Part shown: positions 1-64,000 of the stretch, piece by piece
How the letters are laid out: every line of letters starts with the position of its first letter
Numbering within the stretch: position 1 is the stretch's first letter
Source: Octopus vulgaris
Lineage: Eukaryota
Direction: 5' to 3'
DNA length: 64,000 nt
Assembly: GCA_951406725.2 (NCBI GenBank)
Contig: OX597840.1
Location: 18,228,001 to 18,292,000 of the forward strand
Notes under the pieces: model-generated
Seen by the model: only the letters and a program-made list of their open reading frames with translations
Database searches by the model: none
What the model was told of the DNA's origin: nothing
Position numbers and translations under genes: made by a program

Positions 1-1110
1 GTTGAACGAAGATTGAACAGAAATCGTTTTATTGCATTCTACACGTGTTTCGAAAGCCACAATTTACCAAATTCCGATTGAATAAGGAGACCATATTGTG
101 TCTTTCTCTTCAGGAAGAAATAGGAAATCCGTTGGCAAAAACAAAAACAGAACAGAGGCGGAGCAAAACAAATCGAACGAGGCTCCTAAGAGCCCATGGC
201 CAAACTGTTTATCAATGTATGTTGAAATCGGGTGGTGGGTGCGTTGAAGATTTTAACAGGTCAGGCAGCGGTCATTCCGGTGGGTGAGAGCACGGGGTGC
301 GTAGATGTTCTTTGTGACCGAGACTAAAGTTCTGACTATTTAAAGAATATTAGGTGTATTATATGGGGCGAGACAAAATCTACTTAGAAACATGTGTGTG
401 TGTACTGTTCTATATGTGCGCGGCCGCAAGTTGGTAAGAAGCGCTACACACTGGTCACTGCTGAGAAATCCGTCAGGGGGTAGAAAATATTTTATGTGTT
501 CGTATGTGCGTTTAATCGCGCAGTCGTCAGTTGGTAAACAGCCCTACACAATGGTCACTGCTGAAAAATCCGTCAGGCGGCAGAAAAATATTTTATGCGT
601 GCGTGTGTTCGTCTAATCATGCCTTGTCAAAGAAACCCCCCGTCGTCAAAACAAAACACCATTCGTCTCCTGGGAGTAATTCCCCTTGCAATGGTTAATC
701 ATATTTCTCTTAAAAGCTTTTTCAAAATTTATTTCCAAGGGCTATTTTCATATAAGTAGTGTAACCGGGTGCAGGTATTATTTATAAGCGTTATTTATAA
801 GCAAGATAAGTATAACGCCGCCAATGGGGGCATCGAAAAGCCGACTGTAAAAGTCCGTTTACCATCCGGTCTCTGGCGAATGGTCTCAGTTTGGCCATGG
901 GCTCTTAGGAGCCTCGTTCGATTTGTTTTGCTCCGCCTCTGTTCTGTTTTTGTTTTTGCCAACGGATTTCCTATTTCTTCCTGAAAGACACAATATGGTC
1001 TCCTTATTCAATCGGAATTTGGTAAAGTGTGGCTTTCGAAACACGTGTAGAATGCAATAAAACGATTTCTGTTCAATCTTCGTTCAACTCCATTTCTTCA
1101 ATTCACTAAT
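1..1110. mobile_element. Fold-back Penelope-like (PLE)-derived element ending in (TA)n; left end outside the window
   Basis: 1-207 is the near-perfect reverse complement of 888-1088. The arms contain a hammerhead motif, and the element abuts (TA)n at about 1112. Confidence 0.75.
37..116 (-). ncRNA. Type I hammerhead ribozyme motif
   Basis: Minus strand: ttc-CTGAAGA-gaaagacacaat...attgtggctttc-GAAA-cacgtg-TA-gaa. The mirror copy at 978-1052 has a 5-nt deletion in the core. Confidence 0.75.
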
Positions 1111-1227
1111 AATATATATATATATATATATGTGTGTGTATATATATGTGTGTGTATATATATGTGTGTGTATATATATGTATATATATATGTATATATA
1201 TATATATATATATTGTGTGTGTGTGTG

Positions 1228-1312
<85 letters not shown>

Positions 1313-1518
1313 ATATATAATATATATATAATATATATATGTAATTATATATATATATATATATATATACTGTTTCTTGGTATACCTGGGGTACGTATAG
1401 TGTCTATATATGTACCCTATTTTTAGATACATCTAGTATGTATGACTGTCTCTGTTTCTAGGTAGATGTAGCATGTGTGAATTTATCTTATTTCTTGGTA
1501 AATACAGGATACATAAGT

Positions 1519-1772
1519 GGAGGTACGTGGCTTAGTGGTTAGGGTGTTGGATTAAAATTTCTTAAAATTGTGGTTTCGAATCATGGGCCGGGCAACGCAT
1601 AATATTCTTGAGCGAAACACTTCATTTCATGTTGCTTTAATCACTCAACTGGCAAAAATGAGGAATCCTGCGATGGGTCGGTGTCCCGTCCATGGGGTAG
1701 TGGTGGGGGTGGGGGATATATATGCCATGGAAACTGATCCAATGACTCCATATGACTCGGGAAGGAACTTTA
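1519..1772 (+). mobile_element. tRNA-derived SINE (third family; related copies about 21080-21380 +, 31140-31490 -, 34221-34470 +)
   Basis: A-box TGGCTTAGTGG and B-box-like GGTTTCGAATC. Body shared between copies. (CTTTA)-type tail. Confidence 0.65.
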
Positions 1773-2334
1773 TTTTACTTTTGCTACAGGGTACATACAG
1801 CATGGATCTATGTACCCTGTTTCTAGGTATACACACACACACACACTCACACATATATATTAATGTAAAGTAAGTATCTATAGTTACAGTAGTGTTACCA
1901 TAATGTCTGTAAATTATTTCATTTTTTTTTTAGAGATTATGTCTTTTATAACTGAAATAATGCAGGAAAATATACCACATGAAATAGTTTAAATAGTGGT
2001 TAAATCGGAGATTAACTTGTTGCTAAATCCACTTTGAATTGCACCTTATTATTTACCAAAAAAAATAAAAGGTCAAAATGACACATTCCTGGATAATCTC
2101 GACCCAAAAATTCATAGATTACAGATATTTTCAGTGCTAATACGGGCCAAACAGACAAGTCGATAAGGGAGAGAACTCTCTGCGCCTTATCTCAGTTATT
2201 TCCCTTTTTTTTTTTTTTTTTTTTTCTCTGAAAAGGAATATTTGAAATACGATTTAGCAGAATCGTTGCATTGAGAAAACTATTGTGCTGTTTAAGTATC
2301 AGTTATCGTAATCGACTGTCCCCAAATGGTGATG

Positions 2335-2612
2335 GTCATTTCGTTTGCTATATTGTGACAAGTCTTTGCGAGGTTATGACGAGTCTTTGCTGAGTTGTGA
2401 GGAATCTTTACTATTTTAGGTATATCTTGTTTCTGCTGTGATGAATCTTTGCTATGTTATGTCAAGTCTTTGCTATGTTGTGATGAGTTTTGGTTATATT
2501 ATGACGAATCTTTACTCAGTTGTGATAAATCTTTCCTATGTTGTGATAAGTCTTTACTATGTCATGACAAATCTTTGCTCTGTTGTGACAAGTTGTTGGT
2601 ATGTTATGTTGT
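2335..2612. repeat. Degenerate 21-bp minisatellite (TGTGACAAGTCTTTGCTATGT-like), resuming at about 3575-3685
   Basis: Repeated unit visible by eye, interrupted by a LINE fragment. Confidence 0.7.
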
Positions 2613-2629
2613 GTCTTTTCTCTAACTAT

Positions 2630-3130
2630 TTAAAACTATATGACAATGGTACGTCCACGCTTAGAATTTGCATCACCAGTCTTGAACCCCTCTCTTGCGC
2701 AGCATATAGATCTCCTGGAAACCGCAACAAAACGAATACCCGCCGTCAGGCAGCTACCATACCCTGAATGCCTTCCTTCCTGTGGAATGGACACATTGAA
2801 GCTCAGATGTCTGACAACTGACTTGGTAGACATCCACAAGATTATCCACCATCTTTCCCACAACAACCTTGGCACCTTTTTTTGAATTCCATATGTCAAA
2901 GACTTGTGGACATACTTACAAAACCAAAAAAAAAACACACACTTTCGGATACATTTTTTTACACTCAGAATTGTTGAAGCATGGAATAAACTACGACTAA
3001 TGACTGCACTTCAGTCGTTAGCTGTCGAGACACTGCATCCTTCAAAACTACTATGCTTCCGGAAAATCTGCCAACAGTACACCTGGTGGGATTTTTTTTA
3101 AGTTGTAGTGCATCTGAGTACTGTATACAA
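2630..3130 (+). mobile_element. CR1/L2-clade LINE 3' fragment (frameshifted ORF2 C-terminus)
   Basis: LY.TMVRPRLEFASPVLNP...IDLLE and HFFTLRIVEAWNKL motifs in ORFs 2640-2885 and 2904-3101. Confidence 0.85.
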
Positions 3131-3689
3131 CATTTTCTTTCATATAATCATTTTGTGATGAATCTATGCTATTTTATTGATGTGTCTTTAGATGGTGGTG
3201 TTCTCAGGTTGAAGCCATCTAATGATGACGCTGTTCAGAAGGCTGTAATATGTCATTCGACAAAGAAACACTGTACAAAGAATTCATAGAACAAACTGCA
3301 ACTTTAAGTACCTTTATTCTCAGACTCAAATATATACGAATGGAATAATAATGGAAAGAGTTTGATGAAAGGACTATGTTCATCTTCTGTGTAACCACAT
3401 GTGCTCGCTGCCACAGGTGTATGAGAAATAGTTAGGTCATGTCTTTTCTCTCCGACATCTTGATGCGAAAGAGGAAGTGCCAGAGATTAATATCCGAACC
3501 TTCGCCATCTAGTGGCCAGCTAATTTAAACAGCCGCCGTCAGTGGAGATAACTGCGCCTACATGTCTTTCCTGTGTTGTGGTGAATCTTTCTTCTTCTGT
3601 GATTAGTCTTCACTATATTGTGACAAGACTTTGCTGTGTTGTGATTAGTTTTTGCTCTCACCTGTGATAAGTCTTTGCTATCTTTTGCC

Positions 3690-4104
3690 TTCTATTCTTT
3701 TATTTGTGTCAGTTAACTTTTATTTGTGGCCATGCTGGGGCAACACCCTGAAGAACTTTTAGCTGAATGAATCAACTTCAATCCTTTTTTTTTTTTATTA
3801 AGCCTGATACTCATTCTATCAGTCACTTTTGCTAAACCACTAAGTTACAGGGACATAAACACACCAACACCGCTTGTCATGCAGTGATGGGAGACAAATG
3901 CAGACACAAAGACACACACAGACATGGATATATAAACACACACAATAGGCTTCTTTCAGTTTCCATTTCCCAAATCCACTCACAAGTCTTTGATTGGATC
4001 CAAAGCTATAGTAGAAGACATGAAACCAAGGTGCCATGCAGTGGGACTGAACCCAGAACTTTGAGGTTGGGAAGCAGACTTCTTACCACACAGCCAAACC
4101 TCCT
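3690..4104 (-). mobile_element. tRNA-derived SINE, family 1 (central microsatellite)
   Basis: Reverse complement of the family seen at 6107-6499. Confidence 0.8.
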
Positions 4105-4124
4105 ATATCCTTTTTATTATTTTA

Positions 4125-4510
4125 CTAGCAGTATCGCCCGGCATTGCTCGGGTTTATTTCGACTCTTTAGAATTGGAATTTTTGAAAAGTAAAAATTTTG
4201 CATTATGTAGCTTGTTATAAAGTGAACATTTTTCTGGTTGAAATACACCGAAAAATGGTGACACAGCAGTCAAAAAATCGTAAAAAATAGGGATTTTCAT
4301 AGAAAAAAAGCACCTTTTTGATGTAAATAATTTTTGGTGTTAACATGGTCTGATTTGAATTTTTTCTTCTACGGAAGGAAGAGCAAGCCTTCTTCTATCA
4401 TACTCTCAATTTTGGTCAACTTGTGCCACAGGGTCTCAGAGGAGATAGTGTTAGTTGGAGGCTACCAAACCTGCCACACACAGACAACTTCAGCTTTATA
4501 TATAGAGAGA
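4125..4510 (-). mobile_element. Non-autonomous Helitron
   Basis: Minus strand starts A|TC and ends CTAG|T, with GC hairpin CCCGAGCAATGCCGGG about 12 nt before the end. No TSD. Confidence 0.8.
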
Positions 4511-4578
4511 TTTTGTTTTACGTATTTTGATATGCCTTATATATACTTATATTTCTCTCTCCTTTCTTTGATTCCCAG

Positions 4579-4735
4579 AACAAAATCAAACAACTCAACC
4601 ACCTCGACATCTTGTGCAACCTTCAGCTGCTTGATTTGTCTAACAATGAAATTGAGTTTGTGGAGAATATATCCAAACTTCATCAGTTGGTGTTCCTTGA
4701 TTTATCCAACAACTTCATCAGCCATGTTGACATTG
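4579..4735 (+). CDS. LRRC46: LRRC46-like leucine-rich repeat protein, internal coding exon (NKIKQLNHLDILCNLQLLDLSNNEIEFVENISKLHQLVFLDLSNNFISHVDI)
   Basis: Polypyrimidine tract plus CAG acceptor at 4576-4578 and GTAAG donor at 4736. The 157-nt open frame has two SDS22-type LRR motifs (LxxLDLSNN). Phase 1 end matches the next exon. Confidence 0.85.
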
Positions 4736-5068
4736 GTAAGAAGGAACATCTTCCGTCGTTATTTCTATAAAACATCTACTAATTAGAATTAGCACTATGT
4801 CTCTCCGATCCACTTTCTGTATATATCTCTCTGTCTGCTGTCTGTCTGTCTCTCTCTCTGCTTATCTTTCCATCTCTCTCTATCTCTTTCCATCTCTCTC
4901 TCCATCCATCTCTTGCACTCCCTAGTCCTTCTCTCTTCACCTCTCTCTCTCTTTCTCTCCACCTCTCTCTCTTCACTCTCTCTTCACCTCTATGTCTGTC
5001 TGTCTGTTTGTCTATCTATCTATCTGTCTGTCTGTCTGTCTGCCTGTCTGTCTATCTATCTGTCTATG

Positions 5069-5111
<43 letters not shown>

Positions 5112-5143
5112 GTCTGTCTGTCTTTGTCTATCTATCTATCTAA

Positions 5144-5206
<63 letters not shown>

Positions 5207-5471
5207 AGCCTATCTGTCTGTCTGCCTGCCTGCTAGTCCCCCCCCCCCCCTCTCCCACCTTTTTCACTCCCTCTCTCTCTCCCCTCACTTGACTTCAGCA
5301 GAAACTGAACTCTGAACGTAATGACAAATGAAATGCTGCCAACCATTCCACCATCTCTCTGCCTGTTTCCATTAAATTACATTGACACCAAAGAGAACGA
5401 TATAAACAGAGAGAGAGAGAGAGAGAAAGAAAGGAAAAGAGAGAGAGAGAGGGAGAGAGAGAGAGAAAGAA

Positions 5472-5507
<36 letters not shown>

Positions 5508-5578
5508 GGAATTCCTGTGTGTGTGTATGCTCTAAAAATCGGTCAGCCATTCGAAATGTATTTATCTTTCTTTTACAG

Positions 5579-5648
5579 ATGAATTCCCGCAATCTTTGAT
5601 GATTCTTCACCTGTCAGGTAATCCATGCTGTGACAATCCTGATTACAG
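5579..5648 (+). CDS. LRRC46: LRRC46-like exon (DEFPQSLMILHLSGNPCCDNPDYR)
   Basis: TTTTACAG acceptor and GTAAAC donor, 70 nt, phases compatible on both sides. The peptide closely matches my recollection of the vertebrate LRRC46 segment DEFPQSLLILNLSGN..YR. Confidence 0.88.
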
Positions 5649-5917
5649 GTAAACATTTTTGCATCTACCTAAAACATTTCATTTTAGTCATCATCATCAG
5701 CACCACTGGCATCAGCATCATCATCATCATTATTGCCGTCATAATCATCATCATCACTGCCACTACTGCCACCATCACCACCACCATTATCATCACTATC
5801 ATCATCATCATCATTGTCATCATTGTCATTGCTGTTGTTATCATCATTGTCATCATCACCCCACCACCACCACCATCATCACACTCATTACTATCACCAC
5901 CATCTTTATTACTCTGT

Positions 5918-6096
5918 TACTCTCCATCTTCCCTTCCTTGGACCTTTCCTTTTCCTATGTTTCTGATGAAGAGCTCCGCTCGAATCATAAAACCCTCCTT
6001 TTTCCCTTCCTTCCTGAGCGTCCAATAATACTATATTTGTTCCACGTCCTCGCATTGTTGTGTTTTCTCTTTGTGTTTTCATGTTTGGATTAACTA
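5918..6096 (+). mobile_element. Short hammerhead-bearing (TA)n-anchored element, family A (other copies 22806-22900, 24526-24720, 29039-29210, 44240-44445, all minus)
   Basis: Shared sequence ending TTGGATTAAC(TA)n. Motif C(T/C)GANGA-A-GAGC-loop-GCTC-GAAACGTT; this copy has GAAT. Confidence 0.75.
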
Positions 6097-6106
6097 TATA
6101 TATATA

Positions 6107-6497
6107 GGCGCAGGAGTGGCTGTATGGTAAGTAGCTTGCTAACCAACCACATGGTTCTGGGTTCAGTCCCACTGCGTGGCATCTTGGGCAAGTGTCTTCT
6201 GCTATAGCCTCGGGCCGACCAATGCCTTGTGAGTGGATTTGGTAGACGGAAACTGAAAGAAGCCTGTCGTATATATGTATATATATGTGTGTGTGTTTGT
6301 GTTTGTTCCCCTAGCATTGCTTGACAACCGATGCTGGTGTGTTTACATCCCCGTAATTTAGCGGTTCGGCAAAAAGAGACCGATAGAATAAGTACTGGGC
6401 TTTCAAAAAGAATAAGTCCCGGGGTCGAGTTGCTCGACTAAAGGCGGTGCTCCAGCATGGCCGCAGTCAAATGACTGAAACAAGTAAAAGAGTAAAG

Positions 6498-6499
<2 letters not shown>
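6107..6499 (+). mobile_element. tRNA-derived SINE, family 1, full length
   Basis: GGCGCAGGAGTGGCTG.. head with A/B boxes, central (TA)n/(TG)n, (AGTAAA(A)G)n tail. More than 15 copies in the window. Confidence 0.9.
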
Positions 6500-6532
<33 letters not shown>

Positions 6533-6549
6533 ATGTATGTATGTATATG

Positions 6550-6581
<32 letters not shown>

Positions 6582-6589
6582 TGTATGTA

Positions 6590-6658
<69 letters not shown>

Positions 6659-6786
6659 ATACAACTGAAGACAACCCAAAGAAGAGAAAAACAAGAACAC
6701 GTCATACCATTTATAGCTTCCATTGCACTGTTTACACATAGAGGTGCAATGGAAGCTGTTGGTAAGACCATACAGGACATCAGAGC

Positions 6787-7204
6787 CTCCAACAGGACTC
6801 AGCACCATCCTGTAGCTCTAAACAGGCACAACACTGGATTCAGAAAAACATTTTGTCGTTCACAGGCAAGGATATATGGCCTTCAAGAAGCCTGATCTCA
6901 ACTCACTGGATTTTTCTGTTTGGTCTATTTTGGAGATGAGGATCTTGAGCACTCCTTGTTCTGCAGTCAACACTCTGAAGACAAAACTGCACCAGGAATG
7001 GGCTTGGATTCCACAAGAACAGCTGTGTGCCAAGTGTGAACCATTTGCACCTAGACTTAAGGCTGTGATTTGAAACAGAGGTGGCCATATCAAATAAATA
7101 TGGTAGTGTCATAATTGTTTCTTTTACCATTGCATTGCAATGCTCGGACCCAAAATATAACACTAATTGAAATAGGTTAGTTGCCTTAATTTTGGGACAC
7201 CCTA
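6787..7204 (+). mobile_element. Tc1/mariner maT (DD37D) transposase 3' remnant with right terminus
   Basis: QQDSAPS...WPSRS(P)DLNSLDFSVW with one frameshift and 37 residues between the 2nd and 3rd catalytic Asp. RLKAVI..GGHI end, terminal TTTTGGGACACCCTATA. Confidence 0.85.
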
Positions 7205-7528
7205 TATATGTGTGTATGTATGCATATGTAACAATTACTTCTTGATCACAATAATAGTATAGGCACACTAACTATGTTTTTGGCAACTGATGATCTGGTA
7301 CACCTCTTTGAATCTGGACATAATTAAGTAAGGGATTTTCAATTTCCCTTCACTAATATTTTTTTATTTTGTTCAAGACAGTTCTCTCTGTCTGTCTGTC
7401 TCTTTCTCTCTCTCTCTCTCTGTCTCTCTTTCTCTTTCTCTCTCTCCCCCTCTCTCTCTCTCTCTTTCTCTCTCTCTCCCTCTCTCTCTCAATCAATCAA
7501 TCAATCATTAACCCCCTTCTATTTGCAG

Positions 7529-7679
7529 AGGCAGAATTATCCAAGACTTACAAAATCTGAATGAATTAGATGGACAACCGGTCGGTAAAGAAGAACAACA
7601 GGAATGTGGTTTTGTCATCACTCGCAGTGATGATTCTGATGAAAATGATGATGCTGATAAATCTACTAAAGTTTCTAAC
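7529..7679 (+). CDS. LRRC46: LRRC46-like exon (GRIIQDLQNLNELDGQPVGKEEQQECGFVITRSDDSDENDDADKSTKVSN)
   Basis: TTTGCAG acceptor and GTAAG donor, 151 nt, in phase. Completes the LRRcap motif YR..II..L..L..LDGQPV, followed by an acidic stretch. Confidence 0.88.
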
Positions 7680-8429
7680 GTAAGATTACAATTTCAGTGA
7701 CTGACAGAGAATGTCTTTTAGCTGTCTAAGATCCTCCATTTCAAACATTCATCATTTTCTAAAATCTTCCAAGATTCTCCTTTCCAAAGATACTTCAAAG
7801 TTCCTCACTTCCAAGAATCCTCCAAGATATTTCCTTTCAAAAACCCTAAAATTCACACTTTTTTTACTAAAATTTCTCTGAAATCCTTCTTTAAAATAAC
7901 CTCTAAGATCGTCTTTTTCAATCACTCCCATCTTTTACAAAATCCTACCAAAGTTTTCAAAGATACCACTTTTCGAAAAAGCAAATCCCACTTTTCAAAA
8001 TTCCTCCAAGATTCTCTTTAAGGAGGCTATTTCAAATTTTCCACTTCCAAAAATCCTACTTTTATAGAATCCTCCAAGACTGTTGCTTTCAAAATATTCG
8101 AAGATTCCCCCATTTAAATATATTTCAAACTTCTTTTTGAAAATCCTGAAAAATCCCCCTTTTCAAGAATCCTTCAAGATTTCTCTTTTCCAGAAATCTG
8201 CAAGACAATTCTTTTCACAAAATCATTTAATGTCCTTGTTTACTCTTTTACTTGTTTTAGTCATTTGACTGTGACCATGCTGGAGCACCACATTTAGCCG
8301 AGCAAATCGACCCCAGGTCTTATTCTTTGTAAGCCTAGTATTTATTCTGTCAGTCTGTTTTGCTGAACCACTAAGTTACAGAGACGTAGACACACCACCA
8401 TCAGTTGTCAAGCAATGTTGCGGGGACAA

Positions 8430-8486
<57 letters not shown>

Positions 8487-8490
<4 letters not shown>

Positions 8491-9078
8491 CATACATTTG
8501 CCTACCGTTTAAATGTTTTGAACTTTTAACCACCAATCTGCTTTGCTTTCCTTTTCTTTCTATATGCCACCCTAAAAACATCGCCATTCCCGCCCGTTTC
8601 TCTAAAGTTCAACCTTCAATCCTTTAATTCGATCTCCACCATTCACTATCATTTCTTCTCCGACTTACAGCGATGTCCATAAGCAAGCTAAGAAGATTTT
8701 CTCCTTCTTTTTCATACATACATACATTTGCCTACCGTTTAAATGTTTTGAACTTATAACCACCAATCTGCTTTGCTTTCCTTTTCTTTCTATATGCCAC
8801 CCTAAAAACATCGCCATTCCCGCCCGTTTCTCTAAAGTTCAACCTTCAATCCTTTAATTCGATCTCCACCATTCACTATCATTTCTTCTCCGACTTACAG
8901 CAATGTCCATAAGCAAGCTAAGAAGATTTTCTCCCTTCTTTTTCATACATACATACATTTGTCTACCGTTTAAATGTTTTGAACTTATAACCACCAATCT
9001 GCTTTGCTTTCCTTTTCTTTCTATATGCCACCCTAAAAACATCGCCATTCCCGCCCGTTTCTCTAAAGTTCAACCTTC
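8487..9078. repeat. Tandem repeat of about 230 bp, 2.6 near-identical copies
   Basis: CATTTG(C/T)CTACCG recurs at about 8495, 8725 and 8956. Units are joined by (CATA)n. Confidence 0.9.
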
Positions 9079-9345
9079 GCATATTCCCGGTGCACCCGCC
9101 CTTCCCCACCCCCACCACCAATACCGGATATCTCTATATTTTTGCTCCATCTATACCGGATGTCGCTTCTCCCACCACCATTATAGGTGTCTACTCTTCG
9201 AACCCCCCTCTTCAACACGCTATTTCACCATGCATTACCCCTCTCTTGATATCCTACGTTCTACTTGCCTAGAACCTGTCATCATTTCTCTGAACCACCC
9301 CTCCCCACTGGTGCTCCCCTATATATTTCTGCACCCCCCCCCCAC

Positions 9346-9588
9346 ATAAAAAGCACCATCCGAACGTGGCCGATGCCAGACCCCTCTGGCACCTGTGCAG
9401 GTGGCACGTAAAAAACACCCACTACACTCGCGGAGTGGTTGGCGTTAGGAAGGGCATCCAGCTGTAGAAACACTGCCAGACTAGACTGGAGCCTGGGGCA
9501 GTCCCTAGCTCCCCAGACCCCGGTCGAAACCGTCCAACCCGTGCTAGCGCGGAAAACGGACGTTAAACGATGATGATGATGATGATGA
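9346..9588 (+). mobile_element. SINE/LINE 3' end with (GAT)n tail, RTE-type
   Basis: GGTTGGCGTTAGGAAGGGCATCC motif and GACGTTAAAC(GAT)n terminus. Confidence 0.6.
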
Positions 9589-10084
9589 TATATATACACG
9601 ATGAGCTTCTTTCAGTTTCTGTCTACCAAATCCACTCACAAGGCTTTGGTCGGCCCGAGGCTATAGTAGAAGACACTTGCCAAAGGTGCCATGCAGTGGG
9701 ATGCAAAAATTTTCCTAAATTCTCCAAGATATCCCAAATCCCTCCTTTCAAAATTCTTCAAAAATAATCTTTTTCGTGAATTCTCCAAAACAATGTTCCA
9801 AAATTGTTACATCTCAAACATCGATAGGGGGTTTGCTTCAGTACTACGCTGGTCCTTATTTACAGCTGAGCAGACTGAGTCAAGTGAAATGAAATGACTC
9901 ACTCAAATGCACAACACACTGCCTTGTCTAAACAAAATTCTCCGAGAATTTTCTTTTCAAGTATCCTCAAAACGACCCTTTTCAGAAATTTTCTTTCTAA
10001 AAACATTCTTCAAAATCCTCTTTTTTCAAAAATTCTCCAAAAAATTTTTTTATAAATATCTTTGTCTTTGATTTGTTTTCCCAG

Positions 10085-10246
10085 ATTCTAGAGAAATACA
10101 CTTGTACCAACAAAGAAAGCAAAGATTCAAGAATTGACTCCTTGGACCAATTACCTGATAAGGAATTACAGTTACATGGAAACAATGAGACAGATCAGGA
10201 GGCGCCAACATCACAAGGATTTCTTAACAGTATTGATACATCATGA
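10085..10246 (+). CDS. LRRC46: Probable last coding exon of the LRRC46-like gene (ILEKYTCTNKESK...GFLNSIDTS*)
   Basis: TTTTCCCAG acceptor, phase 0, 54 codons ending in TGA, AATAAA about 45 nt downstream. No recognisable homology in this exon. Confidence 0.7.
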   Translation: MLEKYTCTNKESKDSRIDSLDQLPDKELQLHGNNETDQEAPTSQGFLNSIDTS

Positions 10247-10289
10247 AGAGATTGTAGCAGTGTTGTCTTTTAACAAACCGTTTTTTAAA

Positions 10290-10299
10290 AATAAATAAA
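10290..10299 (+). terminator. Polyadenylation signal (overlapping AATAAA x2)
   Basis: AATAAATAAA downstream of the stop codon, followed by a GT-rich tract at 10318-10368. Confidence 0.6.
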
Positions 10300-10320
10300 G
10301 TTTTCAACATCAGTATAGTG

Positions 10321-10352
<32 letters not shown>

Positions 10353-10532
10353 CGTGGTGGTGGTGGGTGCCATGCCTCATTAAGAAGACAGTGATCAAAA
10401 GCACTCTCACAACGACAATTCCTTTATATCGTGTTCACTCCCTCTCTCTCTCTCTCTCCCACTAAAGGCAGAAAGTTGGTGCTCCAGCATGGCCACAGTC
10501 AAATGACTGAAACAAGTAAAAGAATAAAAGAC

Positions 10533-10604
<72 letters not shown>

Positions 10605-10640
10605 GACAGAGAGAGAGAGAGATAGACAGACAGACAGACA

Positions 10641-10822
10641 CATACATACATACATACATACATACATACATACATACATACATACATACATACATACATA
10701 CATACATACATACGTACATACATACATACGTACATACATACATACATACATACATACATACATACATACATACATACATACATACATACATACATACATA
10801 CATACATACATACATACATACA

Positions 10823-10853
<31 letters not shown>

Positions 10854-10884
10854 GTACATACATAGATAACACATCATACATACA

Positions 10885-10915
<31 letters not shown>

Positions 10916-10984
10916 GTACATACATACATATATACATACATACATACATACATACATACATACATACATACATACGTACGTACG

Positions 10985-11015
<31 letters not shown>

Positions 11016-11016
11016 G

Positions 11017-11047
<31 letters not shown>

Positions 11048-11088
11048 GTACATACATACATATATACATACATACATACATACATACA

Positions 11089-11119
<31 letters not shown>

Positions 11120-11163
11120 GTACATACATAGATACACACATCATACATACATACATACATACA

Positions 11164-11194
<31 letters not shown>

Positions 11195-11275
11195 GCACAT
11201 ACATACATACATACATACATACATATGTACATACATACATATATACATACATACATACATACATACATACGTACG

Positions 11276-11306
<31 letters not shown>

Positions 11307-11339
11307 GTACATACATACATATATACATACATACGTACG

Positions 11340-11370
<31 letters not shown>

Positions 11371-11371
11371 G

Positions 11372-11402
<31 letters not shown>

Positions 11403-11447
11403 GTACATACATACATACATACATACATACACACATACATACATACA

Positions 11448-11513
<66 letters not shown>

Positions 11514-11559
11514 CATACATACATACACACATACATACATATATACATACATACATACA

Positions 11560-11590
<31 letters not shown>

Positions 11591-11622
11591 GTACATACAT
11601 AGATACACACATCATACATACA

Positions 11623-11656
<34 letters not shown>

Positions 11657-11678
11657 CATACATACATACATACATACA

Positions 11679-11709
<31 letters not shown>

Positions 11710-11757
11710 GTACATACATAGATACACACATCATACATACATACATACATACATACA

Positions 11758-11788
<31 letters not shown>

Positions 11789-11961
11789 GTACATACATAC
11801 ATATATACATACATACATACATACATACATACATACATACATACATACATACATACATACATACATACATACATACGTACGTACATACATACATACATAC
11901 ATATGTACATACATACATACATACATACATATGTACATACATACATATATACATACATACA

Positions 11962-11992
<31 letters not shown>

Positions 11993-12056
11993 GTACATAC
12001 ATAGATACACACATCATACATACATACATACATACATACATACATACATACATACA

Positions 12057-12087
<31 letters not shown>

Positions 12088-12088
12088 G

Positions 12089-12119
<31 letters not shown>

Positions 12120-12180
12120 GTACATACATACATATATACATACATACATACATACATACATACATACATACATACGTACG

Positions 12181-12211
<31 letters not shown>

Positions 12212-12212
12212 G

Positions 12213-12243
<31 letters not shown>

Positions 12244-12248
12244 GTACA

Positions 12249-12282
<34 letters not shown>

Positions 12283-12300
12283 CATACATACATACATACA

Positions 12301-12332
<32 letters not shown>

Positions 12333-12354
12333 CATACATACATACATACATACA

Positions 12355-12414
<60 letters not shown>

Positions 12415-12424
12415 CATACATACA

Positions 12425-12455
<31 letters not shown>

Positions 12456-12640
12456 GTACATACATACATACATACATACATACATACATACATACATACA
12501 TACATACATACATACATACATACATACATACATACATACATACATACACACATACATACATACATACATACATACATACATACATACACACATACATACA
12601 TATATACATACATATATACATACATACATACATATGTACA

Positions 12641-12671
<31 letters not shown>

Positions 12672-12808
12672 GTACATACACACATACATACATACGCACA
12701 CACATACATACATACACACATACACACACACATACATACACACAAACATACACACATACATACATACACACAAACATACACACATACATACATATATACA
12801 TACATACA
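10641..12808. repeat. Large (TACA)n satellite, about 2.2 kb, with higher-order variants
   Basis: Direct reading. Marker GATA(C)ACACATC recurs at about 10865, 11131, 11602, 11721 and 12004. Confidence 0.95.
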
Positions 12809-13698
12809 AGCACAAATACCCCGTTGTTGGTGTTGAAATTCCAATGAAGGAACCTTGGATCTAGGTTAGAAACCGGTTCTTCCTCTATTGGTAAGAAATC
12901 TTGGAATAAAACTGAATAATGACAGACAGAGTGTAGATGTGCGTTAGTATCTCCTTTTCTTGACATGGCATCATACAGAGTCACCATCATACAAGTAGCC
13001 TCCTCGGTTTCTGGTCTTCTGTGAAATTACGTCTGACAATGAGGAAATACTACCTTGCTTGGGTACGGTGAATGTTAGTGGCTGGAAGAGCATTTGGTGT
13101 GCGTGTGTGTGTGTGTGTGTTCCAGCTTTCATCACCAAACAGCTGCACCAAGTGGGCCCTTTACGTAATCTCTATATATAAACGTCCAAGTCTTATGATT
13201 TTCTTGGTATGTTGGTTGTCTGGTTCAGGATAATCAGCGGAGCAGCAGGTGAAAAGGTAGAGGGAATGAACAGAAGAGAGTAGAGAGGGAGAGAGAATTA
13301 GAATAGAAACAGGAATTATACAGAAAGTGTCTGGTAGTCTGCGAGAGTGTTGGTATGAGAAGGGCGAAGGGGGGGGGAGAAGCTTTTAAAATAAAATAGG
13401 CCAGACAAACAAGTAATTAAATGAATCTATGAGAAACAATTACATTATTGACTAATTAACTAACACTGAGAATGTGTGTGGTTGGGGGTGTGGAGTGTTT
13501 AGAAAAAAGTAGTTCTTAGTTACGATGTCATCATTATCACCATCGTCGTCATCACGTGCGCCACCGTTGCTACCGCCATCTTCGTCTTTTTCTCGCCATC
13601 TCTATCAGTACCATCACCGCCTCCATCCCAACCCCCATCTCCGCCACTACCATCATTGCTACCACATCCTACATCATTTCTACAGCCACCACCACCAT

Positions 13699-13935
13699 TA
13701 CCTATTTCTTTACTGCCCACAAGGGGCTAAACATAGAGGGGACAAACAATGACAGACAAACGGATTAAGTCGATTATATCGACCCCAGTGCGTAACTGGT
13801 ACTTAATTTATCGACCCCGAAAGGATGAAAGGCAAAGTCGACCTCGGCGGAATTTGAACTCAGAACGTAACGGCAGACGAAATACTGCTAAGCATTTCGC
13901 CCGGCGTGCTAACCATTCTGCCAGCTCGCCGCCTT
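13699..13935 (-). mobile_element. tRNA-derived SINE, family 2 (other copies 19428-19872, 25112-25342, 36371-36606, 42430-42565, 47628-47836)
   Basis: GGCGGCGAGCTGGCAGAA head, GAGTTCAAATTCC B-box, central GCCTTTCATCCTTTCGGGGTCGATAAATTAAGTACCAG resembling the Meta-SINE domain. Confidence 0.85.
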
Positions 13936-14289
13936 CACCACCACCATTACCGCCACCAGTGCCACTACCGCCACTACCAATACCGTTACTACCAACAGAG
14001 GCAGCAACAACACCATCATCATCATCACCACCAACACCATCAATACCATCACAAACTTTATCCTCCTCATTAATATGTGTGTGCGTGTATGTATAGGTAT
14101 ATATATGTATATCATAATGGGGGAGGCCGGTTTATGGGGTTACTGTGGGTTTTCCATCCATAAGGGGTTTGACCATCGGTGTATCATCAGATTCCAACCC
14201 TGTTAGCCAAAGACCTCTTCAAAAATATGAAGTGGGAAATGCGACTTTGGGAAGGTAAACAATAGGTGATTATCTCCATTTGCCATTTG

Positions 14290-14790
14290 CTATCGAGCTC
14301 CGGCTGCAGCGCCATCTTGCGGGTCACCAAAAATCACGAAGTCAAACGATTTTCTTCTTTCCGTCATGGCCATCAGTTTCCTTTCGGCTGTGCCGTCACC
14401 TTGCAGATTCCAAAACGCTAGCAGTAATCTTCTAAAATGCAAACGTGGTCCGAAAATCTCCGTTCTGGAGTTAAGGATGCTCCCTGGTACGAGCGAGCCT
14501 TTTAAGATTCTCATGCATTCATCTATGCATAACTTGCAACGTTCATCCCGTTGATATAGGGGCCTGGGTTTTCGAGGATTTCCCCATGAGATTGAGTATG
14601 GTATCCCATCGTCTCTTAGTTGCCAGACATGACTGACCAGTGATGTTACGTATCTCCTTACCGGAATTCTGAAGGAGTACAAATGGTTGGAAAGACGTTG
14701 CTTGAAAGAATTCCCAGCACACCCCAGGTATTTCCATGGGCGCGTGCTGTCGGTGTTGCACCTGTTGCTGTTGTAGGTGTTGCTGTTGCT
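14290..14790 (-). mobile_element. Penelope-like element GIY-YIG endonuclease remnant (C-terminal EN)
   Basis: KYLGCAGNSFKQRLSNHLYSF...TSLVSHVWQL...CKLC...ILNSRTE motifs within ORF 14290-15048. Followed by a degenerate CTGATGA..AAAC motif (about 14170-14191) and (TA)n. Confidence 0.85.
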
Positions 14791-14988
14791 GCTTGTTTGT
14801 TTGTTGAGCGTTTGGGAGAAGTCCGAAACATGGTCCTTTGCTATTCGTAAGACCCGCAGAAGAGAAAGCAGGTCAACCCCTGACACCGAGAGCATTGACG
14901 GATGGATGAATGCGCACCGACCAAAGCCATGTGAGTAGATTTGGTAGACGGAAACTGAAAATAGCCCGTCATTTATATATATACTTAT

Positions 14989-15749
14989 TAATAAGGGTTC
15001 AGCAAAGATTTGCTTTACCACATACCGAAGTTTAGAAATAGCAGCCAAAAAATTTTAGCTATTTCTTCTAATAAGTATTACTTAAGTTTACCGTAAAATG
15101 GTCCTTTTTTCATACCGAATTCGACTTGGTGAAATTATTGATTACTTCTTAATTAATTAATTTTACCCTGTGTTATTATTGATAATAGAATTTTCTCCCT
15201 GAGCACAAACTGAAGGTTTTTTTCTGTAGTATTTTACTTGAAGACACACGCGGATGGGCGGGAGAAGCTAAGCGAACCTCATTCATATTTTTAATTCAGC
15301 GGTACTAACACTGAATATGATCTGTCTGATACCGTTAGGCGGAGAGATATATTCAATTATTTCAGTACCCTCGAATTATTGAGGAATGCCATGCTGATGA
15401 GGTAAATTGTTGGTAAAGTATAATTCTATATTCTTTATTCCAATCTAATTCCGAAACGCGCGTCCATGGATGACCAGATATTGATTGATTTTCGTTGCTT
15501 TACTCTCTGCCTGTGTGGATTATCTTCAAGTATTTTGGTTTCTCTGGGAGACCCTTTTTAAAGTAGAAGAAATAGCTAAGATTTTTTGGCTGCTATTTCT
15601 AAACTTCGGTATGTGGTAAAGCAAATCTTTGCTGAACCCTTATTAAGTATTACTTAAGTTTACCGTGAAATGGTCCTTTTTTTCATACCGAATTCTACTT
15701 GGTGAAATTATTGATTACTTCTTAATTAATTAATTTTACCCTTTGTTAT

Positions 15750-15751
<2 letters not shown>
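14989..15751 (+). mobile_element. Retrozyme/PLE-like non-coding element with terminal redundancy and 5' inversion, in (TA)n
   Basis: 15072-15180 is a direct repeat of 15644-15751. 14989-15070 is the reverse complement of 15564-15645. Internal intact hammerhead. Confidence 0.85.
15389..15469 (+). ncRNA. Type I hammerhead ribozyme, intact core
   Basis: ccatg-CTGATGA-gg..aatt...aatt-cc-GAAA-cgcgcg-TC-catgg: 5-bp stem I, palindromic stem III, GUC site. Confidence 0.88.
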
Positions 15752-15780
<29 letters not shown>

Positions 15781-16278
15781 ATATATATATAGGGAGAATT
15801 ACAACAACAACAAAAAACGAAGACGGGTGGTGTAGACAATATATATGATTGCCAACTAAGTGTGGCGTCCTATACGGGACAGAGCTACTGACGTTTATAG
15901 CCCCAGGAAGACATCTGTTCCAGCTGACTAACGACAGACATTCTGTGTCGGATTAGTATTTGCGAGGCGAGGTCATCGCTCCCATCCCTAGCCTTATGTG
16001 ATACACATGGACTCAAGTTTCTATATATATGACAGCCGATGGTGGAGTGTTTACGTCCCCGTAACTTAACGGTTCGGCAAAAGATTATATATATATATAT
16101 ACATACATACATACACATGTATGTATGTATGAATATATATATATATATATATACGAATATACATGCATATATATATATATGTATATAGCTATATACATGC
16201 ATATATGTGTGTGTATGTATATGTATATAGATGTATATATATATATGGATATATACATGTGTGTGTATGTATATATAT

Positions 16279-16335
<57 letters not shown>

Positions 16336-16819
16336 ATACACACAAACATACACGTGCGCACATGCACACACATACATACATTCATGCAATAATATATTCT
16401 TCCGTCATGCTGCTTTCGCGGATTCCCATGTCTGTGTGTCGCCATCCGATTCCATTATAATGAATTTGAATTGGGTGGGAACTTGAGTCAGTGAATCTTT
16501 TCTTTACTGATTGCACAACCATGGACGCCACCCTGCGGATGTGTAGCGGCTAATCTCTTGATAAAGCTTATTGATCCTGACCGTTGGCCTTCTTGGAGTC
16601 TTCCGCTGGCTCAGTTGAGCTTTTCCGCCACCTCTTCACTATCCATCATGAAGCCGCGGTCCCATGACATCGCTATATTCCTGGCAGGGTAGTTGAACGG
16701 GTGCTATGCTGTATCAGAGGGCAGCCCGTAACTATGCAGAGTACGGTCGTCACCCGTGAGGTATTTTCAAAATACCCGCATACCCGTCTGTGTGTGTGTG
16801 TGTGTGTACGTGTGTGTGT

Positions 16820-16908
<89 letters not shown>

Positions 16909-17335
16909 TGTGCGTGTGTGTGTACATGAATATAATTTATGCATGTCCAAAACTTTGGACGCATGTCGCTCCAATTTTAGAAGGACATTCGTCATGATCC
17001 AAGCTGTATTTTTGTCAACTTTTTTTTTCCCAGAGTCACCAGCGAATAGTAGTAAAAATTTTCAACCAAAACTTTTAACAATTTTCAAGTCGAAGAAATC
17101 ACCATTGTTTGCAAACAGGTGTTAAGTCCCCTTCTAGCGACGACTAAGTGTTTGTTAAGCCTTTTGTTGTTTTTTTCCATCGAAGAAAAAAGTGTTTTGT
17201 TGATATATGGGCAACACACACACACACTCAAACACACACGGACATCATGTATGCGTACAAAAAACATGTATGCAATAGGTGTACGTACATACGTGTGTGT
17301 ATGTGTGTGCTTGTTTGTGTATGTGTGTGTTGCCC

Positions 17336-17404
<69 letters not shown>

Positions 17405-17406
<2 letters not shown>

Positions 17407-17931
17407 TGTATTTTTACCTTGTTAACAATTAACACAGAAAAATAAATAAATAGTTACTAGGGCAGCAAAAATCTCACAAGTAAAGGTGTTGTAACTCCTT
17501 GTTTATAAAGGTAGAAACTTCGTGTTTACGTTGAATATTTGAATAATATGAATAAAAAATGGAGTTAACGCAGGTGTAAACAAATATTTTTACTTTCGAC
17601 ACATGTTTCGAAAATTCCACTGATACTATTCAAAAGAATAAATGGTATAAACAATGCAATCTTCTCTTCGGGAAAGTGAAAAAAACGAAACTCGTCAATA
17701 GCTACTTATGACGTTATATCATATAACGTTTTTTAAACAATATTAATAGCGTTCTGTCTATCGCTATACAAATCCATCATTTTTTGCTAAAATGTCGTAT
17801 TGACGAGTTTCGTTTTTTTCACTTTCCCGAAGAGAAGATTGCATTGTTTATACCATTTATTCTTTTGAATAGTATCAGTGGCATTTTCGAAACATGTATC
17901 GAAAGTAAAAATATTTGTTTACACCTGCGTT
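17405..17931. mobile_element. Fold-back hammerhead element, family H
   Basis: Arms 17567-17700 and 17798-17931 are reverse complements. Tail homologous to 48494-48690. Abuts (TA)n. Confidence 0.8.
17592..17677 (-). ncRNA. Type I hammerhead motif (U4C core); mirror copy at 17821-17906 on +
   Basis: actttc-CCGAAGA-gaaga...ttttc-GAAA-catgtg-TC-gaaagt, 6-bp stem I. Confidence 0.75.
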
Positions 17932-18191
17932 TATACAGCGGTGGTGTACCCCCTACTGTCACGTTCTTGTTAGATTGACAGTATACAACCATTCTATATA
18001 TATAATATATATATATATAAACCAATTTCAACAGATGTCGCCCAAATTTGATGTCGATGTTACTTAGTTAGGTTTGAAATAAAGAACTTGATTAGCTTAA
18101 TAATCCTAACTTAATCCTGGGCAAATCCGGGTTATACTGCTAGTAATGTATGAAATGAATACTCGAGAAGGATGTTTAATGTTTACACTAG

Positions 18192-18226
<35 letters not shown>

Positions 18227-18359
18227 TGTGTGTGTGTTTGTGTGTATGCGTGTAGTATCCGGACGATGGCGCGAAAATTGTTTGTTGAAGAATGCTTGAA
18301 CTTTGTTGGGTTTTTCACTTATTAAGAGCCTGAGACGGATGTTAATTTTCGAGGTAACG

Positions 18360-18480
<121 letters not shown>

Positions 18481-18531
18481 TTTTCTTTGAAATTCAAGTT
18501 CTTAGAATACTCGCGGCTCACTAACAAGGTA

Positions 18532-18884
18532 CAGTGATCCCTCGCCATATCGCTGTTCACCTATCGCGGTTTACTTATCGCGGTTCTCCTATCGCGGTTT
18601 ATTATTTAAGCTTACGTCGAGTCCTCCGTGGTGTTGCTTTGCATTTATAATAAAATAACATATATACAAATTATAAAACTAAGAAAAATATATACAGGTG
18701 TAGGAGTGGTTGTGTGGTAAGTAGCTTGCTTACCAACCACATGGTTCTGGGTTCATTTCTACTGTGTGGCACCTTGGGCAAGTGTCTTCTACTATAGCCT
18801 TGGACCGACCAAAGCCTTGTGAATGGATTTGGTAGACAGAAACTGAAAGAAACCCGCCGTATATATATATATATGTGTGTGTGC

Positions 18885-18963
<79 letters not shown>

Positions 18964-19257
18964 TGTGTGTCTGTTTGTCCCCCCAACATCGCTTGACAAC
19001 CGATGCTGGTGTGTTTACGTCCCCGTAACTTAGCGGTTCGGCAAAAGAGACCGACAGAATAAGTACTAGGCTTACAAAGAATAAGTCCTGGGGTCGATTT
19101 GCTCGACTAAAGGCGGTGCTCCAGCATGGCCACAGTCAAATGACTGAAACAAGTAAAAGAGTAAAAGAGGGAGAGAGTACAGTACTGTTTCTACTTCGCG
19201 GATTTTCACCTATGGAGGGGAGTTTTGAAACGTAACACCTGTGATAGTCAGAGGATG
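18532..19257. mobile_element. Tigger/pogo-like MITE interrupted by a family 1 SINE (18697-19169 +)
   Basis: TA|CAGTGATCCCTCG start, repeated TATCGCGG subterminal motifs, degenerate right end. Confidence 0.55.
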
Positions 19258-20569
19258 TTCTTAATGGATATTATTAGTCTTTTGGTGTTCCTCGAGATTG
19301 TGACCTGTACGCGTATGAATAAGTGCACGCATGTATATATGTGAATCGTGGTAGTCCGTCGGTTCCAGTTGACGGGGGTATATTATACTGAATTCAAGAG
19401 TATATTATGCTCTATATTATACTGAATTCAAATTTTGGCACAAGGCCTGCAATTTCAGAGGAGCGGGTAAGTCGATCAGATCGACTCCAATGCTTAGCTG
19501 GTGCTTATTTTTTTGACACTGAAAGGATGAAAGGCAAAGTCGACCTCGGCGGAATTTGAACTCAGAACGTAAAGACGAACGAAATGCCGGTACGCATTTC
19601 ACCCGGCGTGCGAACGATTCTGCCAGCTCGCTGTATATCATACTTATTTCTTTATTACCCACAAGGGGCTAAACATAGAGGGGACAAACAAGGACAGACA
19701 TAGGTATTAAGTCAATTACATCGACCCCAGTGCGTAACTGGTACTTAATTTATCGACCCTGAAAGGATGAAAGGCAAAGTCGACCTCAGCGGAATTTGAA
19801 CTCAGAACGTAGCGGCAGACGAAATACTCCTAAGCATTTCACCCGGCGTGCAAACGATTCTGCCAGCTCGCTGTATATCATACTAGCAACAGCATCGTAT
19901 CGCATTTGGAAGAGAGTACCCTGGCATCTCTGGGTAGCTCCAAGTCATGTGTAATGTCTTCCACTGAAGAGTGATATGACATTAGCAGCTGCATCTTGGG
20001 AGCTTAACTGCTTCCCCATCTTACTGTCCATTAGGTAATTATTTTCGCAGCTGTCTCGTGTTCTTCAATCACATAAGAATAACTTTCAAAATGTGAGGTG
20101 ATGGAACAGTCACGAGTCCAAGAGAGACCACCCATTACGATAACAAACGTGTAACTTTTCTGTGATATGTAGAGGGCTCTGCTTCCAAGTCTTTGATGAG
20201 GTACGACAGTCCAGTAATTCTGGTCAGCAGGGGCTGAGGGTTTCTTGAGGCGTTCACTGCCGACTCACATACCCCACCACCACACACATAAATAAGTGTA
20301 GGCGTGACAGTATGGCAACAGGCTTGCTTCCCAATCGCATGGTTCCGGGTTCAGTGCCACGGTGTGACATCTTTGACAAGTGTCTTCCACTATAGCCTCG
20401 GGTCGGCCAATCCTTTGTGACACAGAGTGTGACAAGGCTGGCCCTTTGAAATACGGGTACTGCTCATTTTTGCCAGTTTCGTCCAAGCAAAAACTTGTTA
20501 GTGGGTTTGGTGCACGGAAACTGAAAGAAGCCCGATGTGTCTACACACACACATGAATACATACATACA

Positions 20570-20616
<47 letters not shown>

Positions 20617-20699
20617 CGGCGGTGCATCAGCATGGCCGCAGCTCTGAACTGAAACTAGAAAAAAAAAAATATATATATATACACACATATATATATATA

Positions 20700-20749
<50 letters not shown>

Positions 20750-20837
20750 TTAGATATGTTTCGACGAAAGATTGGTCCAGGCTATGTCTAACTTAATAGC
20801 ACCACCTGGTGGTGTGTGTGTGTGTATATATATATAT

Positions 20838-21060
20838 ATTATAACAATAAGGGTTTTTTGCAACAAGTTGCTTGACCACATACCAAAAATTTTAGAAATT
20901 TTCAGTATGTGGTCTAGCAACTTGTTGCAAAAAACCCTTATTGTTATAATTATATAAACTTTTACCGAATATGGTCCTTTTCCATACCGAAGTGCTACTA
21001 GGTGAAATTTGTTGATTTTATTAAATTAATTATATTTCACCCTATATCTATAATGATTAT
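20838..21060 (+). mobile_element. Short fold-back element related to the terminal repeat of the 14989-15751 element
   Basis: Hairpin 20838-20950. Shared GTATGTGGT, TGGTCC..CATACCGAA and GGTGAAATT..TTTCACCC blocks. (TA)n on both sides. Confidence 0.7.
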
Positions 21061-21654
21061 TATATATATATATATATAAGGTTAGGATGTTCGGCTCATG
21101 ATCGTAAGGTCGTGAGTTCAGTTCCCGGCAACGTGTTGTGTCCTTGAGCAAGACACTTTATTTCATGTTGCTCCAGTCCACTCAGCTGGCATAAATGAGT
21201 AGTACCTGTAATTCAAAGGGGCCAGCCTTGTCACACTTTGTGTCACGCTGAATCTCCTTAGGAAGTACGTTAAGTGTACACGTGTCTACGGAGTACTCAG
21301 CCACTTGCACGTAAATTTCACGAGCAGGCTGTTCCGTTGATCGGATCAACTGGAACCCGCCTCGTCGTAACCGACGGAGTACAGGTTTGTGTGTGTGTGA
21401 ATGTGTCCCTTTCTATCACTTGTTGGTGGGGTTTACGGCCTCGTGACGTAGCGGTTCGGCAGAAAAGAGCCCGATTCAATAAGTACCAAGCGTAAAAATT
21501 CTTCAAGGTGCTGCCCCAGCATGGCCGCAATAAATCTCTAAAACAAGTAAAGAAAATAAAAGGGACATGCATATGTACTGACAGAGCGAGGGCCCGAGAT
21601 AAACAGATAAGAGATCAGGCGATTCACAGATACAGACAGTCACATCACCGGGGG

Positions 21655-21724
<70 letters not shown>

Positions 21725-21942
21725 TGAGAGAGGGGGTGGGAGAAGAGGAAAGAGGAAAATTGTTAATCTAAATAAATGAAACGATTAATAAACGTGACGT
21801 TATAAGATTTTCGGAAATTCCACGTAAATTTGTTTTACGACGCACCGTCATCGGTGAAATATAATGGGATGGTTTGTGAGCTGCCGGTTTTTCTTGAAAA
21901 ACTGTAAATTTCCTCATAAATGAACCACGAGTGTGTGTGTGT

Positions 21943-21996
<54 letters not shown>

Positions 21997-22452
21997 GTGT
22001 GTGTGTATTTATAAACGGGTGACGCTGAAAATAAATATTCACGCCTTCACAGAAATCTGTCATCGAGTGACAAACACAGTGAGGTGGGTCACTATGTGGT
22101 CCTCCTAAACTGCTAGAAACAGCAGTCTTGTATGAGTGGGTGGGGCTCCTCTATGTGGCCCACTCGACTTGCTGGTAATGGTAGTGAAGAAAAGGACCTA
22201 CGTAAGAACTGGTTAGTTAACAGGATGTTTTGCGCGCCTGTGTGTATGTTTGTGGTTGCAACGGAGACAAAAGCACAAACACACCCACACCCCCCCACAC
22301 ACCTCCCCCCCCACACACACACACACACGAATAGCATTGACAGTGACTTCGAAGTCACTATCAAAGAATAATAAATTTGTACTCTACCAAATGTATTGAG
22401 TAATGTTTCTATTTAAAGTGAAACTATTTTTCTTCTAACATAAAAACAAACA

Positions 22453-22497
<45 letters not shown>

Positions 22498-22500
<3 letters not shown>

Positions 22501-22782
22501 TTGTTTTTTCATTACTGTTTTCAATTTCGTTTTCGTCTCTTGTATTCACATCCGTCTTGTGCGTTCACATTCCTGTCTTCTACCAAGAAATCTAATGCTT
22601 ACAGCTTAGTTTTTTTTCTTGGGGCTGGCCGAGTTGGAGCAAATATCAGAATTGAACAGCCGAAATTTGCTATGATGATTCGGTGTCTGACTGAAGATTG
22701 AAGGCTTCGAATGATTTGTCTGTGTTCCGTGTTCGTCCCTTCCTGTATTTCACGTTCATTATATATAAAAACATTCATTCTT
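22498..22782 (+). mobile_element. (TA)n-inserted element, family C (other copies about 34910-35492 +, 62916-63228 -)
   Basis: Shared AATCTAATGCT..AGCTTAGTT..CTTGGGGCTGG..GAAATT..CTGARGA..CTTCGAATGA blocks. TA tracts on both sides. Confidence 0.8.
22623..22697 (+). ncRNA. Candidate permuted (pseudoknotted) hammerhead, family C copy 1
   Basis: ggctg-g-ccgagtt-gga-gcaaa-TA-tcaga-attgaa-cagcc-GAAA-tttgc-tatgat-gattcgg-tg-tctga-CTGAAGA. Confidence 0.6.
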
Positions 22783-23573
22783 ATATATATATATATATAT
22801 ATAAAGTTAATCCAAACAAGAAAACAAAAAAAACACAACAACGCGAGGACGTGGAACAAATATAGTATTATTGGACGCTCAGGAAAGATGGGAAGAAGGA
22901 ATACATACATATGTCTATATAATAAAGAGAAATAACCTCTATTAAATAATTCAATTGATAGTGAAAGATATCTTTATTTAATCATATAGAAAACATTTTT
23001 AATATATTATAATAAATATTATTCTAAAAATCTCTAAATTAAATAAACATTAAATCAAGTTTGGAATTTTATATTCCCTACTATTATTAATCAATTATAT
23101 ATAGCAGTTAAGCACACACACACACCCCATCTTTTACATACACATATTCACACAGAGTTGAAACGTTGTTTGATTTATTTTTTCAGCGTACATCATCCCA
23201 CTACCAAGTATAACATCACCCCTTCCTTCCATATTCATCTGTCACCCCCTTCCTTTGTCAGCCAGCCATAAACACAAGAGTATTATTATAGTATATTATC
23301 TCGGTAACCATGGGAGCTATGAAAAAAATACCGGATCATTCTACACATCTGTGTAATTTTTCCCGTAATTCCACCCAGCCATTTGACCATGAATCGCTCA
23401 TGTCGAATTTATATATATATATCTTTTATCTTTTATTTGTTTTAGTCATTAGACTGCGGCCATGCTGGGGCACCGCCTTGAAGAATTTTTGGTCGATTGA
23501 ATAAACCCCAGTATTTATTCTATCGGTTTCTTTTGCCGAACAGCTAAGTTACGGGGACGTACACAAGCATAAA

Positions 23574-23621
<48 letters not shown>

Positions 23622-23666
23622 TGTATGTATGTATGTATGTATGTATGTATGTATGTATGTATGTAT

Positions 23667-24075
23667 CAGGCACGTGCCGTCAGTAATTACTCAGGGTAGG
23701 CAGTTGGTGACCTTTAAGTAATAAAACGCACAAAAAATAAGCGAAACACAAGTGTGTGACTGAGTTGAAGGCAGATTTACTTTTGCCTTTATAACATGTA
23801 ACGAAAACGTTGTTGTATGAATGTACGTAGCACGTGTACTACAGCAGTACTATGTGTAGTTTTAATACTGAGATTGAAAGGCAATGGCTAATTATGCCTA
23901 CCTAATTTACAAAAAGATTCAAATATTTTGGATTTTGTGCATAGTAATCAGAGTAACCTTCAAAATTTTATTGAATTAGATTCATATTTTGCCATAAAAG
24001 GAAACTGTTGCTATCAATGAATTTTATTCAAGGTTAGGCACTTGCTACCTTGCTTACCTAGGCGGCACGTCCCTG
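23667..24075. mobile_element. MITE with CAGG(C/G)ACGTGCCG terminal inverted repeats (hAT-like ends)
   Basis: 13-bp TIR with one mismatch. TSD not resolvable in the microsatellite flanks. Confidence 0.65.
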
Positions 24076-24079
24076 ATAA

Positions 24080-24138
<59 letters not shown>

Positions 24139-24149
24139 TACATATATAC

Positions 24150-24188
<39 letters not shown>

Positions 24189-24232
24189 CATACATATATA
24201 TACTTATATATATACATATATATATATATACA

Positions 24233-24313
<81 letters not shown>

Positions 24314-24391
24314 GCATACATACATACATACATACATACATACATACATACATACATACATACATACATACATACATACATACATACATAG

Positions 24392-24522
24392 AGAGAATTT
24401 ACAAAAACAAAACAAGACGAAGACGGGTGAGTAAACAACAAACAGATGTATTAGTTTAACGCTCGGAAAGTGAGAAAGTCTTTTACGTTTCGAGCCTTCG
24501 CTCATCGACAGAAAGGAACACA
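24392..24522 (-). mobile_element. Hammerhead-like element, family B (other copies 33703-33880 +, 35776-35962 -, 46762-46950 -, 47131-47318 +; related 38063-38250 -)
   Basis: Shared sequence. Motif cttt-CTGTNGA-N-GAGC-loop-GCTC-GAAA-CG-TA-aaag. Confidence 0.75.
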
Positions 24523-26601
24523 GTGAATCCAAACAAAGAACAAACAAGAAAAAACAATAACGCGAGAACGTGGTACAAGTGTTGTATTATCAAAAGTTCA
24601 GGAAAGGAAGGAAAGAGGATTTAACGTTTCGAGCCAAGCTCTTCTTCGGAAACAGAGGAAAGTCCAAAGGAAGGGAAGACGGAGCGAGAAAATCGCCAAC
24701 GATACACACACGGTCACTTATTGAAATGAGTGGAAGGGAATGGGTGGAGAAAAAGTTCTTTCAAGAGTGCAAGAGGAGATATGTGTGTGTGGGGCGGTGT
24801 ATGTGCGTTCGCACAGCTCTGTGTGTGTGTGTGTGTGTGTAGTAATAGCACGTGTATGTGCGCGCGTGTGGGTATGTATGTGTGTGTACATGTGTGTATG
24901 TGTGTGTATGCGTGGGGTTGTATGTGGAGTTGTGTCTGTGGAGCAAATGTACGTTACTCTGTGTGTGTGTGCGTGTGTGTATGTGGGTGTGGGGGGGGGG
25001 TTGTGAGTGTCAGGTATGTGCGCATTCATGTGCATGTGTGCGTGTGTGTGTGTGCGCGCATGTGTGCGTACTTGTGTATGTATGTGATATATATATATAT
25101 ATATTAAGAAGACGGTGAGCTGGCAGAAACGTTAACACGCCGGTCCAAATGCCTAGCGGTATTTCATCTGCCGTTACGTTGTGTGTTCAAATTCCGTCGA
25201 GGTCGACTTTGCCTTTCATCCTTTCGGGGTCGATAAATTAAGTACCAGTTACGCACTGGGGTCGATGTAATCGACTTAATACCTATGTCTGTCCTTGTTT
25301 GTCCCCTCTGTGTTTAGCCCCTTGTGGGTAATAAAGAAATAGATATATATATATATTAAGTAGGTTCAGCCGCTGCCAATGTCTGTTCGTCATGTTGTTT
25401 GCCGCTCGTCTCTGCTATATCGCAAAGCTCGCTGCATCTCGGTTGCGTGTGTGTGTGTGTGTCATTTTATACTGATTGAGAGACTCAGAAAGGATTGCGC
25501 GGAAAGATGATATTGACGCTGGAGCCTATTCTGCATGGAGTCGTGACTGGCTGGCTTTTGTTGATCACGTGGATAATGTTTCTTTCCAGGTGAAGTCGCG
25601 ATTGGTCAGATTCGCTGATTATGTGGGCAACATTCCAGCGAATCGCGGCATTCGAGTGATTGTTCTAAATATTCTCACTACACAGTTTAGTCGGGAGTGA
25701 GGGATTAAAAGTGTCTGTGAATTAGATTCAATCAAATAAAGCAGTATAGAAGAAAACCTTTTTTAAATACTCGGTAGCGGTGGTGATGGTGGTGGTAGTG
25801 GCGGTGGGGATATAATTACATTTATTAAGAAAATATAATTAGTTAATTATAATTATTTTATTATAAATATATGTAACTAATAAATATAATTGCAAATTAG
25901 CCTTTTAATGACTTTATCTTACATAAAGAACATTATAATAAACAAAATACGTGGGGTAAATTTTTGGTTTGACTGCTCCTCCGAAGTCCCATACCCCACG
26001 GGGAACGAGAAAGGTACGGAAGGGGTGGAGGAGTATTTTTTAAATTAGAATTTTTTAGGGAAAATAATAATTATTTCCGTTGCAATGAAAAGCAGGAAAT
26101 GGAATACTGAAAAAAAAAAAAAAAGTGAGTGAATGAAGGTGACCGAAACCCTACTCTTTTTCTTTTGTCATGCGGTTTTGGGACTTCGAACGAAAGCTAT
26201 TCTCCCAAACCGCCATTCTTTGTAATTAACAACAAAGGTGTTGTTCATTTTCTTAATTTAAAATCCTGATGTCTATCAGATGATGAGAGTTAAGGGCTTC
26301 AAGTACTTGTAGGTTCCCCTGTGCCTACTTTAGGGGTTTAAACAGAATGGGAAGGTCAGTTTTAGGGTCACATAAATACGTGTTCGTTCCGAAGTCGTTT
26401 TTAAGGGCCCGTTCGCTTTATCGCTTTCGTATCGACCCCATGGTGAACTGGGATACGTGGTATAACATAGCGTGTGTGTGTGAGTGAAAATAATACATGG
26501 TTTTCAACGGTGGTGATCATAATGATGGTAATGGGTGGTGAAGGTGGAGACGGTGGTGATGATTATGCTGACGGTGAGGATGACGACGATGATGATTGAG
26601 A

Positions 26602-26635
<34 letters not shown>

Positions 26636-26749
26636 GGTAATAGTGGTGATGATTTTGATGATGATGATGATGATGATGACGATACTGTTGACGATGACAT
26701 CAGTGGTGATGGTGATGATGATGATGGCAATGGTGGCTGGTAGTGGTGG

Positions 26750-27090
26750 TGACGATAATGATGTTGACGATAGGTACTCTTGACATTCTCAATGCTTGAC
26801 ATGACACGACCATTCTTGAAATACTTTAGCATCACTTTTATTGAGATCTCACTGATGTTTCGAACGTGACATCGTTTGTGTATGTGGATGGGGTAGACAT
26901 TAAGAGGGGGTGGTGATGGGGGAGAGAGACACACATACTCAGACAAAGGATGGTCTGAGTATCCCTGTGCTCGGCTTAACAACTTGTGATGTTGTTTTGC
27001 TGTAGTGGTTAGCACAGCTACGCTATACAGTTTACAGTAGACAAGGCGTTCGAATCTCGCATGCGATGCTATATTTCCAGCACACACACA

Positions 27091-27165
<75 letters not shown>

Positions 27166-27625
27166 AATCTGACACCGCCAGCGGGATTCGTACGTCATCT
27201 TAGCTACTTAGTATAAGCCTTCAAATTTGGACGGTTAAATTTGTGATGTCACTTTGGTGTACTACTCAGTACTACTAAGCTACACGGTTTACAGCAGACG
27301 AGACATATGCGAGATTCGAACGCCTTGTCTACTGTAAACTGTATAGCGTAGCTGTGCTAACCACTATAGCAAAACAACATCACAAGTTTAAGTTATTAAG
27401 CCGAGCACAGGGATACTCAGACCATCCTTTGTCTGAGTATGTGTGTCTCTCTCCCCCATCACCACCCCCTCTTAATGTCTACCCCATCCACATACACAAA
27501 CGATGTCACGTTCGAAACATCAGTGAGATCTCAATAAGAGTGATGCTAAAGTATTTCAAGAATGGTCGTGTCATGTCAAGCGTTCAGAATGTCAAGAGTA
27601 CCTATCGTCAACATCATTATCGTCA
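26750..27625. repeat. Large inverted repeat, arms of about 315 bp
   Basis: 26750-27062 vs 27307-27625, near-identical reverse complements. The same peptide appears in ORFs 26563-27198 (-) and 27354-27635 (+). Confidence 0.95.
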
Positions 27626-27952
27626 ACATAAATAATCGTCAACATAATTAATCGTCAACGGGGATTTCAGTCCACCTGTGGGGGGGGGGGGTAACCGAAC
27701 GATTGAGAAGCTCGCTTCGCAACAACAAGGTCCTCAGTTCGATCTCACTGTGCTGCATCTTGGACAAATGCCATCTTATAGTCACGAGTCGATTCCTATC
27801 TTGTAAAACGGGGCGAAAGGAAACTGTATGGAAGCTTGTCGGTTAGATTGCGTCACACTGGTTCTGCATAAGAATTGCATTAAAGGGTATATGGTATGCT
27901 TTTGGAACCCTCAATTATGTACAGTCAGAATTAATGTGCTCGTTTATATTCG

Positions 27953-28194
27953 GACATAGAAAGACAATACGCTGCAGATGTTGTCTCGAGAGAAGAAATT
28001 CTCCTTATAGTCAATATAGAGGTGAACACCTAACAAGGCCATCACGATGAAGCTTAACGGCGCAGAAACGCATGATTCCTACGATCCGCTGAAGTCATTT
28101 ACGGCTTTGTGATGTATTTACACCCATATTTCCTATTGTCTATAAGACTTTCTTCTCTTGAGACCACTTGCGCAGCGTATTGTCTTTTCATGTC
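27953..28194. mobile_element. Old MITE-like hairpin
   Basis: Imperfect arms of about 60 bp: GACATAGAAAGACAATACGCTGC... / ...GCAGCGTATTGTCTTTTCATGTC. Confidence 0.6.
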
Positions 28195-29208
28195 GAAATG
28201 TACATGAATATGTTAAATATGACTGTGTACAACTATATTTCGTTCAATGATGCTTTGTAAACCTTTTATATTTCTATATATTTGTATATATAAAGTGCTA
28301 AACCGTAAAAACAACAACAAAAGCATTAGAGACAACTTCTCAAGGAGTTCCCGCATTCTTAGCATTCTAAGAAGTAAATTCTTTAGCAAAGGAAGGGTTT
28401 CCTGATTGGGTCCGGTACCAACTTCATTTCGGAGCAGCGACCAGCATTTGACCAAGTAGACAACACAGTACTTAGTTACTACAGTAGGAACCTTTCCGTG
28501 GTAGAAATAACAGTAAAATATCTCGTACATTATGCCCCTGTCGTCTTGCGAAAGAAAAGGTCACAGTGGTGAATGATGTCGGTTTCCTGTGTCCGAGAAG
28601 AGAATGAGTATAGTCATGGTTGGGCTGCCGATGATTATAGGTCTGTTCAACGTGGGATGACTCGGGGTTAAATAACAAGACCGTATGTTTGTGTGCGTGT
28701 GTGTGTGTTTGTGTGTGTGGTTTAGATTTTAGCTGTTCTTTCTAGCGTAAAGGATTCCTATGATAGAAACCTCTTATGTGTTTAAATGTACACTGTAATT
28801 TGTATGAATAATATAGTCTATTGACTAATTTTTCTATTCGCTAGGCCACTGGTAGTAGAAATTTCTAAAATCTTTATTACCCTGATATATATATAAGCAT
28901 AACAAGTTATACATGTATGTATATTCTTGTAATTGTCATTTTAGTAAATAAATAAGTTAACATAATGTAATGTCTAAAAGTTGATGAACCACCTATTGAT
29001 CCCCTTCATTTTCTTATTGCTACATATATATATATATAGTTAATCCAAACATGAACAAAGAGAAAACACAACAACGCGAGGACGTGGAACAAGTATAGTG
29101 TTATTGGAAAGGAAAGAAAGACTTAACATTTCGAGCGGAGCTCTTCGTCAAAAACATAGAAAAGGAAAGGTCCAAGGAAGGGAAGGCAGAGAAAGAAAAT
29201 CGCCAACG

Positions 29209-29280
<72 letters not shown>

Positions 29281-29284
<4 letters not shown>

Positions 29285-31035
29285 TTTTATTTTTTTACTT
29301 GTTTCAGTCATCTGACTGCGGCCATGCTGGAGTACCGCCTTAAAGAGTTTTTTAGTTGACAAAATCGATCCCAGGGCTTATGTTTTGTAAACCTAGTGCT
29401 TATTCTATCGGTCTCATTTGGTAAAGCGCCAAGTTACGGGGACGTAAACACACCAGCATCGGTTGTCAAGCACAGACACACAAACATATGCACAAATACA
29501 TACAAATAGATATATACATATATACGACAGGTTTCTTTCAGTTTCCGTCTACCAAATCCACTCAAGGCTCCGGTCAGCCCGAGGCTTATAGCAGAAGACA
29601 CTTGCCCAAGTTTCCACGCAGTGTGACTGAACCCGGAACCATGTGGTTCGTAAGCAAGCTACTTACCACACAGCCACTCCTAAGCCTATACTATGTATAA
29701 ATATGTATGTATATATATTTGTTTGTGTGTGCCATCTATAATCAAGTCATTTATTTTTTTTTTTTAAATGTTCTTGGCCAATGTCATCAACTCAAGAGAG
29801 GCGTGACCAGATAACGAACAGAAAAGGAAAAAAAGAACAGCAACCAAACATTGATATGTCGTTAATCAACAGGATACATCACTCATTCTCCCCGCTCCCC
29901 ATCCTCTACACACCTCTACATTCCACTACAGAACGCAATCCATTGTGAGTTTTTCTATTGAAATCTATTGTGGACCAATCTGTTTATCGGCTTCAAAAGA
30001 GATAAACTGTCTCTCCCCGTTACGCCCGCCGTCATTGCGAAACTGTATTGATAGATGACCTAAAGCGGGCGCCACTATACAGTCGATTGCCTTGTTAGAA
30101 ACGGTAGCTAAATCTCCCTCATATTACTTATATACATCGTCGTCGTCATCATCATGTTAAATAAAGACTCGTTTATTGGGTAACGATGTTACAGTTTGAT
30201 GTATTTACTCTTACTCTTTTACTGGTTTCAGTCATTTGACTGTGCCCATGCTGGAGCACCACCTTTTTAATCGAGCAAATCGACCCCATGACTTATTCTT
30301 TGTAAGCCTAGTACTTATTCTATCAGTCTCTTTTGCCGAACCGCTAAGTTAAGGGGACGTAAACACACCAGCATCGGTTGTCAAGCAATGCTAGGGGAAC
30401 AAACACAGACACACAAACATATACACATACACATACATATATATATATACATATATACGACAGGCTTCTTTAAGTTTCCATCTACCAAATCCACTCACAA
30501 GGCTTTGGTAGGTCCGAGGCTATAGTAGAAGACACTTGCCCAAGATGCCACGCAGTGGGACTGAACCCGGAACCATGTGGTTCGTAAGCAAGTTACTTAC
30601 CACACAGCCACTCCTAAGCCTATTTGTATACAAAAAAAAAACAATGAGTTTGTTTATTGTATGTTATTTGTTTCAGTTATTGAACTGCGGCCATGCTGCA
30701 GCTCCGCCTTGGAGCATTCTAGTCGAACATATCGACCCCCGTACTTATATTTTTTTAAAGCCTAGTACTTATTCTATCGATCTTTTTTTCCGAACCGCTA
30801 AGTTACGGGAACGTAAAAACACACCGACACCAGTTGTAAAACGGTGGTGAGGGACAAGCACAGATACAGTGACATAAACACACACACACACACGCACACG
30901 CACACACACACACACACACACACGATGGTCGCATCGTGGCTGTAGTCGAAGACACCTACCCCAGATACCACGCAGTGGGACTGAACGCAGAACGGTGTGG
31001 TTGGGAAGCAAACTTCTTACCACACAGCCACGCCT
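29281..31035 (-). mobile_element. Three family 1 SINE copies (about 29281-29686, 30206-30619, 30660-31035)
   Basis: Reverse-complement matches to 6107-6499. Confidence 0.85.
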
Positions 31036-31884
31036 GGTTATCAAACTGATTCAGACTGGGCTTGGTTTAAACAACAACAGCAATAAGATCAAGAACTGCT
31101 ACGTCAATAACAACAGCAGCAGCAACAACAACAACGACGACGAGGGTTCCAGTTTATCCGATTAACGGAACAGCCTGCTCGTGAAATGAACGTGCAAGTG
31201 GTTGGGCACTCCATAGACACGTATATACTTTTAACGTAGTTCTTGGGGAGATTCAGTGTAACACAGAGTGTGACAAGGCTGGCCCTTTGAAATACCGGTA
31301 TAGCAGAAAAAGGAAGAAAGAGTGAGAGAAAGTTGTGGTGAAAGGGTACAGCAGGGTTCGCCACCCCGCCTCTGCCGGAGCCTCGTATATATCTACTCAA
31401 TAACCACTCACAACGCCCGGTCTGGGAATCGAAACTACGATCCTACGACCGCGAGTCCGCTACCCTAACCACTGGGCCATTGCGCCTCCACACTACAACA
31501 GTAATTAGGACAGTAATAATAATGGTTTCAAATTTTTGCACAAGGCCAGCAAATTTGGGGGAGGGTTACTTCAATTACATCGACCCATGTGTTCGTTTTG
31601 GGAATCGTTTCTATTTGGTTGCAATTTTTTGAAATTTTTAAATTAAGTGAAAATTTTCAAATTTGGTGTATCGATGTAATTTTTCATGCTGAATCTCAGG
31701 AGATAATTCACTTGTTCCAGAATTTTTTTTTTTAAGTTTTAAAGTTTATTTTGAGGTTTAAAGTTTGATCACTTTTACTTTAAAGAAGCAACAATTAGCT
31801 AAAACTTGAGTGATACACACACAACATCACTACCAAAATTTCATCATCTGTTCCTTGTGTCATTACCAACTTTTCCTGCAAGTT

Positions 31885-32020
31885 TCATCAAATACCATTC
31901 ACAATGTTGATGGAATATTTTCCACATCATACAGATTATATAGAGCTCACAGCGGCGGTGGAGGGAGCAAAGCCTGAGCTTTTTGAGTCGATCCCAATAG
32001 TCAAAGCTTATGTCATCCTC
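31885..32020 (-). mobile_element. CR1-group LINE ORF2 3' fragment
   Basis: FDYWDRLKKLRLCSLHRRCELYIICMMWKI resembles the Y.ERL..L.L.SL.RRR motif. Confidence 0.7.
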
Positions 32021-33075
32021 CGCAGACCTCCGCCAAGCCATTCATTTTAAGATAGATACGCGAGTAAAATTACTAACAGTGGTGGTGGTGGTATTAATAG
32101 TTTTGTTGTGATGGTGGTGTTGTCGTTTAGTCTCAGGCCGTTTCTTGATCGAGTAGACCAATGACAATAAAAGGCATTCTGTCCGGCTGTGGCAATCCTT
32201 TTTTAGACCAGAGGATATAGATAAATAATCTTGTGAGTAGATTTGGTAGACGGAAACTGAGCATAAATATAGTAAATTGTTCAAAAAGCATACTGTCAAG
32301 ATTAGTTATAGTTGCATCCCTGACATGAAACAAATATCATCACATAAACCTAAACGAATTACTGTAGCTGGATATTTATGCAGAAACCTACGACCAACAT
32401 GCTGAAAACATACACACACAGCTTTTGTAGTATTCTATTTTCCGATGCATGAAGCATTGTAGTTGTGAAAACTTCTCTTGTAAGATCCTTTGGACAATCC
32501 GTTGTATCGTTTTAAGCTGGTGTTCTGGCTTGCGTCCGTAGATCTGGATTGTGCCTCATAAATGAAAGTTCGCAAGAAACGGCACAGCATATATCAGCTG
32601 AACGGTCACTTGCCCATACATAAATGCTACCAAATGCATGCGTTGCATTGAAGAAAAAAACGGCATCATTCAAAAGTAATTGCAAAAGCCGGGATTGTAT
32701 CTTAATGCTAAGACGGAAATCTTCAACCTCTGCGTGCACGACAGAAAATTCATATTTGTACACAGGATATCTTATAAACCTGCTTTGAACCAGGAGAGAG
32801 GTTTCAGCTTTCCACTTGAAACTTTTGCCCTCAAAATATATTTCAAAATTTTTAGAGTTATTCCGGAATTCTTTAAAAATTCTTATCATGTGAACGCGTG
32901 TGTGTGTGAGTGTGTATGTGTGTGTGTGTGTGTTTGTGTATGCAATTTGAAAAGCCTTAATCATGAGACTTCGAAGTTACTATCATCTTTAAAAAAAATA
33001 ATCTCTCTTTCTCTCTCTCTCTCTCACTCTATCTCACTCTCTCTTTCACACACACACAATCTCTATCTCTCTTTT

Positions 33076-33129
<54 letters not shown>

Positions 33130-33236
33130 TAGAGATTTTATATAGGAAAGAAAATATCAATATTACTGTGTATGCCTGCTTATTCCAGATTTTATATATA
33201 TATATATATATATATGCATATGTATATTTGTATGCT

Positions 33237-33288
<52 letters not shown>

Positions 33289-33623
33289 TATGTATGTTTG
33301 TATGCATGTATGCATGTATGTATGTATATACAAATATATAATATCTGCGTGTGTGCGTGTGCTTCTGCCTTTATGCTTCAAATCATTCTTATTTTGGGTG
33401 CTTACTCATCAACCTCAATTATCTACGGCTTTAATTAGTTTTTCCCCACTCCAATTCTCTATCTCAGTTACCCACCCCTTGCCCTCCCCTCTCTCTCCTT
33501 TCTCATTAGTTTTCACTCTCTCTCTCTCCTCCTTCTCCCCTATCTCTCTCATTCTCTTTCGTTGCAACTCGCTTCCTATATTTTTCAGTTCGCCTTCTTT
33601 GTTATAATTTGTATGCATTGACC

Positions 33624-33675
<52 letters not shown>

Positions 33676-33877
33676 TGTATGTATGTATGTATGTATGTAT
33701 GTAGATCGTTAGCCACTACACAAATTTTTTTTCTCCTTGTTTTTTCTGTGTCCCTTTCTGTAGAAGAGCGTTGGCTCGAAACGTAAAAGACTTTTTCTAT
33801 TCCTGAGCGTTATACTAATACATCTGTTTGTTTTGTACACCACCTGGCTTTGTCTTTTGTTGTTTTTCGTAAACTCT

Positions 33878-33972
<95 letters not shown>

Positions 33973-33973
33973 G

Positions 33974-34004
<31 letters not shown>

Positions 34005-34483
34005 GGTTCATCTATCCATTTGTATGTGTTAATTGACTTGTAAAATATATACATGTACACACACGCGCGTGCGCACGCACACACACATACATACATACAT
34101 ACATACATACATACATACATACATACATGCATACATGCATATATACATATTCACATATGTGCGCATGTGTGTGTGTGTGCGTGTGTGCGTGTGTGTGTGT
34201 GTGTGTGTGTTTGTGTGCATGGCGTAGTAGTCGGGGTGTTGCACTCACGATTGCGAGATCGCGGTTTCGATTCCCAGACCGGGGCCTTACGTTGTTTTTG
34301 TTCATGAGCAAAACACTTCCTTTCACGTTGCTCAGCGATCATTCTGTCCTCTGCCATGTGACACGCGTTACACCTGTACAGGTAACGTCAATTTGATGGA
34401 GAGAGCGAGCTTATAGGTACACAAACATTTGATCCCTATAAACAAATCATGTGTAGTTATTCAGCAAGAAGTTGCCGGGTAAC

Positions 34484-34810
34484 GTTTTGGTTATCTTACC
34501 CTCATTAAAAAATTGGGTTATCTCCTCCAACTAAAAAAAATTGTTTAACCAATAAAACAAGCAAACAACAAAACTGAAACATTTAATAAACATGAAAAGC
34601 AAAAAGATGAAACATCTTGTTGAATCTGATAACATTTTCATAACAAATCATATCATTCCTATTAAGGAGGCAAAAGGTTAACAATGTGTTGAAGTATCGG
34701 ATCAAAAGGACCTAACTCCTTTAATCCAATCTCTTGTCGCCACATAAACTAAATCTTTTAGTAGGGAGATAACCCAATGTTTTCCAATAGGGGTGAGATA
34801 ACCAAAAAAA
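34484..34810. mobile_element. MITE with TIRs of about 55 bp (partial relative at 56730-56920)
   Basis: TTTTGGTTATCT..ATTGGGTTATCTCC..ACTAAAA and its reverse complement at 34756-34810. Confidence 0.65.
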
Positions 34811-34859
34811 AAGTACAAATTGCCGAACCTTCATACGTTGTCTAACGACGGGAACGTCC

Positions 34860-34911
<52 letters not shown>

Positions 34912-35303
34912 TTGCTCCACTTTTCACTTCACTGTGTCCCTGTCATTTTTTCTCGCCCCTCCTTAATTCTTCTGTCCCTCTGTCTCTACTTCTCTCTTAT
35001 CTTCCCATGTGACCGGCGTTCAGCCAAGCCTGATCTTTCTTTCTTGGTCTGGCCGTCGTCCGTGCAACATAGATATTCTTCCCTGTGCCTGTGAAATCTT
35101 GTATCTCTGCCGTAAGGCTTCATTTCCACACACGCCAGCTTAATTTAATTCGTTCTTAGTCGAAAGACACCTGTTGTTATGTCCTGTTATTATGTTTATT
35201 GCATTTATGTAACATTGCCTGTTTTTTTTTCGTCCTTGTTTTTGTATACATCCGCTGCTTTCTTCCAAGGAATCTAATGCTCTTAGCTTAGTTTTTTTCT
35301 TGG

Positions 35304-35376
35304 GGCTGGCCAGATTGGAGTAATCTCGAGTATAATCAGTCGAAATTGCGAGGATTATCTGGTACTCGACTGAGGA
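35304..35376 (+). ncRNA. Candidate permuted (pseudoknotted) hammerhead, family C copy 2
   Basis: ggctg-g-ccagatt-gga-gtaa-TC-tcgagta-taat-cagtc-GAAA-ttgc-gaggatt-atctgg-tactcga-CTGAGGA. Confidence 0.62.
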
Positions 35377-35709
35377 AAGAAAACTTCGAATGACCCGTCC
35401 TTGTTTTCTTTGTAACTGGATGTTTTGTTGTCCCATTTTTGTATCACCTAACTGCCCGGATGTTTTGCGTTCTTGTCCTATTTTGTATTTTATACATATG
35501 TGTGTGTGTGTGCATTATTTACTCCAAAACGATTACCAGTTTGCTCTCGGTTAGGCATTCAAAATATGTTATTCAACAGTTAATATATAAATCCAATGAA
35601 GTTCCTGTATGATACCAAATTAGATGAATATTCCGTTGGATAATTATGAATATATTTCCTTAACCAAATAAGTTTCCTGGAGTTCAAATATCGGTATAAG
35701 GATTTGCTA

Positions 35710-35775
<66 letters not shown>

Positions 35776-35959
35776 GGGCAGGTTTACGAAAATAAACAAA
35801 AGACGAAGACAGGTGGAGTACAAACAAGCAATTGTATTAGTATGGCGCTCAGGAATAGAAATAGAACAAGTCTTTTACGTTTCGAGCCTACGCTCTTTGA
35901 CAGAAAGATACACAGAAAAGAAACAAGGAGAGAAAAAAATGCGTGTAGGAGCTAACGGT

Positions 35960-36003
<44 letters not shown>

Positions 36004-36007
<4 letters not shown>

Positions 36008-36203
36008 ATGGAAATGGTAAGACAACAAAAGAATGAAAGAGACCTTGATATTATGTAAATAGAGGAATTTATCTGTAATATGTGACAAAATATTTCGGTT
36101 GCCATGATAAAACTCCGAGTTTCGGATGTTAGTGTGGATTTCCACCTTGACATCCGAAACTCGGAGTTTTATCATGGCTACCGAATAATTGTCACATATT
36201 ACA
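36004..36203. mobile_element. Fold-back element, family G (3' half of a hammerhead in each arm)
   Basis: Hairpin 36073-36203 with CATCC-GAAA-CTCGGAG-TT-TTATC. Homologous to 57161-57320. Confidence 0.7.
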
Positions 36204-37100
36204 AATATATATATATGTGCGTGTGTGTATACACTCACACACACAGATATCTCGCTGGATTTGGTTTCGTCCCATTACGTATACAAACTGTGTAAATACA
36301 AACACATTCAGGCACGCCCTTAATTACACCTTGTGGTACGTATTTGGTTATGACTTCTCCTATAAGAAATACCTATTTCTTTATTACCCACAAGGGGCTA
36401 AACATAGAGGGGACAAACAAGGACAGACATAGGTATTAAGTCGATTACATCGACCCCAGTGAGTAACTGGTACTTAATTTATCGACCTCGAAAGGATGAA
36501 AGGCAAAGTCGACCTCGGCGGAATTTGAACTCACAACGTAGCGGCAGACGAAATACCGCTCAGCATTTCGCCCGGCGTGCTACCGATTCTGCCAGTTCGC
36601 CGCCTTTTCCTATAAGAAATACCGTTTACCTTTCATTTATCTGGGGCCGATATAAAATATACATAAGTACCAGTCTAGAAGTAGATAGTTCGAGATAATC
36701 AGGCATAACACATCGTAGTATTTTAATACATCATAGTGCTGCTCAATCATGGCGACTACTTCACAGCTAAATGTAGTGAAATAATACAAGAATTACGGAA
36801 TAGTTTGAATAAAAGAACGGAAAGTTAATAATAAGCAAAGTGTTGGCTCACAGGGGAATTTATGATGGGTTTCTGTTCAGAGAAACGGGGGAGATTTTAT
36901 TTGCTGTCAGCAGTAAAGAATTTGGGGGTGGAGTCATTAGTCTTGTGTTTGCTTTGAGAATAATTCTATTTTGGTATTAAGGTTAGTGTTAGTATAATTA
37001 ACGAATGGAAGTATTTTAACTGGGCTAACTAGGAATAATTATGTAATGAGACAGGCAGACAGACAGACAGATAGATAGATAGATAGATAGATAGACAGAC

Positions 37101-37133
<33 letters not shown>

Positions 37134-37176
37134 TGTTGGTTAGTGTGTAGATAGAGAGACAGACAGACAGACAGAC

Positions 37177-37210
<34 letters not shown>

Positions 37211-37219
37211 GTAGGTAGG

Positions 37220-37283
<64 letters not shown>

Positions 37284-37894
37284 AGGGCAAATAGGTAGAT
37301 AGATAAAAAGCTAGATAGGTAGGTAGGTAGATAGATAGATGGTGTATAGGTTATAGACACAGATGGATATGTAGAATATAGATCGGTAGATAAGAAGGTA
37401 GATTGATAGGAGGGTGTATAGACAGAAAGAAAGATAGATATGTAGGATATGAGTATAAATAGGTCGGTAAATGGCTAGATAAACTGGCCTGATAAATAGA
37501 CTGACAGACAAATTTGTTTTAGCGTCTTTGATACAGAAAATTTAATAGCTAACAGAAAATAATTGTGGTGAAACAGATTGATGGATGGATAGATAAATAT
37601 AAAGATATTAACGTATTAATACATGAAACATGTAAAAGCTATCAAGAAATAATTCTGCGCTGACGAAAAACAAAATGGCGTTAGTCCAATGGCTAATAAT
37701 ATTTCAGTTATTACGGATAGTAGGAAAGGCAATTCCAGAAACATTTCCGTCTTATTATGGGCTCGTTAGCAAACTATAGATTTTATCTATGCGTTCATTA
37801 CTCTTCACTCTGGATAACCTTTGCCAGTTCTGGAATGCGACCTACAAGCAATGCTCAAGAACTGGCTTTTTCGTGCGCCCCAGGATTAATGGCT

Positions 37895-39360
37895 TCTAAT
37901 TTAAACACAAGGCCGCCAGTTGTAACTGTTGGAGATTAGTTGATGCTATGGAACCCAGTTCTTGATCGGTACTTTGTTTTTATCGACTTCAAAGAGACGA
38001 AAGACAAAGTTGCCCTCGGTGGAGTTGGAACTCAGAATGTAAAGCGCTGAATATATACCACTAGTTCAAAATTAAAGAAATCACAAAGATATGGTGAAAG
38101 AACAACAAACATGGCGTATGAAGTTGTCTTTCAGGAAAAATGGAAGAAGATTTTGATGTTTCGAGCCTACGCTCTTCTTCAGAAAGGACAGATGAGGAGA
38201 GAGAACAATTGGAGGAGAAAAAAGAACGTGTCTTACGTGTTTTCTCTAACATAGGTACAAGGCCAGAAATTTTAGGAAAGAAAGTTAGTTGAGTACATCG
38301 ACCCTAATAATTAACTGGTACTTTATTTTATCGACTCCAAAAAAGGTAAGCAGTAAAGTTAGTCATATTTGAATTCGAACTCAGAACATAAGTGATATAA
38401 AATGTCGCAAGGTTGTTTTGGCCGATGCTCTAACGATTCTATCAATCCATCACCTAACTGTTGACATAAAAACCAATAATTTTGAGGGGAGGGACTAGTT
38501 GATTACTTCGACCCCAGTACCTGACTGGCACTTTGTTATATCCACCCCGAAAGGATCAAAGACAAAGTTGACCACGATAGCAGTTGCTTAGCTAGCGTGG
38601 TGCTGTCGTTCGCGGCACTTTTAATGGGGGCTGCACATTTGGGTCGGATAAGAATGCATAGGTTTGGGGTCCTGTGAGGCGGCAAACGTAAAATTGTATC
38701 GCGCGGCAAACACGATTAACCAACTTGAACTCAGAACGTAAAGGGCCGGAAGAAATGCCGCTGAGCACTTTGTCCGAATTTCTAATGATTTTGCCAGCTC
38801 CCCAGGTTGATAAAAACCTACCAATAACGGTTCGTGATTCTATTAACCCCAGGTCCTGAAGGCTACTTTGAATTATCGGCAATTGAATACTGAAAGGCGA
38901 AGTCGACCTCGGCGAAATTTCAGCTCAGAAAGCAAAGAACCGGAAAAATACCCTACAAAGAATAACACCCTACTTGAATTTTGGCTCAAGGCCAACAATT
39001 TTGATAGGAAGGGGAAATCAATTATATACCCCCCATACCTCGCCAGTGTTAAAATGATACTTATCTTATCGACCCCCGGAAGGATTAAAGGCAAAGTCGA
39101 CCATGGTGGAATTGGAACTCAGAATGTAGTCCTACAAAATATAGTCCTTTCTACTGGAAGCACAAGGCCTCAAATTTGGGGAAGGGATTAAGTCGATTAC
39201 ATCGACTCTAGTGCGTAACTGGTAGTTATTTAATCGACCCCGAAAGGATGAAAGGCAAAGTCGACCTCGGCGGAATTTGAACTCAGAACGTTGAGGCAGA
39301 CGAAATTCCGTTAAGCATTTTGCCCGGCGTACTAACGTTTCTGCCAGCTCACCGCCTTAG
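37895..39360 (-). repeat. Head-to-tail cluster of diverged family 2 SINE units
   Basis: AAAGTCGACC/GAACTCAGAA blocks recur about 6-7 times in the same orientation. Confidence 0.75.
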
Positions 39361-39633
39361 TCCTGAAGAATATTATGAAATCCAGCATTGGCTACTTACT
39401 GTACAAATTTCGATGTAGGGTTCGGTTTATAAATGATCAAAATCGACACCATTGCTTAACTGGTATTTTCCCCAACGTGACTGTTTGGTAAGAAGCTTGC
39501 TTCCCAACCACGAGGTTCCAAGTTCAGTTCCGCTATGTGACGTCTTGTGCAAGTGTCTTCTGCTATAACCTTGGGCCGACCAAAGCCTTGTGAGTGGATT
39601 TGGTAGGCGGAAACTGAAGAAGCTAGTCGTATA

Positions 39634-39740
<107 letters not shown>

Positions 39741-42700
39741 CGAGAGAGAATGGGAGAGAGTATCTGTGTTTACGTCCCCGTAGCTGTTCGGCATAACAAG
39801 TCGATAGAATATGTACCAAGCTCAAAAGAACGAAAAAAGTACTGTGGGCGATTCATTCGACTAAAAATTCCACAAGACGGTGCTCCAGCATGGCCGCAAT
39901 CTAATGACTGAGACAAGTAAAAGATGAAAAACAAAACCCAACTCCTCCCCCACCTCCACTCACCCATCCATCCCACCCCACGAATGATAAATTCGTCTCC
40001 TGTTGGGAATTGAAATCAAAACCTAAAAGCTCGTAACTAAATACCAAGACACAGCCCTGATTTTTACATCAGATAATATTAATAAATAGCAATAAAGCAT
40101 TACGTGAATTTTACGCCAGCGTTTCTTGTGTATCGTCTGCTTTATTCAATGGAATTCCAAGAGGGCCGCCGCCTTCGCACTTTTGCCTCTTACTACACAT
40201 TCCCCGCTTCCTTCCAAAACAGCAGCAGTGATATCAACACCATCAGCAACAGGGGCAGCAGCAGGAGTAATATCAACAACAGCAGCAGCAGCAAGCTAGC
40301 GGCTGCTGCTGCGGCTGCTGCTGCTGCTGCTGTTATCTCACTCGTCTGGCTTACAGTGAAAGCTGGGAGGGTGAAGCAGGGGGTGGGTGGAGAAAGAAAT
40401 CGGATTCCTTTCAGTGGCGGAAACAAAAGAAACAGCGAAAACCTAGACAATGTATTGGTGTACAGTGTGTGTATGTGGGTGTGTGTGTGTGTGTGTATGT
40501 GTGAAGTGTGGGGAGAGGAGGGGATGACAGCCAGTCAACCTTAGTCCTTGTTAATTAGTCTGTTGAGTATAGAGTGGTGCGTGTAATAGATACTCTAGTT
40601 ACATACATACACATACATAATTGTATACATACCTCTACATACATCAATGCATAAATACTCATACACAATTATATATAGAGAGATATAGGTATATATATAT
40701 ACATATATATAGATATATATATAGATAGATAGATACACACACACATACATATATATATATATTACAGACACATTCATACACACACAAATATATTATAGAC
40801 AATATATGAATGTGTGTGTCTATAATATATGTGTGTATGTGTGTATGTATGTATGTATGTATGTATGTATGTATGTATGTATGTATGTATGTATGTATGT
40901 ATGTATGTATGTGTGTGTGTATGTATGTATATTACAGACAAGAAAGTAAATTTCCGAACGTAGAATAGTCGTGAAAGCAGCAGAAAGATGGGTATTTAAC
41001 CCTTTTAAGAGGGAAAAAGTTGTCTGTAAAGATGACCTCAACAAGTGATGTGTTACCAAACAAGGAATGGCGAACGACGGAGGCCCCTCTGCGGTTATTC
41101 ACCTTGCTGGAAATTGCAGCCAATAATCTGCTTTATGTTACACAATGTTTTAAATAAGAAATGACACAGAATGCTGTCGTTCAAGATGGTCATGGCTGGA
41201 ATGCCTCTGAGTATATGTCTGCCGCTTGTTAAAAGTTGTGTCCGTGTCTAAATATTTACGTCAATTAACATCCCCACCACTACCAACAGCAACACCGCCA
41301 CCACCACAGTCACAACCACGACCAATACCACTAGAACCACCACCACAACCACAATTACCACTACCACCTCCAGCATCTCCATTAAAACCATTGCCACCAA
41401 CATAAGCGCCAGCACCACCACCACCACCACTACCATAGTCATGACTACCACCACCACCATTAATTTAATTACCACAAGCATCATGATTACTAGAACCACT
41501 AACGCCACAACCACCACAATGAACACCAACACCACCACCACCACTACTGCTATCATGGCAACCAGTAGAATTGCAACCACGGCCAAGACCAACACCGCCA
41601 CTATCACCAGCACCACCAGTAACTATCACCAGCACTATCACCAACACCACTACCACCATCACCACCGCCACCACCATTACCACCACCACCACTACCACCA
41701 TCACCACCACTACCACCATCACCTCCACCACCACCACCACCACCACCACCACCACCACCACCACCGCCACCACCACCAGCACCTCTACCACCACCACCAT
41801 AACCACCTTTAATTTTCTCTTGCATTAACACCCATCACCACTCCTCTTTTCTCTCTCTCTCTCTCTTTTCAATGTGCTCTCTCTTTCTTTTCCCTCTCTC
41901 TCTCTCTCTCTCTCTCTTTCCCTCCCTCCCTCCCTCTCTTTCTCTCTCTGTCTCTGTCTCTCTCTGTCTCTGTCTCTCTCTTTCTCTATTATGCTTTCTC
42001 TCGCTCATAGCGATTATCTGTCACGTAATTGTGTCACACAAGTAAATTATCCCCGCAACGTAAAAATATGACCCCGTCCCCCCACGCTCCCCACCGTCTA
42101 ATTGTCACCCCTAATTAACCCATAACCACACAATACAAAACATTGTCCCTTTCGTTTGACGGATCAGCAGAACGTTAACTAATTTGTCAACCAGTTCTGC
42201 TCCACAAACCCATTTAAAAGACAACCCCTAATTTATAGAGGAGGGAGAGTATTTGCCATGGAAGAAGGACCCAGATAATGACAAAAACAAAATTTAAAAA
42301 AACTAAAAAAAAAAACATTCAGCTTAATACTGATGGTTGTGACGGTAATAAATATGATTTCCATATTTAGCCCATGGTCTCCTATGGTAACATTTACAAG
42401 ACATTTACACTGATGTAAATAATAATAATCATTTTTACTATAGCTACAAGACTTGAAATTTGGAAGAGTGGGGGTGGGTTAAGTCGATTACATCAACTGG
42501 TACTTAATTTGTCGACCCCGAAAGGATGAAAGCAAAGTCGACCTCGAAGGAATTTGAACACAGAATATATAAATTATGCAATGGTGCAACACTAACTGTG
42601 CACAAACCTATGAGGAACTGCATTGAGGCAAATATTCTCACTAGTGTCGTAAAGGTGACAAGGTCTTCGTTCTTCGCATACTACTTATACCAGTTTCTGG

Positions 42701-42778
42701 AGAGATTACATCTTTTCTTTCGTGGCATTTCAATATTGCAAACCAAAAATTATGAACATAGAAGAAATTAAACAGTAA

Positions 42779-43017
42779 TCTCTATTATTGTAAGCAGTTG
42801 TATGTATGTGTTATATAATTGCCATTACTGTATTAATAAATAAAATAACACATACAACTAATTTATTATTATCATATAATAAACAAACAGATATTCATGT
42901 ATGAAATTGATCGTTTTCTATACTTCACTCATTACATGCTTTTTCTCTTATAAAAATACACACATACAGGAGGAACAATGAATGTAGCTCCCGATCAACG
43001 ACGGGTATTACTGCTAG
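42779..43017 (+). mobile_element. Short non-autonomous Helitron (another 3' end at 18113-18143)
   Basis: A|TCTCTATTAT start, CCCGATCAACGACGGG hairpin, ACTGCTAG|T end; same terminus as 4125-4510. Confidence 0.7.
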
Positions 43018-43029
43018 TGTGTGTGTGTT

Positions 43030-43068
<39 letters not shown>

Positions 43069-43155
43069 TTATAATTTAGAGTATCTAAGAGATACCACCA
43101 CGCTGAAAATAGCAGTCAAAATTTGACTCTAAAATCACATTAAATGTTCATATAA

Positions 43156-43234
<79 letters not shown>

Positions 43235-43796
43235 CGGTCTTCTTTCGGTTTTCGTCTACCAAATCCACTCACGAGGCTTTGGTCGACAATTGCCCAAGGT
43301 GCCACGCAGTGGGACTGAACCCAGAACCATGTGGTTGAGAAGCAAGCTCCTTACCACACAGCCACGCCTGCGCTTACCTATATAATAAGATTCAACACAA
43401 ACACACCGCAGAAGTGCAAGTAACACACTTTTAAACAAATATTATGTATTTAATCATCGTTTAAACAAAAGACATTCAGACTCCAACAGCTTGTCCCAAT
43501 TAAACCGGTGGTGGTTTTCCTATACAGCATGAAACGGTAGACAAATACACGTGACTGTGTGAATCGCACGAACTGTTGTTTCTGCTTGTGTCTTTAGCAA
43601 ACAAGTTTATAAGAAGGCTGGCATATGATGATGATAATAATAATATGCAAAGGGGTCTGCTTTGTGTCAACTCAGTGTGATTCTATTAACAGCGTAACAC
43701 AATACAGTAAATATACAACGGAGCGAGTTAAAATGTTACAACGCCAAAGCCTCTGTTTGCATGTGGTTTACTGGCTTGTATAAATATAAATCTATG

Positions 43797-43851
<55 letters not shown>

Positions 43852-43974
43852 TAAGGTGCTTGGCGTTATATTAAAAAATTTGTTCAAATAAATATATAAA
43901 ATTACGAAGGGAACAAAGGGAAAACACACAAAATAAAATGCTGCTAAATCCTCTTCAATTATCGTCCAAGAGAT

Positions 43975-44042
<68 letters not shown>

Positions 44043-44451
44043 TGTATATATATATATATATATTGGCCGATAGAATAAGTACTAGGCTTACACAAATAAG
44101 TCCTGATGTCGATTTGCTCGACTAAAGGCAGTGTTCCAGCATGGCCGCAGTCAAATTACTGAAACAAATAAAAGAATAAAACAGTATATATATATATATA
44201 TATATATATACGTATGTATATATAATTATTTTATGTCAAGTTAATCCAAAACATGAAAATACAAAGAGAAAACACAACGCGAGGACGTTGAACAAATATA
44301 GTATTATTGGACGCTCAGGAAAGAAGGGAAGAAGGAGGATTTAACGTTTCGAGCGGAGCTCTTCGTCGGAAACATAGGAGAAGGAAAGATCCCGAGAAGG
44401 GAAGACGGAGGAAAAAAATCGCCAACGGTACTCACGAGGTCACATAGATAC

Positions 44452-44517
<66 letters not shown>

Positions 44518-44834
44518 CTATATCTATATCTATCTATCTATCTATCTCCCTCTCTCTCTCTATATATATATATACGAGTATGTGTGTGTATTTTCTTATT
44601 CTATCATATGTTTTAGCCGAAAGGCTGCGGTCATGCTGGAGCACCGCCTGTGTAATCAGCTTTTCAGTGACCATTCTTATGCGATTGGCTTTCGGTGAAG
44701 AACGGAGTTCGGCACAGCTTACCCTGTTTTGAGTTTCTTTCTGTGATATAAGTTCATCCGGGAGCTTACACGTTAACTTCACGAGCAAGCTTGGACCCTC
44801 GTCGTCGTAACCGAGGGAGTACTTCTCTACACAC

Positions 44835-44914
<80 letters not shown>

Positions 44915-45855
44915 ATACACCTACAGACACACAAACTCACACACATATATATATATACATATATAATATGTTTGTGTGTATGCCGAAACCACAAGGCTTG
45001 CGCATAAGAGGTGGATTAGTGCAGTCACCTGACAGTATCCACGTGATCAGGAAACGCCATTTGGAAGTCCTCCATGATGATTGGAAGACGATTTAGTTAA
45101 GCAATTTGGGTCGTGATGGAAGAGAAGGCCACAGCTATGACAGATTTAGAAGTGCACTATGACCATCGTGTACAATAGCATCTGATGGTACTATGGTGCA
45201 TGCGTGTATGTTTGTGCGTGGTGTTTGTGTTTGTTTGATTTTTTATTTTAATTATAATAAATATATAAACATGGCGAAACATTGATGTCCCTCACTCCTA
45301 GATGGGATTAAGGGTGAGTTATCTCGCCTGTCCATGACTTTTCCATGACTTTCAGGTATTTCAACAGCTGGCACTTTGAGAGAGTATTCTCCACCAAGTC
45401 AAATCACAGCCTCGCAGCAAATGCATAAGCCCCCTTTGTTAAGTGTACGTGGTCGATAAAGTTTATTACACTCGCGCTGCTTCTCTTTCATATTTCATTA
45501 TACTCCCATTAACGGAGTTTGCATGTCTTTTGTGGAAGGGTTCCGACCACCTCCATGTGTGAACGGACACATTGTTGTAAAATAAACAGATGTCGAATAG
45601 ACAGGGCAGTTCATGATAAGCAGATCACGGTGAACCGTTGGCTGAGAGCGTTTAACCTCGTGCAACAGTAATCATATGAATACTTTCTTTCTCCCTTATT
45701 CGTTAATTTATATATCCAACACCAGGACATAAAAATGCCCCAGTTTTTCCCTCTGTTATCAGAAAGGGAAGGCGCTATTTTCTTTATGCATATAAGGTTT
45801 TTTTAAATTATTGAATCAAATACACAATTATTAAATATAAATTAGGTCTACAATG

Positions 45856-45896
<41 letters not shown>

Positions 45897-46329
45897 AAAA
45901 ACAAAAAAAAAGAACAAAAAGGAAAAACTAAACAAAGAAATCTTTTGAAGAAAATCATATGTAATTCAATTAATGAAAAATTAGAGCTTTCATTTACAAA
46001 AGTTCCTGAGTACAACATTTTATAGAATAAAACAATACGCACTTTAGTTTAATATGCAACGAATATGAAACAATGGGCTGTTATTAATTAAAGGAGAAAG
46101 AACTCCATTGGACTTTTGTTATACATGTCCACACACATACACACACACGCAGACACACAGACACAGTAAGTGAAAACACTTGAACTTAAACTCCGAATTC
46201 ATCAACCAAGATTAGGTCTACGGCGTTAGAAGTAAGAGTAATCCAAGGTCAGCTGATATGGAGCTGGTGTGGTGGATAAGCGCAATTCGCCTTGAGACCT
46301 AAAATGTATATATATGTATATATATATAT

Positions 46330-47630
<1,301 letters not shown>

Positions 47631-47836
47631 CAGGTGGCAGAAACGCTAGCACGCTGGGCGAAATGCTTAGCGGTATTTCGTCTGTGTTTATGTTCTGAGT
47701 TCAAATTCCGCCGAGGTCGACTTTGCCTTTCATCCTTTCAAGATCGATAAATTAAGCACCCGTTGCGTACTGGGGTAGATCTAATCGACTGGCCCCTCTC
47801 CCAAAATTTCGCGCCTTGTGCCTAAAGTAGAAAAGA

Positions 47837-48690
47837 TTCAAATCTTCATACTTCCGACATATGTTTCGAAGAAAGCATTCGTATTATTCCAGAAGGAATA
47901 AAATAGTGTAAAACAATGCAAAGGGAAACAAAACGCATCAATCAGACATTTTAACCGAATGTGATTACTACATATATGATGAAGGGAACGCTGGTAAATT
48001 ATTTTTAAAAATTCCCTTAATAGATTAACGTCAAAGGCAATTTATAGAAAGAGAAGGGGGAGGAAGAAAGAAAGAAGACAGTTAAGTAATTTCTACCAGT
48101 CTATAAAATTCGACCTTTAACTATCTTCTTACATTTCACTTCCACTAAATATATCTATTTCCACGCCTTTAATCTTTTTTCCTATTCATCTATCGCACTA
48201 TATTTCTCCACTCTTAGTTTTCTGCTAATTTCTTTCTTCCTCCTCCTTCTCTTTCTATAAATTGCCTTTGACATCATATCTATTAACGGTTTTTTTGTTT
48301 TTTTTAAGTAACCTACCAGCGTTCTCCTCATCATATTTGCAGTAATAACATTCGGTTACAATATCTTATTGATGCGTTTTGTTTCTCTCTTTTCCCTGAT
48401 GAGAAGATTGCATTGTTTTACATCATTTTATTCCTTCTGGAATAATACCAATCTATTATTCAAAACATATGTCGGCAGTATAAAGATTTGAATAACAACT
48501 GCGTTTAACTCTATTTATTTATTTATCTACGTTATTTAAAAACATTTCACTAAACCCTGGAATTTCTGCCTTTATAAGTAGGCTGTTACATACTTGCTAC
48601 TTATGTGAACTTTTGCTACCCTGGTAACTATTTATTTATTTTTCCGTGTTATTTGTATACATTGAAAAATATACATACATTTCTAAACAT
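47837..48690 (+). mobile_element. Fold-back hammerhead element, family H, with hammerhead at 48392-48477
   Basis: Arms 47837-48073 and 48228-48493. ttcc-CTGATGA-gaagatt...-AAAA-catatg-TC-ggca; the other arm retains GAAA-catatg-TC-ggaa. Confidence 0.78.
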
Positions 48691-48807
48691 ATATATATAA
48701 ATACAGTGTACGTTTAAACACACAAGAGGCATCCATCATAGGATTCCTTTCACGCTAGAGAGGACAGTTAAATTCCAAACACCACTATTAGGGATAAAAC
48801 ATTTACC

Positions 48808-48871
<64 letters not shown>

Positions 48872-48919
48872 GTCTATCTGTCTATCTATCTATCTATCTA
48901 TCTATCTATATACGTAGAG

Positions 48920-49170
48920 CATGAAAATTACAGAACACTAAGGAGAGAATACTAGGAAGAGAATGAGCTTTTGCCAACTTCTTGATGAAGGATGCCTGAC
49001 TCATGGCAATATCTCCGTGTGGCTGTTTAGTTGTTTCATACCGAAGATTTTTGGGGCATTCCATCTGCAAATCATAAACATTGCAGCTATTACGTGACCC
49101 CGAACTTCCTGAAACAGCTGTTGAGTTGAGAAATTATGTATTCTCTTCTTAGTATTCTGTATTTTTTATG
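48920..49170. mobile_element. MITE-like element with imperfect TIRs of about 33 bp
   Basis: CATGAAAATTACAGAACACTAAGGAGAGAATAC / GTATTCTCTTCTTAGTATTCTGTATTTTTTATG. Confidence 0.55.
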
Positions 49171-49318
49171 GTCTTCAAATCCATACTGTTGATGACATCA
49201 GGTAGCCGAATACAATGAACGGGCTTTGACTGGCATACTACAAAGTGTGTACTCAAATTTAAAATTATTAATTTCGTGTGTGTGTGTAAAGCCTCATTGC
49301 GTTCATCTGCATCACCCC

Positions 49319-49380
<62 letters not shown>

Positions 49381-50537
49381 CTTTCTCTCTCTCTATGTAT
49401 ATGTATGTATATACAAATATACATTATTCAAAGCTGATACCTAATTATAACTACAATAACTGCACATTTAATTATAACTATTATAACTTTACCCAATTAT
49501 AATAATTATAACGATACCTAATTATAACTATTGTAAGTGTACACCTATTTTTTCCCACCCCTGTACAAATACTTTTTAAATATCTGAAATTATTATTTAA
49601 AGAATAAATAAACATTTTAAAATATTCAAAATAGTTAAACCCTGGAAGGACTGATTGACTAATGGCGTTGCTGTTGTTGTTGGCGGCGGTGATGGTTGTG
49701 TTATCTCCTCAAACCAAATACTCCAGATACTATTACAGCATCGAATAAGGCAAACACCACCACACCCCTAATTACTGCTGCCGAGCCGCCATTAAATTGT
49801 AACCTTGTAGTTGTTATGACTGGTGATGTTGATGGTGGTGGTAGTGGTGGTGGCGGCGGCAGTTATGCGGTGTTGGTGGTATGATGGTGGCGGTGGTGGT
49901 GGTGGTGGTGGTGTGATGGTGGTGGTGGTGTGATGGTGGTATGTGCTAGTTAATTTTTTTCTAAAATTATAACCATTGCGACCACCATTGACACGACCAG
50001 TAATGTCATAATCATTTCGACCATTCCCAATGATACACCACCGTGGCCACCACCGCGTTGATCACCATGACCTCCAACTCCACAACCACTACCACCACCA
50101 CTGCCACCAACACCACCATCACCACCACCACCATGAGGATCGCCGTAACCTCCCCACCGCCGCCGCCGCCACCGCTACCACTTCCACCAAACTCCAATAC
50201 CATTTTCACCAGCATCTCTAACGAGATGACCACCACCGATACCAAGTCCACTATCAACACCACCAAACCTTCAGTACCACTACTATCAACAACAACAGCA
50301 ACAACAACAACAATTACGACAACACCACTATCAAAACCACTATCAAAACCACCACCACCTCCACCAAACTCAGTGTCACCATTGCTTTCTTCACCACCAT
50401 CTCCACTGACACATCAAGACCATTTTTACCCAGTGGCATAGCTAATAGGGGAACAAGGGGAGCGACTGACCCCTCACCCCATGAGCACATTTTTAAAAAA
50501 TTGGTGCCTTTTTCAACAATTTTATTTTAACTCGTTC

Positions 50538-50724
50538 TATACTCTTTACTTGTTTCAGTCATTTGACTGCGGCCATGCTGGAGCACCGCCTTAAGTCGAG
50601 CAAATCGACTCCAGGACTTATTCTTAGTAAGCTTAGTACTTACTCTATCAGTCTCTTTTGCCGAACCGCTAAGTTAAGGGGACGTAAACACACCAGCATC
50701 GGTTGTCAAGCGATGTTGGGGTGA

Positions 50725-50808
<84 letters not shown>

Positions 50809-50971
50809 TACGACAGGCTTCTTTCAGTTTCCGTCTACCAAATCCACTCACAAGGCTTTGGTCGGCCCAAGGCTATAGTAGAAGACACTTGCCTAAGGTG
50901 CCACGCAGTGGGACTGAACCCTTAACCATGTGGTTGGTAAGCAAGCTACTTACCACACAGCCACTCCTGCG
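50538..50971 (-). mobile_element. Family 1 SINE, full length (further + copies at 39480-39925, 51663-52017, 61150-61510, 61576-61996)
   Basis: Match to 6107-6499. Confidence 0.88.
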
Positions 50972-50989
50972 TTCGTTCACTTGTGCGAT

Positions 50990-51660
50990 AAAAGTGGAAT
51001 CTCTTTATTTTCTTAATCGCATGGCCTTGGGGAGAACTTTCTAGAGTCATTACTTTGAGCAACCTTCTGTTTTTGAATTCTCTTCTCAATCGCCTGTGAT
51101 GTGTTGGTGGCCGTTGACATCTGAAGAACCAAAACAAACCCTGACGTCATAACCTCTCAACCCTGGATGATCCCATGGAGTTTCATCTCTTTTTACATCA
51201 TATCTATACCAGTAATTGTAAGTTTTGTACCTAATGACATCGTTACTGAAACATGAAATTATTGAAAGTAGATTACAATTACATATATTACAACTAACGA
51301 AATCATTTCATGTAAAATAAGAGAAAACGAGTTATAAATTGCTTGGTGTGTGTCGTGGCACCTTTTCTATATGTGACAAAAAGTCGAATCTCTTCTTTAT
51401 TCTTGTTAATCAATTGGCCGTGGAAGAACTTTCTGGAGTCATTACATTATTTCACCAACCTCCTGTGTTTTAGAACTGTCTTCTCAATCTCCTGTGATGA
51501 TTGTCCCTTGGAGTTTCATCTATTCCACATCACACCTATATCGGTAGTTGGGAGTTTCATACGTAGTGACATCATTACTGAAACATGAAATTAATGAACT
51601 ACGTATTTTATGATTAATCAAATATTTTGCGAAATATAAGAGAAATGAGTTTTAAATTGT
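50990..51660. repeat. Diverged tandem duplication of about 375 bp
   Basis: GAATCTCTT..AGAACTTTCT.GAGTCATTAC..GGAGTTTCATCT..TGACATC.TTACTGAAACATGAAATTA occurs twice. Confidence 0.75.
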
Positions 51661-52734
51661 TTGGTTCTAGGTTCAGTCCCACTGCGTCGCACCTTGGGCA
51701 AGTGTCTTCTACCACAACCTCGAGTCGACCAAAGCCTTGTGAGTGAATTTGTAGACGGAAACTGAAAGAAGCCCGTCGTATATATGTATATATATGTGTG
51801 TGTGTGTATGTGTGTGTCTGTATTTGTCCACCTAACATCGCTTGACAACCGATGCTGGTGTGTTTACGTCCCCGTAACTTAGCGGTTCGGCAAAAGAGAC
51901 CGATAGACTAAGTACTAGGCTTACAAAGAATAACTCCTGGGGGCGATTTGCTCGACTAAAGGCGGTGCTCCAGCATGGCCACAGTCAAATGACTGAAACA
52001 AGTAAAAGAGTAAAGAGTCACAGCGCCTTTTTAATAATGTAGTCGCACCCGCTAACGTTAGAACCCGGCTACGCCTCTGCTTTTACCACAAAGACCACTA
52101 TCACCACCACCATCATATCCACCACCACCACCACCACTACCATCACCTCCACCAGCAGCACAATCACCACCACCACAACCACCACCACAACCACCACCAC
52201 CACCGCCACCAGCACAATCACCACTACCGCCGCCGCCACCACCACCACCAACACCAACACCGCCAAGAACATTCTTAAAACTGTCGTCACCATCTTTGTC
52301 TCCATCAATATGACCACCACCTCCGACACCACCAAGACCGCCTCCTCCATCACCACCATGAACACTCAGTCGTCTTCATTACAATCAACACCGCTGCCAA
52401 GAACACGATTACAACCATCATCATCACCAGCATCAACAGCAAGGCCACCAGCACCAGCACCAACACCAACACCAGCGCCTATATCATTAATATTCCGACG
52501 ACCAATGCCCCCCCCCCCACCACCGCCGCCACCACCGCCGCCACCACCATCGACGTAACATGGGTGGGAGGAGAGGGAAGAAGAGAAGACGGAAGACTCT
52601 GTGAGTCATTCTGACGTCACATGTAAAATGCAATTTTGTTTTTGTGTCTCTGGGCGTCGCTCTTGAAAGACAAATTTATCTCAATCCTTCTGGGCCAGAG
52701 GGACAACACTGAACACCACCACAACCACAACAAT

Positions 52735-52923
52735 AAGCTTATGGCGATCACCGTGCAATGACTAAGGAAAATAGTCTAATAAAGGTGTAGATAAGCCCTC
52801 GACAGGAAAAAGAAGGCTTTCCTCCCACGCGGATAGGAAAGCCTTCATATTTCTATCGAGGGCTTAAATGCATCTTTATTAGACTATTTTCTTTACTTAT
52901 TGCACGGTGATCGCCATAAGCTT
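52735..52923. repeat. 189-bp near-perfect hairpin (MITE-like)
   Basis: AAGCTTATGGCGATCACCGTGCAAT...AAGGCTTTCCT / AGGAAAGCCTT...ATTGCACGGTGATCGCCATAAGCTT. Confidence 0.85.
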
Positions 52924-53016
52924 TAAGCTTATACAAAAATACTGCTATTATTATTTACAGGATTCTAAATCACAGCACCGTAATAAAAAAAACCCATTTG
53001 CATCGAAAGCATATAA

Positions 53017-53098
<82 letters not shown>

Positions 53099-53112
53099 TG
53101 TGTGTGTGTGTG

Positions 53113-53512
53113 TACATTTAAACGCATAAGAGGTATCCGTCATAGGATTCCTTTCACGCTAGAAGGAACAGCTAAAGTCTAAACCACTGGACCATGGTTT
53201 CAGACTTTTCTTTTAGCAACTAAAATAATTTGGTAGGTCTAGCGAATGATTTTATTTGCTAAAAAAAAGTCTGAAACCATTGGTCCAGGAGATAGATGGC
53301 AAATGTTTTTATTTTTCATTCCCTTCAAGATTTTATCCTAACAGTGGTTTGGACTTTAGCTGTTCCTTCTAGCGTGCCAGGGATCCTATGACGGATACCT
53401 CTTATGTGTTTAAATGTACACTGTATTTATATGAATAATATATAGTCTATTGACTAATTTTTCTACACGCTAGGCCACTAAAATTTCTAAAATCTTTATT
53501 ACCCTGATATTA
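53113..53512 (+). mobile_element. Nested fold-back (TA)n-anchored element, family F (relatives 28719-28888 +, 48695-48810 -)
   Basis: Outer arms 53113-53188 / 53344-53420 and inner hairpin 53188-53288. Tail TTATTACCCTGATAT(TA)n. Confidence 0.75.
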
Positions 53513-53513
53513 T

Positions 53514-53559
<46 letters not shown>

Positions 53560-53870
53560 TATATATATATATATACATATATGTATATATATTTCCGTCT
53601 AGCAGATCCATTCACAAGGCTTTGGCCGGTCCGAGGTCATAAGACACTTGCCCAAGATGCCTTGCCAGTAGGACTGAACTCGGAACCATATTGTTGGGAG
53701 GCAGACATGGCTGTGAGGTTTTGAAATTTGCTTCGCAACAGGTTAGTTTCGAGTTCAGTATCGCTGCGTGGCACCTTGGTTATAGATATATATATATTAT
53801 AAGCCGTGGAATGACCAATGCTGCGTAAGTGAATTTTGTAAACGGAAACTGCGCAGAAAACGCCGCGCGC

Positions 53871-53951
<81 letters not shown>

Positions 53952-54235
53952 CACACGCAAACAAATCATCCGTTGGTTTCGACTATGACCACCCCAATTG
54001 TTCGACCACAGCTTATTTTGCATTTGTCGGAGTTATGTCCTCATCTTGGCTGTTGCTTTTCGCTACATTTCATCTGTGTTCGCTCCAGCCTTTTCGATCT
54101 ACTTCATTGTCTGGGTTTGAACTCAGAACCTCCAGTGGCTGCATTACATTAACCAACGCACTTAATCACTACGCTATGTCTGTTGTGCAGTGACAGTGAA
54201 TTTTGAAGGTTTATAAAGCTCCATTGATGTCCTAT

Positions 54236-54565
54236 GTCACTCCATGCCAACTGGTATGGAGGTATTGTTTCAGTCGTGTTTGCTTGTTTGTCTGTCCGTA
54301 GACAAGATATCTCAAGAACCGCTGGATGAATTCGAATGAAACTTTCAGGCACAAATCGATTAAATTTTTGGATCAATCCGGTACCGGACAAGGATTCTGG
54401 ATAATTTTTCCGGTTTTCTTTTTTTTTTACTTAATTTCTGAGAGCGGTCGGGTTCATCTTTAGTATTTTCGTTTGTGAGAGCATTTGAGTTTATTTCATC
54501 TCTGGCTAATCTTTGAGATGACATTGGTGTTGCCTTGGCGGAGGTTTGCGCCATTATTACCATTA
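54236..54565 (+). mobile_element. Helentron-associated (HINE/DINE-1-like) non-autonomous element
   Basis: GGAGGTATTGTTT..GTCTGTCCGT..ATATCTCAAGAACCGCTGGA..AAACTTTCAGG body and TTGGCGGAGGTTTGCGC end. Confidence 0.55.
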
Positions 54566-55347
54566 TTTATTAATCAGAGTAATCCTGAGGGCTCCGTTTC
54601 GGCAGTTGTATGCTTCGACCTTCTTCAGGTTTCTTGCGATTTATCTTCGTGCTTCGCCTGGAATTGAACTGAAACCCTCTAAGTGACTGCGTTGCATTTC
54701 AGCACGTTTATCCACTACGCTATGTCCGTAATTAGTGTCAGAGTGATTTTTCAAGGCTTATAAACCTACAATGATGTCTTATGTCGGCTCCAGTCGGGAT
54801 GGAGCCGACAAAATACAAAAGTGTATTGTAGGTTGTTAACTCTTCCGGTTTCATATACTTGTAACATTATTAACATAATTGTCTGGCAGACCACACACAC
54901 ATACACACACACACAGACACACACACACAGACACACACACATACACACACACGCACACACACACACACACACAGACACACACACACACACACACATACAC
55001 ACACACACAGACACACACACACAGACACACACACATACACACACACGCACACACACACACACACCGCACTCGTAAACGTGTGGTATACGTTTGTTTCAAA
55101 ATGGAACGCATCAAATTTGTGACTTCATACTTCATAAGCGAAGTGGTTATAGATGCCTCTCGTGGTTTGGAGGGGTGAAACGAGGAAGAAGGGGGTGGGG
55201 AATCTTGAAACAATGTGGACCCAAAAAATCTTGGTATTCCCTTGGTAGCATCAATATTGTCTTGTACTGATGGAGGGAGCGATTCTGTCAGATGTTGAAA
55301 TCGTTATCTGCAGACGACAGCTGTATGTAATATATCTGTGTGTGAAA

Positions 55348-55916
55348 GGCGGCGAGCTGGAAGAAACGTTAGCACGCTGGGCGAAAAGCGTAGCCGTATT
55401 TCGTCTGCCGTTACGTTCTGAGTTCAAATTCCGCCGAGGCCAACTTTGCCTTTCATCCTTTCGGGGTCGATAAATTAAGTGCCAGTTGCGCACTGGGGTC
55501 GATGTAGTCGACTTAATCAGTTTGTCTGTCCTTGTTTGTCCCCTCTATGTTTAGTCCCTTGTGGGCAATAAAGAAATAGGTATTTCATCTGTCGCTACGT
55601 TCTGAGTTCAAATTCCGCCGAGGTCGATTTCGCCTTTCATCTTTTCGGGGTCGATTAAATAAGTACTAGTTGCATACTGGGGTCGATATAATCGACTTAA
55701 TCTGTTTGTCTGTCCATGTTTGTCCTCTCTGTGTTTAGCTCCTTGTGAGTAGTAAAGAAATAGGTATTTCGTCTGTCTTTATGTTCTGAGTTCAAATTCT
55801 GCCGAAGTCGACTTTGCCTTTCATCCTTTTGGGGTCGATAAATTAAGTACTAGTTAGGTACTGGGGGCGATCTAATTCCCCGAAATTTCAGCCTTGTGCC
55901 AAGAGTAGAAAAGAAT
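55348..55916 (+). mobile_element. Tandem trimer of the family 2 SINE
   Basis: Three units, period about 185 bp, joined at AAAGAAATA|GGTATTTC. Confidence 0.85.
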
Positions 55917-56291
55917 ACAATCTGTATGTGAATCGGGTGTGTGTATGTATATCTCTTTCTCTCTGTCTATCTCAGCGGCGGATCTACTATAAAACTAATG
56001 AAACTTAAGCTTCAGGCCCCTAATACCCGAGGGGCCCCTCTGAAAAACTTAATTTTTTCATTCTGTCAATATTTTAATTTTTATATTTTGCCAGGCAGAC
56101 AAGTCCGATAAAACGGAATAAACTGAGGAAAAAGTTTTGTCTCCACACCAGTACCCCTAAAAACGGCAAAGAAAAGTAAAAAAAAAACCAAAAAAAACAT
56201 GTATGTATGAATGAATTAATTAATGTACGTATGTATGAATGTATGTGCGTTTGTGTGTTTGTGTATATATATGTATATATATATATATATA

Positions 56292-56630
56292 TTGTTGTTG
56301 TTGGCATCCTTTTTGTCTCGGGAAACAATGGTGTTGCGCATAAAATAATCTAGTCCGGCTTTTACATTTCATGTCCTAATACATCTCCTGCTCTGGCTGT
56401 GTAGTCCTATCCTGGACAAACACTCCCTCTGGCAGGTGCCGTAAATGTAGCGAAGACTTTGCCTGGCTTGTTGTAATGTCATAGTTTCTTGTTGACGTCT
56501 TTTCTTGTCTTTCCATTTCTCCTCTCTCTCTCTGTCACTCCTTTGTGTTCCCTCTTTTACGGTACGTCGCCAATCTCCACGGTTGCTGGCAACTGCTTCC
56601 CAATTGCTAATATTGATGTTGCAGGCACAC
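56292..56630 (-). mobile_element. RTE-clade LINE 3' end
   Basis: WEAVASNRGDWRRTVKEG...CQRECLSRIGLHSQSRRC, then a short 3' UTR and (CAA)n tail. Confidence 0.85.
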
Positions 56631-56923
56631 ACACACACACATTAGCCCTGCAAAGCTTTATTATTCCAGTAAGTCTTCGAAATCTTCCTAAAAGGTAAAT
56701 ACAAAATATGTTCCAAAATTGAGATGGTACTTTTTGGTTATTTCATCTCCATTAAAAAATTGCCATAAAAAAATGGGTTTCCTCCCGACTAAAAAATCGA
56801 GTTAATATGGCAACAAGAGATTGGTTTAAAGGAGTTAGATCCTTTCGATTCAATACTTCAACACATTGTTAACGTTTGGCCTCCCCAATAGGTATTGTAG
56901 GATTTGTTATAAAAATGTTATTA

Positions 56924-57096
56924 GGCGCAGGAGTGACTGAGTGGTAAGTAACTTGCTTACGAACCACATGGTTCCGGGTTCAGTCCCACTGCATGGCACC
57001 TTGGGCAAGTGTCTTCTACTATAGCCTCAGGCTGATCAAAGCCTTGTGAGGGGATTTGGTAGACGGAAACTGAAAGAAGCTCGTCGTATATATATG

Positions 57097-57164
<68 letters not shown>

Positions 57165-57315
57165 TAAAAACGGTAAGATAACAAAAGAAAGAAAGAGACC
57201 TCAATATTATGTAAATAGAGGATAACCGAAGAGATGGGGGTGTGGATTTCTACCTCGGCATCAGAAACTCAGAGTTTTATCTTGGCTACCGAATAATTGT
57301 CACGTATTATTTTAC

Positions 57316-57355
<40 letters not shown>

Positions 57356-57583
57356 CGGCCAGAGTTCTTTCGTCATATATTATGTTTGTGTGCCTGTGTT
57401 TGTCCCCGCAACATCGCTTGACAACCGATGCTAGTCTGTTTACGTCCACGTAACTTGTCGGTTCAGTAAAAGAAACCGATAGAATAAGTACTAGGCTTAC
57501 AAAGAATAAGTCCTGGGGTCGATTTGCTCGACTACAGGCGGTGCTCCAGCATGGCCACAGTCAAATGACTGAAACAAATAAAA
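56924..57583 (+). mobile_element. Family 1 SINE with a hammerhead element inserted in its central (TA)n
   Basis: SINE halves 56924-57090 and 57385-57583 flank 57161-57320. Confidence 0.85.
57221..57281 (+). ncRNA. Type I hammerhead motif (U4C), family G
   Basis: gataa-CCGAAGA-gatg...catc-a-GAAA-ctcagag-TT-ttatc. Confidence 0.6.
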
Positions 57584-57876
57584 GTTTCCGTGTGAGTGTG
57601 TATGTGTATGTAGATACATAATGCATGCATACATGCATACATGCATACATACATACATAAATACATACATGCGATATACATATGCATATGCATATATACG
57701 CATGTATATGTACATGTATGTATGTCTAATGCATGTGTTTATATGGAAATCTCTGTTTGTGTATGTGTGTATGAGTATATTTATATATATGTATATACGT
57801 ATATATATATCTATATATATATATATATATAGAAAGAGAGAGTAAGGAGATAGATAGATATGTATGTTTATATGTA

Positions 57877-57954
<78 letters not shown>

Positions 57955-58187
57955 AAGAGAGAGTATAGATAAATATGTATATGTTTATATATGCATATAT
58001 ATATATATTTATGTATATATATATGTATATGCATATAAATATGTGTACACATGTATATATAATGCAAACTAATAAATATTATTATTATGTGTATATATAT
58101 ATATATATATATATAAGTGTGTGTCAATATATGTTTGTATACCCACACACATACGCACAAAATTATTGTGACTTGTATATATATATA

Positions 58188-58224
<37 letters not shown>

Positions 58225-58943
58225 GATATGTATATAGTGTGATATATCAATGTGGAAAATTGCCAGAAGCAAGTCAAAATATAAACGAGAGCAGGGGTAC
58301 TTAGTATGAACCGAGACTGCTCTGAGTTCGGAAGATTATGGACAACTCTATTTTGGGTGGGATTCCCCACACACTGAAAAGATATATGTCACAGTAAGAC
58401 CACCTCCTGAAGAGAAATCAGCTCTGGTATTTAATTCGTAGCTTTTGAAGTTCATCGAGATATACTCTTTCTCCGCTGTACATTGTCAACATTTTTCGGG
58501 GCCCAGTGGCATATAGCCTGTTCAACTTTAGAAATCTATATGGTGTAAAAATCAGCATTATATTCTTTCAGCTTCCAATGGAGTTTGCCAGTGTTGTTAT
58601 TGCTCTCTTATGAACGTATACAGTTCCACTGCGTGGCATCTTGGGAAAGTGACATCTGTAGATCCTGGCCAGCTAATATTTTGTTAGTGAAATTGGTAGA
58701 CGGAAGCTGTGTGGAAGCCTGTCATGTGTGGATGTTTTCGTCATTGCTCTGTGGTTTTTCGCCAATGGCGCCACAAAAAAGTAAATAATAAGAAAGAAGA
58801 GAACGTCAAAGTTAAAGACACGAAATTGTAATGATCTTTTGAATGTTGACTGATGAGGAATTAGCTACAGATTTTCTGCTTTTAATGTTTCTGTAAAATT
58901 GTCTGTTTGTTGTGTTTTCGTTAAATTTTTGATATATATATAT

Positions 58944-59028
<85 letters not shown>

Positions 59029-59075
59029 GTGTGTGTGTATATACAAACATGTATATATATATACATATATATACA

Positions 59076-59119
<44 letters not shown>

Positions 59120-59151
59120 TCAAAATAAGAAACAAGAATGACTCCGGTAAT

Positions 59152-59237
59152 TTGGTACGATTGTTTCGTACTACATCATTTTATTAAATGTTGTAAGTAC
59201 TACAACAGATTTAAGATGCTGAGTACTCATCAGCCAA
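59152..59237 (-). ncRNA. Type I hammerhead ribozyme with long stem II, intact core
   Basis: ttgg-CTGATGA-gtact...agtac-GAAA-caatcg-TA-ccaa. Lies in element 59119-59335, whose 5' end (TGGTACTTAA..GCACCAGAATT) matches 62288. Confidence 0.85.
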
Positions 59238-60562
59238 TTATAGAGGTTTTCCATTAATACAAAAATTTTCAAATCAAGTGGCAATATTATAGAAAAGGTA
59301 TACAGAATTCTGGTGCATCTAAATTAAGTACCATATTCATTTGAATCTAAATATATATATACATTCATACTTTGTGTGTGTGCGTGTGAAGGCGCATGGA
59401 TTCACAATTATGTTGGCCTCACAATTATGAGGCGTGGAGAAGAGACGCCGATAAGCATAGACGTTTGCTGGCCTTCTATAAAGGACATGTACCTCGGAGA
59501 GGAATTTTCTAGGTGCAATCCCATGATCATTCATGACGTAAGAGGGTCTTTACCCTTTATATGTCATATAATGTACACACACATACACAACGGGCATATA
59601 TAAACCCGGGTCTATAGCAAAAGATCCTTGCCTATCGTGCTACACACTGGGACTGAACACAACACCAACAGGATCGTTGTGGTCTCAAGTAACGGGAATG
59701 AATCTTACGTTCAGAGATTTGTTTTTATACCCACACCTGACACAGATCAGGTTATTTGTGAAACACGATCAACCCTAAAGCAGACACGAATTATGTGTGC
59801 AATGCAGGTGTGTAATATATATATGTGTGGGGATGTATGTATGTATTTATGTATGTATGTATGTATGTATGTATGTATGTATGTATGTATGTATGTATGT
59901 ATGTATTGTATTGTATGTATGTATGTATGAATGTATGTGTGTATGTATGTATGTATGTATGTATGTATGTGTATGTATGTATGTTTGTATGTATGTATGT
60001 ATGTGTGTATGTATGTATGTATGTATGTACGTATGCATGTGTGTATGTATGTATATAAGTACGTGTATGTGTGTGTGTGTGTGCGTGGATGTATAGACGT
60101 GGAGAGAGGGGGAGAGAGAAACAAAATGAAGGCCTATGATGAGAGACTTATTAATAAAGGCGTACATTTGTGAAATATAAGGGAGTATTTTATATATACA
60201 CACACGTATACGCATACGTCAACACTCACTTATATACGTACATGTCTGAAAACATATATATAAATATGTATATGTGTGTGTGTGTGTGAGTGCGCGCGTG
60301 TGTGTATGTATATATATATATATATAATGTATATATATATATGTATATATATATGTATATATGTGTGTGTGTGTGTGTGTATATATATATTATATAGATA
60401 TAGATAAACTTATTTGATGCGTGGATGTGTGACGTTCAAACATAAAATTATATAAAAAATATAAATATATATATATGTATATGTGCACATATATACATAC
60501 ATATACAACATATACATATAAGTACATACTTACATATATATGTATATACGCACGCATATATG

Positions 60563-61098
60563 GGTACAGGACGTCATAAAACGTAAACAACATGAAATAC
60601 GAAAACCTGGAATACGAACTTTTTTGCGAACAACGAAAGAAACAAATGGAAAACAAGACAAGTAACATAAAGAACGACCCTTCATCAGTTGTCGGCTGTT
60701 TTATCTACTCCTTATTTTGAGCAATTACAAGATGTCTCTTCGAGATAACAGTTCCTCCCGAAAAAGCAAAATAAATTTAGGATTTGTAGAGGGTCAAAGT
60801 TGATAACAAAAACAGGACAGTGAAAAGAAACAGTAAGGGTTGCTAAGGCATAACGAAGTGATGTGACGAAGGCTGGAAGAACAAGCTTTGACAGGAGATT
60901 TTACCGTCTTTGATCGTCCGCAAATCCCAAATTTTATTTTGCTTTTGTAAGAGCAACTGTTTTCTCGAAGAGTCATCTTGTCGTAATTGCTCGAAATGTG
61001 GAGTAGATAAAGCAGCCGACGACTGATGAAGAGTCGTTGCTTATGTTTCTTGTCGTATTTCGTATTTCGTGTTGCTTACGTTTTATGACATCCTGTAT
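60563..61098. mobile_element. Fold-back (TA)n-associated element, family E
   Basis: Diverged inverted arms, about 60564-60799 and 60908-61097. Confidence 0.75.
60951..61029 (+). ncRNA. Candidate permuted (pseudoknotted) hammerhead, family E; degenerate mirror copy at 60682-60757 (-)
   Basis: gagcaa-ctgttttct-cgaagagt-ca-TC-ttgtcg-taa-ttgctc-GAAA-tg-tggagt-agataaagcag-c-cgacga-CTGATGA. Confidence 0.6.
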
Positions 61099-61511
61099 AT
61101 ACAGGATGTATATACATTATATGTAAGTATATACATATATGTATATATGCATGATTCCAGGTTCAGTCCCACTGCGTGGCACCTTGGGCAAGTGTCTTCT
61201 GCTATGGCCTCGGGCAGACCAAAGCCTTATGAGTGGATTTGGTAGACGGAAACTGAAAGAAGCCCGTCATATATATATATGTGTGTGTGTGTGTGTGCGT
61301 ATGTGTATGTGTGTGTGTTTGCCTGTGTCTGTGTTTGTCCCCCCCCACCATCACTTGACAACCGATGTTGGTGTGTTTACGCCCCCGGCAAAAGAGATCG
61401 ATAGAATAAGTACCAGGCTTATAAAGAATACGACTTAGGGGCAATTTGTTCAACTAAAGGTGCTGCTCCAGCATGTCAGCAGTCAAATGACAGAAACATA
61501 AAAGGGAAAAG

Positions 61512-61576
<65 letters not shown>

Positions 61577-61747
61577 GCGCAGGAGTGGCTGTGTAGTAAG
61601 TAGCTTGCTAAGCAACCACATGGTTGCGGGTTCAGTCCCACTGCGTGGCATCTTGGGCAAGTGTCTTCTGCTATAGCCCCGGGCCGACCAATGCCTTGTG
61701 AGTGGATTTGGTAGACGGAAAACTGAAAGAAGCCTGTCGTATATATG

Positions 61748-61815
<68 letters not shown>

Positions 61816-61994
61816 TGTTTGTGTGTCTGTGTTCGTCCCCCTGGTGTGTTTACGTCCCCGTCAATTAGCGGTTTGGCAAAAGAGACCAATAGAATAAGTA
61901 CTGGGTTTACAAAGAATAAGTCCCGGGGTCGATTTGATCGACTAAAGGCGGTGCTCCAGCATGGCCGCAGACTGAAACAAGTAAAAGAGTAAAG

Positions 61995-62079
<85 letters not shown>

Positions 62080-62104
62080 CATAGATACATACATAGATAG
62101 ATAC

Positions 62105-62155
<51 letters not shown>

Positions 62156-62176
62156 CATACATACATACATACATAC

Positions 62177-62287
<111 letters not shown>

Positions 62288-62475
62288 TGGTACTTAAGCT
62301 GAGGCACCAGAATTTAGTATGGTGTTATCCATACAATTTAAAATAAGGTGATTATAATCAAAATAAGCAACAAGGATATTCAGAGGTAAGGCAGTACGAT
62401 CGTTTCATGCGACTCCATTTAATTGAACATTATACTAATGTGTCCTTCAAATTTAATTAAATTCTATGTTTTTTG

Positions 62476-62562
62476 TGCAGCTGAAGATTGCTCTACATTT
62501 TAAATTGATGTAATGATTTAATTGTCCAATTAAATGGTGTCGCATAAAACGATCGTACTGCA
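62476..62562 (+). ncRNA. Type I hammerhead motif in fold-back element 62288-62599
   Basis: tgcag-CTGAAGA-ttgc...gcat-AAAA-cgatcg-TA-ctgca. The inverted arm (62353-62430) retains GAAA. Confidence 0.72.
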
Positions 62563-62593
62563 TTACTTCTGGATATCCTTGTTGCTTACTTTG

Positions 62594-62649
<56 letters not shown>

Positions 62650-63033
62650 CATACATACATATATATATATATACATATATACACACATATATATGTATGT
62701 ATGTATGAGTGTGTGTGTATGTTTGTATATATATATATGTATATATACATATATCCACATGCATATGTACATGCACATATACCCACACATACATACACAC
62801 ATACACACACACCCATATACACACACATAGTTTATAACTGGTGGTGCATATATATACAAGACATACTCGGATGTGTTCCTCTGTGTGTATGTGTGTGTTT
62901 GTGTATATATATATAATACAAAATGGGACAAGAACGCAAAGCATCCGCACAGCTAGGTGATATAAAAAGGGAAAACAAAACATCCTGACAGACGATACAA
63001 AGAAACCAAGGACGGGTCATTCGAAGTTTTCTT

Positions 63034-63106
63034 TCCTCAGTCAAGCCCCAGATTATCATCGCAATTTCGGCTGAATATTCTTGAGATTGCTCCAATCTGA
63101 CCAGCC
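63034..63106 (-). ncRNA. Candidate permuted (pseudoknotted) hammerhead, family C copy 3
   Basis: Minus strand: ggctg-g-tcagatt-gga-gcaa-TC-tcaag-aatatt-cagcc-GAAA-ttgc-gatgat-aatctgg-gg-cttga-CTGAGGA. Confidence 0.62.
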
Positions 63107-63533
63107 CCAAGGAATAACTAAGCTAAGAGCATTAGATTCCTTGGAAGAAAGCAGCGAATCTATACAAAAACAAGGACGGAAAAAACAAAGTTACACAAAT
63201 ATAAATACAATAATAAATACAAAAAAAATACTATATGTATATGTCTATGTGTATGTATATATATATGCATATATATATACACGGATATAGATACATACAT
63301 ACATACATACATACATACATACATACATACATACATACATCTCCATCCATCCATCCATCCATCCATACATACATACATACATATATACATACATATATAC
63401 ATACATATATACATACATACATACGTATGTATACACACATGTCAATCCTCACCAATATCGGGTGACATGCAGGCTTAAGAGTAATTTAAAATTAAAACCA
63501 CTCGAAGTATGCTTTTACATATTTGTTTCGTTG

Positions 63534-63594
<61 letters not shown>

Positions 63595-64000
63595 CATACA
63601 TATTTATATATTTATATTGGCTGTGGCAATCATTTCCGCTTTAATCTGACAAAATCCTTTTCTGGAAGGCAAAACAGCCGACGCATTCACGTGCGCGCGC
63701 GCACACAGACACACTCAACACAAACACACAAACGCACACATTCACACACATACACACATTCATATTCATACACCACCCATACACTCTTCCTCCATCTCTC
63801 TCTCTCACTGACACAGCTTCACACATATATATATAGCAATACTCACACACTCACCCATACATAGACTCTCATGCATGCACACATACATCCTCACTACTAT
63901 ACGCAGACACACACACACACACTGACGTACACATACACATAATTTTCTTCAGGACTCGACCGACTTTCCTCTCCTCCAGTGGATTGTCTTCTTCCTGATA

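Follow-up and report, generated by a model that had tools for sequence, protein, structure and literature searches.

A repeat copy in a 64,000-nucleotide stretch of the Octopus vulgaris genome (contig OX597840.1, positions 18,228,001 to 18,292,000, forward strand; hereafter the window) is likely, judging from its sequence, to fold into a knotted hammerhead that has all core bases and stems I-III, keeps the strand order S, G, C and would cut after A22645. The motif looks hammerhead-like in every sequence test, falls outside types I-III and lacks one defining feature of type-SGC. Beyond this copy, we lean towards a wider reading, in which the motif would represent a seventh hammerhead wiring outside the six-block scheme, triply knotted, with the A9-G10.1 link opened by a four-way junction and with an interchangeable kink-turn or loop E; it would be the hidden ribozyme of Naiads across several animal phyla and would drive a still-active circular-RNA parasite of ~700 nt with tens of thousands of relatives in the octopus genome.

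The copy (copy 1, 22554-22723 in the three-copy comparison; all features on the + strand) belongs to a 5'-truncated copy of a ~700-nt family C unit at 22498-22786, flanked by two (TA)n tracts. Its linear order is X 5' strand, Y, stem II 5' strand, helix b 5' strand, S, G, helix b 3' strand, stem I, CUGAAGA and X 3' strand. The 5' strand of helix X (22568-22582), whose partner is the strand after A9 (22698-22713), is followed by hairpin Y (22583-22622), placed directly between X and the stem II 5' strand ggctg (22623-22627, G10.1 = 22623), which is shifted upstream of the remaining core and pairs with cagcc (22657-22661). The next segment (22629-22638) consists of the helix b 5' strand ccgagtt (22629-22635), paired with gattcgg (22677-22683), and the GA of the putative kink-turn short strand (22637-22638). 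Block S (22639-22650) contains the stem III 3' strand, U16.1 (22644), H17 (A22645) and the stem I 3' strand, and encloses the predicted cut (22645/22646). Block G (22657-22670) contains the stem II 3' strand, GAAA (22662-22665) and the stem III 5' strand, and stem III forms between gcaaa-U (22639-22644) and A-tttgc (22665-22670). The putative kink-turn long strand, with a 3-nt bulge and GA, leads into the helix b 3' strand (22671-22683 together), and the split block C (22686-22697) carries tctga (22686-22690), paired in stem I with tcaga (22646-22650), and CUGAAGA (22691-22697), with stem II not next to it. The hammerhead core, C3 U4 G5 A6 N7 G8 A9, G12 A13 A14, A15.1-U16.1 and H17, is present. 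A second GAA after CUGAAGA was considered as part of a normal type I core and ruled out, as it pairs in the outer helix X.

All 40 scored genome matches of copy 1 (of 1895 candidates) are 100% identical over 181 nt, so that copy 1 is a member of a young subfamily (c1) with a divergent master. The sequence-only reading had called this copy divergent, which is right for the master, but the copy is no old outlier. Two more family C copies, both of an older subfamily, lie in the window at 35232-35402 (+; GAAA at 35342, CUGAGGA at 35370) and at 63008-63177 (-; GAAA from 63068, CUGAGGA from 63040). A family D inverted pair between (TA)n tracts (60657-61054; 60657-60822 on the - strand and 60889-61054 on the + strand) shares the architecture of family C and no sequence similarity with it. 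Both members of this pair carry the split-core fold and a loop-E-like joint, in an arrangement typical of PLE insertions. A decayed family H copy at 58720-58878 (+) has GAAA ahead of CUGAUGA and terminates in (TA)n, with unrecognisable upstream helices.

The layout differs from known hammerheads in the break behind CUGANGA. The earlier description of a permuted fold at 22623-22697 is correct in that the strand order is altered, but it understates the change, as the CUGANGA block is also separated from stem II, and its limits left helices X and Y (22568-22622 and 22698-22713) outside. Types I, II and III are ordered CGS, GSC and SCG without pseudoknots, and family C copies are ordered S, G, C. 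A classic SGC fold with stem II after A9 was rejected for family C, because those bases are unpaired with the stem II 3' strand: they form 0-1 of 5 pairs in six of seven family C representatives (0 of 5 in copy 1) and 3 in one. In family B the bases after A9 form 3-4 of 5 pairs, always weaker than the five upstream Watson-Crick pairs. The bases after A9 instead open helix X, the partner of X ends directly before Y, and Y ends directly before G10.1, so that the stem II 5' strand lies ~70 nt upstream of its usual place with X and Y at the break. Helix X is 75% paired over the cells of the family C and G alignment described below, with double changes in 6 of 16 pairs, and has 0 of 4 double-sided pairs in the family B and D alignment; of its two pairs adjoining A9, one is open in 12 and the other in 14 of 21 family C copies. 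Between families X covaries (tttctt:aagaaa, cccct:agggg, gaccct:agggtc), and within families it does so weakly. Scores of automatic X and Y placement, which chose wrong partners in several representatives, were left out.

A kink-turn consists of a C helix, a 3-nt bulge, tandem GA/AG pairs and an NC helix. Where stem III meets helix b, 18 of 22 copies of family C show a 3-nt bulge with tandem GA on each strand, which at the sequence level we take to be a kink-turn signature, and the signature is present in family F too. At the same joint, many copies of families B and D place GAGUA across from GAA, a loop-E-like motif. The occurrence of one joint in families C and F and of the other in B and D suggests that the bend modules are interchangeable. 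The kink-turn strand AUGAUGA and the core CUGA (22671-22695) look like box C and box D. This resemblance accounts for the sub-threshold snoRNA matches which, with microsatellite-driven miRNA matches, were all that Rfam returned for the whole window and for the 221-nt stretch at 22540-22760.

All helix strings quoted earlier for the three copies are found in the sequence as quoted. Of the compensatory changes claimed there for three helices, three stem I pairs and two helix b pairs stand, but stem II shows a wobble only; the 1-bp length change of stem III is a true two-strand indel among the three copies. Two changes that had been read as changes of the master are private decay of copy 2, namely gtaa (0 of 29 near siblings) and cagtc (1 of 29), while tcag of copy 3 is carried by 4 of 29 near siblings. 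The evidence for selection within the three copies is weaker than had been claimed, but the claim holds genome-wide. For this, two alignments were built with MAFFT without structure: A1, of 22 family C and G copies picked for diversity from 90 full-length copies, and A2, of 25 of 40 copies of families B and D. True partners are paired in 85.8% of cells in A1 and 85.3% in A2, and changes on both sides occur in 24 of 47 and 24 of 35 pairs, respectively, so that paired positions covary in larger alignments as had been expected. Stems I and II are 94-97% paired in both alignments and all three stems have double-sided changes (5 of 5 pairs of stem II in A1); helix b has 3 of 6 such pairs in A1 and 7 of 8 in A2, and hairpin Y covaries too. 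The covariation score is 0.266 against 0.166 for shuffled columns in A1, where 0 of 500 shuffles reach it, and 0.392 against 0.216 in A2, in both cases with relatedness ignored by the shuffles. The count of further pair types is unexceptional, being matched by 33 and 66 of 500 shuffles. Because the shuffles ignore relatedness, a stronger point than the scores is that unrelated families carry different stems, such as ggctg:cagcc, gaagg:ccttc, gagca:tgctc, gacac:gtgtc and gccca:tgggc for stem II. Over stems I, II and III of 16 representatives, pairing is 0.98-0.99 with a stem's own partner, a value favoured by the choice of partners by best fit, and 0.47-0.56 across families.

These figures bear on the view that the pairings reflect relatedness, simple hairpins and by-eye fitting, with no knotted fold at all. 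Such a view could draw on the nested-only fold of copy 1, which is no better than those of shuffled sequences (z -0.57), on the quoted changes that proved to be private decay, and on the lack of a hammerhead match in Rfam at 22540-22760. Nested folding and Rfam models, however, are unable to represent a knotted topology, controls with slid partners are 29-50% paired against ~85% for true partners, and the layout is kept in unrelated families and in those Naiads of other phyla whose published ends we parsed; we regard this view as largely refuted and very improbable.

In two sets of 30 flank-selected copies, the base differs from the majority at N7 in 10 and 14 copies, at H17 in 5 and 19, and at each remaining core position in at most 2, which bears out that N7 and H17 are the freest core positions. 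Among 29 siblings, picked by similarity, decay is even (core 0.022, stems 0.031, rest 0.023), which fits neutral decay of the copies and selection on the master elements, as the sequence-only reading had proposed. A perfect core was unnecessary for some spread, since copies with A13G (common to 6 of the 100 listed flank-selected family B copies, counted by eye) and copies with U17 (9 of 25 in A2) have spread. The A13G branch of family B has GGAA for GAAA, for example in matches 36491159, 45164428 and 61147012. The spread of these branches agrees with a reading in which the fold is real and serves as a binding or priming signal for reverse transcriptase, the core being slow or a dead relic. Hammerhead cleavage was dispensable for insertion of an Anolis PLE in vitro (PMC11167929), and, according to the accessible part of the report, 8 of 9 Xenopus retrozyme dimers were uncleaved in vitro (bioRxiv 10.64898/2026.07.22.740005); the function of the opened A9-G10.1 link, too, is a prediction. 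Against this, the positions that stay fixed are precisely the catalytic bases, whereas N7, H17 and every stem have drifted between unrelated families, and truncations peak at the predicted scissile bond, so that we consider a relic or pure priming signal unlikely.

The truncation peak comes from a sister subfamily (ATTAAT, not c1), for which junctions to (TA)n were counted genome-wide at four positions: 82 at +1, 9 at -2, 29 at +4 and 25 at -11, although positions -2 and -11 have longer microhomology to (TA)n than +1. Inspection by eye of 26 distinct truncated loci gave 6 starts at +1, 17 in the next 10 bases downstream and 3 among the 19 bases lying upstream; truncation starts of core-selected copies were left out. 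The peak at the site equivalent to 22645/22646 indirectly supports cleavage there, with the reservation that a structural stall at the same base could produce it.

The motif is abundant in the host genome, which is 2.8 Gb long and rich in microsatellites. The pattern CGAAAY-N20-28-CTGANGA, which places block G ahead of block C, gives 33,754 genome matches against 2,930 for the reversed control. Sorting the loci of ~70 of the first 100 matches to this pattern gave, beside family C, the families B, D, E, F, G and H, each with other stems; B and D are mutually related, and no HMM similarity at E<0.01 was found between family C and B, D or F. For family C, flank-only patterns returned 3,131 intact copies (against 0), and for family B 2,732 copies (against 13). 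With a descriptor demanding at least 3 bp in stem III and at least 4 bp each in stems I and II, 61 of 138 core matches pass (~10 of these 61 belong to the same young subfamily as copy 1) against 14 of 2760 with the upstream part shuffled. In a metagenome pattern search, 1 of 61 passed, weakly, and was taken as chance.

The carrier resembles a Penelope-like element (PLE) in its ends. Families C and B have fixed 3' ends and variable 5' ends, which is a Penelope-like pattern. In family C, 99 of 113 copies have (TA)4 within 150 nt of the 3' end; the count for family B is 45 of 50, compared with 27% at random points. In subfamily c1 the unit ends ~60 nt past the motif, its first TA run being internal. 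Sibling loci of c1 contain tandem units spaced 691-719 nt, and the unit is non-coding, with a longest ATG-started ORF of 75 aa. No same-strand PLE ORF was found upstream of any motif in the examined loci, and the Naiad ORF, with N-terminal GIY-YIG and C-terminal RT, is absent from the non-coding family C unit. The (TA)n target, 5' truncation and tandem or inverted arrangement are all found here and are common to other PLE clades too. A decayed GIY-YIG-like frame at 14293-15054 (-), with no Pfam match, is probably a PLE remnant. One 748-nt contig from four public-run contig sets, which are not on record as RNA, closes on itself, for which tandem DNA and a circle both fit.

Architecture and target are all that connect family C to Naiads, with no sequence link to a Naiad ORF, whereas family F (1609 candidates) is, by eye, nearly letter for letter the published 3' end of Naiad_Obim and Naiad_Ovul and has the full fold including the kink-turn. 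Among the published Naiad consensus sequences, which cover 54 families, 5 of the 8 3' ends examined parse by eye as X-Y-II-b-S-G-C-X, further examples being Naiad_Plae and the entries that precede Plae and Anas (which the metadata order gives as 2_Movir and Aacu). The other three did not show the motif: Dcar and Omin, each of them marked incomplete, and the record preceding Obim, of which the last 600 nt were covered. In the accessible material of Craig et al. 2021 (PMC8557442), Naiads are described as being without a canonical hammerhead, 17 Naiad rows bear 'HHR_core' or 'HHR_half_core' flags that fit no descriptor, and cephalopod Naiads are called long inactive, in contrast to the young subfamily c1. 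In the portion of the same supplement that we consulted, the 5' ends of Naiad_Obim, Ovul and Omin have a conserved CUGAAGA just before the ORF, with no obvious GAAA partner. A canonical PLE with a 784-aa ORF was rejected as the carrier, the motif being present at 0 of 30 of its 3' ends; the single family C match in its loci is upstream and on the opposite strand. The abundant canonical PLE carries, ~100 nt before its fixed 3' end, a minimal hammerhead-like motif and not the split fold. In the young canonical PLE (784-aa ORF, at least 150 identical matches), UUGAAAA replaces CUGANGA in the 3'-end motif.

Several known systems share part of these features. Eckert et al. 2023 (PMC10085705), in the text accessible to us, defined the blocks C, G and S, assumed them to be uninterruptible and reported that type-SGC RNAs cleave in vitro. 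Type-SGC (HRIMA-1 and variants), as described there, is like the present motif in the S, G, C order with a full core, the short linker between stems I and II and an extra helix that pairs the sequence following the 5' strand of stem II with the sequence preceding that of stem I. It differs in that its stem II 5' strand directly follows CUGANGA, in contrast to ~70 nt upstream here, where X and Y interrupt the strand and the added joint is of the kink-turn or loop-E-like type. Animal non-LTR retrozymes, as far as the available parts of the reports go (Cervera and de la Pena 2020, PMC7229834; Li et al., 10.64898/2026.07.22.740005), share non-coding tandem units of a few hundred bases, one ribozyme per unit and a proposed Penelope-like origin, but they are defined by type I hammerheads, which family C, known from DNA only, does not have; the type I descriptors used for them would miss a split-core motif. 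Naiad PLEs, in the available description (PMC8557442), agree in the (TA)n target, truncated 5' ends, partial tandem arrays and inverted pairs. They differ in that the family C unit lacks an ORF and has no detectable sequence similarity to the end of the octopus Naiad; by sequence, family F alone is a Naiad end. The minimal type I hammerheads of canonical PLEs, in the consulted part of PMC4209133, likewise lie ~100 nt before a fixed 3' end, and often carry one unpaired base, which is tolerated, at the 5' end of stem II. They have C-G-S order and a tiny stem III and are dimeric, whereas the split-core motif is pseudoknotted with a stem III of 4-6 bp. A search of literature text, mostly in openly available papers, returned no published description of a split block C, of the Naiad version of the fold or of a hammerhead with an opened A9-G10.1 link.

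In the proposed fold, stem II would still stack on the A9-G12 pair and stem III. Leaving the core after A9, the chain would run into X and re-enter the core at G10.1 from Y, so that core, X, Y and II may form a four-way junction that keeps the II-core-III stack. The kink-turn would bend stem III, turning helix b back so that it holds stem I and stem II together and does the job of the type-SGC 'I' helix. A geometric puzzle of joining stem III to this 'I' helix is raised in the accessible text of Eckert et al. (PMC10085705), and a kink at the joint between stem III and helix b would solve it. Cutting of tandem transcripts would give unit-length, possibly circular, templates. A reverse transcriptase of Penelope-like type, for which the Naiad clade is the likeliest source, would copy them into (TA)n; running off the cut RNA, it would leave copies starting at base 1.1. 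The tandem arrangement of c1 (691-719 nt) also admits an active ribozyme only across adjacent units or in a circle, in which block C would combine with II, S and G of the next unit (type-CSG) and X would loop out the rest. The topology permits this, and other PLE hammerheads work as dimers (PMC4209133, in the part available). In the motif, however, all helices close inside 150 nt of one unit, each Naiad consensus end examined in the published set has a single motif, and the local fold should form first during transcription; we consider assembly across units quite improbable and prefer the knotted fold within one unit.

If this fold is correct, the published assumption of an unsplittable CUGANGA block would be overturned, and non-circular RNA permutations, so far a matter of metatranscriptomes, would have a place in animal genomes at high copy number. 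The reported absence of hammerheads in a widespread retroelement clade would be explained, descriptor-based censuses of ribozymes and retrozymes would have overlooked a whole class, and the core would gain a new entry for ribozyme engineering.

The window also contains ends of a different repeat, with a minimal hammerhead-like motif in normal order (CUGAUGA, short stem, CGAAAC) at 5922-6094, 22804-22900, 24522-24720, 29038-29210, 38182 (-) and 44239-44446, one of which directly adjoins copy 1.

Follow-up and report, generated by a model that had tools for sequence, protein, structure and literature searches.

A candidate hammerhead ribozyme opened between A9 and G10.1 in octopus repeats and at the 3′ ends of animal retroelements

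We analyzed a window of 64,000 nucleotides from the Octopus vulgaris genome (GenBank assembly GCA_951406725.2, contig OX597840.1, positions 18,228,001 to 18,292,000 of the forward strand). A direct reading of the letters at 35304–35376 (+) finds every base of the hammerhead core, together with four helices that cross one another, within 73 bases, with the catalytic strand discontinuous between A9 and G10.1. Sequence comparisons across families make catalysis by this rewired class likely. On balance, and with less assurance, we favor a fuller reading in which the motif is an active hammerhead outside the six-order scheme and a common, overlooked 3′-end ribozyme of animal retroelements, found in at least five phyla and two unrelated element classes. 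It would then be the missing ribozyme of many Naiad elements and the first hammerhead tied to LINEs of the restriction-like-endonuclease (RLE) type, and it would release, and perhaps self-circularize, the unit RNAs of a large, partly very young octopus retrozyme-like family.

The chain opens with the 5′ arm of stem II (a, GGCUG, 35304–35308 (+)), whose first base, 35304, is G10.1 and has no continuation from A9. The 5′ arm of an extra helix follows (b, 35310–35316 (+), with CCAGAU at 35310–15), the equivalent of the stem I–II interaction helix of type SGC hammerheads. Next come the stem III arm with the cut-site bases (c, 35320–35325 (+); GUAA at 35320–23, U16.1–C17 at 35324–25, triplet AUC) and the stem I arm after the predicted cut site (d, UCGAGUA, 35326–35332 (+)), the latter read from the letters and the family alignment. 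A 4-nt linker, also read from the letters (35333–35336 (+)), leads directly from stem I to the other stem II arm (a′, CAGUC, 35337–41 (+); C11.1 is 35341). The core block G12–A13–A14–A15.1 (GAAA, 35342–45 (+)) is followed by the stem III partner of c (c′, UUGC, 35346–49 (+)), the second arm of the extra helix (b′, 35356–35362 (+), with AUCUGG itself at 35357–62), the stem I partner of d (d′, UACUCGA, 35363–69 (+)) and C3–U4–G5–A6–G7–G8–A9 (CUGAGGA, 35370–35376 (+)), after which no stem II arm follows. By analogy with known hammerheads, the predicted cut lies 3′ of C35325. An earlier sequence-only reading had proposed this segment order, and each segment, from a, b, c+UH and d through a′, GAAA, c′, b′ and d′ to CUGAGGA, stands where it was claimed when the letters are checked.

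That reading had also held that descriptors for types I to III would miss the motif, and they do; Rfam at its gathering threshold likewise gave no match in the 64-kb window or in 13 related loci. A canonical interpretation combining CUGAGGA, the downstream hairpin and GAAU was rejected by eye and by an intact-block scan, as it has no stems I and III to match. Elsewhere in the window, short minimal hammerhead-like motifs of canonical order occur in other repeat families at about 38150–38190 (−) and at 35860–35900 (−); one of the two has A6 changed.

The 35304–35376 copy is slightly decayed. Compared with the majority sequence of its repeat family, which we call family A, G-U replaces G-C at 35305/35340, U-G replaces C-G at 35321/35348, and U-U occupies 35316/35356, where the majority pairs; these three changes favor misfolding. 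A non-pseudoknot folder picks a different hairpin for this copy, burying the core CUG (z = −1.4), and because such a folder cannot form pseudoknots, energy alone gives the fold of this copy no support. The copy is probably weaker than its family, and the chances that it cuts well seem about evenly balanced. Hairpins at 35263–35305 and 35376–35418 flank the motif on both sides, and the former, into which two stem II arm bases can be drawn, might act to insulate the fold or to switch it.

The sequence-only reading took the reversed order NUH–GAAA–CUGANGA to be undescribed, which is wrong: it is that of type SGC, validated by Eckert et al. 2023 (PMC10085705) with its reversed block order, short stem I–II linker and extra helix. 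Type SGC cleaves at 0.007–0.19 per min and needs all four stems (PMC10085705). Of the claimed novelty, the reversed order, the linker and the extra helix thus fall to type SGC, while the opening inside block C and the animal retroelement setting appear to be new. Like type SGC (HRIMA-1 and its variants), the rewired motif has the order S-G-C, a complete core, a linker of ~3 nt, an extra helix and no hairpin-closed stems. Unlike type SGC, it carries its stem II and helix arms 5′ of block S, and its A9 has no following G10.1; the intact block C of type SGC, with a stem II arm within 0–2 nt after A9, is the feature it lacks. Eckert et al. 2023 assume that block C cannot be broken, and CUGAUGA(U)G immediately ahead of stem II is a requirement of their SGC search patterns (PMC10085705). 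The SGC RNAs come only from metatranscriptomes, with none in the genomes of known organisms (PMC10085705), whereas the rewired motif occurs in animal retroelements.

Type CSG, with two sequences, both metagenomic (PMC10085705), permutes the same reverse-order ring circularly and keeps block C intact. Types I, II and III (CGS, GSC and SCG) have the canonical cyclic order and hairpin-closed stems, and the rewired motif has neither. With the minimal or canonical type I forms of Penelope-like elements and non-LTR retrozymes, as described in PMC4209133 and bioRxiv 10.64898/2026.07.22.740005, it shares its place in the terminal repeat of a tandem-forming retroelement and its proposed role. The tolerance of an unpaired base at the stem II 5′ end is also shared (PMC4209133). 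Both sources describe type I forms as canonical in order, hairpin-closed, weak in stem III and dimer-dependent, whereas the stems of the rewired motif are stable and it should be able to act as a monomer; the part of the bioRxiv report covered here treats type I alone. Natural hammerheads tolerate an extra base between A9 and G10.1 (PMC1636495, PMC4209133), and the descriptors of Eckert et al. (PMC10085705) likewise allow one after A9. A search of the full-text literature, with figures and bioRxiv supplements outside its scope, found no description of a hammerhead, natural or engineered, opened at A9/G10.1.

A descriptor requiring at least 7, 5 and 4 pairs in stems I, II and III matched in 0/150 dinucleotide shuffles of the window; a looser version (5/4/3) matched in 2/150, versus three matches in the real window. 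With one copy recognized later, the window holds four motif copies from three families. Besides 35304–35376, these are a second family A copy at 63034–63106 (−), found as a descriptor match; a family D copy at 22623–22697 (+), with triplet AUA and core CUGAAGA, whose helix b and stems I and III covary; and a decayed family H copy at 60951–61029 (+), from a family with compensatory stem II changes in the upstream arm. Pattern searches of the microsatellite-rich 2.8-Gb genome returned 167, 458, 4856, 1446 and 3218 matches versus 8, 0, 204, 668 and 4 for the respective reversed-pattern controls. The genome scan in this strand order that the sequence-only reading proposed exposed additional families in which this order is combined with different stems.

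All four helices covary. When 26 motifs are aligned with plain MAFFT, paired cells make up 84.8% versus 57.3% when shuffled and 33–53% with slid partners, and two-sided changes number 147 versus 47 in shuffles; 0/500 shuffles reach the real values, figures that stand as support and not as probabilities because the motifs were picked by descriptor and are related by ancestry. Helix b shows two-sided changes in all five of its counted pairs. Covariation across many families thus bears out the complete core with four helices opened at A9/G10.1, as well as the picture in which a short linker fastens stem I to stem II and b/b′ serves as a strut.

Twenty-eight non-redundant complete motifs show several pair types per stem position, and stems I, II and III abut the core. 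G stands at 10.1 in 28/28, though the descriptor does not require it, and the G10.1–C11.1 position holds 26 G-C and 2 G-U pairs. Cut-site triplets are GUC (12), GUA (8), AUC (3), GUU (3), UUC (1) and AUA (1). The core positions C3-U4-G5-A6-N7-G8-A9, G12-A13-A14-A15.1 and U16.1-H17, which the descriptor does require, are present in 120 motifs. Helix b comprises 5–11 bp and follows the stem II arm at 0 nt in 22/28, as a contact that would draw stems I and II close to each other. Two of these 28 rows (L227 and L141) were parsed with too distant an arm.

The stem II partner was examined in 28 non-redundant motifs by placing helix b without looking at stem II and comparing with 1000 partner swaps. 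The upstream arm forms at least five Watson-Crick pairs in 12/28 motifs (partner-swap mean 0.9, maximum 5), and the downstream bases do so in 0/28. At least four pairs form upstream in 14/28 (mean 3.1, maximum 8), the half below this mark being decayed single copies or cases of a mis-picked b, and downstream in 2/28. These counts indicate that the upstream arm, and not a downstream one, forms stem II. Across the 28 complete motifs, no helix closes the A9/G10.1 break; pairing there equals the null.

Family A is dispersed: a first look gave 3438 candidates, and the 40 scored are, leaving aside the query copy itself, 89–93% identical. Its full unit is non-coding and ~767 nt long, ends in (TA)n, and occurs also as partial tandems and inverted pieces. 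Copies share a common 3′ end at about 35499, before the (TA)n, and vary in 5′ truncation, the copy that carries our motif being 5′-truncated (34915–35499 (+)). The partial tandem or inverted, 5′-truncated copies and the microsatellite target match the description of Penelope-like elements in PMC8557442.

Across 55 distinct family A copies, the majority sequence makes all 23 pairs Watson-Crick, and the stem I pair 35328/35367 is A-U in 31 and G-C in 16. Identity is 96.5% in the core, 92.8% in the stems and 95.2% in the flanks, and 11/55 copies are fully intact. We thus saw no selection on the core among these 55 copies, which decay evenly; genomic copies decay neutrally after insertion.

No ORF was found in 30 family A loci or 30 family D loci searched for an autonomous partner, and family A was not tied to a Naiad or any other ORF in its 30 loci. 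A Penelope-type RT-endonuclease ORF beside L047 and L167 was considered as the driver and rejected; it is encoded on the opposite strand and has the appearance of an independent insertion. An uninterrupted 410-aa frame with a Penelope-type RT end and C-terminal endonuclease occurs at L193:5892–7124 (−) and also beside L047; it is nearly identical at the two loci and may belong to a recently active autonomous element. By inspection, the start points of upstream partial copies in families A and D form no clear cluster at the cut site. Genomic copies continue for ~175 nt beyond the cut site, which means that the RNA being copied is not just the 5′ cleavage product.

Family D was 100% identical over 156 nt in 40/40 scored matches, many of them in head-to-tail tandems of 700–720 nt; the identical copies on many contigs indicate a very young, retrozyme-like and recently mobile family. 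The element (window 22498–22790 (+); L103–L132) is non-coding, ~700–720 nt long and forms arrays of up to 4. Tandem arrangement was seen in families A and D and at a LINE locus, L207. Family H carries its stem II arm at a constant distance upstream, and the arm and its partner vary together (GAGCA/UGCUC, GAACG/CGUUC, GAAGG/CCUUC). Stretches of at least four Watson-Crick pairs occur upstream in 9/24 loci, several of which are 5′-truncated, versus 1/24 downstream. Across 15 copies (14 of the 24 loci and the window copy), 91.5% of cells pair, two-sided changes number 25 versus 9.4 in shuffles, and, with the upstream arm as partner, 3/5 pairs of stem II show changes on either side. A reading of family H as intact type SGC or GCS was ruled out, the upstream arm being the covarying one.

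Naiads are reported in Craig et al. 2021 (PMC8557442) to be without canonical hammerheads, with unexplained cores flagged. We read the last 400–450 nt of 53/54 published consensi (PMC8557442 File S5) by eye, with no computed search, and found the rewired topology in 11/53: Bfor, 3_Chem, Amil, Aacu, Anas, 2_Movir, Plae, EuTe, Obim, Ovul and Esco. Stem I of Bfor has only 2 bp, and Aacu and Esco each have one stem II mismatch. By eye, and with phyla taken from PMC8557442, the 11 represent some eight independent families from five phyla. Five of the 11 carry the published ‘HHR_core’ or ‘HHR_half_core’ flag; the flagged cores, which fit no stem/loop descriptor according to PMC8557442, are very likely the same sequences, for which a structure is proposed here. 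In the octopus genome, a separate family has a 3′ end nearly identical to the published octopus Naiad consensus ends, and one locus (L310) has an RT-end-like frame and then a Naiad-type motif.

Other Naiad 3′ ends carry other structures. The nematode Naiads 1/2/3_Nbra, Hcon, Hpol and Asuum show, by eye, intact type CSG hammerheads with an interaction helix, six 3′ ends that link type CSG to the rewired form. A twister-like motif, also read by eye, occupies the same position in 4_Chem, 1_Movir, Mgal, Bpla, Mphi, Scon and Mmer; the sharing of this position suggests interchangeable self-cleavers. In further Naiads (1/2_Chem, CGi, Sglo, Olur, Tgra, Pmar, 1/2_Skow and 1/2_Pfla), a conserved structured motif (CGGGUG ... 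GCAG ... UGCUYAC ... CACCUG) stands at the ribozyme position; it spans a hydrozoan, bivalves and hemichordates and is a candidate for another self-cleaving RNA. The arthropod Naiads Ptep, Smim and 1/2/4_Dst have CUGANGA after a C run in a hairpin-like helix that fits no block order.

In two more families, E and F, the motif comes after the end of an ORF that bears CCHC and restriction-like-endonuclease (PD..D/ExK-like) motifs. Full-length relatives of this ORF are RT proteins, whose best relative of solved structure is the R2 protein. From the CCHC and PD..D/ExK-like motifs, we take these families, and the metagenome loci below, to be candidate HERO-like elements. An alignment of seven proteins of the family E/F type fetched 80 metagenome loci, of which 45 were counted; the other 35 either had no ORF end or fell short of 150 nt of UTR and were dropped. 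The motif is present in 29/45 of these LINE 3′ UTRs from other organisms, on the sense strand and 5–612 nt after the ORF, a count that includes three near-duplicate pairs. Among the same 45, the reverse strand gave 0, the ORF region 0 and 20 shuffles 0–1; most of the 16 misses show, by eye, a one-base-damaged or cut-off copy. A scan of the sense strand in all 80 loci turned up no intact-block hammerhead, whichever of the six orders was considered, indicating that the rewired motif fills this place. A full-text literature search, with Repbase Reports and subscription journals outside it, returned no report of hammerheads in such LINE 3′ UTRs.

At L207, with assembly joins taken as given, a full LINE lies directly behind the 3′ end of a preceding copy, motif included. 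The RLE LINE loci L207, L209, L215, L223 and L236 repeat part of the 3′ end before the 5′ end, and these pieces resemble the pseudo-LTR tandems of Penelope-like elements. The motifs of LINE family E (L135–L157) and the acanthocephalan Naiad_Plae have identical stem I and stem II letters, hinting at motif exchange between retroelement classes or at a strong preference.

Hammerhead chemistry is carried out by G12 and the G8 2′-OH, and stems II and III stack. We propose that the rewired motif is a fourth arrangement of the reverse-order, non-circular family, in which the 3′ tail of type SGC is joined to the 5′ end and the ring is opened between A9 and G10.1; the moved tail would supply the stem II arm and the interaction arm, with helix b directly after the former and before the stem I arm. 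Stems II and III would stack, with stem I beside stem II and held there by the short I–II linker and helix b. Together these would keep G10.1–C11.1 under A9 without a backbone link, and the core would cut 3′ of C17 (C35325) by the usual G12/G8 chemistry. In each type of carrier (Naiad Penelope-like elements, LINEs with RT and restriction-like endonuclease, and non-coding tandem elements of ~700–770 nt), the motif is near the 3′ end. Its most likely role would be to cut unit-length RNAs out of read-through or head-to-tail transcripts. Arms of three helices (II, b and III) would remain on the 5′ product, so a released monomer could keep its two ends paired, and these might re-join into a circle.

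We weighed this proposal against three others. Little can be said for a chance arrangement in a repeat-rich genome beyond the free choice of strand order by the sequence-only reading and the preference of the non-pseudoknot folder for another fold at 35304–35376; the window-shuffle, LINE UTR and alignment controls exclude it, the motif recurs with unrelated stems in two unrelated retroelement classes, and we give chance next to no credence. An ordinary intact type SGC or dimeric hammerhead, with stem II drawn from downstream bases or a second copy and the upstream arm incidental, is very unlikely. Bases roughly 5 nt beyond A9 could give families D and C 3–4 pairs, family H could form 4 downstream pairs with two wobbles, and tandems permit pairing in trans. 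Against it, the downstream bases of family A cannot pair (0–2), the downstream side never reaches five pairs in the 28 motifs, family H pairs mainly upstream at a fixed offset and with compensatory changes, and pairing in trans would not restore the A9–G10.1 link.

The more serious competitor, still improbable in our judgment, is a hammerhead-derived multi-pseudoknot, non- or barely catalytic, whose core is kept for shape as a 3′-end signal for the element's RT/endonuclease. LINE proteins recognize their own RNA behind the ORF end, and the motif stands 5–612 nt behind it; that genomic copies extend past the cut site and that the A9–G10.1 link is missing also fit. A shape signal sits poorly, however, with the retention of all catalytic positions while every stem changes, with N7 and H17 varying as in active hammerheads and, by eye, with intact type CSG or twister-like motifs at the same place in other Naiads. 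The explanation we regard as quite probable is a self-cleaving ribozyme whose cuts reduce head-to-tail transcripts to unit length.

If this is true, the motif would break the stated hammerhead rule that block C is uninterruptible and would offer a new nick position for ribozyme design. RLE LINEs, which are related to the R2 elements employed in genome engineering, would also acquire a candidate 3′ ribozyme. Eukaryotic genomes would gain their first non-circularly permuted hammerheads, and the animal hammerhead count would rise by thousands per genome, missed by every current descriptor and Rfam model. The proliferation of Naiads, reportedly without hammerheads, would become directly testable, with monomer-competent candidates that have stable stems and, in one family, identical tandem copies.
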